Source: Guillardia theta CCMP2712 (taxonomy: Eukaryota > Protista > Cryptophyta). Taken from it: a stretch of 64,000 nt of DNA. The stretch covers positions 1,066,796 to 1,130,795 of the forward strand of contig NW_005434665.1 of NCBI RefSeq assembly GCF_000315625.1, written 5' to 3'. Each line of letters begins with the position of its first letter. Position 1 is the first letter of the stretch. The position numbers were made by a program, and so were the translations under genes. Shown piece after piece: positions 1 to 64,000 of the stretch. The notes beneath the pieces were generated by a model. That model made no database searches and was not told the DNA's origin. It saw only the letters and a program-made list of their open reading frames with translations.

Positions 1-625
1 ACTGATGTCGATGACGGCTTGACAAGCTGCATAAGAAGTAGTGTACGAGACATGCAAGCACCAATCTTGTTTGAACTCATCTTCCTGCCATTGAACGTCA
101 GCTAAAAGTATCATATTACTTTTGCACATGGCAAAGACATGTCAAAAAGTCCCTCTTGCATAATTCCTGGTGAAATTTGTGCACGATTACCCGCGACACA
201 TTTCGAATCTTCTACTTGTACATTTATGACAAGTAGACAAATGTATCCCATCACGTGTGATTCTACTTTCAGAAATTCGCTTTTCAGAACTGAAAATTCA
301 AAACTGGCTCTGGTTTGCTGCCGACTATCACTACTCATCTTTCTCACCTCTCTTATTCAGCTTCCCTTGTTGTTTCAACCTCTTGCTCTCCATTCCTCTA
401 TCGCTATCAGCCATCCTCCCTCTTCTTCTCTCCTCCTTCCCGCTCCCTTCCTCTCCTCCCCGTGCGGCATTGTCAGCCCCATTGCCATGAGCACATGCGG
501 CCGCTCCTCAAAATGTTTACTCAACAAAGATACCAAAAAGCCTACTATATAAGTAATCTTTTTCTAGTAGTTGTGAAACTACTCAACAAGATATAACTAA
601 AATCAGCACGGCATTGAGTCGCTCC

Positions 626-2061
626 ATGGTGTGGGTCGTGTGCCTGGCAATGGCGGGGATCGGGCTGCGACTGCAAGGAGGAGGAGGAGGAGGAGCAGTG
701 AGAGCAGCAGCAACATCAGCATTTGCTGCTGCCTCCTCAGTCTCCTCAGTCTCCTCAGTCTCCTCAGCCTCGTTGGCTGCTAGAGCATGGAAGAGAGGGT
801 TCTTGACGCGCGTCGTGGGCCCCTGTAGACTAAGAGGAGGAAGCTTTTTCCCTGATTGGATTCAGAGGAAGGAGAGGCTAGGAAAGTACAGCCCGTACGC
901 CGCCGAGAGACAACTGACTACCTTGGAGGAGCCTGAGGAGGTTGGAGCTTGTTGTTGAAAGCTATCATGACTTGGCAGTGGTCCAGGGTGGCAAAGTTGG
1001 CGCGTTGTTCGGTCTCTGCAACTTAGCGACTCAAAACATGGTGGAGGGAAAGTATGTGACAACGTCTTTCCTTGCCCAGTGTTGGAAGCTCTCTTTTGTT
1101 GAAACCTCGCGATTGCAGGTTGCAACTGTACGAAGGGGATTTCGAGCTCATATCCACCTGTCTGAATGACATCACGCCAGAGGAGTTTGGCTTTCCTCCG
1201 GTCTTCAGTTTCTACATGCTCGAATCTAGTCTGAAAGGTTTGGCAGAGCCGAGACGACGGGAAGCCGATCATCGACTACGTGGACATGTATCCCAGTCTC
1301 CTTTGTTGGATGTTATTCATGTCGACTTTTCCAGCTTTGAGGAGAAGAATTTCACCGCCTGCATGTTCAAGATTCCAGCAGGATCTCGCCTCCCGATGCA
1401 TGATCATCCTGGGGTTAGTCTTCTAGCGATGCTCCCAGCAGCTCATGAGAGGATGGTAGATGTACGTCTGGAGCAAAGTACTCTGGGGAGAGATGGAAGT
1501 TTCATCCTACGACCGGGAGACAGCGCAAGGTCGTAGAAAGGAAGAGAACAGAATCGAGGCGTTTGACATGTTTCTTTCAGCGACCCCGCGAGACAAGTCC
1601 TTCCCTTCATTACCCTCTCAAGCTCTGGACCTCCGTCCGTTCAAGGTTAGCGTTGACCTCGGTTTGTAGAAGCTCAGTGGGTTTCAGGTCAAGACCAAGA
1701 GAGATAGAGAGGTTTGGAGGAGTGAGGACGGCGTGAAGATCACGACACCCACGGAAGGGAACATACACGAATTCCGGTGACAAGAAGATCAACAGCTGGC
1801 AACGTGCTGACGTCATGGTGGGCAGGGCGGTCACGACCTGCTGCTTTGTAGACGGTGCCAGACACCTCACTGTGTCCTTGTTCTGATGTGCTTGCAGTCA
1901 TCATGCCTCCGTACGACTTCATGCAGGGACGGCGCTGCACCTACTACGAGATCAACGACAGGGAGGATGGGACATGGGCCCGGCCCATCCGTTGCCCCGC
2001 AGACTACGTCACGAGGAGCTTGAAGTACATAGGAGAGACGGTGGAAACGATTGAGGGTTGA
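626..2061 (+). CDS. Cysteamine dioxygenase / plant cysteine oxidase (PCO/ADO cupin family), multi-exon, with N-terminal hydrophobic leader
   Basis: Spliced motifs FTACMFKIPAGSRLPMHDHPG, VWSKVLWGEMEVSSYD, EGNIHEF (third His, ~1755-1777) and DVIMPPYDFMQGRRCTYY match the PCO/ADO signature. Exons are separated by short GT-AG introns. Confidence 0.88.
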
Positions 2062-2098
2062 GGGTTGTATGTGGTACTGAAAGGGATGTTCAAAGCAC

Positions 2099-4859
2099 TC
2101 AGCGCATCGCCTTCTCGAACTTCTTCCTCCACCACTGCATCTTCTGGTTGAGTTTCTGCCAAGGAGCATTCAGGGGAAGCAGGCAAGGGAAGCATTCAGG
2201 GGAAGCATTCAGGGGAAGCAGTGGACCTGAACTCTGGTGCCGTACTTAAGGTTCTCCCACTCTTCGTCCTCTCCCTGTGAGACTTTGACAAGCGCGAACG
2301 AGGGCGGAAAGTCGCTGACCTGAATGAGGGTGACTCGAGGGCGAGTCCCGCAGACCACCGGACTGTCCTCGATCTCATAGCTCTGGATATCGCAGATCAA
2401 GGAGAGTGGTGGGATGGGGAGGGGGGGGGGGGAAAGGGGGCAGAGAAAGATCAGCATTGAGCATGTGAAAGAAACAAGGAGATATCACCTTGACAGCTTC
2501 TGACGCTGCATGACTCGTGGAGTAGAAAATAACTGCCGAGTTGTTCTGACCATGGTAATCAACATTCTTGACTCTGCCGAAGCGCCCGAAGACTAAGGCG
2601 ATCTCCTGCTTGGTAGCGTTGGTGTGAAGATCGGTCAACCTAACATCCTTGAGTGACATGATGTGACGAGCCTTCAAATGACCTGATCCATGCTCCTTTG
2701 ATGTAGTTGGGCAAGTTCTTATGCTTCTTGTTCTGCTCTGCAACCATAGTCAGACCCGTCAAAAGAGCCTTTCTTCCTGCACCAAGAAGAGTCCTTTTCG
2801 CCTGCATCAAACATCACTAGGGTAGGACAGGAATGGGGTCATTACCACGAGGGCATTTCTCCTTTCAATCCTTTTCCAGTCTGCTTTCATGCACACTTGA
2901 AACTTCAGACAAAGAGCGAGACGGTCAGAAAACCGAAGGAGGCAGGGGAGGAATATGTTACATCTCCATCATCTTGCAGTTGAAGGGTTTCAACAACTTC
3001 CTGCAATATCATCGTCATCAGCAACGGTGATTGGATTGTGGGTGGTCAATCCACGGACAAGGATTTGGGAGACTCACTCTCGCAACGTTTTCATTCTCAA
3101 ATTCAACGAACACCGCGCCGGTTAGCTGTTTGCTCAAAGTCAGGATTGTTTGAAGAGCGAATGACAAATGCAGTTTCATGTCAGAGCAACAAGTCATAGA
3201 ACGACGCGAGAGGAGTCAAGTGTGGAGTTCAACCTGTTTGGTCCTGAAATGTCTGACAGCTCTAACACTTAGAACCTTCCCTACATTCTTGAAATGTCAG
3301 AGAACAAAGAGGATCGAACAGGTTGAGGTGAACCATATTCGTCGAATGCCTCCTGGGCATTCTCTATCTGTAGAACGAGTGAGAACAATGATGTTACCAC
3401 CAGTCAATCCTCTACCAGTTGCCCTACATCCGTAGACTTGAAGCCATCCACATAGATTGTTCTGCAGGTCAAATTCATCACAACATCCTTCCCTAGGATT
3501 CACCTCGTTCAGACCTGTTCGTCAATGCGTCCTGATCCAGCACTGGAGTTGTTCTTCTCACCCACTGGCCATCCGGGCTGACCTGGAGAGCTCAAGTCAA
3601 CAAGCCGAAACAACTTCATTGTTTCAGCACCTCCAGGTAGTCCACCCTCCGAGCTCCCTGGTGCACTTGAGGTGAGAAAAAGACTATTCACAACAGCGAG
3701 GACAAGATGACCTCAGCTATGTCGCGGACCGATGCACGCAGAGTTTTCATTCTGAGCCTCGAAAGTCAAGTTGAGGACGGTAGAGTGGCAACAAGTTTCA
3801 TCCCAAGGCCAAAGAGAAGATTGAAGATCACACATCTAAACGTGTACAAACAGGACCTTTGAAATGATGCAATTACACTCAAGTTCACGAATCCAGACTC
3901 GTTTCTGGATTTGCTGTGTTAAAACCAAGATAAAAACTTCTTCAAAGGAGATTGTTTTCGTCATCATGGATGTTTGAGACTTGAACGATTTAGCTAGGAC
4001 GCGTTAAAGTTTACCTTCCCATCTCGAACTGTAGGAATTTATCTCTTGGCAAATTGCTGTCTGAGAAATAGAACGCAATCTGCCGTGATACTGTCTGGCA
4101 TTTAGATATGAAGCAGCCGCAGCTAACAACTCACTCGCCGCTGGCCTGTCACGGTCGTGCGAGAAAACAATGGGCTTCCGTTCCGTCTCTATTCGCAAGA
4201 ACGTCAGAATTACAGCAGAGCAAAACATTCGCGAATCTCATAGCTGCGCGTGCAAAGAATCTGACGCACTTGAATTCTTTTTCTTAAACAAGAGATTGAA
4301 GGGGTTGAGTCTTGAAACAATCTGAACAATCAAGCGTGAATCGTGATCATTGAGAGCAAAGAATCTCACTTGGACGGGCGTCTGAATCAGCTCAAGTGCC
4401 CATTCTGTCCAACTCAACCCTGTCGCACACCAAGCTTGTCTAAGTTCATCACTCAGACTATATCAGACATCTAACGTTTCCGTTTTGACGGACTGTACAG
4501 ATTGTAAGCGTCAGTCACGTCTACCAAACAATCAAGAGCATCAAACCGCGAAGTTTCTTCATCTGCCTTGCCTTCAGATGCCTGCATCATACAATCACAT
4601 CACAGGACTATCAGGATCGCCAAGTTGTTCTGACCGCCTCGTCTGGGGGATTTTCCCTCGCCCTTTTTCCTGGTTCCAGCATCAGCCTTGTAGTTTCATG
4701 CCTAGGAAGGATACCAAGAGAGCTCTCGCCCCCTCGAAGAGCGAGATTTTGACATTTGAGCTGCACGATCCCTCCGCTCGGATGAACCAGGAGGGAACAC
4801 GGGAGGAGGAGGAGGAGGAGGATGGATGTTGAATGGAATACGACTTGCCTTTGACTCAT
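2099..4859 (-). CDS. La/LARP7-type RNA-binding protein (La motif + RRM1 + C-terminal RRM) with a probable signal-peptide leader
   Basis: Minus-strand exon ~4020-4110 reads RQIAFYFSDSNLPRDKFL (La motif). RTIYVDGF and TGAVFVEFENE form RRM1. VRLTDLHTNATKQEIALVFGRFGRVKNVDY is a second RRM, and the protein ends QWWRKKFEKAMR*. The link to the ATG at 4859 runs through several tiny exons and is inferred. Confidence 0.85.
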
Positions 4860-5555
4860 TGCTGACAGACAACTCGGTTCACCCCACGTGCTTTGGTGTT
4901 TTAAGAAGAGGGATAAACAGTGAAACAAGATAGATAGAAATGCGAAGAACCCACAGTAGAACCTAGAGAGCAACGATAAAAAAAGACGATGGGGGATTCA
5001 GGAAAGAAGGGATCAGGAGTCGGAGGAGTCGGAGGAGGAGGAGGAGGAGGAGGAGTCGGAGGAGGAGGATCAGTTGGGGGATCGGGGGAGGGAAGGGAGC
5101 GAGGAGATAGAGGACGGGGCTGCCAAGAGGCGGGGGGGTGGAGCGGGAAGGAGGAGGGGGCAAGACGCAAAGGGAAGATGAGGAACGTGGGAGGATACGG
5201 CCAATGGACTGATGAACACTGGTATAGGGGGTGGGGGTAGAAAATTTAACCTGATACACCCTTATATTTAGTGTAAAAAATGGGGTCAGGGGTAGTAGGA
5301 TTACACGGCAGTCAGGGTAGTGAAAGGAGCTCCTGGCATCCAACATGCTTGCAATCCATGGCGGCACTGCGACATTGTGGCAGGACAAGATACTCCAGCG
5401 ATGAGCATGCACATGTTGAGGACTTCTTCTTCAGCTTGAGATGCCTGTATGCCCGACAGCTTCTTGGGCTCAATGATGCAGGCATTGTGACTGTGAGGTT
5501 TTGTTGTAAAACATGTCCTCGATGACTATGAAGCTCTGTTGTACCTAGGGAATCG

Positions 5556-6047
5556 ATGGGAGGTACTAGGAAGGTGCTGTTGACAAGCACTCTCCTCGCT
5601 GTGCTACTGGCCTCGTGGTTGAGATCCTCGGACTGTGTCAAAGAACCTCCTTCATCCAAGGGAAACAGCCAGCCAATCGCAGAGAAGTCGAGTTCAGCCT
5701 CTCTGCACAACGTGAAGGCTGCCTTCCATGCACTGATGGCCAAGGAGAATAAAATCAGCAAGAGGAAGAAGGAAGACACCGGACGCAGCGAATGGCAGGA
5801 GGAGACGAAAGCAAGGTGGACAGCAGACGACTTTCCTAACAGGTTCGACGTTGTGCCGGGAAACTCGTGGGATGGCATCGACCGCTCTAACGGCTACGAG
5901 AGGTTTGCACAAGGAGCCATGGAGCAGAAAGTTATGTAGACCTGCAGGCGACTTCTGCGCAAGCAAGACAGGAGGCTCGAGCAGGAGATGCTCAAGGAGG
6001 TGCAGGAGCCTCAGCAGCTCTTCGAAGACAACGGTATTCATTGTTGA
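5556..6047 (+). CDS. BUD13: Small Bud13/Cwc26 (RES complex) C-terminal-domain protein with N-terminal signal peptide
   Basis: FPNRFDVVPGNSWDGIDRSNGYE matches the conserved Bud13 motif PNRFxIxPGxRWDGVDRSNGFE. One GT-AG intron at ~5903-5947. Leader KVLLTSTLLAVLLASW. Confidence 0.8.
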
Positions 6048-6132
6048 GGTCTTGTTTGCGCCCCTGACACTCGTCCAGTGCAAGAGTTTGATTCAGAGGA
6101 TTAGAACTCTCAAAGTCTGCTTGGAAGAGAGC

Positions 6133-7369
6133 CTAGACTACAGTCTTGCCTGCGTCCTCGTCTTCTTCTTCCTCCTTTACAGGTTCTTCCTCCTCCGGAG
6201 GAGGGGATATGGGATCTGTAACGCCCTTGGCTCGTTTCCGTACCTTGTGAAGCTGAGCAATAAAGCCCGTGTGTCCGATCTGAAAGACGTCACTTGTCAG
6301 ATCTACGAGACGAGAGGACGGTTGAGAAGGAGGGGAACGTGATGGTGGAGAGTTGGCGTGAGGAAAGTACAGAGGGAGGACAGAGGAGGAAGAATTAGGA
6401 GCCATGTCAAACAAGAACCTGTCGGAAGCTCGGGTGAGCGACTGGCAACTTCACATCCCATGTACGATGGGAGACTTCAAGGACGCGAGTGAGCGTAAGG
6501 GACAGGCCCGAGTTGCTGAGGGCGTCCATGAAGAAGGTGATCTGAGTGATGTTGGGGCAGAGGAGGATGAGACTTCCGCTGTACTTGAGCGCTTTCTCCG
6601 CGCGGGAGAGAGCCAACCATGGCTCCATCATGTCAAGAATGATCGCATCCGCACACTCATGCGGCAAGTCAGCGTCGCACAAGTCAAGGTGGTGGAGGAG
6701 AACATTGCCAGTGCGGAAGTCAGGGGTGAACCCAGCAAGATCCTTGCTGCTGTCGCCGCTCCCCTGCTCCTCCTCCATAGGAGAAGCTGAGTTCCTGGAC
6801 AGCCAGGTGGAGATGTTCCGAGCAGCGTTACGAAGAGAGTCCACCCGACGATCAAAGCTCCACACAACACCATCGGGTCCTACCGCCCGAGAGAGGAACA
6901 ACGAGAGCCCTCCGCTGCCTGTCCCCGACTCGATCACTCTCATGCCATTCTCAAGGTCCGCCAGCATGACGATGGCAGCTGCATCCTTGGGATAGATCGG
7001 CGTGGCTGACCTGGGCATGTTCAACACGTACTCCTCGAGGGTCAAGGGACATGCTAGCAGACTTTTGCCACGGTGCGTGTGAACCATTCCTCCAAATCCA
7101 GTGCGCATGACGTCGTGATGCTTCACTTTCCCCATGTGACTGTGGAATTCGCCATTCATTGTTACTCGAATTACGTACCTTTTCCTCGTGTCTGTCAGAA
7201 CAACGTGTGCTCCCTCCTGGATCAGCAAGGGTTCCTCCTTCTCCTGAGCCGGTTCTGCTCCTCCGTCTATACTGCTCGGCTGGCAGAGTCTAAAAGCCGA
7301 AGTCTGGGACCTGAGAAGAGGTCTCGTCCTCTGCAGCAGCCTGGACAATGAGCCGGATATGCTCATCAT
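6133..7369 (-). CDS. TRMT61B: tRNA (adenine-58-N1)-methyltransferase, TrmI/TRMT61B-like, probably mitochondrial
   Basis: Motifs LEEYVLNMPRSATPIYPKD, VIESGTGSGGLSLFL, DAIILDMMEPW and HPSFRQ|IGHTGF. Arg/Ser-rich N-terminus resembles a mitochondrial presequence. Confidence 0.9.
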
Positions 7370-7459
7370 TGTCGTGGCAAAGGACGAAAGCACGAGCGAG
7401 AGTACCAACAGAGAATGGGGCGAAGTTACAGGAGGATGCGGAGAGATCAAGATTGGGGC

Positions 7460-7600
7460 AGGGAGGGAGCAGGGATGGGAGCAGGGATGGGATCAGGGGA
7501 GGGATCAGGGGAGGGAGCAGGGGAGGGAGCAGGGGAGGGAGCAGGGGAGGGAGCAGGGGAGGGAGCAGGGGAGGCAGGGAGAAGGGAGGGAGCAGGGGCT
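7460..7600. repeat. Tandem 12-bp GA-rich minisatellite (GGGGAGGGAGCA)n
   Basis: Repeats directly visible upstream of the TRMT61B start. Confidence 0.9.
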
Positions 7601-7872
7601 GCATCCGCAAACCCGCCTCATCGAGACGTTCAAAGAAAACCAACACTGAGACGCGCCGCCGGCGGCCGGGCCCACGGCCCCGGCGTCCGGCCAGTATTAG
7701 GAGTCCACCGGGGCCCCGCCATGCGGCCGCGGGCTCCGGAGGAACTCCCCGGGAGTGGCAGGGCCCGGCCCAGGTCCCTACCCGGCGGCTCCGAGTCAGT
7801 TTCAGTCTTCATTTTCAAGTGCCATTCAAGGGAAGGGGCCGCACTGCGGCATGATTAAACTATTGATTTGAT

Positions 7873-10800
7873 TTACTGTTTGACCTCTATCATTGTAGAC
7901 GATGCAAGCAGAGATGACTGAGAGAGGCCGCACGTCTTGTGTATGCGATGGTACTGGCTGGTGCCGCAATTTACAGCGATCTGTTTCCCCTTGTTCTCCT
8001 TCCCTTGCGTGTACGCGCTCGGAATCCAGGAAGAGATCGGAGACACCGAGCTCTCCCCCATAGCCCAACCATCCATCTCGATGAATTTCAGCTCATGAGG
8101 GGCCTGCCAGGACATCAGGAGAAGAGAAGCGAGGGAGCGATTGATGGGGTAAGCAGACGCACCTCGAACATGCACCTAACAAGCTCCTCGTCCCCAGTGC
8201 GGAACAGATTCCATAGGTGATGTGCAATCCACCCGGGCATCCAGCAGGGGACGCGAACACTTCCTTGCTTCCACTCCAGGAACCGAATCTCCCCAACGTC
8301 CCCGCATAACATCTGTATGATTCGTTAGTGCCCACGGAAAGGTTCAGATTCTTCGACAACCTTCCCGAGAAACCCGCTGGACTCAAACGCTTTGTGCAAC
8401 GAAGAGTCTGCAAAGAAAGCAGCGAGCTGGGGGACATGTTCAACCAAGAACAAGCAGAGCAGGCGACGAACCTGAGAGGGGTAGAACATGGTGATGCAGG
8501 AATCTCGACGCGACGCGTTGCATACCACCACGTGCCCACAAGTGTCACGTGGCTTGTCGGGAGCCTCCTCCTGCATGTCTCGCTGAACCCATCCGATGCT
8601 GATCTCAGTACCACAGAGGGACCAGGTGACAGACTCTGGTTGGCAGATCTCGCTTAACGCGTTCTCGTCAATCCTCTGCTCCTCCTGATATCCATGGTTG
8701 AAGCCGACAACCACAACCTGCATCCCTCCCGGGTGTGAGCGTCCCGCTGCACTCGAACTCTCCTCCTGAGACGATTCCTCTTCCAGCATCATCTGCACGA
8801 ACCGTACATGCTGCTCTTCCAGAACGAGATCCGACACAAATGAACAGACTTGCAAAATCTCGTTGCGCAGTCTTGCCTCTATTTCAGCAGAGATAGGAGT
8901 CGCCAGCATGACTCGTATTCTTTCAGACGGCAACGGATAAGGAGCGGAAGGGACCGCAATCAATATTCTAGTGAGGAGCTGAAGAGCGGAAGCAGCGACC
9001 CCATCAACGGCCGACGCGCCTCTTGCTTCAAACCGTTTTGTCAGCAGTCGTTTCAGCCGGGTCAGCTTGTTCGAAATCACGTTCCTATCACAAGTTGCAA
9101 GGTCTCCATCAAAGACAAGGAGCACTTCCTTCTGTCCGCTCGCCACCTCCAGTCGTGCTCTCTTGTTCTCTTGGTGACAATGATCGCTCGCGGTGCTTGA
9201 CCCCTCAGCGTAAGCCATAGTCGAGTCTTCGCAGCTGTTCATCGCAATCAACTCTCTTTTCCCCGGACATGAATTCGTTGCCCTGTTTGAAGACTCTGCT
9301 TGTACAACATTCATGGCCTCATGAGGTTTGTTCTCTACGGACGGAGTTGGAGAAAAGTTCATGGGATTCATCAACCCGACATCCTTTTCGTCAAGTTCAT
9401 CGACGTAGTTGAGAACTTGCATCCACGCCTGTGTGTCGCTGTTGTCAATGCCGCTTTCATTTAGCTCGTCATGAGCGAAATCCTTTAGAAAGCGATTGAG
9501 TGAGTCGACGCGTCCCTCTGAAATAAAAAAGTCAAGAAAGGGCAACGCAGCAGGAACAATGGATGCAGTGAGTGCAGGCAGAATCTTACTCAATTCAGTA
9601 TTTTCATGCTGAAGAAGTACAAGCTTGTCGTGCCAGGCAGTATTGTTCCGTTCTTCAATATCTTGCATAGAAACAACTGATTCACCGGCACGGGACTCGG
9701 CAAAGCTACCTGTTCTTGCTTCGAAGGGCTGGATGTCCTGCAACGGAATTTCAGTGCAAATGCCAAACATAAGCACATTTGAGTTTTTTCACTTACAGCC
9801 AAGTTACTGTTACTGGGAGAAGCATTGCATGATGGCTCCTGGCTGCAGCTAGTTTGATCCAAGAAGGGATAGCCCGTGAAGCCATTGCTTGGAATTGGAA
9901 CTGAATTTGATGGAATCTGTTGATTTCCTTGTTTTTGAGGATACACTTGACCAGCTGGAACATCAGGCATGGCCTCAACAAATCGGTTTCGTGCCCCCTC
10001 TATCTTTGCCATTTCCAAATGCTTTGAATGTGCATGCGCTCGTAGACTATCTTCGAAACTGACCTGTGACATAACTCCGGCATATCCCTGCATCGGCACT
10101 GAGCCGGTTGCATTGAGGAACCCACTCGTGAAGTTCATATACTGTATTTGCTGGAGCCTCAGGCCTTCGGCATCGTTTCGCTGAAAAGGAACCAGAGATT
10201 TTTGCATGACATCATTCGAAACCTGACTTGAAAGGTGTTTCCCAGCATCCTGCCACATGGACCCCCGGTTGGCCGGCCACTCTGCATTGTAATATGGATC
10301 ATTGCTCTCCTGCAGCATAACAGGATGCTGCAGGTATTGCGCATTCATGCCGGTGCTTCGCCATGCACCCTCCATGTTTCCAGCTCGGAAATGCTGGCAA
10401 GGACGTCAGCAAGTGATGTTGAAAGACGTTGTCGGTTACCCCGTGCACTTGGTCAAGAGCGCTCATATGTGTCTGTGAGCCGCAGTGTTTCTTCCACTTC
10501 CTGCCAGCACGAGAATCATGACATACTCCATTCCCTGTTGTCATGTAGACTTCTAACCTCGGAGCAACCCAACATTTCGCTTTCGTACATCCCATAATAG
10601 CCTTTGCGCAGGACACTCCGCAACAAACAGAGCACCATTGGTAGTACTTTCTCGTCGGCTTGTTGTAGACGCCACCTTTCCCTATCTCCTGCTTCCCTTG
10701 CGTGTAAACCACCAGCGACGGCCCAGCCCATGGCACCGTCTTGGGAACACCGGCTTCGTGGTGTTCAGAGGCTGATGAGACAATCGGATTTCAATGACAT

Positions 10801-11264
10801 GTGAAAGACCAAAAAACAAGCTCTCTCAGTTTCACCTTTAGAGATCTCGGATCGTTGTACAATCTGCCAATCACCTTGGCATTGCGGTCTGTAATACTCT
10901 AGAATCTCCTCGTTGCCCTCGTTGATGATGCACATGTAGGTGGATCCGACTTCATCAAATAGCAAGACCTGAGTTGGCCCTTTGTGAGCAAGCATACAAA
11001 TGGTATAAAGAGCAAAGGATCATCTACCTCCTTTTTCCGAACTCCTCCTTCCATCAATGGCAGCGACACGCTAGCACCCTCTGCCCTCCTTGATTCCCCG
11101 CCACGTCCGTGCATGGACTGGTCATTCTCGTACAAGTCCGGCTGTCCTCCTCCTCCACCATCGCTGTCGTCTTGTGGTTCTCTTTTGAAGACGCTGCTCT
11201 GGCTCGTTTGTCCTCCCCCGACTCCCTCCTCATCCTCCTCCAGCCCTAGCACCCGCGCCTCCAT
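7873..11264 (-). CDS. Hypothetical multi-exon protein (~950 aa), family not recognised
   Basis: ORFs 9590-10375 and 8325-9776 are joined by a GTAAGT...TGCAG intron. Upstream exons (VYNKPTRKYYQW) and downstream exons (CWMPGWIAHHLW) are compatible with splicing. Confidence 0.7.
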
Positions 11265-12577
11265 GCTCCTGAGCCCAACCAACCCGCTCACCCCTCCCCC
11301 CCCGCCTCACATTTAACCCCACCCTAGTACCCTCCAAGTCCTTCACTTTCAACCCCCTCCACCCTCCACCCCTCCATCATCAAACATTCTTACCCCACTA
11401 CCCCTACTTTCCTTTCAATTTTCCTTTCCATGTCGTCTTTCCTTTACACCCCACCCCTAAGTCTTATGTCTAAGGCTACCCCCTACCCCCTCCTTCACCA
11501 CACCTGCTGCGAATTCTCGCCCCAAACTTTTTAACCCCCTACCCCTCATGTTAATCACCCACCCCATTTTTGAGGTGTTTCAACCCGGTAGTATCTAGCA
11601 ATAATCTAAACCCCATGGGATCACACCACCCCTCAAGTCCCCTTCAGCTTGCAGCCCCCAATTTTCATCACCCTCGTTCACCATCGCATCATCACCCTCA
11701 TTCACAGCATTACTCCAGCTCATCGCCCTCATTCCCCTCTACGCCTTCTGCTGTCCTCTAGTCCCCCAGTGCGCTACATGCACACAGCTCCATGCTCGTG
11801 CTCGTTCTCCTCTCCTCCCTCCCTCCTCCCTCCCTCCTCCTCTCCTCCCCCTGAAGTATTTCTTCTGCTGCACACCAGCTTCCTCTAACGCGTTCCCCCA
11901 TCTCCTCTCCTCCATCATCTTTGTTCTGTGTATGGTCAGCTCAACTTCCAGATTCCTTCGAAAAGATTTGGATTTCCCTTCCCTTCCTTTCTTTCCACCC
12001 CCTCATCGTCCTTTTCCCTTGATCTCCTCTGAAGACTACGAATCTCATTGTGGCTACATCCCTGATTAGTCTTCCTATCACTTCTGTCTCGTTATCTCGT
12101 GGATTCTTGACGTTTCAACCCTCCACACATTTCATCGGGCCTCCAGCAGTATCTTATTGCTCTCCTTTGTTCTTCTTTTAGAAGCGTCTTTTCTTCCTTC
12201 CTCCTCTTTTGGTGGATGTTGAACGTGTTGCACACCGATGGTTTCTTGAAGAGCATGCTAATAGTAGTGTAAAAGAGATCAGTTGATTAGCTCGACAACC
12301 ATTTGGCCCATGCTCGCCCACGTCGAGTTAAGATTTCGTTTCCATGCTTCGTTCTCTTATATTCATTGAAATCTCAATCGTATGCATTTAGGATGGTTCT
12401 TGTCATCCTGTCCTGTTCATGGCTGATGTTGTTTTTGACATTCTCTCGATAGTCATTTATTGCAATCTAGTGCACAAGCCCACAGTGCCGATGATCTTTG
12501 TTGTTCGACCTGCTCGAGGACCATTACATGAGACTGATGATCGTTTTCTTCCAGTTATTTCAAGAAAGTTAGCGGCC

Positions 12578-13953
12578 ATGCCTAAGGCCGCTGGGGTTGA
12601 GATGAAATCGCTGTTGGCGAACGACAGCGTAGCGAGCGAATCCATGAATTCCATGTCCGCTGATGACAACCCCAACTTGTCTGGCTCGATCGACATCCTA
12701 TGGCAGCTCATTGACGGGATCAAACAAATCAGCGATCATGTGGTGGTGGAAGTGAACAATGAACAGACGCCAGCTCTGATGGAAGAGTTTTTTGAGAAGG
12801 TGTGAATTTTCATTCTCAGTTCTTCGTGATCTCGTTCGTCTGTTGTTTTGCCTGAGGTTGTGGAATAGGTGAATTCCGTCAAGGGGGAAATGAGTTCAAT
12901 AAGGAAAAATATTAACACAATGAAAGAGCTTCAATCCAAAATAATAACTGAGGTTTCCCAAACAAAATCAAAAGGTTGGTAACGAATCGACGATCGTTTG
13001 TAGCTGATATTTTGTGAAAGATCATGCTAGCCGGCTGGAGAGCACTATGAATGAAACTTCGAAGATTGCCAAGAGGGTAAGTCGCACAAGAATCACACCA
13101 ATCTTGCAGCCATGAAATGTGGATAGTGACGTGATTTTTGGTAGATCAAAGATAGCTTGCATGATATGGAATCAGAGAATGAAACATATAAGGAGAAGCA
13201 CGGGGAGGGTTCTTCTCAAGCTAAGATCCACATCAATATTCATGGTTGGTGATTTCAATCCCGAAGAAATCGCCTTGATGAAGCATGCAGGCTCCTTAAC
13301 GAAGAAATTCGTCGAATTGATGCAAGAATACGAAGAAACACAGGGGAAATACAAGTCTCTTCTTCATGAAAGGGTTGAGCGACAGGTATCGTTGGATTTC
13401 TGTCTAATGGTACATGACGACTCAAAGGTCAAAGTTGTAAATCCAAACGCAACAGAAGAAGAAATCAAGCAAGCGGTTGAAAGTGGGGGGAGCGATATCT
13501 TTGCCGACAGACTGCTCTCTAAAGCGGATCAGGTGACAGGCTCTGGACCTTGGTGGCCCCCGAACTAATTCGATTCTCTTTCAGGTTGCATTGAACGCAT
13601 ATGCTGAAGTTCAAAGCAAGCACGAGGAGCTCATGAAGCTTGAGGCCTCCATCCGTGAAGTCCATCAGCTCTTCATGGACATGGCGATCATGGTAGAACA
13701 GCAGGGGGAGATGCTAGACAACATCGAAGAGCTGGTCTCAAAATCTGCTGAGGTTGCTATTTGCTTCTTAGTTCTGTCTCGCACTTGCTGAACCTTTTCT
13801 CAGTATACTGAGAGTGGAGTCGAGCAACTCATACAAGCCAAGAAGCTACAGAAGAAAGCACGCAAGAAGATGTGTTGTCTGGTCGTATGCTTCACAGTCG
13901 GTCTCCTTATCATGCTCTCCTTCGTCACGAATTTCTTGATTCCTAGAATATAA
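12578..13953 (+). CDS. Syntaxin (Qa-SNARE, syntaxin-1/SYP1 plasma-membrane type)
   Basis: SNARE motif KHEELMKLEASIREVHQLFMDMAIMVEQQGEMLDNIE, Habc region, and C-terminal TM RKKMCCLVVCFTVGLLIMLSF. Confidence 0.92.
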
Positions 13954-14263
13954 ATTATTAATTTCGCGTTCATCGAACCCTCAACAGCTGCTATGCTCGT
14001 CACGTATGATCCGTTCAATCCCGCTGACAAGTTTTGGAAGCAATGATAGGCAACGATAGGAGCTAATGTGAGGGGCGAAGTCAAAGGGAGTATGTTAGTG
14101 AGCTTCCTTGAGACGGTATAAGTTGCTTCTGATTCATTATGTATTCATGTAAGGCTGATGCTTCTTTCAACCTCGTGCACACGGAACGCTTCGCCCTGTG
14201 GCTCAAACCTTGGGTGTGGCAAAAATAAAGTTCTATACAGTGATCACATCGGAGATGAATAAT

Positions 14264-15151
14264 TTAACGAGAGAGGGACTCCTGAATCGACTGCTTCTTG
14301 GGAGGCAGCCCAGCTTCGCGAGAGAGGTGATCATTCTCCTCTTGCAACTCCTGCACTCACGTCACGCCGTCGACTTCACCTCCCCCGACAACCACCTGAT
14401 TCTGGCGCTCTAGCTCCACTTTACGTAGAGTCAGGGCCTCAGCATCTGATTGCAGCTTCCTGATAAAGTCGATGGCCTCGTTCAAGATGGTCGCCTTGTC
14501 CACCGGCGCCTCTCGACAGCCAGGCAGGAGCTCTTTCAGCTCGTTCATCTTGTCGTTTATTCTTTGCCTCCTCTTCTGCTCCGTTGCATTGTGCGACTCC
14601 TTCCTCCTCTGCGTCTGACCGAGAGGATTCATCCCCACAGGACTGCCATCCTGTTCTCCCGAGGCCCTGCAAGCTCATGCGTTAGGAGAGCAGGTCGCTA
14701 CAGTTAGGTAGAAGTAGCTTTCACCTGCGCTTTAGTCCCGAACTGACGGGCATGTGATTCAAGAGGCTGCTGTTGCTCGGCTGCGTCCAGCCAGCATCTG
14801 CAGCGAAGGCTTGGACCACAGGGATGTGATTCACGACTGTGATGGTGCCGGGAGGTCCTTGAGCTGAGCTAGTCAGAGGCATGGAGACTCCTCCTGCTAG
14901 GGCCACTGCGAGCAGTCAACAGCACTGCAAGTGAAACGACACTGCAAGATTTCAAGAAGGTACACGTATGTTGGGGGGATTGGAAGTGAGAGAGAGCATC
15001 GAACTCTTTCCTTACCTTGGGACATGATCTGCGAGTTGGGTTGACCGCTCAGAGCACTGACGACTGAGACAGGAGACGTGACGGGGTTCGTAGATAGATA
15101 TGCGTGAGCAACGCTTGGCGGAGGCACTGCAGGGGCTGTAGCCATGCTCAA
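14264..15151 (-). CDS. bHLH-leucine zipper transcription factor (USF/Max/TFE-like); 5' end uncertain
   Basis: RKESHNATEQKRRQRINDKMNELKELLP...DKATILNEAIDFIRKLQ followed by heptad repeats. Confidence 0.9.
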
Positions 15152-15925
15152 GGCAGGAGCCAGCTATACCCAAACAGCTAAGCGAGGTTCTAGGGAATGG
15201 CTATGAAGAGAACTGTCAAAAAGATCAGTCCCTTGTCGCCAATAAGAAAGAATGGAGTTAACTATAATTGAAGAAAGACTCTATGAAACACCCCCATCAG
15301 GTGCAAAGCATAGTTGACACATAAACAATAGTCTTCAACAGATATTGTATAAGTTCAATATCATCCTCTTCACATCATATTCCTAGCGCCTTGCAAAATG
15401 CCTTGCTAAGTGCCTTCCTGAAATCTATTTTCATTCGTTTCTTCGGACTGCCATACTTATCCATCCCTCTGCTCTCTCCGTCCCCTACTGTTCGCCTCTC
15501 GCTCGAGGCCTGTCCTCTTTCGCCAGCATTCCTCCCTATCCTCGCACTCCACCTCTAACTCCTTGCTCTGTGTTTGAATTTCTGCTTATTTTCTTCATAA
15601 GTACACCAGTGCAGTCGCATCCAAACTGGATTTTTCTCCTTCCTCCTCCTTGTGTTTCCCTTCCTGTACCTTACATCTTATCATATGCTCAAGTTTCCTT
15701 TCAGCTACTCTTCCATCGCACGCCGTACACTCCATTGCTGTACTTTGCTTTGCCCCACTCTGCCATTTTGTTCTCCTTCCTTCTATTCCCTGCCTCGCCT
15801 CAGCTCGCCTTGCATCGCCTTGCCTGGCCTTGCATCTCCCTTCCTCTCGCCATGCCCTGTCTCTGGCGCTCATGGCTTCTCATCTTCGCCCTCCTTCCCT
15901 CCTGCGCCTCATGTTTGTTCACCAT

Positions 15926-15957
15926 GGCGATCACGTGTCATTAGACACGTGATCGCC
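15926..15957. promoter_or_regulatory. Perfect 14-bp inverted repeat containing two CACGTG E-boxes
   Basis: GGCGATCACGTGTC-ATTA-GACACGTGATCGCC. The structure is seen directly; regulatory function is inferred. Confidence 0.6.
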
Positions 15958-17036
15958 GCCATGATAGTTGTAAAGTTATTTGAAATTTTGTTCAATTGTA
16001 CGTAATTGGGTTTGTCAAAATTGGAAATTTACTACATTGATTTCATTCTTCTAATGGAAATGTGACCGCACGGTTACTGATCATAATTTGAACAGCATAC
16101 TCCGAAATGTCCAAGTATTGTTTGAATTTTCCAAATTTCTGTTCAAGAAATTTGAAAGAGGGCAGCAACCTTTTCCCGCTACTTTTATTTACTTTACATT
16201 TTAATTTTGAAACTTCCTGGATATAATTTCAATATAAACGAACCAGCTTTGAATTTTACAATGAAGCCCGCTGCCGGCGGCCCGGGCCCGGGGCCGCGCA
16301 CTGAAGTATCCTCTGAGGCGGACGTCCTATTAACCGTCGTGATCTCAGGGGGTGGGTGCAACTCTAATTTGCAGGTAGGGGTAGTTACATACCCATGTGA
16401 AGATGATAGGGACTAGGGAAATCAGAAAGGAAAAATGGGGGTAGGGGGTAGTCAAAGTAGGGGTGGGGATGCTGTTCTGTGGGCAGTGGGGTAGAGGCAA
16501 CGGCTGGTCGGGCGCCATGGAGGAAGGAGCGGGATTCGAATGATAGAAGGAGGAGGATGGAAACTAGGGAGAGGAAGGAGAAGAATGAGGGGCAGAAGAT
16601 GAACAAGATGGGAGAGATCACGAGATCATGTTGGTGGTGGGAGATGATGGAGTGGCAGGGGAGGCAGAAAGGAGGGAAACGAGGGATAAACAAGATCCCG
16701 ATGTTTCGTTTGCAGGTAAAATGCTGAAGTTCGCAAAGGTTGGCACTGGGCTCTATTGTTCGAGTGAGAAAGTTACCATCGATAGAGCATAGGAAATAGT
16801 AGCAGACAAGTTGTGAGGTGCAAACTCTTAGAGCCCAGCTATATCCTTAGCAGGAATCTGCGGATTGTGGTATTTGTTGTGCATGCATTCAATCTGTCGA
16901 ACAGACATACAGAATCTGACTGTGTTTGCAAGTAGACAGAGAGACAGTCTTCCAGCAAGGCGCCTGATCTTACAACTGTTCCTCCAGGATCCTGTCATGT
17001 TTCTAGAGAGATAGCTCGACAAAGCTTTTGACAGCC

Positions 17037-20000
17037 ATGTCTTTGTTGGAAACTCGGAGCAAGACTGGCTCGAGGAGCGATGTTCGCCTCAGCAAGGTGG
17101 TTCCAGAAGTTCTGAGCAGAGAGAGCCGCGCGCGTCGTTACGGCATCGACTGCCCAAGTGAACTGCACTGGCATGCTAAGGAGCCGGGGGGCGACTACAA
17201 GCAGAAGCTGACTATCAAGAACGTGTCCACGCAAGTGATCAAGTTCAAGTACAAACTTCCTGAGACGAGCTTCTTCTTCATGAAGTTTCCTGACCTCTTC
17301 ACGCTGAATCCTGGCATGGCGGCTTCGATTGATGTAAACTTCCGTCCTATCAGGAGTGAGCCGTACGACGACGTCATCGAGTTCATTACCACTCAGGGCA
17401 ATTTCTTCATAAGGGTCATTGCTACCATGCCCGAGCACGGGGTGAAGATGCAGGAGCATCTTGATTTCGGGTTTGCTACCGTGAAGGAGGAGAGTACAAG
17501 GACGTTTGTTCTGCGGAACATAGGGGAGGTGAACGCCCCGTTTGAATTGTTGTCTGAAGCCCCTTTCGACGTCAGTCCTAAAGAAGGAGTGATTCTTCCC
17601 GGCAAGACCATGACAGTCAAGATCAGCTTCTTTCCCACAGAGGCGTCAGTGTACGTTGGAACGATCGTGTGCAAGCAGCCCATCCCTCGCCCAGCCCTAG
17701 TGATGAAGATCAGCGGGATCGGGAAAATACCTTTCGTCGCCATCTCGAAATCTGAAGTGAACTTTGGTACGGTTTTGACCGGCCGGGCAGTGAACGAGGT
17801 GATTGGCTGGCTGCGCTTCCTTAGAGCATTTCTATATGTTGCTGAACGACGATCGCAGGAAGTGATCCTTACCAACACTTCACTGGTCCCTGTGTCCTTC
17901 GAATTGAACCCAATTCCGCACGATCATGACCCAGTATTTCATTGGAAGATTGTGGGAGCAGCCATGCTAGTCTGGCTCTTGCTGAAGTCTGTTACAGGTC
18001 AAGGGAAAAATCCCAGCAGATGGCAGCCTGGCGCTGCAAGTGACGTACACTCCCATCTCCACCGGTGAGGAGCAGCTGGAGGGGTCGAGGACTGAGGACT
18101 GGTTGCTCCAGGGTCCTTCGATTGTGACTACTTCGAGATTGTGACTCCGGGAGGAAACATCCAGAAGATCTGCTGTACTCTCGCTCTGCCGCCTCCTGCG
18201 CTTGCGACTGATAGAGCTTCGAACTATCAGGCAAGGGATTCGCTGAGCCGCACTCTGTGGAGATCGACAGGAGCAGCATCAACTTTGGCAACCTGGAGCT
18301 GGGAAAGGTAATGGAGACTCTGAAGACGACTGGCTTATTCTTGATCCTTCAAGGTATCATTGAGAACTTTGGAGATCCGCAACAACACCAAGGAGAAAGC
18401 TTTCTACCAGTTCATCACTGAGTCCATGGGATGTTTCGAATTCTCAAGTATTCTTTGCTTGGTCGCTCCGAATCATCCTGATGTGGTTGAGCAGGAACGG
18501 ACGGAAGCATCATTCAGGAGAGCAGCGTGAACGTTGACATCAGGTTCACTGCCCGGGTGCCTGGGAACTTCTACCGTCGCATCTTCATCCTCATCAAGAA
18601 CCAAGGGCCCCTCTACCTCGACCTCACTGCTACCGCGTACGTTCCGTTGGCTGACTCCTGTTCTCCTCGCCTCTCACACTCGCATCCTTGCGCTTACAGG
18701 TACCATCAAAACCAAGATCAGGTGCCTCGACCGATGCCGCTCGCGCAGAAGCATGTCGACTTGTACCGCACGCGTCAAATGATGGAGGGGACGGCGCATG
18801 CTCGGGCTATCCACGAAGTGACCTCCTCCAACAACCCCACGAGCGTGATATGGAACGAGTTCTTTCTGGACGACACAGACAGCAGGCGGGAGATCTTTCT
18901 GCTGGAGCAGCACGTGGAGTTTGGAGCGGCTTCTGAGGTTGGGGTGGGAGACTACAAGCAGATCACAGTGCACAACAACACGGATGTGAAGCAGACAGCC
19001 ATGTTCATGATCCCTCCTGACAACTACATCCGGCAGCCCGATGGGGCCGGGGAGATCACCATGACGGTAAGTTCCCTCTCCTCCTCCGCCCTCCTCGCCC
19101 TGACGTTAGAATGCTGTTGCAGACGTTGGGGCCTGTCCTGAAGCCTCTGGAAACTTGTTTTAAAGTGTTTCCCGAGAAGGCAGACGTGTTGCCGAAGAGC
19201 AGCACCACCTTCAAGGTCGCCTTCCGCCCCGAGTATCGCAACGCCTACTACGCGCAGGCCATTGAGATCTTCGTCTTCCCCAAGACCCAGCGGAACTTTC
19301 GCCTAGTCACGGACGAGAACTTCGTCCCTCCTCACTGCGTTACCCCCGTCTGCAGCGGCAACACGTTTCCGGTCGGCATGGAAGCGTTCACGCCGAAGCT
19401 GCGGGTGCCGAGCACGAGGATCAGCTTCCCAGCATGCGCTGTGAGCGACAAGGCGTACCAGATCATCGAGATGTACAACGATGCGGACACGCCGCTGCGA
19501 TACCTCTTCGACGAGGACCAGACTGGCGTCTTTCGCTGCAAGCCCAACAACGGGCTGATCATGCCGCATTGCGCGCAGCTCGTCGCGTTCATGTTCTGCC
19601 CGCTGGAGGCGAAGCGGTACGAGCACGTGACGACGTGCGTCATGAACGGGAGCTCCGTGCATGCAGTGAAGCTGACGCTCATCGGGAGCGGCAACGCGAC
19701 GTCGATCGAGCTGGAGACGAATCACCTCCAGGTGAAGCCCACCTGCGTCGGGTCCGTGACCTCGAGAGCGATCGAGATGAAGAACCCGACGGGGATTCCC
19801 ATCCTCTTCTCCTGCCTTGTGCCTGAGAGCTGCTCCCGCGTCCTCGTGGTCGAGCCTGACCGCGGAATCCTCCGTGGCAACGAGAAGGTCAGCCTGTTTG
19901 TTCACTTCGCGCCGAGACGGGAGGGATCGTACAGCCTCAAGGTTCCCATCCAGATCGACCAGGCCAAGGTGCGGAACCTGGCGGATGCGGAGATGGGGGA

Positions 20001-23000
20001 GGCGGAGGACCTTGATGAGACGTTCTCCCCGAGGCAGCAGAGGAGGAGCGTCCCCTCCAAGCAGACGGTCCATCTCAACGTGTACGGGGTTGGGACGGTA
20101 GGAGCCGTGACGTTCGAGCCAGAGACGGTTGACTTCGGGACGCTGGTGGTGGGGACGCAGGTGTCGCGGGTGATCAAGTTGGTCAACCACTCGGACTGTA
20201 CCATGTACCACAATATCACCTCGAGCATGGAGAAGAACTTGGAGTACAAGGACGGCAAAGGCTTTATCTCTGCCTTCTCCACCAAGAGAGTCACTATCTG
20301 CTTCACCCCCAGTGAGAGGAAGTACTACAACGTCACCATCACCTGCCGGCTCTCCACCAGCTCCGAGTCGCTCGTCACTGGCGACCATGGGCCGAACCGA
20401 ACGGGAATACAGCTCCTCCAGGTCCCCTGACCCCCTGATCCTGCCCCTGTCTCTCCTCCTTCCCCTCCTCCTTCCCTCCACCTTCCTTCCAATGTCCTTC
20501 CTCCTTCCCCTTCTCCTCTGCTCCTTCCCCTGCCCCTGTCTGTCCTCCGTACTGCTGCCCACCCACCATCCCCAGTGCCTTCCCATGTCTTCTGACACTT
20601 GATGTCCACCAGGCGCTGGAGTTTGAGGATGCGCCTCAGTGTCAGGTGCTAGGCAACGCAGTGTATCCCGTCCTCTCGATCGTGGACGCGAGGGCGGCAG
20701 GGAGCGTGTTCAACCCGATCTCCTCCTCCCGGGTGTGGAGGGAGTTCAGCCTGATGAAGATGAACAAGGAGCTGTCGTCGGATCTCAACAGGAAGGAGGT
20801 CAAGTGGAACAAGGCTGAGATCGATGAGACCGATCCGACCAAAGTGTTGCAAGTGATGGAAATGAGGTTTGAGGTCAAAGAGCAGGGCTACCCCCCCAGC
20901 ATGAACATCCTCCGACTCAAGAACACTGGCGTGCTCGCCCTCGACTTCCTCCTCAAGTTCCCCAAGGATGATGAAGATGAGCCTGAGAACTGGGTGGACA
21001 AAGATCTACAGGTCTGCTCCTTTTCCACCCCCCCTCTCTCCCCACCCCCTTCTTTCTCCCTCCTTCCCTCCTTCCCACCTCCCCACCTCCCCCTTTTCTC
21101 CCCCAACTCCACCCCCCTTGATCTTGATCTCCCCCACATTTCCTTTCTGTACTCCGGCCACATCCTCTGTCAGTCTTTCCTTCTGTCCTCCTCTTCCTCC
21201 CTCTCTTCTCCCTCCCCTCCTCCTTCCTCAACACAACATCGCATTGAAGTGATCGCTACAGGGCGAGGAGGAGCTGACTCTCAACATGATCCTTGAGAAC
21301 AAGCTCTTCCTCTGCGAGCCTCGCAGGGGACACTTGGAGGTGGGAGAGGAAGTAGATCTCATCCTCTCCTACAAGCACCTCATGGCCACTAAGGAGTTCC
21401 GCCTCCCAGTCGTGCTCAACATCTGCGAGCTGCCTGCAGCAGGAGGCGTTCTCAACACAGGAAAGCAGATCGTTCTCTCCCTCATTGGTCAGACTCTGGC
21501 CATCGCCGAAGCTTACCTGCACCTCCCTGCTCCCGATGCTCAGCACTACAAGCACCTCGAGTGGGGCTTCGAGAAGACCCCCATAGGGCTGATTTCTCCT
21601 CCCATCCAGTACTACAAGCTCGAGAACCTTGGACAGGTGAGGTTGGGGGTTGAGAGAAGGAGAGCTGAATGGGGTCAGGAGGGAGTTGAGGGAGGGTTGT
21701 AAGTAGAAGGGAGGGGAGTAGGTGGAGAAGTTGAGGAGAAGGCAAAGACCGAGGTGGAACAGTGCAGGCAGGCACGAGGGGGAGGAGGAGGAGGAGGAGG
21801 AGGAGGAGGAGGAGGAGGAGGAGGAGGAGGAGGAGGAGGAGTGGTGGTGGTGGTTGCTGAGAGGAAGGGTTGAAGGTACCGCTGGACTATCACGTGGACA
21901 TGAGCGAGGTGGAGAAACTGAACGCGGAGAACTTTGGCTTCGACGTGGTCACTTGTCTCGACAACACCGACTGGCACCTCGAACCCGGCGAGAGCGTCAC
22001 CATGCGTTGGGTCTTCAACCCCCTTGAGGCGAAGGTAAAGGAGTAAGGAGGAGGAGGAGGAGGAGGAAGGGGTGGGGGGGGGGTGGAGGGTAACTGAGCA
22101 GAGGAGGATGGTGGAAGAGGAGGATGTTTCAAGAAGGAGGATGAGGAGGAGTGAGATTGAAGAGAGCGAGTTTCAAGGACATTTTGGTGTTTAGGAGGAG
22201 GCAAAGAGTAGCGTGTTGACTTGTTCCTGCAGATGTACACGTGGCAGCTTCCTATCTCAGTTTACAGCGGGGAGAGTGGGGGGGAAACGCACGTCGTCAA
22301 GTTTTACGCTGAGGGATGCCAGCCCAGCGTGCACAGCAACCCTGAGACAACCGTATGGCAGATGCCGTCGTCTCAGGTCCCCTGCTCCCCTCCCCTCCCC
22401 TTTCCTCTTTTCTCCTCTCCACTCGTCTTGCTCATCTGCTGTCCTTGCTGCTCCTGTTCTCCTCTCCTCTCCTCCCCTCTCTCATCTGCTCCACAGATCA
22501 TGCCGACGCCCAACCAGCTGGTCTTGATGACGGCGGAGAGATTCTGCATGGGCAACATCCCGCTCGGCGCGACGATCCACCGGATGATCATCCTGACCAA
22601 CTTCAGTCACGAGCAGGTCATGATATTCAACTTCGACCTGGACGGGGAGCTTGCGAAGCAGATGGTAGTCCTGCATCCCCAGAGCGGCGAGATTGACCCG
22701 CTCTCGCACGTTGTTGTCAAGATGACCGTGCGCTGTATGACCTCCAGCATCCTTGACTTCGATGTGCCTTGCATGGTGAGCATGATACTGTAGACGCAAT
22801 TGTTCCTCCTCCTCTTCCTGCTCCTACTCCTCCACCACCTTGTCCTCCTGTCCTTCCCCACCACCACCACCACCACCACCTCGTCCTCCTCGCCTCCGTG
22901 TTGCTCGTCACTTCCTCGCACTGATTTGCTACCCGGTGCAGGTGGCACCGAAGCAAGAGCCTGAGGAGGAGAACGAGGACCTAGCAGACGACAACGAAGA

Positions 23001-24669
23001 CGCTGCACCGCCTCCTACTAGCGGGACTGGCCGGCCATCGACAGGCATCGCGCAGTCAGTATCAGGAGGGTCAGTCGCTGGGACAGCGAAGAGCGCGAGG
23101 AGGAGGAAGAGAACGTCAGTGATAGAGCTTCCTCCTCCCATGCGCAGCTCCGTGAGGCAGAGACACGGGGGCACGCGGGGCTTCGTGAGCTTCCAGGAGA
23201 GGAATGACGGGAAAGACAGCGGCAACCGAACGCAGGTAGGGAGGACGAGGGATCAGGAAGGGGAGGATGGGAGAGGAGGAGAGAAGGATGGGGAAGGGAG
23301 AGGGGAAGGGAAGGACGGGGGAGGGGGACGGGGAGGGAGGAGGCGACCTTTCCCCTTGTAACTGTGCTCGCTTGCAAGCAGTCCTTCATGGACGACGCGG
23401 CGAGCGTGAAGAGCGGGTCGAGCAGAATCAGCGCGGCTACCGCCCAAACCTCCGTGTCCATGGCGAGCGCTCTCTCCTCAGTGAGCAGGCAGACGGGGAT
23501 CGGGTCGCACATGGATCAGGTGAGACGATCGGGTGAGTTGCTGAGCGGCTGACGAGAGGAGCAGGAGGACGACGACGAGAGCTCCGAGCAGTATCTCTTC
23601 CTCTCCCTTCAAGCTCACGTCCGACCCCCAGAGCAACATCGTTCCCTGCATGAAAACAACCACGTGAGTGTGCTTTGCTCTGCCCCCCCCCCCCTCCCCT
23701 TCCCCTTCCCCTGTCTCCGATCTCACTCCTGTGCAGTTCTTCTGGTTCCCCAAGTCTAGTTTCTCCTCCCCGGACGGTATCTCCCCCAACCTGCGTCTCC
23801 CCACCACCGCCTCTAGTGCGACCAGCGACCGCCGCAGCCCCTCGCTTGCTAGCGGCAACGATCAGAGTCCTGCTAGCACAGCCACGGGCACCCGAGGAAA
23901 CAGCGCTGCTGGCTCGCGCCCCTCCACCAGGGACGCCAGCCAGGTGAGAGGAGGAGTGTGGAGGAGCACTTGAACTGACAGGGCAACAGCAAGCGCAGCT
24001 GCGCGCCAAGGTCACGGAGGGGATTCTGGAGCAGTTGCTCAACGACATCATCAACGACGACCAGGTGCCTGAGGTCTGTGCTCTAGAGCCCCTGCTGACC
24101 TCCGAGCAGATCCTCAACTCCTTCACCCAGCTGGAGGAGGCGCCGGTCCCGTGCTTTGTGCAGGTAAGAAACCAGTGGGAGAGTCTGGAGCGCTGAAGGG
24201 AAAGCGGCAGGTTGCCAAGAGGCCTCCTGCGATCTTCCAGTGCGAGGAAGCGTCGAGGTGAGACCTCCTCGTCAAGCTCTTGTAGCTGACTGCAGATGGA
24301 AGCAGAGGGGAGGCAGAGGCGGTCGCGGATGCCGCTGAGGTTCGTTCATCTCTGCCTGTGCTCGTTCGTGACATGCTGTCTGGCTCAGAAGGCTCACGAG
24401 GGAAGGAAGCGACGGGTTTACGCGGGCATCGACGTCCCCGGGCATAGCGCAGAGGTAATAGCGTGCTAATTTCAGAGGAATAGTGCTGACCTACTTGCTC
24501 CCAGGTACCGTTGGAGTTGACGGAGGAAGAAGAGGAGGAGCTACAGAGGGACACAAGGAGGAGGACGGCCATGAGCATGCCGGAGTTTGAGAACCTGGCA
24601 GCCTTTGTGCTGAACGCGTGTATCTTTAACTTTTTGGAGGAGCTGACCTATGGAGAGGAACAATTATGA
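17037..24669 (+). CDS. CFAP65: Cilia- and flagella-associated protein 65 (CCDC108)-like, multiple ASH/MSP Ig-like domains
   Basis: N-terminal YGIDCPSELHW...KLTIKNVSTQVIKFKYKLPETSFF, repeated 'VDFG...LxN' ASH domains, RNFRLVTDENFVPP, and a long multi-exon structure. Confidence 0.85.
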
Positions 24670-24683
24670 AGTACAAGGTCTCT

Positions 24684-25762
24684 TCACTTCACGTGCAGCT
24701 GCTGCTGGGTGTCGTTAAGGTCGGGGTCGAAGACGAAGTACGGTTTCTTCCCCCGGAACCTGATGAACAAGTCAGAGCTCCCATGCTGATCGCCAACAGA
24801 CTCACTCTGCCCTCAGTCGCTCAAACTCTTGCATGTCGAACTTAAGCACATGCCGACGTGGCTCTTGATTCTCAGACGCCGCGCTGTGTTGATCGACCTT
24901 CTTTGCAATGATGTGACCTTGCGCCGGATCCTTTTCGAGGGCTAGAATGTTTTGATTCACCAGGGCTGAGCAGTCGAAGAGATTTTCAATTGTCTCCCCG
25001 AATGAGTCAGGGTTGAAGAAAAGTTCAGCAAATCTCATTGTGAAATCCCGACTCCACGACTCAATCTTGCTCCTGATTTGTCGCTGTCTCTTTTCACTGT
25101 TTCGTTTGTCGCTGTTTGCATCTGAGCCTGTCAAAGGAGTGGTCTCCTCCACCTTCACAAGACGTCAACAATCGTCGGACGAAGGGTCCCAGTCTCTTAC
25201 CTGTCGCCTCTTCTGCCTCACAGCTTGCTTTCTCACTTTGGGTTGGATGTCCTTGCCAAGCGGGTGTGACATGAAGTGAATGCTAGGTGTATAGTCGCAG
25301 AAGGCAGCAGCATGTCGGTCCATCTTGCTCCAGTCGATGTCCACGTCATCTTCTTGCGAGGGATTCAAAGAGCGAACGCTGTACATCTCCACTGTGTTGA
25401 TTACAAACTGCTTGGTGCTAAAACGACCTCCCTCCGTGTCCGCATTCTTCGCGCGATCAACTCCACACTTGATCATACGATTGAAGCATTCTGCTTCTTT
25501 CGACATCGCCACCGGATGTTGCACATCCGCAAGCTGCGCATTGCTCCTCTCTACAAAGTTGAGGAGGATTCTCCCTCCCTGTTCTTCTCTCGCATTCGTG
25601 ATCACATGGCTGTTTGCTTTGAGGAGAGCGTTAGAATCTTACACCGGAATGTCAGGATGGAGGAGATTTACCTTTGATCTCCTCATCAAGTTCATCGTAT
25701 TTGCGAAGCTGTTCTCGTACTGCATTCCTTGTCCTTAAGGCGCTGCGATGGCCGTCGCTCAT
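24684..25762 (-). CDS. NSE4: SMC5/6 complex kleisin subunit Nse4/EID family
   Basis: FAELFFNPDSFGETIENLFDCSALV is the Nse4 C-terminal motif. DIDWSKM and FMSHPL are also present. Confidence 0.85.
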
Positions 25763-26504
25763 TCTGCATCCCGAGAATGTCAATGTCCTCGATCGATTGT
25801 GAGAATCCCGCTGAAATGTCTCGGAAACAAACTAGGGAGTTCGCATTCGCATTAACCAATCGATGGCTAACTTTCTATCAAGCTCAAATCGCAACACCCT
25901 TACATCTCAACATCTCGACCGAATGCACCCTTCGCAACATTGATGCTCTGCTGTTACCTAACCGAATGAATATCCAAAAACGATTCCATTCTTTAAATCT
26001 CATCCTATTTCCTTCAAGCTTTCTCTCTCCGCTTACAGTTTCATTCACTTATTCTCTTCCCTGTCTCCCTGCCCTTCCCTTTACCCCCCCGCCCCCCCGC
26101 CCCCCATCTTCTCTCTGTCTCTGTCTCTACATTCCCCCCCCCCCCTCCCCTCCCTCGAAGTTTCGTTGTTCCTACATTTGCGCGGGAAGTTTGGTTCCGC
26201 CACCCCTACCTCCCCCATGTCCCTTCTTGGCAGGGGTCTTGACCACCCTCCACATTTCTCAGACACCAGTTGGACCCTACCCCGAATTTCCCACTTCAAT
26301 ATTGCTCATATACACCGGTATTATTACCTGGAAGACTACCCCACCTCAGATTCCCAAATTTCCTACCTCCAGCAGAGCACCTGGACCCCTCTAAATGTAA
26401 TCCCGTTGTGTGAGTACCCCTTATTATGAGCTAAACATACCCACCCTATGAGCTTCAAAAACTACCCCATTTGCCCATGACCCTCTACATAAAAACATGC
26501 CGGA

Positions 26505-27310
26505 ATGCCGGTGAAGCGGGCGGAGCCAATATGTCGTCGATGCGAGAGGAGAGGGTAAGGAGGAGGTGGATCGGAGAGAGGAAGTGTCGGAAAGAGGAAA
26601 CAGAAATGGGAGGGAGCTGATGCAGAGCTACTGTGAATAGAACAATCAATGTGTGTAAGGAGGAAGGATTCAAAAGGCCATTACCAAGAGTTTCTGATTC
26701 TTGTTGGCCAGGCACATCGCAAAGAATTGCCCTTCGGCAACTACATGTGATCGATGTGGACGAGCAGGTCATGTAGCCAAGGATTGTATGAGGGGGAGGG
26801 GACTCTCATGCCATATCTGTGGAGGAACTCATTTTCAACGAGATTGTCCGAGGTCTTTCTTGATGCTCGTCGGAAGATGCTGAAGCAATTCACAGGAAAG
26901 ATAACAAAAAGAGGAAATTAAACGATCCTGAGATGTTAGAGAAGAACAGAGAGATCACAGAGTTCAGAGAGGCAAGGAGAAGCTTTGTTTCAGAGGAGGA
27001 GGTCCCCCATGTCAGCACCCCCCTTGCATGGAGCTCGACCCTCGCCCCCTCTTCCTCCAAACATCTCAAGGCTCATGTTGTCCCTGTCACTGTCGTCAGA
27101 TTGAAAGCGGAGAGGAATGGGGATAGTGGAGAGAGAGCTCCAGACGATCATCACCCTAAAGGTACGTGGGGGGTTCTTTTTCCTTGTCATCCTTGCGACG
27201 GAGTCTACATCATCCTTGCCTGTTACCTCTGCCTTGCTGATAGCTCACTGTTTGCAGATGGAGGCAGCAGTCTGAGTCTAATAGCGAGCTACAGTTCTGA
27301 TTCTGATTAG
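26505..27310 (+). CDS. CCHC zinc-knuckle protein (three knuckles)
   Basis: Spliced CRRCERRG|HIAKNC, CDRCGRAGHVAKDC and CHICGGTHFQRDC. Ends LIASYSSDSD*. Confidence 0.8.
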
Positions 27311-27375
27311 GGTTTGAATGATGGTTTATGTATGATAGTTTTATAGTAAATCAAGCCCTTTCCTGTGGAATATTC

Positions 27376-29574
27376 TCACTTTCTCCCTCGCTTCTCTCGT
27401 TTCAAAGGTTCCTTCTTTGGGACATAATCTTGATTCTCCTTGCTAATCCTGGCTGCTAGCTTTTCAATCTCCTTCTTGTCTTTCTGTGTAAGTTTCGACA
27501 ACCCCAGCCGATTCTCGATGAGGACTTTCTGTACACCATCCTGCAGTCTGATCAGTCCAATGGGAAGCTCGGGATGCAACCTACCTCGCACTGGTCCGAC
27601 GTGTCCAGAATGAATTGATTCGCATCAAAGTTTATCTTCTTCAACTCGTCGATCATGTGATGGTAGGCGGGTAAGAAGTATTCGTTCATAGCTCCATCCC
27701 CTTCGTCGCTATCAGATATATCATCAAGGCTTCCTGCGCCCTTTGCCTTGCCTACGACATCCGGCTATCAATTCCATGCATGTGTCTCTGAGGCTTAATG
27801 AAACTTACGTGGTGACTTCCTCTTCTTGCCAATCTCAAGCATCCACTCAGCTGACTTCATCATGTCCACTCGACGTTTCTGCATTTTCGATAGATTTTCT
27901 GGTGTATCGCTTTTTTCAAGTTGGAGTGTATCCACCACAGGCTGGGAGGAGGGATATTAGCGCATGAGACTGGTGATTTTTCGTAACTCACTTGATCTGT
28001 AGCCTTGCTTTCTTGTTGTTCCTTTTCCTCTTCCAACCTCATCTGCGCAGAGGCTTCTTCTCGTTTCTTCTTCTCTTGATGCTCCTTGAAGAACGCTTTT
28101 ATCTGCAAGTATCTCAGTCTTGTACTTGATCAACAAAGAAACAAGAATTTCATACCATTTTGGGTATTTTTGCGTGAGCCTTAGGCTTTACAGAACTTGG
28201 GGTCGATCCATTCCCGTTCTTCGAAGTTGCACTTTTTGACCCTTTAGGATTTGACCTCTTGGGAGTTTTAGGATTTGAGCTCTTGGGAGTTTTAGGATTT
28301 GAGCTCTTGGGAGTTTTAGGATTTGAGCTCTTGGGAGTTTTAGTGCTCTTCGTAGTAGAGTTCTTGGTGCTCTTCTGGGTCAAAGTTTTCGAACTCTTGG
28401 GACTCAAGCTCTTGGTATTCTTAGGGGAAGAGCGCCTCTCCGAAGAGCTCGTGACATCCTTGACAACCGGTGCATTCGTGGGCGACATGCTCATAGCGGA
28501 GCTCTTGGCGTTCCTTGGCGTAGTGCCGTTAAGTTTACTGGCCTGGTGCGACTGATTGCAAAATTTAGGATGACACAGCGAATCATCAATACCCTTCTAA
28601 GATTCACCTGAACGTTTCTAAGAGTTCGTGGAGATGATCTGTGAATTTTGGCTTCACGTGACAAATATGTCATGAAAAGTCTCACCGCGAATCGACATCT
28701 GATTTCCTTTTCACATCGGCTTCCTGAGCATCTTTGTCCATTGAGCGATGATCTCCCTTCTTCTTACTTCCACTCTCATTTTGGAGAGATTCATCCATTC
28801 TCTTATCTTTCATTAAAAACATATGTGTGTCAAGGCATCGCAATATCAGAAAGAAATGGACAAGAGTATCTTTTCGGCAAATCACCTGGTTTCATTGGTG
28901 TTGTTTTGGCCCGCTTGCTGCCCGACTTCCCGTTTTGATTCGACACTTCCATGTTTTGATCGGATTTCCTCTTTCCCTTGCTATCTGATGGTGTTTGCAG
29001 ATCGGACCGGTCTCTAGACAATTCATGCTTCCCTGTCTGCTTGCTCGCAGACTGTTCTTTTGTCATCTTTCCAGGTTGCGTCTTCTTTGCAGGAGTCTTC
29101 TTTGCAGGGGTCTTTGTGGTAGGTGTGTTCTTCGCTGGAGGAGTAGGCTGACTTGCTGCCTTCGCTGAGAACTCCTTTGCTTTCTTTGCGGGGGGTTCTA
29201 TTGCCAATTCCTTGTTTTGACCTGCGTGCGGGTCAAACTGAGTGGCTGGGATGTGGCCAGGACAAACGAAGTTAAGATGTGACAGAGAAGAGAAGAAACA
29301 AAAAGAGACACGAGGCTTGAAATCATTGCAACGACTTCACACCTTGATTCTCGTTTTTGCGCTTCCTGCCCGCTCCTTCAACGGGCGACCCGGCCGATTG
29401 TTTCCCCTTTCCCCCAGGGCTCTTCGAACCAGCATTCTTCTTCGCTGACTTGACTGCATCTTGGCCTTGTTCCTGCTCATCTCTCTCAACAGAGCTGACG
29501 ACATCAGCATCTGACTCTCTCCTCTTCTTCTGGAACGGCCTCCTCCCCGTCGACGGGTCGAACTGTCCCGCCAT
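27376..29574 (-). CDS. Hypothetical Lys-rich nuclear protein with TPK/SPK repeats and a globular C-terminus
   Basis: Collinear exons with KKRR NLS-like motif, TPAKK and (TPKSSNPK)n repeats, ending in EYFLPAYHHMIDEL...KREKRGRK*. Confidence 0.65.
28242..28341. repeat. 24-bp coding tandem repeat (~4 copies) encoding TPKSSNPK
   Basis: TTTAGGATTTGAGCTCTTGGGAGT units are visible directly. Confidence 0.9.
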
Positions 29575-32500
29575 GCCGCACCGCTTTTTTCCCGCCTTCG
29601 TTAGTCCTTGACCCGTTGACCGTCCTGGGCCTGTTGACCAGCAGTACAGTGCCACCGTGTGATCATTGATCGGATCCGGCGGGCCCGGCCGCCCGGCCCG
29701 GCCGCCGCACCGTTCTTCATGGCCTGCACCCGGGCCCATGACTCAGTGATCGGACTTAACTTTGAGTAAAGATCGGACGGCGGCTGCGGCTACTGCCGGG
29801 GCATCAGCTACGGTTCCTTGAAGTCAAGATGACAGGCCCTGAGGGCCGGGGAGGCTCGTAGCACCACTCTGAGGAGGAGCCGGGAGGCTGCGGCGGGCGC
29901 CACGAACTTGAAGTTCGATCCGATCATCCCGGCCCTTTCCTATCGTGACATGCAGCTGGACTGGCTAATTGAAAGCCTACTCAAGTTATTCAGTTTCGAA
30001 CCCAAGACATCATCGTACGCGGATCAACTAAGTTTGATACGGTATCTCGGTCTGCTGTTCAATGATTGTTTTCTTTTATGCATTAGCAGTATCATGTTAG
30101 TCCCAGCAGCGCTTGGTGACTTCAAGTACGGAACTTCCGAAAAACAAACCTTCCTATGGAGTTAATTTGCACGTGCAATACATCTTTATGTGATTTCACG
30201 TCTTCTTCCCCTCCTTCCTAGTCTTTCTCCTCCTTCTCTTACAAAGGCTGAAATCATGTTTTGAATGTCTTGTTTATACAGAAACGCATTGCCCTCCCAA
30301 CCTACTCTTTTATCTATTTTCCCCACCAGGGATCGCTCCCAACACTGTATCGCTTCCTCTGTTTCTCAGAACTGCACGTAAATATTCCCAGATTGATCGG
30401 GCAACCCTTTTCAACTTTCTTTTCTGTACCGTAAGAGCCTCCCAGCACAAAAGATTGGTTATACTTGGTCTGCCCCTTGCACCATTGCGGCAGGGTGTGC
30501 ACATATGGCTCGAGCTCGGCGGGGTCTTCAAAGATAACAGGCTGCTGAGAAGGAATGAGAAAAGTAGAGAGAGAGCGAGAAGTCGAATTTCTTGTCGCAC
30601 AAAGCACTATTCGTATAACCGGATGACATATGCTGGTATGACGTGCTGCCATATCTGAAGAAGTTTTGTCCAGAATTGGAAAATATCAGGATAGAATTCG
30701 AAATGTTTGATAACAGTCGTACAATCACAGAGAACGAAGGAGAGGTAGATAGGTAGATAGGGAGGGAGACAGGTGTGAAGAAGGGAGGGGGCTGAGCGTG
30801 TGTTGTAAGTGTAGGAGGAGGGGGATGCAGGATTGGTTCGCTGATGTAGGTTAGGGGAGGATGGGTTCAATGACCATTTCTTTTTATCGGGATAAATCCG
30901 ATGCGACCCGTGACACGAAAACCAGTCGTTTCAGGAAATAAGTCGGATGCTAAATCAGTTTTACTATCGAACCTATCTCCCCCGGAGGCCAAGGGAGATA
31001 CCTCTGATCTTTTACTTAGGACCGGAATTGAGAACTCGCCGAATTCTTCGGTTCTGCCCATCCGATAAGATACGGTCAAGCCACTTACGACTGACTGTCC
31101 GGTCACAGGCTTCAAGTTGCCCGTCACTGGCCGTCGGGGGCCGGACGTACTAGTATGCAATACTGCCGTAGTTCTGTTGGATGAGTTAAATCTTTCCGTA
31201 CTGCGGCTGACGCCTAGGCGCAAGCCGCTTCAACCGCCGGCCCCCGACGGCGACGGTAACACTTGGCAATCGGATGATCCGATGATCCGATAGCAACTCG
31301 ACAGTACGGTCACCGTGACTAATCAATCGAGTCGCCGTAGTAATCGTCACGGCGCCGTATGGCCAAGTGTGCGACAGAGTGTCAGGGTCAAGCCTCCTCG
31401 TCTCTCCTGATTTTCCTCGTACTTACTGATCTTGAACTTAACTTTGAGGGCGCCGCTGAGGCCCTGGCAACTGTTCCGAGTCACTCAGTGGGAGAGGAGG
31501 GGAGGCGGCTAACTTATTAAGTTGTGACCGCCGCCGGCCGCGTGCAGTGCCTCCCGGAGTTTCAAGTTTGGCGGACGCCGGGCGTACGGCCCGAGCCTCC
31601 GGCGGACTCCGGGGCCGGGGTCCGGCGGCCGCCTCAGCTTCATCGGTCCCATCCATTATTTACATTTCGAGTCTAGAAGAATCGTTGATTGATGTTTACT
31701 GAAAACTCTTTGAGAATACTATCATGTATCATAGATGTCGGAATGTTGATTCACGGTGGCCGAGCCCTGGCGCGAGCCTAAGCCGGCGCTATCGGACTCC
31801 GAGCGCCGGGCTGCGTGACGGTCGGACTCAGTCGGAAGGCGGGGGCCCGGGCACGGTATGAGCGGCCGCGGCATGCGGCGGCCGCAGAGCGACGGCGGGC
31901 GGGCCTTAGCCCGACGGTCCGGTCACGGGCCGGCTGATCGTGTCCGACTCGCGAGTCTCGGAGTGTGCCATGGTGCCGCCGCCCCGCGGCCCCGCGGCGG
32001 CGGCCCGGACTCGCCGATGATCATCGGATTACAGTGAGCCGCGGAGAGCGGTAGGCCCGCAATCGTAGTGCCGAGTCCGCATCAGTGCCGGATTTAGAGC
32101 AGCGCCGACATGTTCGCACTGGTGAGATGCGATAGGAACGGGAGGAGAGGGAGAGGGGGAGGGGAAGACCGAGGAAGAGAGGAAGGAGGACTTGACATAT
32201 GAGAGAGGGACAGATGAGAGGAAGGGAAGACGCGGGGGAAAGTCTGCCTATCTGTCATGAGTGAACATCTCACTCTGACGAAGAAAGTGACATTGGGAAT
32301 AGTTGAGGGAAACCAAGAAGTCACAGCTCTTCAAGGAACACGAGCACAAGCTCAACGCAAAGGACCATGAAGCTGACAACACATTCTGCTCCTGCCCACA
32401 GATATATGAGGTTTGACGAGTTGCCGTCATGGCTGTCTGTGTGTGACGGGACTGTTACTTCAGATTACATCAAGTTTCAAGAGCGCTCAGCTGTTTTGTT

Positions 32501-32900
32501 CGTGTCCCATGAATTACCATCATGCAATTTATTGATTTTTGATGAAACGTTGTTAAGACAGAGTTCTCACTGACGCAGGATGCCATGTTAGATCAACCTT
32601 GACACATCGTTACCATTGGTAGCGATTTTTCAAAATGCTATTCATGGCATTCGTTCCTTTGTCATTTTCACACGAAAGCTACTCTGTCGACGGAGTTTGA
32701 GGAGGGAATTGTTTTTTCACTCCCCGTTTGAATTCAGCGCGATTGGTTTCTTGCGGAAATAACATCAAATAGAGTGTATGCGAGATGAGAAATTTGGTTT
32801 GAGCTAACTCTCAAAGAAAGTCATCACTTTGAAGATCGAGATTAGACTGCGATTCATAATTTACAGTAACAACATGCATGCCTCTACAGACTATTTACAA

Positions 32901-35195
32901 TTACCCGACCATAAATGATAATGACAGATTGCTGGTAGCGAAAAGCGGCTTGCTAGCAGACCAGTATTCCAGATCAGGAATCTGATTGACCGTAGGATGG
33001 CAGCATGTACCTAGATCAGAGCAAAGGTGAGTAATGGAAGCAAGGCAAACACTGTGTTATGTTACCATCAAAAGCTCCAATCTTCCTGTCCATTGAAGGG
33101 TCGAAGCACGTATCTTCATCTCTTTCGGCGTCTTCGTGGGGTTTTGGAGGGTGTTCGAACAGACTTCGATACGCTGCTTCTTTCATGAACATAGGGTCTT
33201 TGTTATGAATGAAGATCGCTGCTTGCTCTTGATCGTGAAAGACAATCTTTCTCCATTGCTGTCGACAATCCCGTTAACTCTGTTTCGAGAGAGATGGCAG
33301 TGTTGCAGGCACCTGCGGTTGGTTCTGACTGATTTTCCTCTGGTTTCGGAAGTGCGAGCTAGGATCTTGCAGTGTTTTTGTTTTCTCCATCTCCATGCGC
33401 AGCATCTCTAGCAGCTCATCTGCATTGCTGACATCGTCCTGGTTCTGGGCTGATTCCCTGATATCATTGACGGCGTCTATCGCGCTCCTGGCCAGCCGTT
33501 CGATCCTTGAGAGGAGGAGTAAGTGGGCAATCTAGTGACCAGAAGATGCTACCTTTCCTGATCTGACATCTCTGTCTTCCTGGAGATGTCATCTTTCAGC
33601 TGTTTGTAAGTGAGCAACGGCATAGGAAAGCAAGAGGAAAGCAGACAGCGAGCAGCTTGTCTCGTTCTTGTGCCACTCTTGCCCTCTGAACAGCATCTAT
33701 CAGTACTCGCGCGACCTGAACTTGTCCAATTCTGACTCCTGAAAGACGCAGATCAGGACAAACGGAGAAGTAATGCCGACTCACCGGAGGCAACTACTTC
33801 ACGAACTCCAAACCCACCAGACTCTGCCGTGCGGACGCAGGCGATTCTGATGAATCTGCCGTGTGCCCATCGCTGCATTGACAAGGTAGGGTTCAATAAG
33901 AGCCTCAGCGATCACAACAAGGATCACAAGGCCGGCGAGGAGATGTAGGTCTGTGACGAACCTTTCGGTGTACCGCCTTCGAAACCTGTGGCTGAGGAGC
34001 TCGTCAGCCCGATAGACAAGAGTCTACAACCATTTACGCTGATGCTGCAGCATGTTCGGGAACGGCTGAAAATGGTGCTGCTACTGTCTGGAACAGCATT
34101 TTTGGGAGTTTCAATCCTGTCGTTTCAGCAGTCCCTGACATGTTGAGAGTAGAAGCCTTGGTCATGTAAACCAGATCCAACGAAGTTTCCAAAACCTGTG
34201 AAATGTCAACCTGCCACAATCCCGACAATTAGCTCACATAATCAGTGGCATAAAGAGAGGAATCCCAGAATATTGTGACCTGCGATCCATTTCAACACAA
34301 ACAAGGATGACAGATGATGAATGCACGTTGTGGATTTCGAAAGGAGCACCGAGGTCCACAACCAACCATTCATGCTGATCTGAAGAGCTTTTCCACATGG
34401 TGCAAATGTTTCCATCCAGAGCAGATCCTCCATGACGAGGCCAAACTGCGTGCCGTGGGTTGAGAAACACACCAACATCCTTGAATCCCCACCTTCATTC
34501 AACTCTGTCGAGCTGGACGAATATGCCTTTGAGAAGGCAAGGTTGCCTGCGGCGTGTGATGGAAAGAAATGATAGTTTGCAAACGAAGGATTGCAGTAGT
34601 CCTGAAAGGTTGCAAGGGTTTACAGCAAAGTCACGTTGCACATCAAAGAACCATGTTCAACTTAGTGAAGTTCTTTTTGTCAGGATCCCCCCTGCGATCG
34701 AGCAGCTCTGAGATGGGGAAAGAGCATGTTAGTTCAACAACGATGGTGCAGGAAAGATATCACCATGATACTTCTTGTCAGGGATGTACGGCTTCCCCCT
34801 CGTGTCTTGCAGAAACTGTTCTTGCGGGGTTTCTTTCAGCCTTTGTCGATTAGCACTCAATCTGTAACGACCTCAGTCTTAGCAAGCATCATTTCCCGTA
34901 GCTATCAAGACGAGACATGCAGAATTATCAAAATAGACTGGTATGGTTCTTGAGGACGAGGAGCATTCTTCGGATCAAACACCTTGGCACGCACTTCTTC
35001 TCACCTTGCTCTTTCCATCTCAAGCTCTTGCCTCACCTCCGCAATCCTAGCCCTGATGCTCTTCAGTTCGCTAGCCCTGTTGTCCCCCTGCACCTTCACG
35101 CCAGGGAAGTTGGCATGCTCTGGTTGCTGCCTGCTGCACCTCACGAGCAGCATAATCGCAAGCGCCCGGATGGTCGCGGCATGAAGGCGGGACAT
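32901..35195 (-). CDS. Signal-peptide, F5/8 type C (discoidin)-domain single-pass membrane protein; 3' end approximate
   Basis: ALDGNICTMWKSSSDQHEWLVVDLGAPFEIHNV|ILWDSSLYATDY is the discoidin motif. Hydrophobic N-terminus and TM segment LLAGLVILVVIAEAL at ~33900-33945. Confidence 0.72.
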
Positions 35196-35338
35196 CGATC
35201 CAGACAGTTAAAATAATTGTTCACCCAAACACTACTGGAAAGACCCTTTAAGTAAAAATTATGTACAAAGTGAATACAACAAGATTTAAAAAGCTTCGCA
35301 GGACCCAGCTGGCATTTCGCCTTTGACGTCAGTGGGTT

Positions 35339-37359
35339 CTAGTACGTTGGGCAGGAGTCGTCGACCGACTTCGCCCAGCTGACGAGTCCCCCGCAAACAT
35401 TCTTGACCTTCCCTTGACCCAGAGCTGAGCTGAGAGGGCGTGAGAGAAGAGCAGGAGGACAAAGACGTGAGAAGTTGAGGGAGGACAAACACGCGGGGGA
35501 AGCTGGAAAGGAGAACAAGGCTTACTCGGACACAAATATCCCCCTTTCCTTCATCTCCAACAGCTTGAAGGTCTGGCGGCTCAGATCAGAGGGGAGGAGG
35601 CAGCGGGAGTGCACTCACAGCCTGTCTCGAGAAGATTCCTCGCCGGCAGATTACATAGACCGACTCTGCATCAGAGCAGAAGTCCTCAAGTTTGGTCCCT
35701 TCCTACAGCTGGGGATCAGTTGATGCCTTGTCAGCCACCTCTCACCTTATCTAGCTCCGCCAGTGGCAAGTTGATCGCCCCATTGAGGTGCAGCATGTCG
35801 AACTGCGTCCCGCCGTCAGGTTGCCCAGATGTCTGCTAGAGCAAGGAGACCTGCGTTCTATCCCTCACATCCAGCAAGACATGTTTGACTCCCTTCTTGC
35901 GGATGTCTTGCAAGCAAGTCAGTCATCCAGCAGCAGAGACATGGTCCGTCTCGCACCCGCGTACTCCTGACAGGTCACGGAGTTGCCTGCCGGCAGATCC
36001 TCGCCCTGTTTTGAGTTTGCGGGGCAGTAGCCTGGCCCAGGTGCATTCACAGCTGGAAGAATCACTCAGAAGAAGCCCAGCAGCGAGCAGCTCCCACCAA
36101 TCACTGCAGTCAGCTCCGGGTCGTCGCCGCAGATCGCACAGCTGGAGTTCCGAGGTCTCAGGCGAACGTTGCGGAAGGAGCACCTGCAGTAGCAAGGAGA
36201 CAGTCACTGCCTTGATGTATCCTTGTTCCAGCGTACGTGAGCGCCGAGTACAAGAGCATCCGGCCCGCCATGACCTCCTCTGCTGACTTCCCGATGGCAA
36301 TTTTGATCGCTTCAAGGGCCTGAGAGAACCTTGTCATTTCGCAGCTTCATATTCCTCCTCCATGCCTGTAAAGTTCCAATCACCCCAGGGACCGGCCCCA
36401 TGACTCCCCCATCCGAGCAGTCTGTCACCGTCTCTGGAGGAGGGGGGTTGGGGAATATGCACCGATAGCAAGGCCCCCCCTGTATGGTGTCAGTCGGGGC
36501 TGTGAGATAGCGAGAGTGCCTTGAAGTTGTAGACAGTCAGTTGCCCTTCGAGCCTCAAAGCGCTTCCAGACACAAGAGGCTTCTTTGCCAGCACGCAAGC
36601 GTCATTGACCATGTATCTGCTCCTCATTGTCACGATCGTCGCACTCTCAAACTTGGTTATCACCTTGTCGCAACGTTGTCGCTGGCATCCAACACAACAT
36701 CGTACGACTGAGTGAGTTCATCAGGAGCGAGCACATGGGCGCTAGACACTCGCTCTACCTTGACGAGCTCCAGCGCGTTATCGACGCTCATGAATTGTTT
36801 GTAGACTTCGACTTGCAGTTTACTTCGTTCCGCGCCAGGACACCATTCAGATCGGCATGGCTGGGAGACGAGCACTACCTGTTTATCGCCTTGCAAGCGA
36901 TGGCACCTGACTCTGCCTTGTTCACTCCAGTTCGTGCCTCAGTATGCATGACCTTCATCGCACGCAGCATCGTCAGCATGTCAACCACGTTCATGTCGCC
37001 TTGCCGACCCTCTCACCTGACGATGCAGATTACTCGTCTCAACGTTGTCCCCATCCACCAACCCCAGACGAGATATTCCCGCTCCTACCATGATGGACTG
37101 AGTCTTCGAAGCAGACTTCTTCCTCAGTCTCTTCACAACCTGCCAGGTACAGGGCGGCGGGAGACCCCAGTCCTCCGCAACCCACAACAAGGACAGCGCA
37201 CTTCTCCAGTCTTTCTTGGCCCTCGACACCAACCTGGATGAGAGAATGAGGCAGAGGAAGCAGGAGGCAAGAATGTCGCGCCACCACCTCGGGAACGAGC
37301 ATCTGCCTGCTGTACCTCTCTGTCTCCTCCTTCCCCAGCCTGCACGTATGCTCCGACAT
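35339..37359 (-). CDS. MOCS3: Adenylyltransferase and sulfurtransferase UBA4/MOCS3 (ThiF + rhodanese)
   Basis: [60 protein letters not shown], and C-terminal [20 protein letters not shown]. Confidence 0.93.
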
Positions 37360-37955
37360 GGTTTCTTCGCCCCCTGTTACCCTCATCCCCCCCCCCCAAT
37401 CCGCTGGGACTGGCTGGGAGCTGGGTGGGTGATCCATGCGACCCAGGAGGGGTACTTTTACCGTGATTTGTTCTTTCAGTGCCATACAAACGGTATCGTG
37501 AGTGGGGGTAGGGTACTTTGATGTATGGGGTGGGGTGGGCGTAAAAACAATGCGACGGGAGAGGGAATATATGGCGGGCGAGGAGGAGGGAGGGAAGGAG
37601 AGGAGGAAGAGGAGACTGAATGGCTGTCGACAGCGAATATTGATAGATGTCATGATTGTTCTGGTCTAGGTTTCTCAAGTGTTTTTTGTATGCGTGTGTG
37701 GCGAAATATGCTTGAATCCTTTGAATCGATTTGTACAAACTCCTTTGTAGAACGAAAGCACATCTATAGAGATCAAGCTTTCATGCATTTTACCTATTTT
37801 TGTACGTAATTTTCTTGTATTTGTGATGTTGATAAGATGTCTGTCTGTCGACAAGGTCTCAGATCAGATCGTTTGTTGATCTGGCAAAGATACATTTCAA
37901 GTTCATCTTTAACACATTATTGCACACTCGTTCTAGCAGGCTGACCCATCTTTAG

Positions 37956-38596
37956 ATGACGAAGACATCAATCTTTCTGGTTGTTCTTGCAGTTGCGGCA
38001 ATTATGCCCGACAACATGTTTGTAAATGGTGCCATCCCACCAATCAAGCAAGACTCCTTCAAAGAGTTCCACATCGTCAAGAACGTGGACGATTCTCAAG
38101 AAGTGACTCTGGATTCCCACACTTGTCAGTTCACCTACAGGTGAGTTCTTCTCTTGCTCTACTTGTCACATCCTCCTCTCTTCCCACTTGCTTCGCCATG
38201 GCGCTTTCTTCTAAACACCTCCTCAGGGCGATGAACTCCGCCCATGGCGAGCTTTGGAGGATCGAGATGCAGCACGATCACGGACAGTACACTTGCATCA
38301 TAGAGGATCAAGACAAGAACCCTCCTCACGCCTCCTTCCTCGGATTCTCCGCTCATCTGGTCGGAGCGAAAGACAACACCTTGTTGATGCACGAAGTTTG
38401 GAACCACCAGGTACTGAAGCAACTCTTCCGAGCGCGCGACGATTGTCGCTGATGTGTGCATTGTCTTGCCTGATTTCTCTGCGATCAGGGAGTCTTGCTG
38501 GAGTCTGACGGATACATCGAGGAGGGCAACTCGGTTCGGAGTGATTCCCACTGGAACTTGGGTGGGTTGAGCCGCATCGTGATCAAGGGGCGGTGA
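37956..38596 (+). CDS. Secreted/ER MYDGF (UPF0556)-like protein
   Basis: Signal peptide, then TCQFTY|RA...ELWRIEM...YTCIIE...FLGFSAHLVGA...LSRIVIKGR*, which parallels the MYDGF pattern TCxFTYA...EQWQM...FTCTI...FxAxVxGA...LSKLVI. Confidence 0.72.
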
Positions 38597-38872
38597 TTGG
38601 AGGAAGCTGAGGAGGACAATGGGGTCATGTAGGATGGTGTGATGAAGAGAGGGAGGGAGGGAGGGAGGGAAGGGAAGGAGGAGGAGGAGGAGGAGGAGGA
38701 GGAGGAGACATGAACATAATGTACAATGATCATACCACCGTGCATACCCCTACCCCCAAGTCCTTGTCATTATCATATCACACCGGTACTTTGATATGGA
38801 TATCGATGGGTCCATTTACTACCCTACCCATGAGAATGTGGTCCACCCTTTGCCCGATGATGCAGTGAAGGC

Positions 38873-39690
38873 ATGAAGCTAGGGGTAACGCTCCTCCTCC
38901 TCCTCCTCCTCGCCATCCTCCTCCCGGCCAGTAGATGCGGCTCTCCCTACAGGATCCTCCTCGACCTGGTGGAGGATCTTGACAGAGACGGAAGTTTCGT
39001 GGAGATAGGGAGCGATAGAGGAGAGGGCAGCACGGCGTTCTTGTGGAGCCTGTCGTCTCAACTGGGGTCAGACTTCTTCTCTGTGGACTTTTCTCAGGAG
39101 GGATACGAGAACGCAAGACGTGTGTGCAGCGAGTGTGCTCATCGTGAGCTCGGAGAGCAGTTTCTCAAAGAAAATTTCCCCAACCTCTCCAACTTCGGGC
39201 GAGTTTCCTTTGCCTACCTGGACAACTACGATTGGATCTGGGCAGGAGAGCACCCGGACAGCTACAAGCATGTGTATCCTACCATGATCTCCGATCATGA
39301 TCTCAGCCAGTACAAGTTCAAGATGAGGAAGGAGTACGAGCAGCAGGGGCTGACGCTTAACAACCAGAAGTCCCAGGAAGCGCATCTGGAGCAAGCCAAG
39401 GTCGTCGATAGGTGCACCAGAGTCCCCTTGGGACGAGGAGCACTCACATTGTTCTCCTCTCAGACTCTGCACTGATCGTTGCATCATCCTCTTCGACGAC
39501 ACTTTCCAGATCGGTCAGCCATGGGGGCTGCCGCCTCGTGAGTCGGACTGACTTTTCCGACGGCAGGAGGAGGTCGATACAGCGGTAAAGGAGGAGCCGC
39601 GCTCCGCTACTTGTTAGAAGGCAATCGTTTCGAGGTGAACCCGTCCTGCATCTTCATCCTCATCCTCATCCTCGTCCTCGTCCTCTTGCC

Positions 39691-39721
<31 letters not shown>

Positions 39722-40713
39722 GCTCCTCCCTCCTCCTCTCACTAGTTCGTCGGCACAGGTCATCATGCAGTCCAGCCCGAGCGCTCCTTCCTACGATGGC
39801 TTCGTCATGGTACGCAAGCTCGCAGTCTCGGACGAAGGCGGCCCAGAGCCTCGCCCTCAGTCGGAGGCGGACGCGAACGGCAGCTCTGCCCGTGATAGCG
39901 TCCCGCAGCTACAGCTGTTGTCACCAGGAGACAGGTCAGGGGTCAGCTGCTGTGCAGCACAGGTTGTGGTGGAGATGACTGGAGCGGTTCAAGACTGGCA
40001 CACACTGGTCTTGCCCTGCTGTGTTGGAATCAACACTGACCGAGCAGTGGGCAGGTGGTTTACGTGGACTACCTAGAGACGTTCAGGAAGATAGACTGGA
40101 GTGAGGAGCAGATGCGAGGGACGGGAGAAAAGGTGAGAACGAGTCGTTGATGCCGCCTCTAGTAGCAGTGAGAGCTTGCTCAGGTCAAGTTCGAGGTGTT
40201 CTACGATGAGCGGAAGCATAAGGTGCAGGAAGAGGAGGAGGAGGAGGAGGAGGAGGAGGAGGAGGAGGAGGAGGAGGAGGAGGAGGAGGAGGATGGTTTT
40301 GTGATCGAGTGACGTTTTGATCCTCAGGACAAACCGGTCACAGTTAGCTTTCACATCGTCATGCCCTGCGCAGAGGTATGACTGGAGCTCCCCTCCAGAA
40401 TACCCTCTCATCCTACCTCTTGTTTTCTCCTTCTTGTGCTCTCCTCTACCTCTTCCTCCTCGTCCTCCTCTCCTTGTTCCCTTCTCTACATCTTCCTCGT
40501 CCTTCGCTTTCATCGACATCATAACTTTTCATCACTCGAGCCTTATATTCATCATCTTCTAAAACCTTCTCTTCCTCTTCTTCCCTTCTCCCTCACGAAG
40601 AGTTCCCTCTTTAGCATCTTGTTTCCCCCCACTGATTTGTCTCACAGTCTTCTGTTGACTGCTTGGATCTTCAAGTTATCAGCAACTCGACTTTTCAATT
40701 CAACTTCCAGTAA
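38873..40713 (+). CDS. Signal-peptide class I SAM-dependent methyltransferase-like protein with C-terminal extension
   Basis: FVEIGSDRGEGST (motif I), FAYLDNYDW, ILFDDT and YSGKGGAALRYL. Leader MKLGVTLLLLLLLAILL. Confidence 0.75.
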
Positions 40714-40779
40714 ACCAATCCTCCTCCTCCTCCTCCTCCTCCTCCTCCTCTTCTCAACTTTTCCTCGTTTTCTTTTTTA

Positions 40780-43700
40780 TTACATTGCGATACGAAGCTT
40801 CGCTAGCCACTGCAAGTAAGAATCGTTGTCCATGGGAACGAACTGCGACTTAGTCAGGAAGTGGGAGAAATCTTGAGAAGAGCGGGGGAGGAGAAGGGAA
40901 AGGGACAAGGCAGGAGAAGAATGAAGATAAAAGTGGGAGGAGACGGGAAGAGTGAAGAACGGGATGGAGGCAGAGAAGAGGAGGAGTGGAGGGTGTGTGG
41001 GGAGGGGAGGAGGAAGAGAGAGAGGCGGGAGGGTTCTCCTTCACCTTTTTCTGCAGGAGACCCTTGACGGCTTCTGTCAGGGTGCCAACGACGCCTGCGA
41101 GCAGCGATGAGGCAAAAAGGGAGAAGGAGCAAGGAAGAAGACGGAGGTGGCAGGGGAGGGGGGAGGGAGAGAGTAGCGTTTTAGGCCAGGGAGAATAGGG
41201 AAGAGGGAGGAGAGNNNNNNNNNNNNNNNNNNNNNNNNNNNNNNNNNNNNNNNNNNNNNNNNNNNNNNNNNNNNNNNNNNNNNNNNNNNNNNNNNNNNNN
41301 NNNNNNNNNNNNNNGAGGAGGAGGAGAAGGAGGTTGGTAGTGGAGATAAAATCATATTCATCTCAACCTTGATGTTTGACAGCAACGTCTGTCTCACAGG
41401 CTCGAACTCAACACCAGACACCTGACGACCAGTGAGAAAATCGAGTAAAACAAAGAGCGAAAGTCAGGCACCTGAGATCCACTCCATACAAACACTTGAG
41501 TGTGATGATCCATAAAGACAATCTGTACAGGCTGTAAGCAAGGTAGATACAATAGCGGGTAGAGACAGGCCATGCGGGAGAGAGGGAATGAGACAAAGAG
41601 GATAGGATGATGTTGTTGATGAGGAAGAAGGAAAACAAGAAGACGGAATCTTGAGAGGTTAGGAGGAGGAGGAGGAGGAGGAGGAGGAGGAGGAGGAGGA
41701 TATCCATCTATATTTTACCCGGTCAGGCAGAAGCGAGGTGTCCTCAACCGGCAATTCCTCGAACTGCAAGACATTCTACCACCTCGTCACTTCATCTCTT
41801 GAGCACCGTCGCAGCAAGATAACCTGCTCGTTGAGGGTGCACGAGAAGAGCTGGGGGGAGAGGATGCGGAGAGACTGAGGGAGCTATCAGCATGTTGAGT
41901 TGTGAAAGAAAAGACTCACGTCCTCGAGGTTCGACTTCAAGAAGATTCTTCTCAACACGTTCTGATAGCAGGCTCCCAGTCAGTGACGAGCTGAAGGAGG
42001 AGGGAGAAAAAGTCGGGAGGGAAGGTGGGGAGAGATATATAGCGCTGTAGTGAGTGAGAACAGAGAGAGGAAAGAGAGGAGAAGAGGGGAGATATGTATG
42101 TATGTATGTATGCAGGGAGGGAGGGAGGGAGGGAGGGAGGGAGGGAGGGAGGGAGGAGGTAGCCGGGCAAGAAATGCTCTAACCGCATCATCCTCACTGT
42201 TGAGAATGGATCCGAGGAGAGGGCCGTTCTGCGCGAAGAAGAGGTACTTAGGAAGGCCCTGGAGCTGAGCGGGGAACGTGGACATTCTGCCTCCTATTGT
42301 GACCTTCACCTGGTCGCTCCAAGTCTGAGCGATGGTCTGGACCCTCTGATTCAGTTGAGCCTTGACATCCTCGAGAGAGGAGGAACCGTCCTTGACCTCA
42401 GCCACGGCCTCCTTGGCGAGCACAACAGCAGAGGCGGCGACGTCGACGGCATGGAGGAGGTTGGCGGTGTTGTCGGTGACTGGGATCCTCATGGTGCTCG
42501 TCCGCAAGACTCTCTCATCGTTGTGGGTTGAGTGGGCAGTGACGACTTGGAAGTAGATGTACTGGTCGTGAACGTCCTCCTTGAGCGAGTAGATGACGGT
42601 GTAAGAGCTCCTGCCCTCCACGCTCGGGCTGATGGCGAGGTTGGGCAAGTCTTCAGCCATCTCCTCCTCCTGTCTGGTCGCAGGGTCGATGAGGGGCCCG
42701 ATGATCCTCAGCACCTCCACACAAGCGCTCGCATGGATGTCAACAACTCCTGATGTCCGCCCTCCCGTCCTGTACATCCCGTTCACGAGGTCACTCTCGA
42801 ACGCTTCCCCGAAGTGGAGGTGGTTCACAACTTCTCCCCCGCACGTCATCGTCATTGCCTGCAGCTTCTGCACCCCGATGCTCAGCATGGACACAACCAG
42901 AACGTCGGTAGAGATCCCCAGCAGCCTCGTCCTGTGCCCGACCTTTCCAAAGTACTCCGTCGCCTGCTGCTCGCTCGGGCTCATCCCTGCTGCCTCCGTG
43001 CTTGCCTCCACCTCAAAGTCTTCGCTGCCAGGGCCGATGGTCGGAGGGCCTCCTAGCACAAGCGAGACGTGTCCCTTCCCTCCTTGAGGAGAGATGCCAT
43101 CGTCGGCGTTGGCATGGAAGGAGTTTCCATGCAAGGAGGCAACAATGGCGACGGCAGCTTCGACGGCAGGGCCAACACAGCGAGAACGAGCTCTGACCCT
43201 CTTGCCGTCGCGTACAGGAGTCTTCAAGGACCTGATGATCGAAGAGATGGTGTTGAAACAAGCATGCAGGGGAGCAGCAAAGACAGCCCCAGTGTTCCCC
43301 AACATGTTGAGGTCATACTGGGAGGGGGAGCGGGTCCCAGGAAGGATGAATGCTGTTGCGCACTCTTGCTTCGACAGGTCGTACACCTTGACGACGGCAT
43401 CGAAGGTGATAAAGCCGATCTCCTCGTTCTTGTCCAGCACGCTCAAAGCTTTCAGCAGCGAGTCCTGCAGCTCGTCGAGGTCCTTTTGCCGCATTGCAGT
43501 ATCGATCACGAGCATGGTGACTTTCCTCTTGACCTGCGTGGAGATCGAGCCAACGGTTGGCTCCACGTACTCAATCACGGCGTCTCTGAGCTCCCGGCAA
43601 GACTCGATCGCGTCTCTTCCCTTCCTGCTCGGCAAGGTGAGTCATCACAACGCAGCAGCACGCAGAAGCTCACAGATCCTCCGACTTGTTGATCGCCCCG

Positions 43701-44263
43701 CAGAAGTTGCATGCCCATCGACCCGTGTTGGACTCCACAGCGATGTAGAGGTTCCTGACTGCCCCGCACGACTGGCAACGTTCAGCTGCCTTGCGAAGCC
43801 ACCGATTGCTGTCGTCGGGGGCAGCAAAGGGGGAGACGATAAAGCCAAAGGGCAGGCCTCCCTTGGTCAGGCTGGACCTCGTAGGGACGGCTCCTGCTCT
43901 AAGTTCAGGAGGACGAAGCAGGGAGCTGTAAGTTCGTCACCGCATGTGTTCCTCCAATGCTCGTCAACTGTGTTTCCAAGAATCTCCTTGGGCGGTTCGG
44001 GCGCCTGCTCCATGCTTTGAGAGGGGGCCAGAATGGTGGGCGAGTACTCACCACGCGTCCTGCATGCTCTTGCGACTTCAATGGAGTGGAGGCCGCTGGC
44101 TGCGCTTGGGCTGTTGGCTCGACTACTGGGAGCATCGACCTGAAGCAAGAAGGGAATCAATGACAATCAGTGTTACTTCTTGTATCAATGACGACCGTAA
44201 TCTTCAAGTAGATCTGACGGCTACATCGAGCGTCTACTACTAACTCGCGCTCACAAACACCAT
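40780..44263 (-). CDS. Sec23/Sec24-family COPII protein (divergent Sec23-like)
   Basis: Zn finger (CGGF...WACNFCG), IEYV, trunk vWA LVIDT...IGFITFDAVVKVYDL...GGPPTIGPG, beta-sandwich YIYFQ...RVLRTST, and C-terminal DNDSYLQWL. Start exons are inferred and the gene spans an assembly gap. Confidence 0.85.
41215..41314. other. Assembly gap (100 N)
   Basis: Run of N flanked by GA-rich low-complexity sequence. Confidence 0.99.
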
Positions 44264-44478
44264 GCTGACTATATAAGACCTAGATGCTAACGCCACTCCC
44301 TTGACTTAGGGGATGCCCTGTACTTGGTTGACTGTCTCGCAGGCTGGTACTCTCTTCCTCGCCCCATCCCTCCTCTCTCTTGATTCTGCTTCCTTCTCTC
44401 TTTGTTCCTCTTTCTCCTCCCTCCCTCCCTCCTCTCCTCCTGCATGCTTATCTGACTATCTGTCTGTCTGTCTGTCTA

Positions 44479-44512
<34 letters not shown>

Positions 44513-45251
44513 TTCACCTTTCCCACTCCCCGCTCTCGTTTTCTGCATTGCTGGCGTCATACTAACCACCCGGATAACGTCTTGTAACCGTGTATAACGG
44601 TTTCTCACATTCGAATACCACCCCACTGTGACCAGTGGGTAGGGTTGAAGAATTCAGAGGGGGTACAGGTTCTGAATATTGCTTATTGGCGGGACGAAAG
44701 GGGGGGTGTATAATAGTAAATATGAGGGTAGGGGTCAAGAAGAAAACTAATAAGGGTGGGGGTCATGGTTTGTTTCCCGCGCCTTCCATGCAGATTTTCA
44801 AAGCGTTGGGGTTGAGATGCGCAGAGGAGGATGAGACTAAACGTGAGAAATGAAAGATGAGTTGCAACAACATGAAAGAAGATGGTGATGGTGAAAGTGA
44901 GAATATTTTGTGAGAAATGCTCGAGGAAGATCACATCATATGAAGAATTTGTTTAGGGATGAAGTGGATCATTAATATGAAAGTGCTGCACTGAAGTATG
45001 AAGAAAGCATTTCACCTTTGCTTGAACGTACACAAGAATAGCCCTAGAGCAAGAACATTATGACCACAATATTGGATTGGATGTGTCAAGATATGCGTCA
45101 AAAGCTTGTTCACTGTTGACGCATACCAAGCGCCTGACCCAGGCCATAGCATTATTCCAGTGTAAAACATTGAACATCAGCAAGATTATAAAACAACATT
45201 GCTGAACACTCCGCAGATCTTCAGCAAAGGCATCTTTCATATTCGCCTGTC

Positions 45252-47547
45252 ATGCCGACGCAAAAACAAGGCAAGGCCGTCAAGGCAAGTGGGAGCTCTG
45301 CCCCACCCGTGAACGAGCATGTTGCCCTTGAGGAGGAGCGCATGCAGGTCATCAGCGCTTGGATGTACGAGCATTGCTCTCGCTACGGGCTGGATGAAGC
45401 CTTGCAAGGTAATCAGCCTGTTCTTGTGGCTTCTCCCGTGACAGATTGGCTCAGGTCTCATTCAAAGCATGTCACGGAAGTACCACATCACACACGAGAA
45501 ACTAGCTGAGAAAGCAGATCCCATTGGCCAGCTGCGACGATGGATCGAAGCTCGGGAGGTGATTTCTTTGCTCATACCGTGCTTATTGTAAGTTTTCTTT
45601 CTCAGTTCAACCTGGCCCTCCGAGAATTTGATTTTGTATGCACTGACGATGATCTGGAGAAATCCCCTGGATCCGTGTTCTGGCGAGCCTTCAATGAGCT
45701 CAAGATTCAGGCAGCATTGAAAGAGCTGAAGAGCGACAGCATGGATTTGGAACAGTTTCGTCAGAACGTGCAAATGTTGTTTCCTTGGCAAACCAAAAAC
45801 AAACAAGATGAAAACTTCAAAGAAGTGAATGCTTTTCGCAGTGACAGTCTTTCTATTTCAAAGAAAGATCTACCAAAACTATTTGGTGCGTAACAATACC
45901 ACCTTATTGAATCTAGCTTACTTGATCTTTTCCAGCGAAATATCCCGTGGAGAATTTGGATGCTGTCATGAAGGAATTTTGGACACATCTCGCCAGCACC
46001 CAGAAACCAACAATGCTTGAGATCATTGCCAGAGATATCAGCTCCGGAAAATATGCACCAAGTTTCAGCAAACAATCCGACCCAAAACAAATTGTAGTTG
46101 ACGAAAAGGATCAAGAGGAGGCAGGTGACCCTGAAAGTGCTCCAGTGCCTGTCCAAGAAGAATCCAAGACATCACGCCGTACGCGGGCCATCAACAAGAA
46201 AGACGAAAACTCAAAAGTTGCGGAAATTGAAGAAATTCCCAGTGAGAAGCAAACTCAAGTGGCTGTGAATGCTGAGGCTGAAGAGGACAATGCGAACGAG
46301 GACAAGGACGCCTCACGTGCATATTTTGACATGTCTGCATGGGACCTTCGTGATGCCCTCAGATTAGCTTGTGGACGAGACGACGAGGGGGACTGGACTG
46401 AAATACATCAGGTGCTGTCTGTTTGTTCTTTGATTCTCCTTGATTTCGTTTCTTTCTTTCGAACAGCAAGTCCATCCTGACGTCGTAGAAGTTCTGAAAG
46501 AACTCTCCGGCCGCAAGGGAAAGCCAACCAAGCAGCAGGCATCTGAAGAAGTCCAACATCCAGCAGAAGATGAATCTGCTCCTGAAAAAGCAGCAAAAGC
46601 AAAGTGGACGATGCATTTTCTACCTGTTTGGCTTTGACTCGATTTACCAGGAATACCGAATCTGCCGCTGCGTCAAAACGCTCCAAAGCAGCAGAAAAAG
46701 TGCCAAGTGATGATGAAGTAGAATTCGTGCAGCCCAAATCTAGGGCTGCCAGGAAGCATCGAAAACGGCAAGAAGAGGAATCAGAGGAAGAAAATGCTCC
46801 GTCTGGTGGCAAGGAGAATGCAAATCCTCGTAAGAGCAGTCGTACCACGCCAAAAAAAGCAGCACAAGATGTGTCCGCTGAGGATGCGGTACTTATCAAA
46901 ACTTTGCGAGAGAAGAGAAGGTGAGATGTCAAACCTGAATGCGACGTTCTGATTTGGTTGCAAGCGATCTTTTGAGCAAAGGGAAGGATCCCTTAGAAGA
47001 AGTTTTGCAGCAGAGCAATTCGACCACGACTAGAAAATCCCCAGCAAAGTCAAAACGAAAAAATCTTCTCGACCCGCCCGATGAAGGCAAGAGTTTGCAA
47101 GTGAGCCAAGACCAAAGTTGCTTTCTCGTATGGTTGACACTTGTGGCGGAACAGTGGGACACAGATGACGAGAGCGACGAAGCCATCAAGTTAGCCACTC
47201 CCAAGAACGACTACCGACCTAAAGACTTCACGAATCAAGACTCCACCCCTCAGAAGCGGAAAGCTGATGCGGCTGGTAAGGGTTATATCAGATGGACGGC
47301 TGAGGAGGAGGAGACCTTGCGGAAAGGGATTGAAAGGTCTGACTGGTGTCAACGATCCTCCCAGCACTGATCGTCCGTGTTCAGGTATGGGCCGAGCAAA
47401 TGGACAATGATCTTGTCAAACTTCGACTTCCATCCTTCTCGCTCAGCTGTGGACCTGAAAGATAAGTGGCGAAATCTTCAAAAGTAATCTCCTCGCACAT
47501 TCGAAATCCTCTCACGAATTTGTAGGAAACAACGAAGCAGCATGTAA
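45252..47547 (+). CDS. Telomere-repeat-binding-factor-like protein with C-terminal telobox Myb domain
   Basis: Spliced RWTAEEEETLRKGIE|RYGPSKWTMILSNFDFHPSRSAVDLKDKWRNL contains the telobox LKDKWRN. Confidence 0.82.
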
Positions 47548-47884
47548 TTTAAAATTTTCCTGGACGAGACTTCTACTTCAATAGGTAATTGTGAGTGCAA
47601 GCAATTGATCGATTGTTGACACCACCCAAGTAACAGGAACCTAATCAACTAGCTACAATATTGCTTGCTTGCTTGATTTTCTATTCAATAAATCTAAATT
47701 TTCTCCTCCAGATGCCTTATTTACATGTTTTTTGAAGTAGAATTTCAATGAGCTCATTTGATTCATCATCTGAAAACAAAAATCACAACCCCAACCCCCG
47801 GCTTCGTAACACGAACAGTCATGCAAACAAGAAATAGTGCATTTTCTCAGCAAGCAATTAGCTGACAGGGCTCACCTTGAAGGC

Positions 47885-48649
47885 CTATGGTTCACTTGCA
47901 GCCTCTTCTGCTTCCTTGGGAGGAGCATGCATATCATAATCCTCCATGTCCAGCTGCTGTCACGTCAGAACCTTAACACGATCAAGGGCGAACAAACCTC
48001 ATCGAGGGGGCAGGTGCAGATTGTGTGATCATCAGTGTCTGCTACAACACACTCGCATCCATCCTCGTACTTCATGCTCGTAGGGTTCGGGGGATTGCCT
48101 GGAAACTGCGGCGGGTTCGGCACGAAATTTCTCGGACAATGACAGACAATTTCCTTGTTCACAACCCTGGTGACTTGATCGTATGGCTGCTCACAGACAC
48201 AGTCTCCCTGGAGTTCTGTTGGAAAACAAACATCATATTTGTAATCACATCCTGACGACAAGACCAGTACCTGCATCAATGTTCCATGCCCGCCCCTTAG
48301 CCCAGTCAGGGGTGGCTTGCGGAGGCAAGTAGGTCAAACCATCGTTCTGTCCACCTTTGGAGCCTACAGAGAAGTATCCTGGATGATTCAGGAACATGCT
48401 CCCTTGCCCCAGCTTCTGCATCCTCATCCTCAGCATCCGCTGAGCGCGAGGAAACGGCCGAGCCATCACGAGCTGCAACTTCTCCGAAGCGCGTGGCGAG
48501 TGGAGGAGGGAGGAAGAGACGACGAGGACAAGCAGACAGCCAGCACCAAGAAGAATCCTCAACCTAGAGGAGGAGGAGGAGGAGGAAGAGGAGGAGGAGG
48601 AGGAGGAGGAGAGGAGGGGAGAAGCAGGATCCCTCTCTCCACACGCCAT
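47885..48649 (-). CDS. Small type II membrane protein with Cys-rich luminal region
   Basis: TM ILLGAGCLLVLVVSS; Cys-rich exon GCDYKYDVC...CVC...CHC...CEC...CTC; final exon ends AASEP*. Confidence 0.65.
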
Positions 48650-49254
48650 TGCGAAGAGGCAGCTCAGAACTCATCTCCCTCATATTCAATCTCATCGGCC
48701 GGGCCGGGCCCGGGCCCGGCCCGCTGGTTAAACTCACAGTTGAGTAAACGTTTTCCACGTAGGCTGCTGGCAATGGAGGTGAGGCAGGGAGGCGACGGAG
48801 GAGGAGGAGGAGGAGGAGAAACAGCATCAGCTGCTTCTGGGATGGCAGAGGAGACCTGCAGAGATGTGTAGCAATGACGCGGAAGAGGATGATGTTGTTG
48901 CCTCCATGCCTCTGATCGACGCGATGTTGTTGTACATACTCCGCATGAGTTTGTGCTTGTAGTTGCAATTGAAAGTGATACAGTCATGTTGTCTGGAATT
49001 TTGAGGAGATTTGTGAGTTTCTTTTATATCATCTTCTATGCTGAGTAGAACTCCTGCTTTTCCTGAAGTATGGCTCTTTGTTCTCGTTGATGTGAAGTGA
49101 AAAAACGAGTACGAAATTGTTGTTTGAATATTTCTGAATGAGTGCCTAATAGTTTGAGTATCAGGTTTGAGTTGTTTTCCAATCTCGATCTCTTCAGTTA
49201 TTGCGTTTGTGTTGAGAGCACCGTAATCGCTGGAGCATTGCTGCGGAAAGCAAG

Positions 49255-52200
49255 ATGGAGGAGCTTCAGACCCAACTCGACGCGGCCCAGGTTGAGATCA
49301 AGAACAAGGATGATCAGCTTGCTAAGGCTAAACGGATGATGGTAGCGCTGAACAACAAGTTCAAGGCAAAATTTTCTGCTCAAGAAGCGAAGATGAAAGA
49401 GCTGCAGGAGAACGCTTCTCCTAGCATTCCCGCCGACAACAGTGAGCTTCTAGCGCTTCAACATAAGGCGTCTCAACTCCAGGAGGAGGTGAAGGCTTGC
49501 CATGAAAAGCTTGCGGATGCTACGAAGAGAGAAGAGCTGCTTTCCTCTCAGCTTCAAGAGAAAGAAGCAAGCTCCAAACACAATTCTGATCTTGTGGTCA
49601 AGGAGATTGAAGCCCTCAAGAAGATGAACGTAGAGTTGATAGAGCAGCAAGAGGGGTTGCAATCGGAGCTGGATAGCAAGCAAGAGCGGATCCAGTCGAT
49701 GGAGATTGCAAACCAACAGCTACAAGATCAGATCGTTAAGCTCAGTGAAGCTCTTGCAGAAATTCAATCGAAGTTGCCTGAGAAAGAGAACGAGATCGCT
49801 GAACTTGCCGAGGCTGTTGAGGAGCGAGACAGAATCATTGAGACAGCGAAAGAGAAGTTCATGAGCATGTCTCAGAAAGCTAAGACAGCAATATCGCAAC
49901 GTGATGAGGAGCTGGCTGAGGTCAGGGAGGCTCTTGAAAACATACAAGGGGCACTCGCAGCCAGAGAGGAAGAGATTCAATCCCTGAAAGAGCAGCTGGC
50001 ATCGTTGAGTGCCGAAAAGTCGGAAGAAGACAAACACGAATCTGTGCTGGAAGAGAGGCTCCAAACTCTTGTCGAAGAAACGAGCAGCTGAAAAGCGAGC
50101 TCGAACAGCTGAGGCTAGATCGCGAGAAGGCGATTGCTGTGAATGAGGAACAGGAGAACAATTTGCAGGAGTTGAACACCTTGCTGGCTGAGAAGCAGTC
50201 TTCCCTGCAAGAGGCCCTGGATGAACTTTCGTCTATGAAAGACCTGCACGAATCTGCGCTTGAAAGATTCAAAGCAGAAACCGAACGACAACAACAGCAC
50301 CTGGCGGAGGTGGAAGAGGAGATGAATAGCATCATCGAGAGCAAAGATGCGATGATCTTGGCGCTCGAGGGGAGGATTGGCGAGCTGCAGCAAGAGAAGG
50401 ATGACTTGTCGACGGCAGCTGCCGAAGCTCAAGGGCAGAGTGGAGATATCGAGGAGCTGCAGCTGAAAGTGGAGCAGCTGAGGTCAGACCTTGCGTCGTC
50501 CCTCGAGCAAATCGAGTTGCTCGAGAAGGAGAATGAAGAGACGAAAGCTGCAATGGAAGTTCTGAACGATCGCGTCAGTGAGCTTCAAGAAGAATCACGT
50601 GAAAAAGATGTCCAGATCGAATCCGAGAGAGAAGAGAAGTCCCATCTCCACCAACAACTGGAGCAACACCAGTCTGTTGCGCAAGAGCACATGCAGGAGG
50701 CTGAACGCCTCAAGAATGGTGTGCACAGTGTGTTCGTTTGCTCGCACTGACACAGCATCTTGTGCAGAGCTTGAGGCGGTGCGACAGACTTGCGATGAAT
50801 TGAAGGAGCAGTTGCTACACAGCCAGACCTCTCAAACCGTATGATGCCGCATTCCATGCTTGCAGGCAGCTGACGTGCTTCCTTGCAGGCTGAGAGCAGG
50901 AGTGACGAAAAGGAGGAGAAGGACCAGAAGGAGGAGGAGAGCAAGAAAGCGGACATGGAGAAGATTGAGAAGATGGTGGGGAGGAAGGACATGGGCCACG
51001 AGGAGGAGGATGGATGGGGCGAAGATGGCTGGGGAGACGAAGAAGACTCATCAGGTGAAATGGGATCAAATTTGATTGAAAGCACCGAAGGAGACTTGAG
51101 GGCCTCACAAGAGACTGTCATGGTGTCCTCAGGCTCCTCCGACGCGCAATTCTCCAAGACGACGGAGGGAGGACGGGAAGCTGCTGGGATCGAGGAGCTG
51201 CGGGAGCAGCTGCTGCATACCCAGCTCGAAGCGCAGAAGGCCAAGGAGTCATTTGAGGTTGCTGCTGCTGTGCTGTAAACGCCTCGTTGCTGATGAGAGG
51301 ACCGCAGGTGAATTGGGAAGCTCTCTGCAACGCTCAGAGTATGGTCAAAGCGTTGGAGAGGGAGAAAGAAGAACTCCTGGAGGCTGTTAGAGGAAAGGCT
51401 TGGGAGGAGGAGGAGATTGCAAGGATGGAGGAAGAGCTGAGAGCGCTCCGAGACTGTCTGGGGGAGAAGGAGAGTGTCATTGCGCAGCTGAGGTCAGAGC
51501 TGGAGGCTGCTGGAGGTTGTCCCGATGAGCAGGAGAGCAGCAAGGCAGAGGATGCTCATCAGGAATGCCTCGAGCAGATGGAGGAGCTGAAGGAGAATCT
51601 GAGCAGCAGGGAAAGAGAAGTGGAAGAAGCTAGGAAGCAGGTTGAGGATCTCAGGGAGCAGTTGGCGAGGCAGGAAGAGGAGCGGTTGCAGTTGCTGGAG
51701 AATCTGGAGGCGAAGGAGCAGATGTTGAGCGAAGCGAGCGCGAAGGACGAGGAGGAGAAGGACAGTGTGGATGAGATAGACAAGATGAAAGAGGTACAAG
51801 CTGATCTCGAGGACATCCTCGCTAGGAGGGAGGAACGCATCCGACAGCTGGAGGCTGAGCTGGAAAGGATGAAGGAGCAGGCAAGGGAAGCTGAAGCCGA
51901 GATGGAGAAGCTCTCGGCCTTGCAGGTGGAGTGTGAGGAATGGAAGCAGCAGGTTGCAAGAAGCGAAGAAGAGGTGGGAGCACTCAGGGGGGAGGTCAAC
52001 CGGCTGCAGGAAGCGCTACAAGCCTCGCAAGGACCTTCTCGTGAGGAAGAGGAGGAGGAAGGAGGAAGGATGGAGAGGCATGACGAGCCTGCTGAGTCCA
52101 TCGCAAGCTACCAGCTCGCGATCCAAGAGCTGGACGTTCACTGCAAGGAGTACCAGAGGAAGCTGATGGAGGCTGAAGAAAGCCTCGCGCGCATGAGGAA

Positions 52201-54174
52201 TGAAGCTCAGGGGAGCCAAGAGTTGAGGACGCGGCTCGAGGAGGAAGAGGAGAAGCTGAAGGAGCAGAACAAGGTCATGGCGGAGCTGGAGGAGAAGGTG
52301 ATGGAGCTGGAGGGAGCGAGAGATGAGCTTCAGGCAGCGAACGACCAGATCGAGGAGGACAAGCAGCAGATGGCAAGCAAGTTATCCACGTGCGAGGAGA
52401 GGATTTCAGAGCTTGAAGCCGAGCTGCACTGCAGGGAGGAGACAACCCAGGTCAAGGAGGCGCAGCTGAAGTCGAAGCTGGAGGAAAGCAGGGAGAAGAT
52501 CAACAATCTCACCAGCGAGCTGCAGTCGATGAAGGAGGAGCTCGAGCAGGGATCAACGGGCCAGCAACAGCAGCAGCAGGAGGAGGCAGAACACCTTGCT
52601 GCTCAGCTGTTGAGCTGTGAGCAGCTAGCGGAGCTGTGCGATGGGGCGCTGGAGCGGGTCTGTTGTGCCGTGAGCGAGATGAAGGACCAGGTCTCTACCA
52701 AGATGCAGAAGATGCAGGGCGAGATAGACCAACTGTGTGCACAGGACGAGGAGCATGGAAAGGTTGTACAGGAGAAGGAGGGCTTGATCGCCGAGCTGAG
52801 GGCAGAGGTTGTGAAGCTGCAGGAGGAGGATACTTCGCAGCAGCTCCGGGCTGAGCTGGAAGGGGTCAAGGCTGAGCTGCTGGAGAAGAAGCAGCAGCTG
52901 GCGAAGTCAGAGGAGGAGGAGGCAGAGAGGATCAGGGGCACCGATGAGGTTATGCAAGAGTTGCAGTCGCGGGAGAAGGAGCTCACGGTCAAGTGCGAGG
53001 AGCTGGCAGTGAAGTACGAGGAGGCGCAAGCGCTGTCCGCCAAGTTGTCTGCTGAAGTCGAGGAGATGACGGAGAGACTGGCGATGGCGGAGGAGCAGGG
53101 AGGGAGCAACGAGCAGCTGCAGGCGGACATCGAAGAGTGTCGCAGAAATATCAAACAGCTGCAGGAGGAGCTGGACGCTGCGAGAGGTTCTCAGCAAGAG
53201 GCCGTCAGTAAGGTGTTGAAGTTCCTGCTCCAGCCCCTGCCCCTGCCCCTGCCCCTGCCCCTGCCCCTGCCCCTCCTCCTGCTCCTTCTTCTGCTGCTGG
53301 TCCTGCTACTCTCGCTCCTGCTCCTTTTTCCAGTCTCTGGGTTGTTTTCCAGAAACTCACTTGATCATACTTTAGCTTGAGGCGTTGTCTAACGACAAGT
53401 CTGCTTTGGAGGCGAAACTTCAAAAGTAAGATGATGATGATGATGATGATGGAGATGATGATGATGGAGATGATGATGATGATGGAGATGATGATGGAGA
53501 TGATGATGATGATGGAGATGATGATGATGATGATGATGGAGATGATGATGATGGAGATGATGATGATGATGGAGATGATGATGATGATGGAGATGATGAT
53601 GATGGAGATGATGATGGAGATGATGATGATGATGATGAGGTGGTGGTGGTGGTGTGATGGAGATGATGATGGAGATATCGGTATTGGCACTCATCGTTTG
53701 CTCCATGGGCAGGTACGAGGATCAGCTCATTAAGCAGGGAGAGAGACTAGCAAGCCTGCAGCTTGTGGAGGAGGAGCTGCAGGAGGCACGAAGAGGCGGA
53801 GGATCCGAATCAGGAGAGCGAGTGAAGGAGGTAAGGCGACGAGGAGCAAGGGAGGGGAGGGACGCGGGGAGGGGAGGAGGAAGGAGGGATGCGTTGGTGT
53901 CTGAACCTTGTCCTAGCTGGAAGATCAGCTGGCAAGTGAGCGGAGCGCGAAGATGCGAGCGCAGGAGGAGAAGCAAGCTGTGATGGAGACACTTCAGAAT
54001 TTCACTGAGAACCTGAGGAACAAGGAAGAAATCATCCAGGAGCTGAAGAAGGGATGGAGCAGATGGGCAGGGAGAGCTCGGCTGCTCCTGCTGGCGGCGC
54101 TGGAGAGGGCGATGATGAACGGGTGGCGGAGTTGGAGGCCAAGCTGAAGAAGGTTGGCAGAGAGGAGGAGCGTG

Positions 54175-54209
<35 letters not shown>

Positions 54210-55555
54210 AGCAGGAGGAGCAGGAGGAGCAGGAGGAGCAGTGATCAATCTTGGCAGGTAATGCAGGATGCAAAGAAGGTTGTAGAGAAATACAAGGTGA
54301 TTGGCATGCATCCGTCTAAAGACAATAATGAACATGGAGATTATGACAATGCCGATGAAACTGTTGTTGATGATGGTGGTGGTGGCGATCTTTGTGGTGG
54401 TGACTGTGATGGTGATCGTGAAGGTAGTGGTGGTTGTGGTGGTGATAGAGATGACGTTGATAGAGATGATGAAAGTGATGGTACCAGTAGTGATCTTCGA
54501 GCTGATGACGACGAACGAACAGGCTCAAGAAGAAGACTTGAAGAGGCGGAAGGATGAGCTAGAGGAGGCCAACATGGCTCTACAGCAAGTGAGTGCAAGT
54601 TGTTCATACCGCCATGAAGCTGATCGCGAAACAGGAGCTAGACAAGATGAAGGGAGGAGGAGCAGGAGGAGAAGGAGCAGGAGGGGGATCTCAAAGAGAG
54701 GTGGTTGCGAACTCGATCATCTCATCTTCTGCTCCTTCACGTCCTCTCACGTGCATGTTTGTTTGACTGCAGGACTTGGAGCTGATGATTGCGACTCTGA
54801 AGCAGCAAGTGGCGATGAAGGACGAAGAGCTCGAGGGATCGCGGGGAAAACTCACTCAGTTCAAGAAAGTGGCAGAAGAGAAGATAAAGCTTGACAGAGA
54901 AAAATACTTGTCTCACCTGCAAAGTTTGAAGGATGGAACTGCTGATTCAGGTGGAATTATTTCTTGTCGCCTCAGTTCCTGCTACTGCTCCCACTGCTGC
55001 TCCTTCTGCTCTTGCTTCTTCCCTCACTGCTTCTTCCCTCACTGCTTCTCTTCCCTCACTGCTTCCCTCACTGCTTCTCTTCTTGCTCTGAATTCAATGC
55101 AGCCGAGCCTGTGGAAGGAAGTAAGCTCGAAGAAGAAGAGCATAGAGAAAGAGTGAGTTTGGTTGATGATGATAGTGATGGAGATGATGGAGATGGTGGT
55201 GGTGGTGGTGGTGGTGGTGGTGGTGGTGGTGGTGGTGGTAGTGGTGGTGGTGGTGGTGGTGGTGGTGGTGGTAGCGGTGGTGGTGGTGGTGGTGGTGGTG
55301 GTAGTGGTGGTGGTGGTGGTGGTAGCGGTGGTGGTGGTGGTGGTGGTGGTGGTGGTGGTGGTGGTGGTGATGATGATGATGATGATGATGATAAGGATGG
55401 TGGTGGTGATGATGATGACATTCGCTATTCTCCAATTGCTGTGTGTGGGTGTGCCCTGACGATTGGGATAGGGAGCTGACGAAGACTTCGAGACGCCGGA
55501 AGTTCTCAACAATGTCGCCAGGGGTGTCGGGTCTTTCATCAAGGGACTGTGGTGA
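49255..55555 (+). CDS. Very long acidic coiled-coil protein (golgin-like) with an apparent 1-bp frameshift near 50080
   Basis: Collinear E/K/Q/L-rich heptad ORFs (278, 203 and 697 aa plus small exons). Ends ARGVGSFIKGLW*. Confidence 0.75.
53429..53675. repeat. Intronic (GAT)n/(GAG)-interrupted microsatellite
   Basis: Directly visible; it produces the spurious poly-M/H/I ORFs. Confidence 0.95.
55164..55419. repeat. Intronic (GGT)n/(GAT)n microsatellite
   Basis: Directly visible after the GTGAGT donor at ~55152. Confidence 0.95.
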
Positions 55556-56079
55556 TCAGATAGCAGAGATATGACGAGAAGGAACAAGTGTCGAAGTTGT
55601 GATGATGATGATGATGATGATGATGATGACGACGACGATGATTGTGATGATGTCGAAGGATTGCCAGGCTTATCAATCCTTCAGACGAAGGACCATCCCT
55701 TTGACTTGTCTTGATGTTCTCAACTCGAGTCTGTCTTGTTGTCATGTCATACCCAATACAAGAGACAAGTGAGCTTTCAGACACAACTGCCTGTTCAACA
55801 TGGTGCACCACCGACAGTTTAAAGCATTTCATTGCGATGACAAAAAGCAATCTTGGATCATTTTTTTCTCATCTCCTCATCCACGGGCGTCTCTCATCTT
55901 TCAAAATCCCAAAACGTCTTGAGAGGTTCTCTGGCAGGAGCTGCCGATAACTTTCCTCCTCCTCGTCCTCCTCCTCCCTTCCTCCTCCACGCCTCACTGT
56001 CACTTCCCTTCCTGTTCCCTTTCCTCCAAACTCCTCCCCCCACGTTCCTCCCCCCGTCCTCGTCCTCATCCAATTCCTC

Positions 56080-57121
<1,042 letters not shown>

Positions 57122-58473
57122 CTATGACTCCAAATGTATGCTAATCAAGTGAATAATGGGCATGCAACAAAGTTGAGTTGAGTCGAAACTCTCAAAAGAT
57201 CTGCTACTTCACAAACCAACCACGTCACGACATTGACTCAGGATAAGGTATCTTTGTCGGTTGATTGTTCCTTCCCCAACAAGACATTCTTCAAGCCTAT
57301 TCTGTTGCTCAATGCTCTCATCTCCATGAATCTGCATTGGGCATTCCTCTTGTATCGTTCAGCCCTCTCCCGAACCGTATCTGTTCGGTTCTGAAAGCAA
57401 TTTGACACCTGTACCTCGCCTTCAATTTCTTCTTTCAGCTTCTCCTCCTCTCCCCTCTCGAGGCTCTGTTCTACCCTCAAGGTCTCCTAGAGAGTGACTA
57501 TCCGCATTCTGACATGTGCTTGATCTGTTTGACCGCGTTTCTCCCCTCCAATCTTCTTTCACCCGTTCCTCCCCTATTTCTCTCCTGCCCCTCTCTTACC
57601 TTCTGACCTCCTCGCTTGACTTCTCTTCATATCCTCCGTCCTCTCCCCCTCCCCTCTCTTGCCTCTCCTCTCCTCTCCTCTCCTCTCCTCTCCTCTCCTC
57701 CTCCTGCCCTCCTGCAACCAACCACTCGCCGCCATGGCTTTCTTCAAAACTGAAGGTCTGTGAATGGTTTGGAATGGTATATCGTGAGGGGTGGGGTACC
57801 AAATTGTATCAAGGGGTGGGGGGACGCTTTCTGTTATGTACCCACTCTTTCGACTGTAAAATTACTCGAAAGTAGGGGTGAATGTTTCAAAGAGGCCGGG
57901 AGTTCAGGGGTAGTCGGTACCAGGGGTTTGAACAAAATGCTCGTTTTGAGGGGTAGGGGTGGAATTAGACAGGGTGTGTGGGATTTGGGGTGGGGGTGGA
58001 GGATTCGGGGGTGACTGGACGGGAATGAGATCGCCCGATGCTGATTGGAATGAGGAGGAGGAGGAGGAGGAGGAGGAGGAGGAGGAGGAGGAGGAGGAGG
58101 AGGAGCGAGCAGCAGCAGCGAGGAGGAGCGAGGAGGAGGAGGAGGAGGAGGAGCAGGAGGAGGAGGAGAGTGGTGAAGAAGGTGTGGTGATGTCAAGAGT
58201 CCAAAGTGTGGAGGGGGATGCAAGGAGAGTAGGGCATCAGGTACATGCGTTGAGTCGTTGACAACCGAGAAAAATCAGATGTCAGGATCGAAGAGAGGGA
58301 CAACGAGAAAGATATGAGGAGGAGGGAGGGACAGGAGGAGGAGGAGGAGGAGGAGGATTTTGGGGAGGGAGGGGTTAGGAGGGAGGGGGTTGGGAGGGTT
58401 GGAAGTGATCGTGCTCGTGATCTGATCGCTCTGATGCAATCCTCAAAGGTTCCTCCTACTCTCGTTCATCGCC

Positions 58474-61087
58474 ATGTCTCGGTAGAGTTCCAGCATGCAC
58501 CTGCACGCATGACAAGCACTGCAGCTTCGGCATGCCGATCTTGGTGCTGAATCTCGGAGGAGAGATGATGTACATCTTAGAGCAGCGGTTGGTCGCACAG
58601 AAGATTGCAAACGAAAAGGCGAAGAAGGTCCGGAACAGCTTCGTATGTTGATGAACATGATGATTTGCTGTGCAGGTGATAGGAGATATTCTGCGTGAGT
58701 GATGAGAAAACATGTGTGGCATGTGAAGTTACCGAACATCTCAGGAACAATGTTCAACCCCAAGTTCATTGCAGAGCTGTATTGCTGAAATCCCAATAAT
58801 TCCTTTTCTCATTTCACTTTCTAGCTTCAAACCGCAAGAGTTGTATAGCAACACGTCGACGAGGCAGATCTTCGAACGTTGCAGATGTCGCTGTAGCGCG
58901 TGTAATGTGTTGAAACTGTTGCAGGCATCGCCCATTCCTCCATCATGAAACTTTCGGAATCTTCGATGGACAAGCTGTTCGATCTGATGGTGAGGTGTTA
59001 CATCTGGTTAAGATCGAAGAACCAATCAGCTTGTTCTCTTTCATCGCAGACGACAGGATTCAAGTATCAAATCATCTCCTGTTCAACACCTTCACAACTC
59101 GTGGATGTACTGTCTTCAAGTTGCATTCCTGCCTCGGTGATTTCTTTATGGTTGTTTTCCACAGATCACCCTCAACCACCTGGACAATATAAGAAGTGAC
59201 CTTATATCTCTCTCGTCCATGTTATTCATATGAGACTGCAGACATGGTGAAAGAGGACCAATCGCTACAAAGACTTCTCCAGCAAACAGTGGTCCTGATA
59301 GAAACGTTGGTCAAACAACCTTAACATGCTTGTCTTGTGAGCATGCGTCTGCAGCACCATCGCTAGCCTCAGCCTGAGCTCTCTCGCTCTCCTCCGACAG
59401 ACCCTCCTTACAAACGTTCAGGTCAGTTGCCAACTGACATGTGACAACGCGATTCTCATGCGATGTGAAGGACCGCAAGGTCAAAGTTTCTCCTTTCTTG
59501 ATCGAAGGTACCACTCAAGACTCTTCCCTGCCCTGCCCTGCCCTGCCCTGCCCTTCCCTGCCCTGCCCTTCCCTTCCCTGCCCTGCCCTGCCCTTCCCTG
59601 CCCTGCCCTGCCCTGCCCTCGCCCTGCCCTGCCCTGCCCTGCCCTGCCCTGCCCTGCCCTTCCCTGCCCTGCCCTTCCCTTCCCTTCCCTTACTTTTCCC
59701 CCTCCCCTCCTACCTTTGTCTTGTTCTCCCCCTTTCCTCCCTCCCTTCGCTTTGTTTCCTCTCACCTTCAGTCAGGAATTCAAAATGCAGACGGCACGAT
59801 GGTCATACAGCCAGGAGGAGTTCTCCCTCCACTTTTCCAAGTGCGCTCGAATTGTCTCTCCTCCTCTCCTCCTCTCCTCTTCCTGTCTTGTTTCTCCCTT
59901 CCTTTCTTTTCTCAATCCTCCCCTCTTTCTCCCCTTTCCCTCACCTCCTCCTCTCCTCCTCCTATCTTCCTCTCCTCCTCCCTCACCCTGTTTCTGCCGC
60001 TGCAGATGCCAGGACAGATCAGATTTTTCTCCAAAGAAGAAGGGGAGACATTCTTGGAGTATCCACTCCCGTGAGTGGTTTTGTTGTTGGAAGACGTTGG
60101 ATGATTGTCTCGCCAGTCTCACTGAACAATGTCAGTCGGTCGGCGATGAGTATAGGACGGTATTTGAAACATCTTGTTCCTTGATGCTTGTTGTGCTCCT
60201 CCTCCTCCTCCTCCTCCTCCTCCTCCTCCTCCTCCTCCTGCTTCTGCTCCTCTTTCCCTTCGTCGTCCTCCCCTCCTCCTCCACCTGCTCCTGCTCCTGC
60301 TCCTACAGCACTCTGTCCTTCTTCTGACATCTTCTCTAGCATCTTGGCTTCAACCTGTACCTCAGCAGCTCATCCAAGAGCAAATCACGTAGACGTCTTG
60401 TCCTCCGTCGCCATCGCTCATGTGTTGCATGCAGGATCGTTGGAGGATCAGGTAGAGACGGCCCCCTCGTCCTCGCTGACTCCTTCCAAGGTATTTTGAC
60501 GGCATTCCCACTGTCATGGTGCTAATCCTTGTTTGCTCAGAATCGCAAGCAGACAACGGCTGGTCGATCATCTTCATCCTCTTCCTTCACCTCTTCTTCT
60601 TCCTCTGCCTCCCTGACTCTCGTCCCCCTCCTCCTCCTCCTCTCTCTTCCCCTCTCCCTTTCTCGTCCCCCTCCTCCTACAAGAGAGAACTTACTCCTGT
60701 TGACAACTCACAGGAGCTGAGCTTCAACTACTTTCTTCGCTCATTCACGTGCCAAAGACTTCAGAGGTCTCCTTCTCCTGCTTCTCCCCTCCTCTCCCTT
60801 GTCGTTGTCTCGCTCTCGTAAGCTTGCAGCCAGGAGGAGGAGTTCAAGCTCAACATCTTCGACGACAACAGAAACGTCGATGCAGGACCAGGGAAGGAAG
60901 TGGAGACTGTGGTCTTCCGTTCGACTGCAGGTAGGGGGAGGATGGAGGAGGGAGAGTTTGAAATCTCTTGACAGCTCGAAATGTCGCGCTGAGCGACGTT
61001 GCCAAAGAATTTGAAGGGAGTCACGCGAAGGACAAGGAGGAGAACGAAGAAGACGATCTTCTCTCCCTCATGGACAGCGCCAATTAG
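58474..61087 (+). CDS. OSCP1: OSCP1 (organic solute carrier partner 1) family protein
   Basis: MPILVLNLGGEMMYILEQRL, FKPQELYS, AHSSIMKLSESSMDKLFDLM|TTGFKYQ, DRKVKVSPFL, and C-terminal DDLLSLMDSAN*. Confidence 0.92.
59527..59690. repeat. Intronic (CCCTG/CCCTT)n pentanucleotide repeat
   Basis: Directly visible within an OSCP1 intron. Confidence 0.95.
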
Positions 61088-61236
61088 CCTCCTCCACTAC
61101 CCTCCTCTCCTCTCTTCCCTCCTCTCTTCTTCCCTCCATCTCTTGTCTCCTCCCTTCGTCCCCTTTCCGTATCAGCCCTGACTATTTCTTCCATCCCATT
61201 CAGCAAGACTTTATGCTACACCACAAGGGACCAGCT

Positions 61237-62917
61237 CTACTTCTTTGCATGCAGTGCCTTCCTCTCCCTCAGCAGCGCGAGTTTCGTCGAGATCTCCGCC
61301 ATGTTGTGCCCCTCCGTCACTTGCACGTTCACATTCTCCCTCACGCTCAGCTCCCTTCCCGCCGCCTTCCTCCCCTCTCCTCCCTCCCTCCCTTGCACCT
61401 TCGCCTTGCGGTCTAGCCGGGCAACCATAGTTCCCTCCCCGGCCTTGAACCTGTCGGATGAAGAGCAGACTGCCTCCCACTCCTCATGGTTCTTCCCAAT
61501 CGCCTCCACCTCTGCCAGCAGCTCCCGCAGCTCCAGCAGCTCCTCCGATGCCACGTGCTCGATGCAGATGGATGACGACTTGAGCCCTTCCAGCTTATCT
61601 CCAGCTGTGCCCTTCCAGTCAGCAGAGAGGCCAAGACAGGGTCATCCCTCACCTTGCTGCACAAGTGCTGGATCCGCTCCTTCTTCCCCGCCACATCCTC
61701 TAGCCTCTTGTCGTCCTTGGTCCTTGTTGAGAAGGTGATGGAGCAGAACTTCATGGTCAGCAGCAGCACAGCCTCGCTCTCCTCGTAGCTATCCATGGCC
61801 ACGTGCGTCACCGTCGCGCACAGCCATCGGCCGCTGAGCGCCTTGCTCAGCACCCTCGTCATCTTGGAGTCTCTCAGCGGGATGTGCGACGAGTTCATCT
61901 CCAAGCTGCAACAGCATCGTGACTCGTTCGCTCTAGACACTCTCCTCCTCTCCCCCTCAGCACCTGCTCATGATGCGAAGGAAGGCTTTCAACACGATAT
62001 CTTCACCCAAGGGTCCACTCTTCTCTCCTCCCCGCGCTATCTGCGCCCCTCCCTTCTTCTCCCTTGCGTATCCCGCAAGATCCACGACCTGCAGCTCTGC
62101 TGTGTCCACCATCCCGCTGCCATCCCTTCTCCGAACCTTGAAGGAGAACAGGCAGTGCACCTTCAGCGGCGCCCCATTGCCACCAGCAGTCCTCCTTTCA
62201 TCCTCAGCGTTGCAGTTGTGCAGAGCGCTGTCTATAAACTTCTCCAGCTCCTCCTCGCTGTTGATCACGACCTCGTTAAGGCCCTCCACGAAGAATCCCT
62301 TGCTCGGGTGCTCGCGCACATGGAGACCTCCTCGATAGTCCCCCACGTCACCAGCCGGAAGCAAGCCATCCAGCAGGACTTCGTGCGTGATCTGCCTCCC
62401 CGTCATGTTCGACTGGACTGGAGCTGTAATAGCTGACATCAGGACAGACAAGGAGAGCATGCTGTTGGTATCTCCTCTCAGACCTTTGAAGATGTCCCTT
62501 CCGAAGCTCCGCACCAACCCATCCACCCCCCTCGTCGTGTAAGACTTTCCTGTTCCTCCTGCTCCAAACGCGATGACGGAGCTGCTTCTTCCTCGAAGGA
62601 TATGATCCACGAGGTCCTGGAGGTGGTTCTTGTAGAGCTCAGGCGTGCTCTCTGTCTCACTGACGACCCGCTCGAAGGGATAGTTCTTGCGGAGGTTCGA
62701 CTTGGGTCTTTGGAGTATGAATTCGTTCTTCTCCAACTGGATCAATCGTTCTTTGGTCGTTGGCTTACAACGGACAATCACTCTGATCACAACATGAAAG
62801 AGTCAGCACGACTGAATTTACATCAGGACCCACAAACAAATTCAATTGCAGGTCACCAATCTCCTTCTCCTTTTCTCCTCTGGCCTTCTGCCCTCTCATC
62901 CTCCTCTGAGTTGCCAT
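61237..62917 (-). CDS. Divergent kinesin motor-domain protein with short coiled-coil tail
   Basis: VIVRCKP, YPFERV, P-loop GAGGTGKSYT, LHVREHP..GFFVEGL, VVDLAG and HIPLRDSKMTRVL. First exon is inferred. Confidence 0.85.
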
Positions 62918-62974
62918 GATCACCTCATCCTTCCCCCCCTCATTATCGTTCCGTCTCCTCCCTCCTTCCTCCTC

Positions 62975-63074
62975 NNNNNNNNNNNNNNNNNNNNNNNNNN
63001 NNNNNNNNNNNNNNNNNNNNNNNNNNNNNNNNNNNNNNNNNNNNNNNNNNNNNNNNNNNNNNNNNNNNNNNNNN
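62975..63074. other. Assembly gap (100 N)
   Basis: Run of N. Confidence 0.99.
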
Positions 63075-63197
63075 CGGCCATCCCATCAACCGCCAAGTTC
63101 GAAATTGTGCCCACATCCCAACCTTTACCCTCGTCCCCACCTCGTCCCGACTTCCACCAAGCTTCATCGCCCTCATTCACCTCGCACTCTCCGCGCC

Positions 63198-64000
63198 ATG
63201 GCAGCTATCGGCCCCTCCAAGCGATCTCCAACAGAGTTCCTCAGCCAGGTCCTGCTCCTCCTCCTCCTGCTCCTGATCCTCTTCACATCCTCCTCTTCCT
63301 CACATCCTCACATCCTCTTCCTCCTCCTCCTCTTCCTCCTCTTCTTCGTGCTCACGTCATCCTCTTCCTCCTGCGGCTGCTGCTGCTGATTCGCTTTCTC
63401 ATCATCATCATCACCCCGTTCATCCTCATCCTCGTCTTGCTCTTGCTACTGCTCCTCCTGCTGCTCCCTCCTGATGCTGCTCCTGCTCTTGCTCCTTCTC
63501 CTGCTGCTCCTCTTTCGTCATCCTCTTCTTATTTCTCTCACCCCCCCCCTCCTTTCTTTGTTTATGCTCCTACACTTGTTGCTCCTGTTCACCTCCTCTT
63601 TCTCCTAATTCTCCTCGACCTTCTCTTGTCCTGCATGTTGTCTTCCTTATCGAACGTATCTACCCCGTCCTTGCCCCTTACTCTCCTCTTTCAGCTAATT
63701 TGTTGTCACCTCTATTGAATGTTCACGTTGTTATTTTTATTTCTTTCTCAATCGTCTCTGGCAGGTCACTGGTCGTCCTGTGGTTGTCAAGCTCAACACT
63801 GGAGTTGACTACAAGGGTGTTCTTGCTTGTCTGGATGGATACATGAACATTGCGATGGAGCAGGTGCACCCGATTTCCTCTTCAAACTTCATGACTGATA
63901 CAATATGTTATATATGCCAGACTGAGGAATATGTCAATGGACAGCTGAAGAACAAGTATGGAGACGCGTTCATCAGAGGGAACAATGTAATGTGAAATGT
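63198..64000 (+). CDS. LSM6: U6 snRNA-associated Sm-like protein LSm6 (3'-truncated by window end)
   Basis: SPTEFLSQ|VTGRPVVVKLNTGVDYKGVLACLDGYMNIAMEQ|TEEYVNGQLKNKYGDAFIRGNN. Confidence 0.92.

Follow-up and report, generated by a model that had tools for sequence, protein, structure and literature searches.

Three adjacent genes in a 64,000-nt window of scaffold JH992973.1 of the cryptophyte Guillardia theta CCMP2712 (the whole stretch of DNA analysed, in whose coordinates all positions are given) encode a thiol dioxygenase (ADO/PCO), the RNA chaperone La, and a minimal form of the splicing factor Bud13, each with a hydrophobic N-terminus. The known ADO/PCO members of plants and animals are cytosolic or nuclear. 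Our best explanation, which we consider rather probable as a whole with the route of the leaders included, is that ADO, La, and Bud13 are ordinary nuclear genes of G. theta, each transcribed separately. The most likely destination of their products, and a plausible one from the leader sequences, would be the relic endosymbiont compartment, that is, the periplastidial compartment (PPC) or the nucleomorph.

Gene structures and transcripts

Gene structures were rebuilt from the RNA contigs of several runs, X2 and X3 among them, together with translation (Table 1). The contigs show that all three nuclear genes are expressed, and the corrected products are 332 aa (ADO), 436 aa (La), and 152 aa (Bud13) long. 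The hydrophobic N-termini that a first-pass annotation had pointed out are present where it had placed them, in real reading frames.

Table 1. Positions of the genes, exons, leaders, and intergenic stretch in the window.
Feature	Position	Strand	Evidence or remark
PCO/ADO thiol dioxygenase CDS	626..2061	+	RNA junctions, contig ends, translation; PF07847
ADO exons	626-940, 987-1051, 1119-1200, 1247-1287, 1335-1413, 1460-1529, 1581-1645, 1688-1776, 1826-1854, 1898-2061	+	RNA-supported
ADO leader, residues 1-72	626..841	+	hydropathy and motif reading
Genuine-La-type gene (La motif + RRM1 + RRM2/RRM_3), CDS 436 aa	2099..4859	-	exon sums against RNA contig offsets, bin depths
La exons 1-12	4859-4715, 4669-4635, 4581-4530, 4419-4370, 4321-4270, 4188-4135, 4090-4015, 3904-3857, 3751-3712, 3657-3631, 3582-3515, 3461-3416	-	
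La exons 13-23	3367-3334, 3280-3234, 3125-3078, 3000-2962, 2902-2846, 2801-2783, 2737-2683, 2639-2489, 2382-2320, 2274-2227, 2155-2099	-	
La exon 1 (leader)	4715..4859	-	hydropathy, translation; Baffinella equivalent
La alternatively retained 81-nt intron	4189..4269	-	bin 4180-4378 depth = 151 nt (X2) vs 70 nt (X3)
Uncovered divergent intergenic stretch, La/Bud13	5097..5284	.	La contig to 5096, Bud13 contigs from 5285, 5357, 5384; depth nil between
Minimal Bud13 gene, 152 aa	5556..6104	+	annotated GUITHDRAFT_150768; exons reproduce protein exactly
Bud13 exons	5556-5902, 5948-6033, 6079-6104	+	
Bud13 leader, residues 1-27	5556-5636	+	hydrophobic core VLLTSTLLAVLLASWL

The spliced ADO ORF, which opens at ATG 626 and closes with the stop codon at 2059-2061 (the public model has 276 aa), is interrupted by nine GT-AG introns of 42-67 nt found in three RNA runs. 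Its RNA contig (run X2, record 8) extends to position 610, and the region 560-625 contains no ATG, so that ATG 626 is the first in the transcript. PF07847 is present in the annotated product; taken singly, exons reach 24.9 and 20.9 bits against this profile, under the cut-off of 27. The metal-binding histidines were read from the spliced translation as MHDH (HDH) and IHEF.

The La gene was rebuilt with 23 exons and 22 introns, all GT-AG and 43-110 nt in length, and differs from the public model. Adding up the exons gives exactly the offsets recorded for the contigs, namely 848 nt from 4714 to 2637 in X3 and, in X2, 606 nt and 159 nt, and the model agrees with every depth bin. The 5′ end of the transcript lies at 5096 or beyond, no ATG occurs in 5096-4860, and ATG 4859, the first of the transcript, opens the 436-aa ORF. 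Run X3 has the greatest depth (220), and in it the 81-nt intron is spliced and the leader ORF is continuous into the La body. The same intron is retained in the X2 contig, where the leader ORF ends after 120 codons; ATG 4228 lies inside it, in frame with the La body. Comparison of the 5′ ends with RNA data, which the first-pass annotation had called for, places the leaders of both ADO and La within the transcripts, with translation from the first ATG.

The La motif (PF05383) reaches 38.7 bits in the exon at 4088-4017 (cut-off 37.1) and 69.4 bits in the Baffinella orthologue. The RRM1 region contains the RNP-like stretches TIYVDGF and GAVFVEFE and can be aligned with Baffinella; Pfam RRM_1 did not report it at E<0.01. 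For RRM_3 (PF08777, cut-off 22.9), the orthologue scores 28.4 bits and the window exon alone 17.1, which is under the cut-off. By language-model features and predicted structure, the nearest atlas clusters are genuine La, 'lupus La protein' among them, with the domains La + RRM_1 + RRM_3; the LARP7 cluster scores lower. Identity to Baffinella P0014 is 38%.

Bud13 RNA contigs are unbroken from 5285 to 5900, and in-frame stops lie upstream of ATG 5556 at 5523 and 5529. The contigs include an upstream stretch of 170-270 nt holding 12 ATGs, which leaves the true 5′ end and the translation efficiency uncertain. The PF09736 domain scores 48.3 bits (cut-off 27) over profile positions 92-143 of 144 only. 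La and Bud13 stand head-to-head with 697 bp from ATG to ATG, in agreement with the roughly 700 bp noted before, and the 5′ ends of their transcripts are at most ∼190 bp apart in the RNA contigs. The uncovered stretch between them is probably a promoter region common to both genes.

The N-terminal leaders

The hydrophobic cores of the three leaders span 13-16 residues, with Kyte-Doolittle 13-mer means of 2.4-3.0 by a hydropathy heuristic. This is signal-peptide length, not transmembrane length. Signal peptides were judged by hydropathy alone, and cleavage sites, hence the +1 residues, were guessed by the -3/-1 rule.

The putative ADO signal peptide has an n-region without charge and a hydrophobic core at residues 2-14 (629-667). 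Between LRLQGG at 665-682 and a final CRLRGG at 824-841 lies a long Ser/Ala/Arg-rich stretch with no acidic residue; the 40 residues past the core contain 0 Asp/Glu and 23 Ser/Thr/Ala and are clearly transit-peptide-like. The guessed cleavage leaves Gly or Leu at +1 (Leu if cut after GIG). The La leader is signal-peptide-like over residues 1-30, with a core (residues 13-25) coded by a CTC-repeat tract, Ile at the guessed +1, and a short transit-like stretch of ∼14 residues. Its LALRGG occupies residues 39-44 (4745-4728); exon 1 stops 4 residues past the GG, and the region past RGG is acidic, unlike a transit peptide. In Bud13, Val is at the guessed +1, the region past the core is moderately transit-peptide-like, and the leader contains no RGG motif.

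Two of the leaders are found in other genera. Baffinella frigidus keeps the La architecture, with a putative signal peptide, C-x-LRIRGG, and G-x-KRA-x-E, and the Hanusia phi Bud13 orthologue, at 50% overall identity, keeps a hydrophobic N-terminus with an LL-VLLA core. In addition, the Bud13 coding region including the leader diverges by ∼4-5% from a metagenomic relative, compared with ∼10% upstream.

A recurrent LRGG ending

The leaders of ADO and La both end in C-x-LRGG, which is ubiquitin-tail-like. In a published set, [LIMV]RGG closes the presequences of 8/17 signal-peptide-bearing G. theta PPC proteins, namely sCdc48, EF-1alpha, 14-3-3, RRM1, CyP, Ubc8, ugg-t, and PPC ubiquitin; RRM1 is GFP-localised (published set, Appendix S2). 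Several Thalassiosira PPC proteins have the ending too. Among the first 23 cryptophyte 'plastid' entries, no presequence with Phe/Tyr(+1) has [LIMV]RGG except XP_005822237.1. The FBPase paralogues divide likewise, the non-aromatic XP_005839318.1 with LRLRGG and the Phe(+1) paralogue without. These endings provide one new line of support for the PPC reading of ADO and La, and an LRGG ending of PPC presequences has apparently not been described in the literature that could be searched.

The G. theta PPC ubiquitin precursor gt_155024 consists of a signal peptide, a ubiquitin-like domain ending CLRVRGG, and then ubiquitin. Considering ADO, La, Baffinella La, the eight G. theta proteins, and the several diatom proteins, we tentatively propose, while leaning somewhat against it, that [LIMV]RGG may be a functional ubiquitin-tail mimic cut by a PPC deubiquitinase-type protease. 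After SELMA-mediated entry, such a protease would cut behind Gly-Gly to give the mature protein, the same cut that the PPC ubiquitin precursor must undergo (…CLRVRGG/MQVF…). The removal of the transit-like peptide of periplastid residents has been left open ('TPLs are somehow then removed', PMC5756292). If the proposal is true, it would identify the 'TPL peptidase' step and a sequence code parting PPC residents from stromal proteins. A functional LRGG ending would also make transit-like-peptide removal directly testable and should improve PPC proteome prediction.

Destination of the proteins

Cryptophyte nucleus-encoded periplastid and nucleomorph proteins with a bipartite targeting sequence were reportedly described by Gould and colleagues in 2006. 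The field requires a signal peptide of any protein destined for the nucleomorph (PMC6411479); when a protein of nuclear or cytosolic type bears one, this is accepted as the criterion of periplastid/nucleomorph import (PMC6411479, PMC4494062), and stromal and PPC sorting are told apart by an aromatic(+1) rule (PMC4494062). Passages of a re-evaluation of the nucleomorph-encoded proteome name several splicing factors and, within those passages, neither La nor Bud13 (PMC6559170). The import suggested by the first-pass annotation has gained from the translation of the leaders, from the retention of the La and Bud13 leaders in other genera, and from the LRGG ending of ADO and La; the destination itself we infer.

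The primary products would carry an ER-type signal peptide and then a short transit-peptide-like stretch. By the route usual in cryptophytes, they would pass co-translationally into the ER, the lumen of which connects with the outermost plastid membrane, lose the signal peptide, and cross the second membrane via the ubiquitin-dependent SELMA machinery. Retention in the PPC would follow because the transit-like part would start without an aromatic residue. From the PPC, La, whose extension has the basic patches KRAR and KKKNSKTERK, and Bud13 would enter the nucleomorph. There, La would act as a chaperone of Pol III transcripts and Bud13, as a RES-complex remnant cut to its conserved C-terminal core, would serve the splicing of a handful of nucleomorph introns. 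For ADO, the expected role is that of a thiol dioxygenase within the PPC; this compartment has a ubiquitin system of its own, and the enzyme may supply an N-degron pathway there.

Other destinations of the leaders are unlikely, be it the plastid stroma for ADO or, for each of the three, the ER, the secretory path, or a membrane. The ADO leader is long, Ser/Ala/Arg-rich, and acid-free like a true transit peptide, contains TSAF, and could be cleaved in front of Leu, a +1 residue that can permit stromal import in diatoms; however, its CRLRGG is a PPC-type ending nearly absent from Phe(+1) stromal presequences. The missing RGG signature of Bud13 is uninformative since about half of the published PPC set is also without it. 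Furthermore, neither La nor Bud13, both nuclear proteins that handle RNA, has a plausible role outside the cell or in the ER lumen, and the cores are too short for membrane anchors. Should the three families lack leaderless host copies, the proteins may have a dual use or another role.

Gene order

The first-pass annotation had also proposed a local cluster of host-supplied factors. We give little credence to a selected, co-regulated cluster serving the cytosol and nucleus of the endosymbiont, despite the closely spaced divergent transcripts of La and Bud13 and despite upstream neighbours that look organelle-directed as well. These are an Era GTPase ORF, whose leader is of plastid type (TSVA/F), and an ORF outside the annotation that opens like a signal peptide and contains LRLRGG, so that the leader-bearing run may be five. 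The nuclear gene total given by Curtis and colleagues in 2012 is said to be roughly 21,000-25,000. The number of G. theta nuclear genes estimated as PPC-targeted is ∼2,400 (Curtis et al. 2012, cited by PMC4494062). At these gene counts, roughly 20-30 runs of three and ∼1 run of five leader-bearing genes would be expected by chance, and by this estimate the run seen here is no more than chance would give. At least three further signal-peptide ORFs occur elsewhere in the window, head-to-head pairs are commonplace in so compact a genome, and the Baffinella La locus has neither Bud13 nor ADO within 10 kb on either side. The adjacency of ADO, La, and Bud13 is most likely coincidental, save for the short divergent promoter region that La and Bud13 probably share.

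Barely credible is the view that the leaders are untranslated (as artefacts of the gene models, as upstream ORFs, or as CTC/CCT repeats that happen to read out as hydrophobic), for although the CTC tract of La, the X2 isoform from which ATG 4228 could start a leaderless La, the ATG-rich region upstream of Bud13, and the deviating public ADO and La models speak for it, the first ATGs of the ADO and La transcripts, the uninterrupted X3 ORF, the conserved La and Bud13 leader architecture, and the low divergence of the Bud13 coding region speak against it.

Relation to known systems

With PPC/nucleomorph import as the preferred reading, the three corrected gene models would be added to the factors that the host encodes to maintain the cryptophyte nucleomorph; the LRGG ending that recurs in periplastid presequences of cryptophytes and diatoms came to light through the leaders of ADO and La.

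Like PCO/ADO thiol dioxygenases (PF07847), ADO has the family match and a cupin core with H-D-H and a third His, but it differs by an N-terminal extension of ∼105 residues that opens like a signal peptide and includes a transit-like region. La shares with genuine La (SSB/Lhp1: La motif + RRM1 + RRM2) the La domain, TIYVDGF/GAVFVEFE, and a C-terminal RRM_3-type domain, and departs from it in an N-terminal extension of ∼127 residues that contains a putative signal peptide, LALRGG, and basic patches. Bud13 retains the conserved C-terminal core (…NRFDVVPGNSWDGIDRSNGYE…) and the PF09736 match of Bud13 of the RES (retention and splicing) complex, whereas its 152 aa are unlike a typical Bud13 in that the leader replaces the long basic N-terminal region.

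The C-x-[LV]RGG tail that ends the ADO and La leaders recalls the PPC ubiquitin system (sUb precursor, ptDUP deubiquitinase) and SELMA. Unlike the PPC ubiquitin precursor, ADO and La bear the tail alone, without the ubiquitin fold, and processing past the GG is putative in all of them. Bud13 differs from known cryptophyte PPC proteins in lacking the RGG ending, and all three are candidates from sequence alone. With known PPC/nucleomorph proteins they would share a putative signal peptide and a short transit-like stretch on cytosolic/nuclear-type proteins, and ADO and La share the xLRGG ending of sCdc48, EF-1alpha, 14-3-3, RRM1, CyP, Ubc8, and ugg-t; ADO, La, and Bud13 would be new, better-modelled members of this known class.

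Gene models and leaders

A word search with the first exon of Bud13, a splicing-factor gene, identified the 152-aa Guillardia theta CCMP2712 protein GUITHDRAFT_150768 at 100%, and also returned a metagenome relative at 92% and a Hanusia phi orthologue at 60%; the cryptophyte origin assumed in the first-pass annotation is thereby borne out. The gene sits on scaffold JH992973.1, and the corresponding locus record, L001, is the window shifted by 4445 bases. For the PCO/ADO thiol dioxygenase gene (ADO) and the genuine-La-type gene (La), the RNA-supported proteins of 332 aa and 436 aa replace public models of 276 aa and 462 aa, respectively. Both genes contain many exons of 19–57 nt, and most of their introns are 42–55 nt long. 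The 5' ends and strands were inferred from RNA contigs; the raw-read run X18 gave 27 reads only. An Rfam scan of positions 1–8000 produced no credible match.

Features of the locus (window positions unless L001 is stated)
Feature	Position	Strand	Length or detail
Unannotated ORF	L001:1766-2482, upstream of window	-	238 codons
Era-type GTPase ORF	L001:3521-4525, ~0.3-1.3 kb upstream of window start	-	334 aa
ADO, public model	626-2061	+	276 aa
ADO leader element 3, CRLRGG	824-841	+	residues 67-72
La, public model	2099-4859	-	462 aa
LALRGG of La	4745-4728	-	
Bud13, public model	5556-6104	+	152 aa
GCD14/TRM61-like (TRMT61B-like) ORF	6407-7369	-	320 aa
GCD14/TRM61-like gene, public model	same locus		250 aa

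Contigs of three RNA-type runs, aligned to positions 200–6150, define nine GT-AG introns of 42–67 nt in ADO. Once joined, the exons read through in one uninterrupted frame between ATG 626 and a stop codon at 2059–2061; one contig extends to position 610, and no ATG occurs upstream of the start in 560–625. The family-homologous part of the protein begins at about residue 105. Ahead of it lie a 13-residue hydrophobic core (residues 2–14), a stretch with no acidic residues and 23 Ser/Thr/Ala among 40 residues, and the motif CRLRGG. A stop-free ADO segment of 158 aa, used as a word-search query, retrieved no orthologue or paralogue.

The La gene was rebuilt from the listed junctions, the contig record offsets, and the depth per 199-nt bin, which was treated as a flat contig depth multiplied by the covered fraction. 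Enumeration of splice chains by dynamic programming gave 91,191 solutions, which were resolved by the depth bins and by a Baffinella frigidus orthologue (P0014, found by a profile-free search with the RRM2 exon) that fixed the La-motif and RRM exons. The resulting gene has 23 exons and 22 GT-AG introns of 43–110 nt. Its exon sums equal the contig offsets exactly, with 848 nt from 4714 to 2637 (record 11 of RNA run X3) and 606 nt from 4135 to 2637 (record 8 of run X2), and are likewise exact for the 159 nt upstream of 4321 (X2). The first ATG of the transcript, at 4859 (none is present in 5096–4860), opens the 436-aa ORF, and exon 1 encodes the leader, in which the core ILLLLLLPCSLLV is followed by LALRGG at residues 39–44. 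We considered that the leader might be an upstream ORF, given that every frame of exon 4321–4135 contains stops. We rejected this reading when the bin depths revealed two extra exons (4669–4635 and 4581–4530) and an 81-nt alternative intron; once these are included, the exon sums agree exactly and the ORF is uninterrupted. The 81-nt intron (4189–4269, minus strand) is spliced in X3 and retained in X2; when retained, it stops the leader ORF after 120 codons. It also contains ATG 4228, in frame with the La body, from which a leaderless isoform is conceivable, one that would sit behind a long upstream ORF.

The La domain of the protein exceeds the Pfam cut-off and its nearest atlas clusters are genuine La. 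The Baffinella orthologue (474 aa, 38% identical) combines La, RRM_1, and RRM_3. A clear signal peptide opens this protein; behind it come C-M-LRIRGG, then G-M-KRA-L-E, and then an S-W-rich segment. At the same positions, the G. theta protein has C-QN-LALRGG, G-KRA-R-E, and L-S-W-T-E-W. The two N-terminal extensions align with a BLAST E-value of 0.75, a likeness too weak for BLAST, and thus the architecture is conserved and residue-by-residue homology is not proven.

The exons of Bud13 (5556–5902, 5948–6033, and 6079–6104) match the public protein exactly, and in-frame stops are located at 5523 and 5529. In Hanusia phi, the orthologous protein likewise starts with Met, a charged stretch, and an LL-VLLA core. 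Divergence from a genomic relative that is 93% identical amounts to ~4–5% in the coding region, including the leader, and to ~10% in the 144 nt upstream. RNA contigs begin at 5285–5384, which places 12 ATGs (5285–5555, plus strand) inside the apparent 5' UTR; the ORFs of all 12 terminate before 5556, and several of the ATGs are not kept in the 93% relative. The Pfam match is restricted to the last third of the profile, and by this match the gene product is classed as a minimal Bud13. A scan of metagenomes for further Bud13 relatives found none.

An RGG ending of PPC presequences

The leaders themselves provided an independent line of evidence on destination. Because the ADO and La leaders end in C-x-LRGG, we inspected published sequences of the periplastid compartment (PPC), which houses the nucleomorph (ASAFind 2.0 Appendix S3, PMC12136025), for an RGG ending. 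The motif [LIMV]RGG closes the presequence in 8 of the 17 G. theta entries for which a signal peptide is predicted (sCdc48, ugg-t, EF-1alpha, 14-3-3, RRM1, CyP, Ubc8, and the PPC ubiquitin precursor), where our own composition-based estimate of the chance expectation is ~0.1 in 17 x 100 residues. The presequence of Baffinella La ends in the same way. In Thalassiosira, Der1-1, sSec14, and TrxH end in [LI]RGG, sCdc48 and sCdc48-2 carry RGG after Ala or Gly, and sDTC has LRLGG. In the cryptophyte plastid set, of which the first 23 entries were inspected, all but one of the presequences whose first transit-like residue (+1) is Phe or Tyr lack the motif. FBPase shows the split between paralogues: LRLRGG is present in the copy whose +1 residue is not aromatic, and the Phe(+1) copy has no such motif. 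A six-frame count across the window shows no enrichment of LRGG (10 observed versus 6.2 in shuffles), and the match at 11467 is non-coding G-rich sequence; the signal is the position at leader ends, not raw counts.

The G. theta PPC ubiquitin precursor, gt_155024, consists of a signal peptide, a transit-like part, a divergent ubiquitin-like domain, and ubiquitin. Its ubiquitin-like domain ends in CLRVRGG immediately before ubiquitin. This precursor suggests itself as a model of how PPC proteins could be cut behind Gly-Gly.

Predicted destination of the three proteins

All nucleus-encoded proteins of the cryptophyte nucleomorph or PPC need a signal peptide (PMC6411479). The first residue of the transit-like part sets the address, with an aromatic residue or Leu leading to the stroma and other residues to the PPC (PMC4494062). 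The -3/-1 rule suggests that this residue is Ile in La, Val in Bud13, and Gly or Leu in ADO. For ADO, the RGG ending, together with its near-absence from Phe(+1) stromal presequences, makes the PPC a likelier address than the stroma. The RGG ending also supports a PPC destination of La. It is missing from Bud13 and, equally, from half of the PPC reference set. In the passages searched of the re-evaluated nucleomorph proteome, several splicing factors are present and La and Bud13 are unmentioned (PMC6559170), which is consistent with import.

Gene arrangement and neighbors

The first-pass annotation had proposed that the three adjacent leader-bearing genes form a candidate import cluster, and this is probably not the case. 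G. theta has ~21,000–25,000 genes in total. The number of nucleus-encoded PPC proteins has been put at an estimated ~2,400 (Curtis et al. 2012, cited in PMC4494062). From these figures, 20–30 runs of three adjacent PPC genes would occur per genome by chance, and even a run of five leader-bearing genes is expected about once. In Baffinella, neither annotation nor tblastn located Bud13 or ADO in the 10 kb flanking La on each side. Elsewhere in the window, a crude scan picked up additional signal-peptide ORFs (24578, 37956, and 38873).

The compact arrangement itself is real. ADO and La are convergent with stop codons 37 nt apart, and single RNA contigs span both genes, which means that the two 3' ends form an antisense overlap (2062–2155). 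The head-to-head orientation of La and Bud13, also proposed in the first reading, was borne out, with at most ~190 bp between the divergent transcript ends.

Both upstream neighbors look organelle-directed, judging from their predicted N-termini. The Era-type GTPase ORF has a plastid-type bipartite leader, …LLLMQLVKPSSTSVA/FIQP… (TSVA/F), and its public model (307 aa) lacks this N-terminus. The unannotated ORF, for which there was no Pfam match, has a signal-peptide-like stretch, RRIRLTRGSGLPVILLFLFVNASC, with VVFLRLRGG ~45 residues on and then acidic residues. On the other side, the TRM61-like ORF opens with a segment that is rich in Arg, free of acidic residues, and similar to a mitochondrial presequence. 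It extends further N-terminally than the public model, and an exact-product look-up gave no match. Immediately upstream (7450–7370), a hydrophobic stretch in the same frame has no ATG.

Comparison with known PPC proteins

In our literature search, no paper linked Guillardia to LRGG or to Bud13, or RLRGG to periplastid or SELMA terms; within the searchable literature, the RGG ending appears to be undescribed. PPC residents lose their transit-like peptides to a peptidase that a 2017 review leaves unnamed, saying that the peptides "are somehow then removed" (PMC5756292). Host-encoded PPC and nucleomorph proteins carrying bipartite leaders form a class that is well established, and ADO, La, and Bud13 are new or re-modelled members of it by predicted destination.
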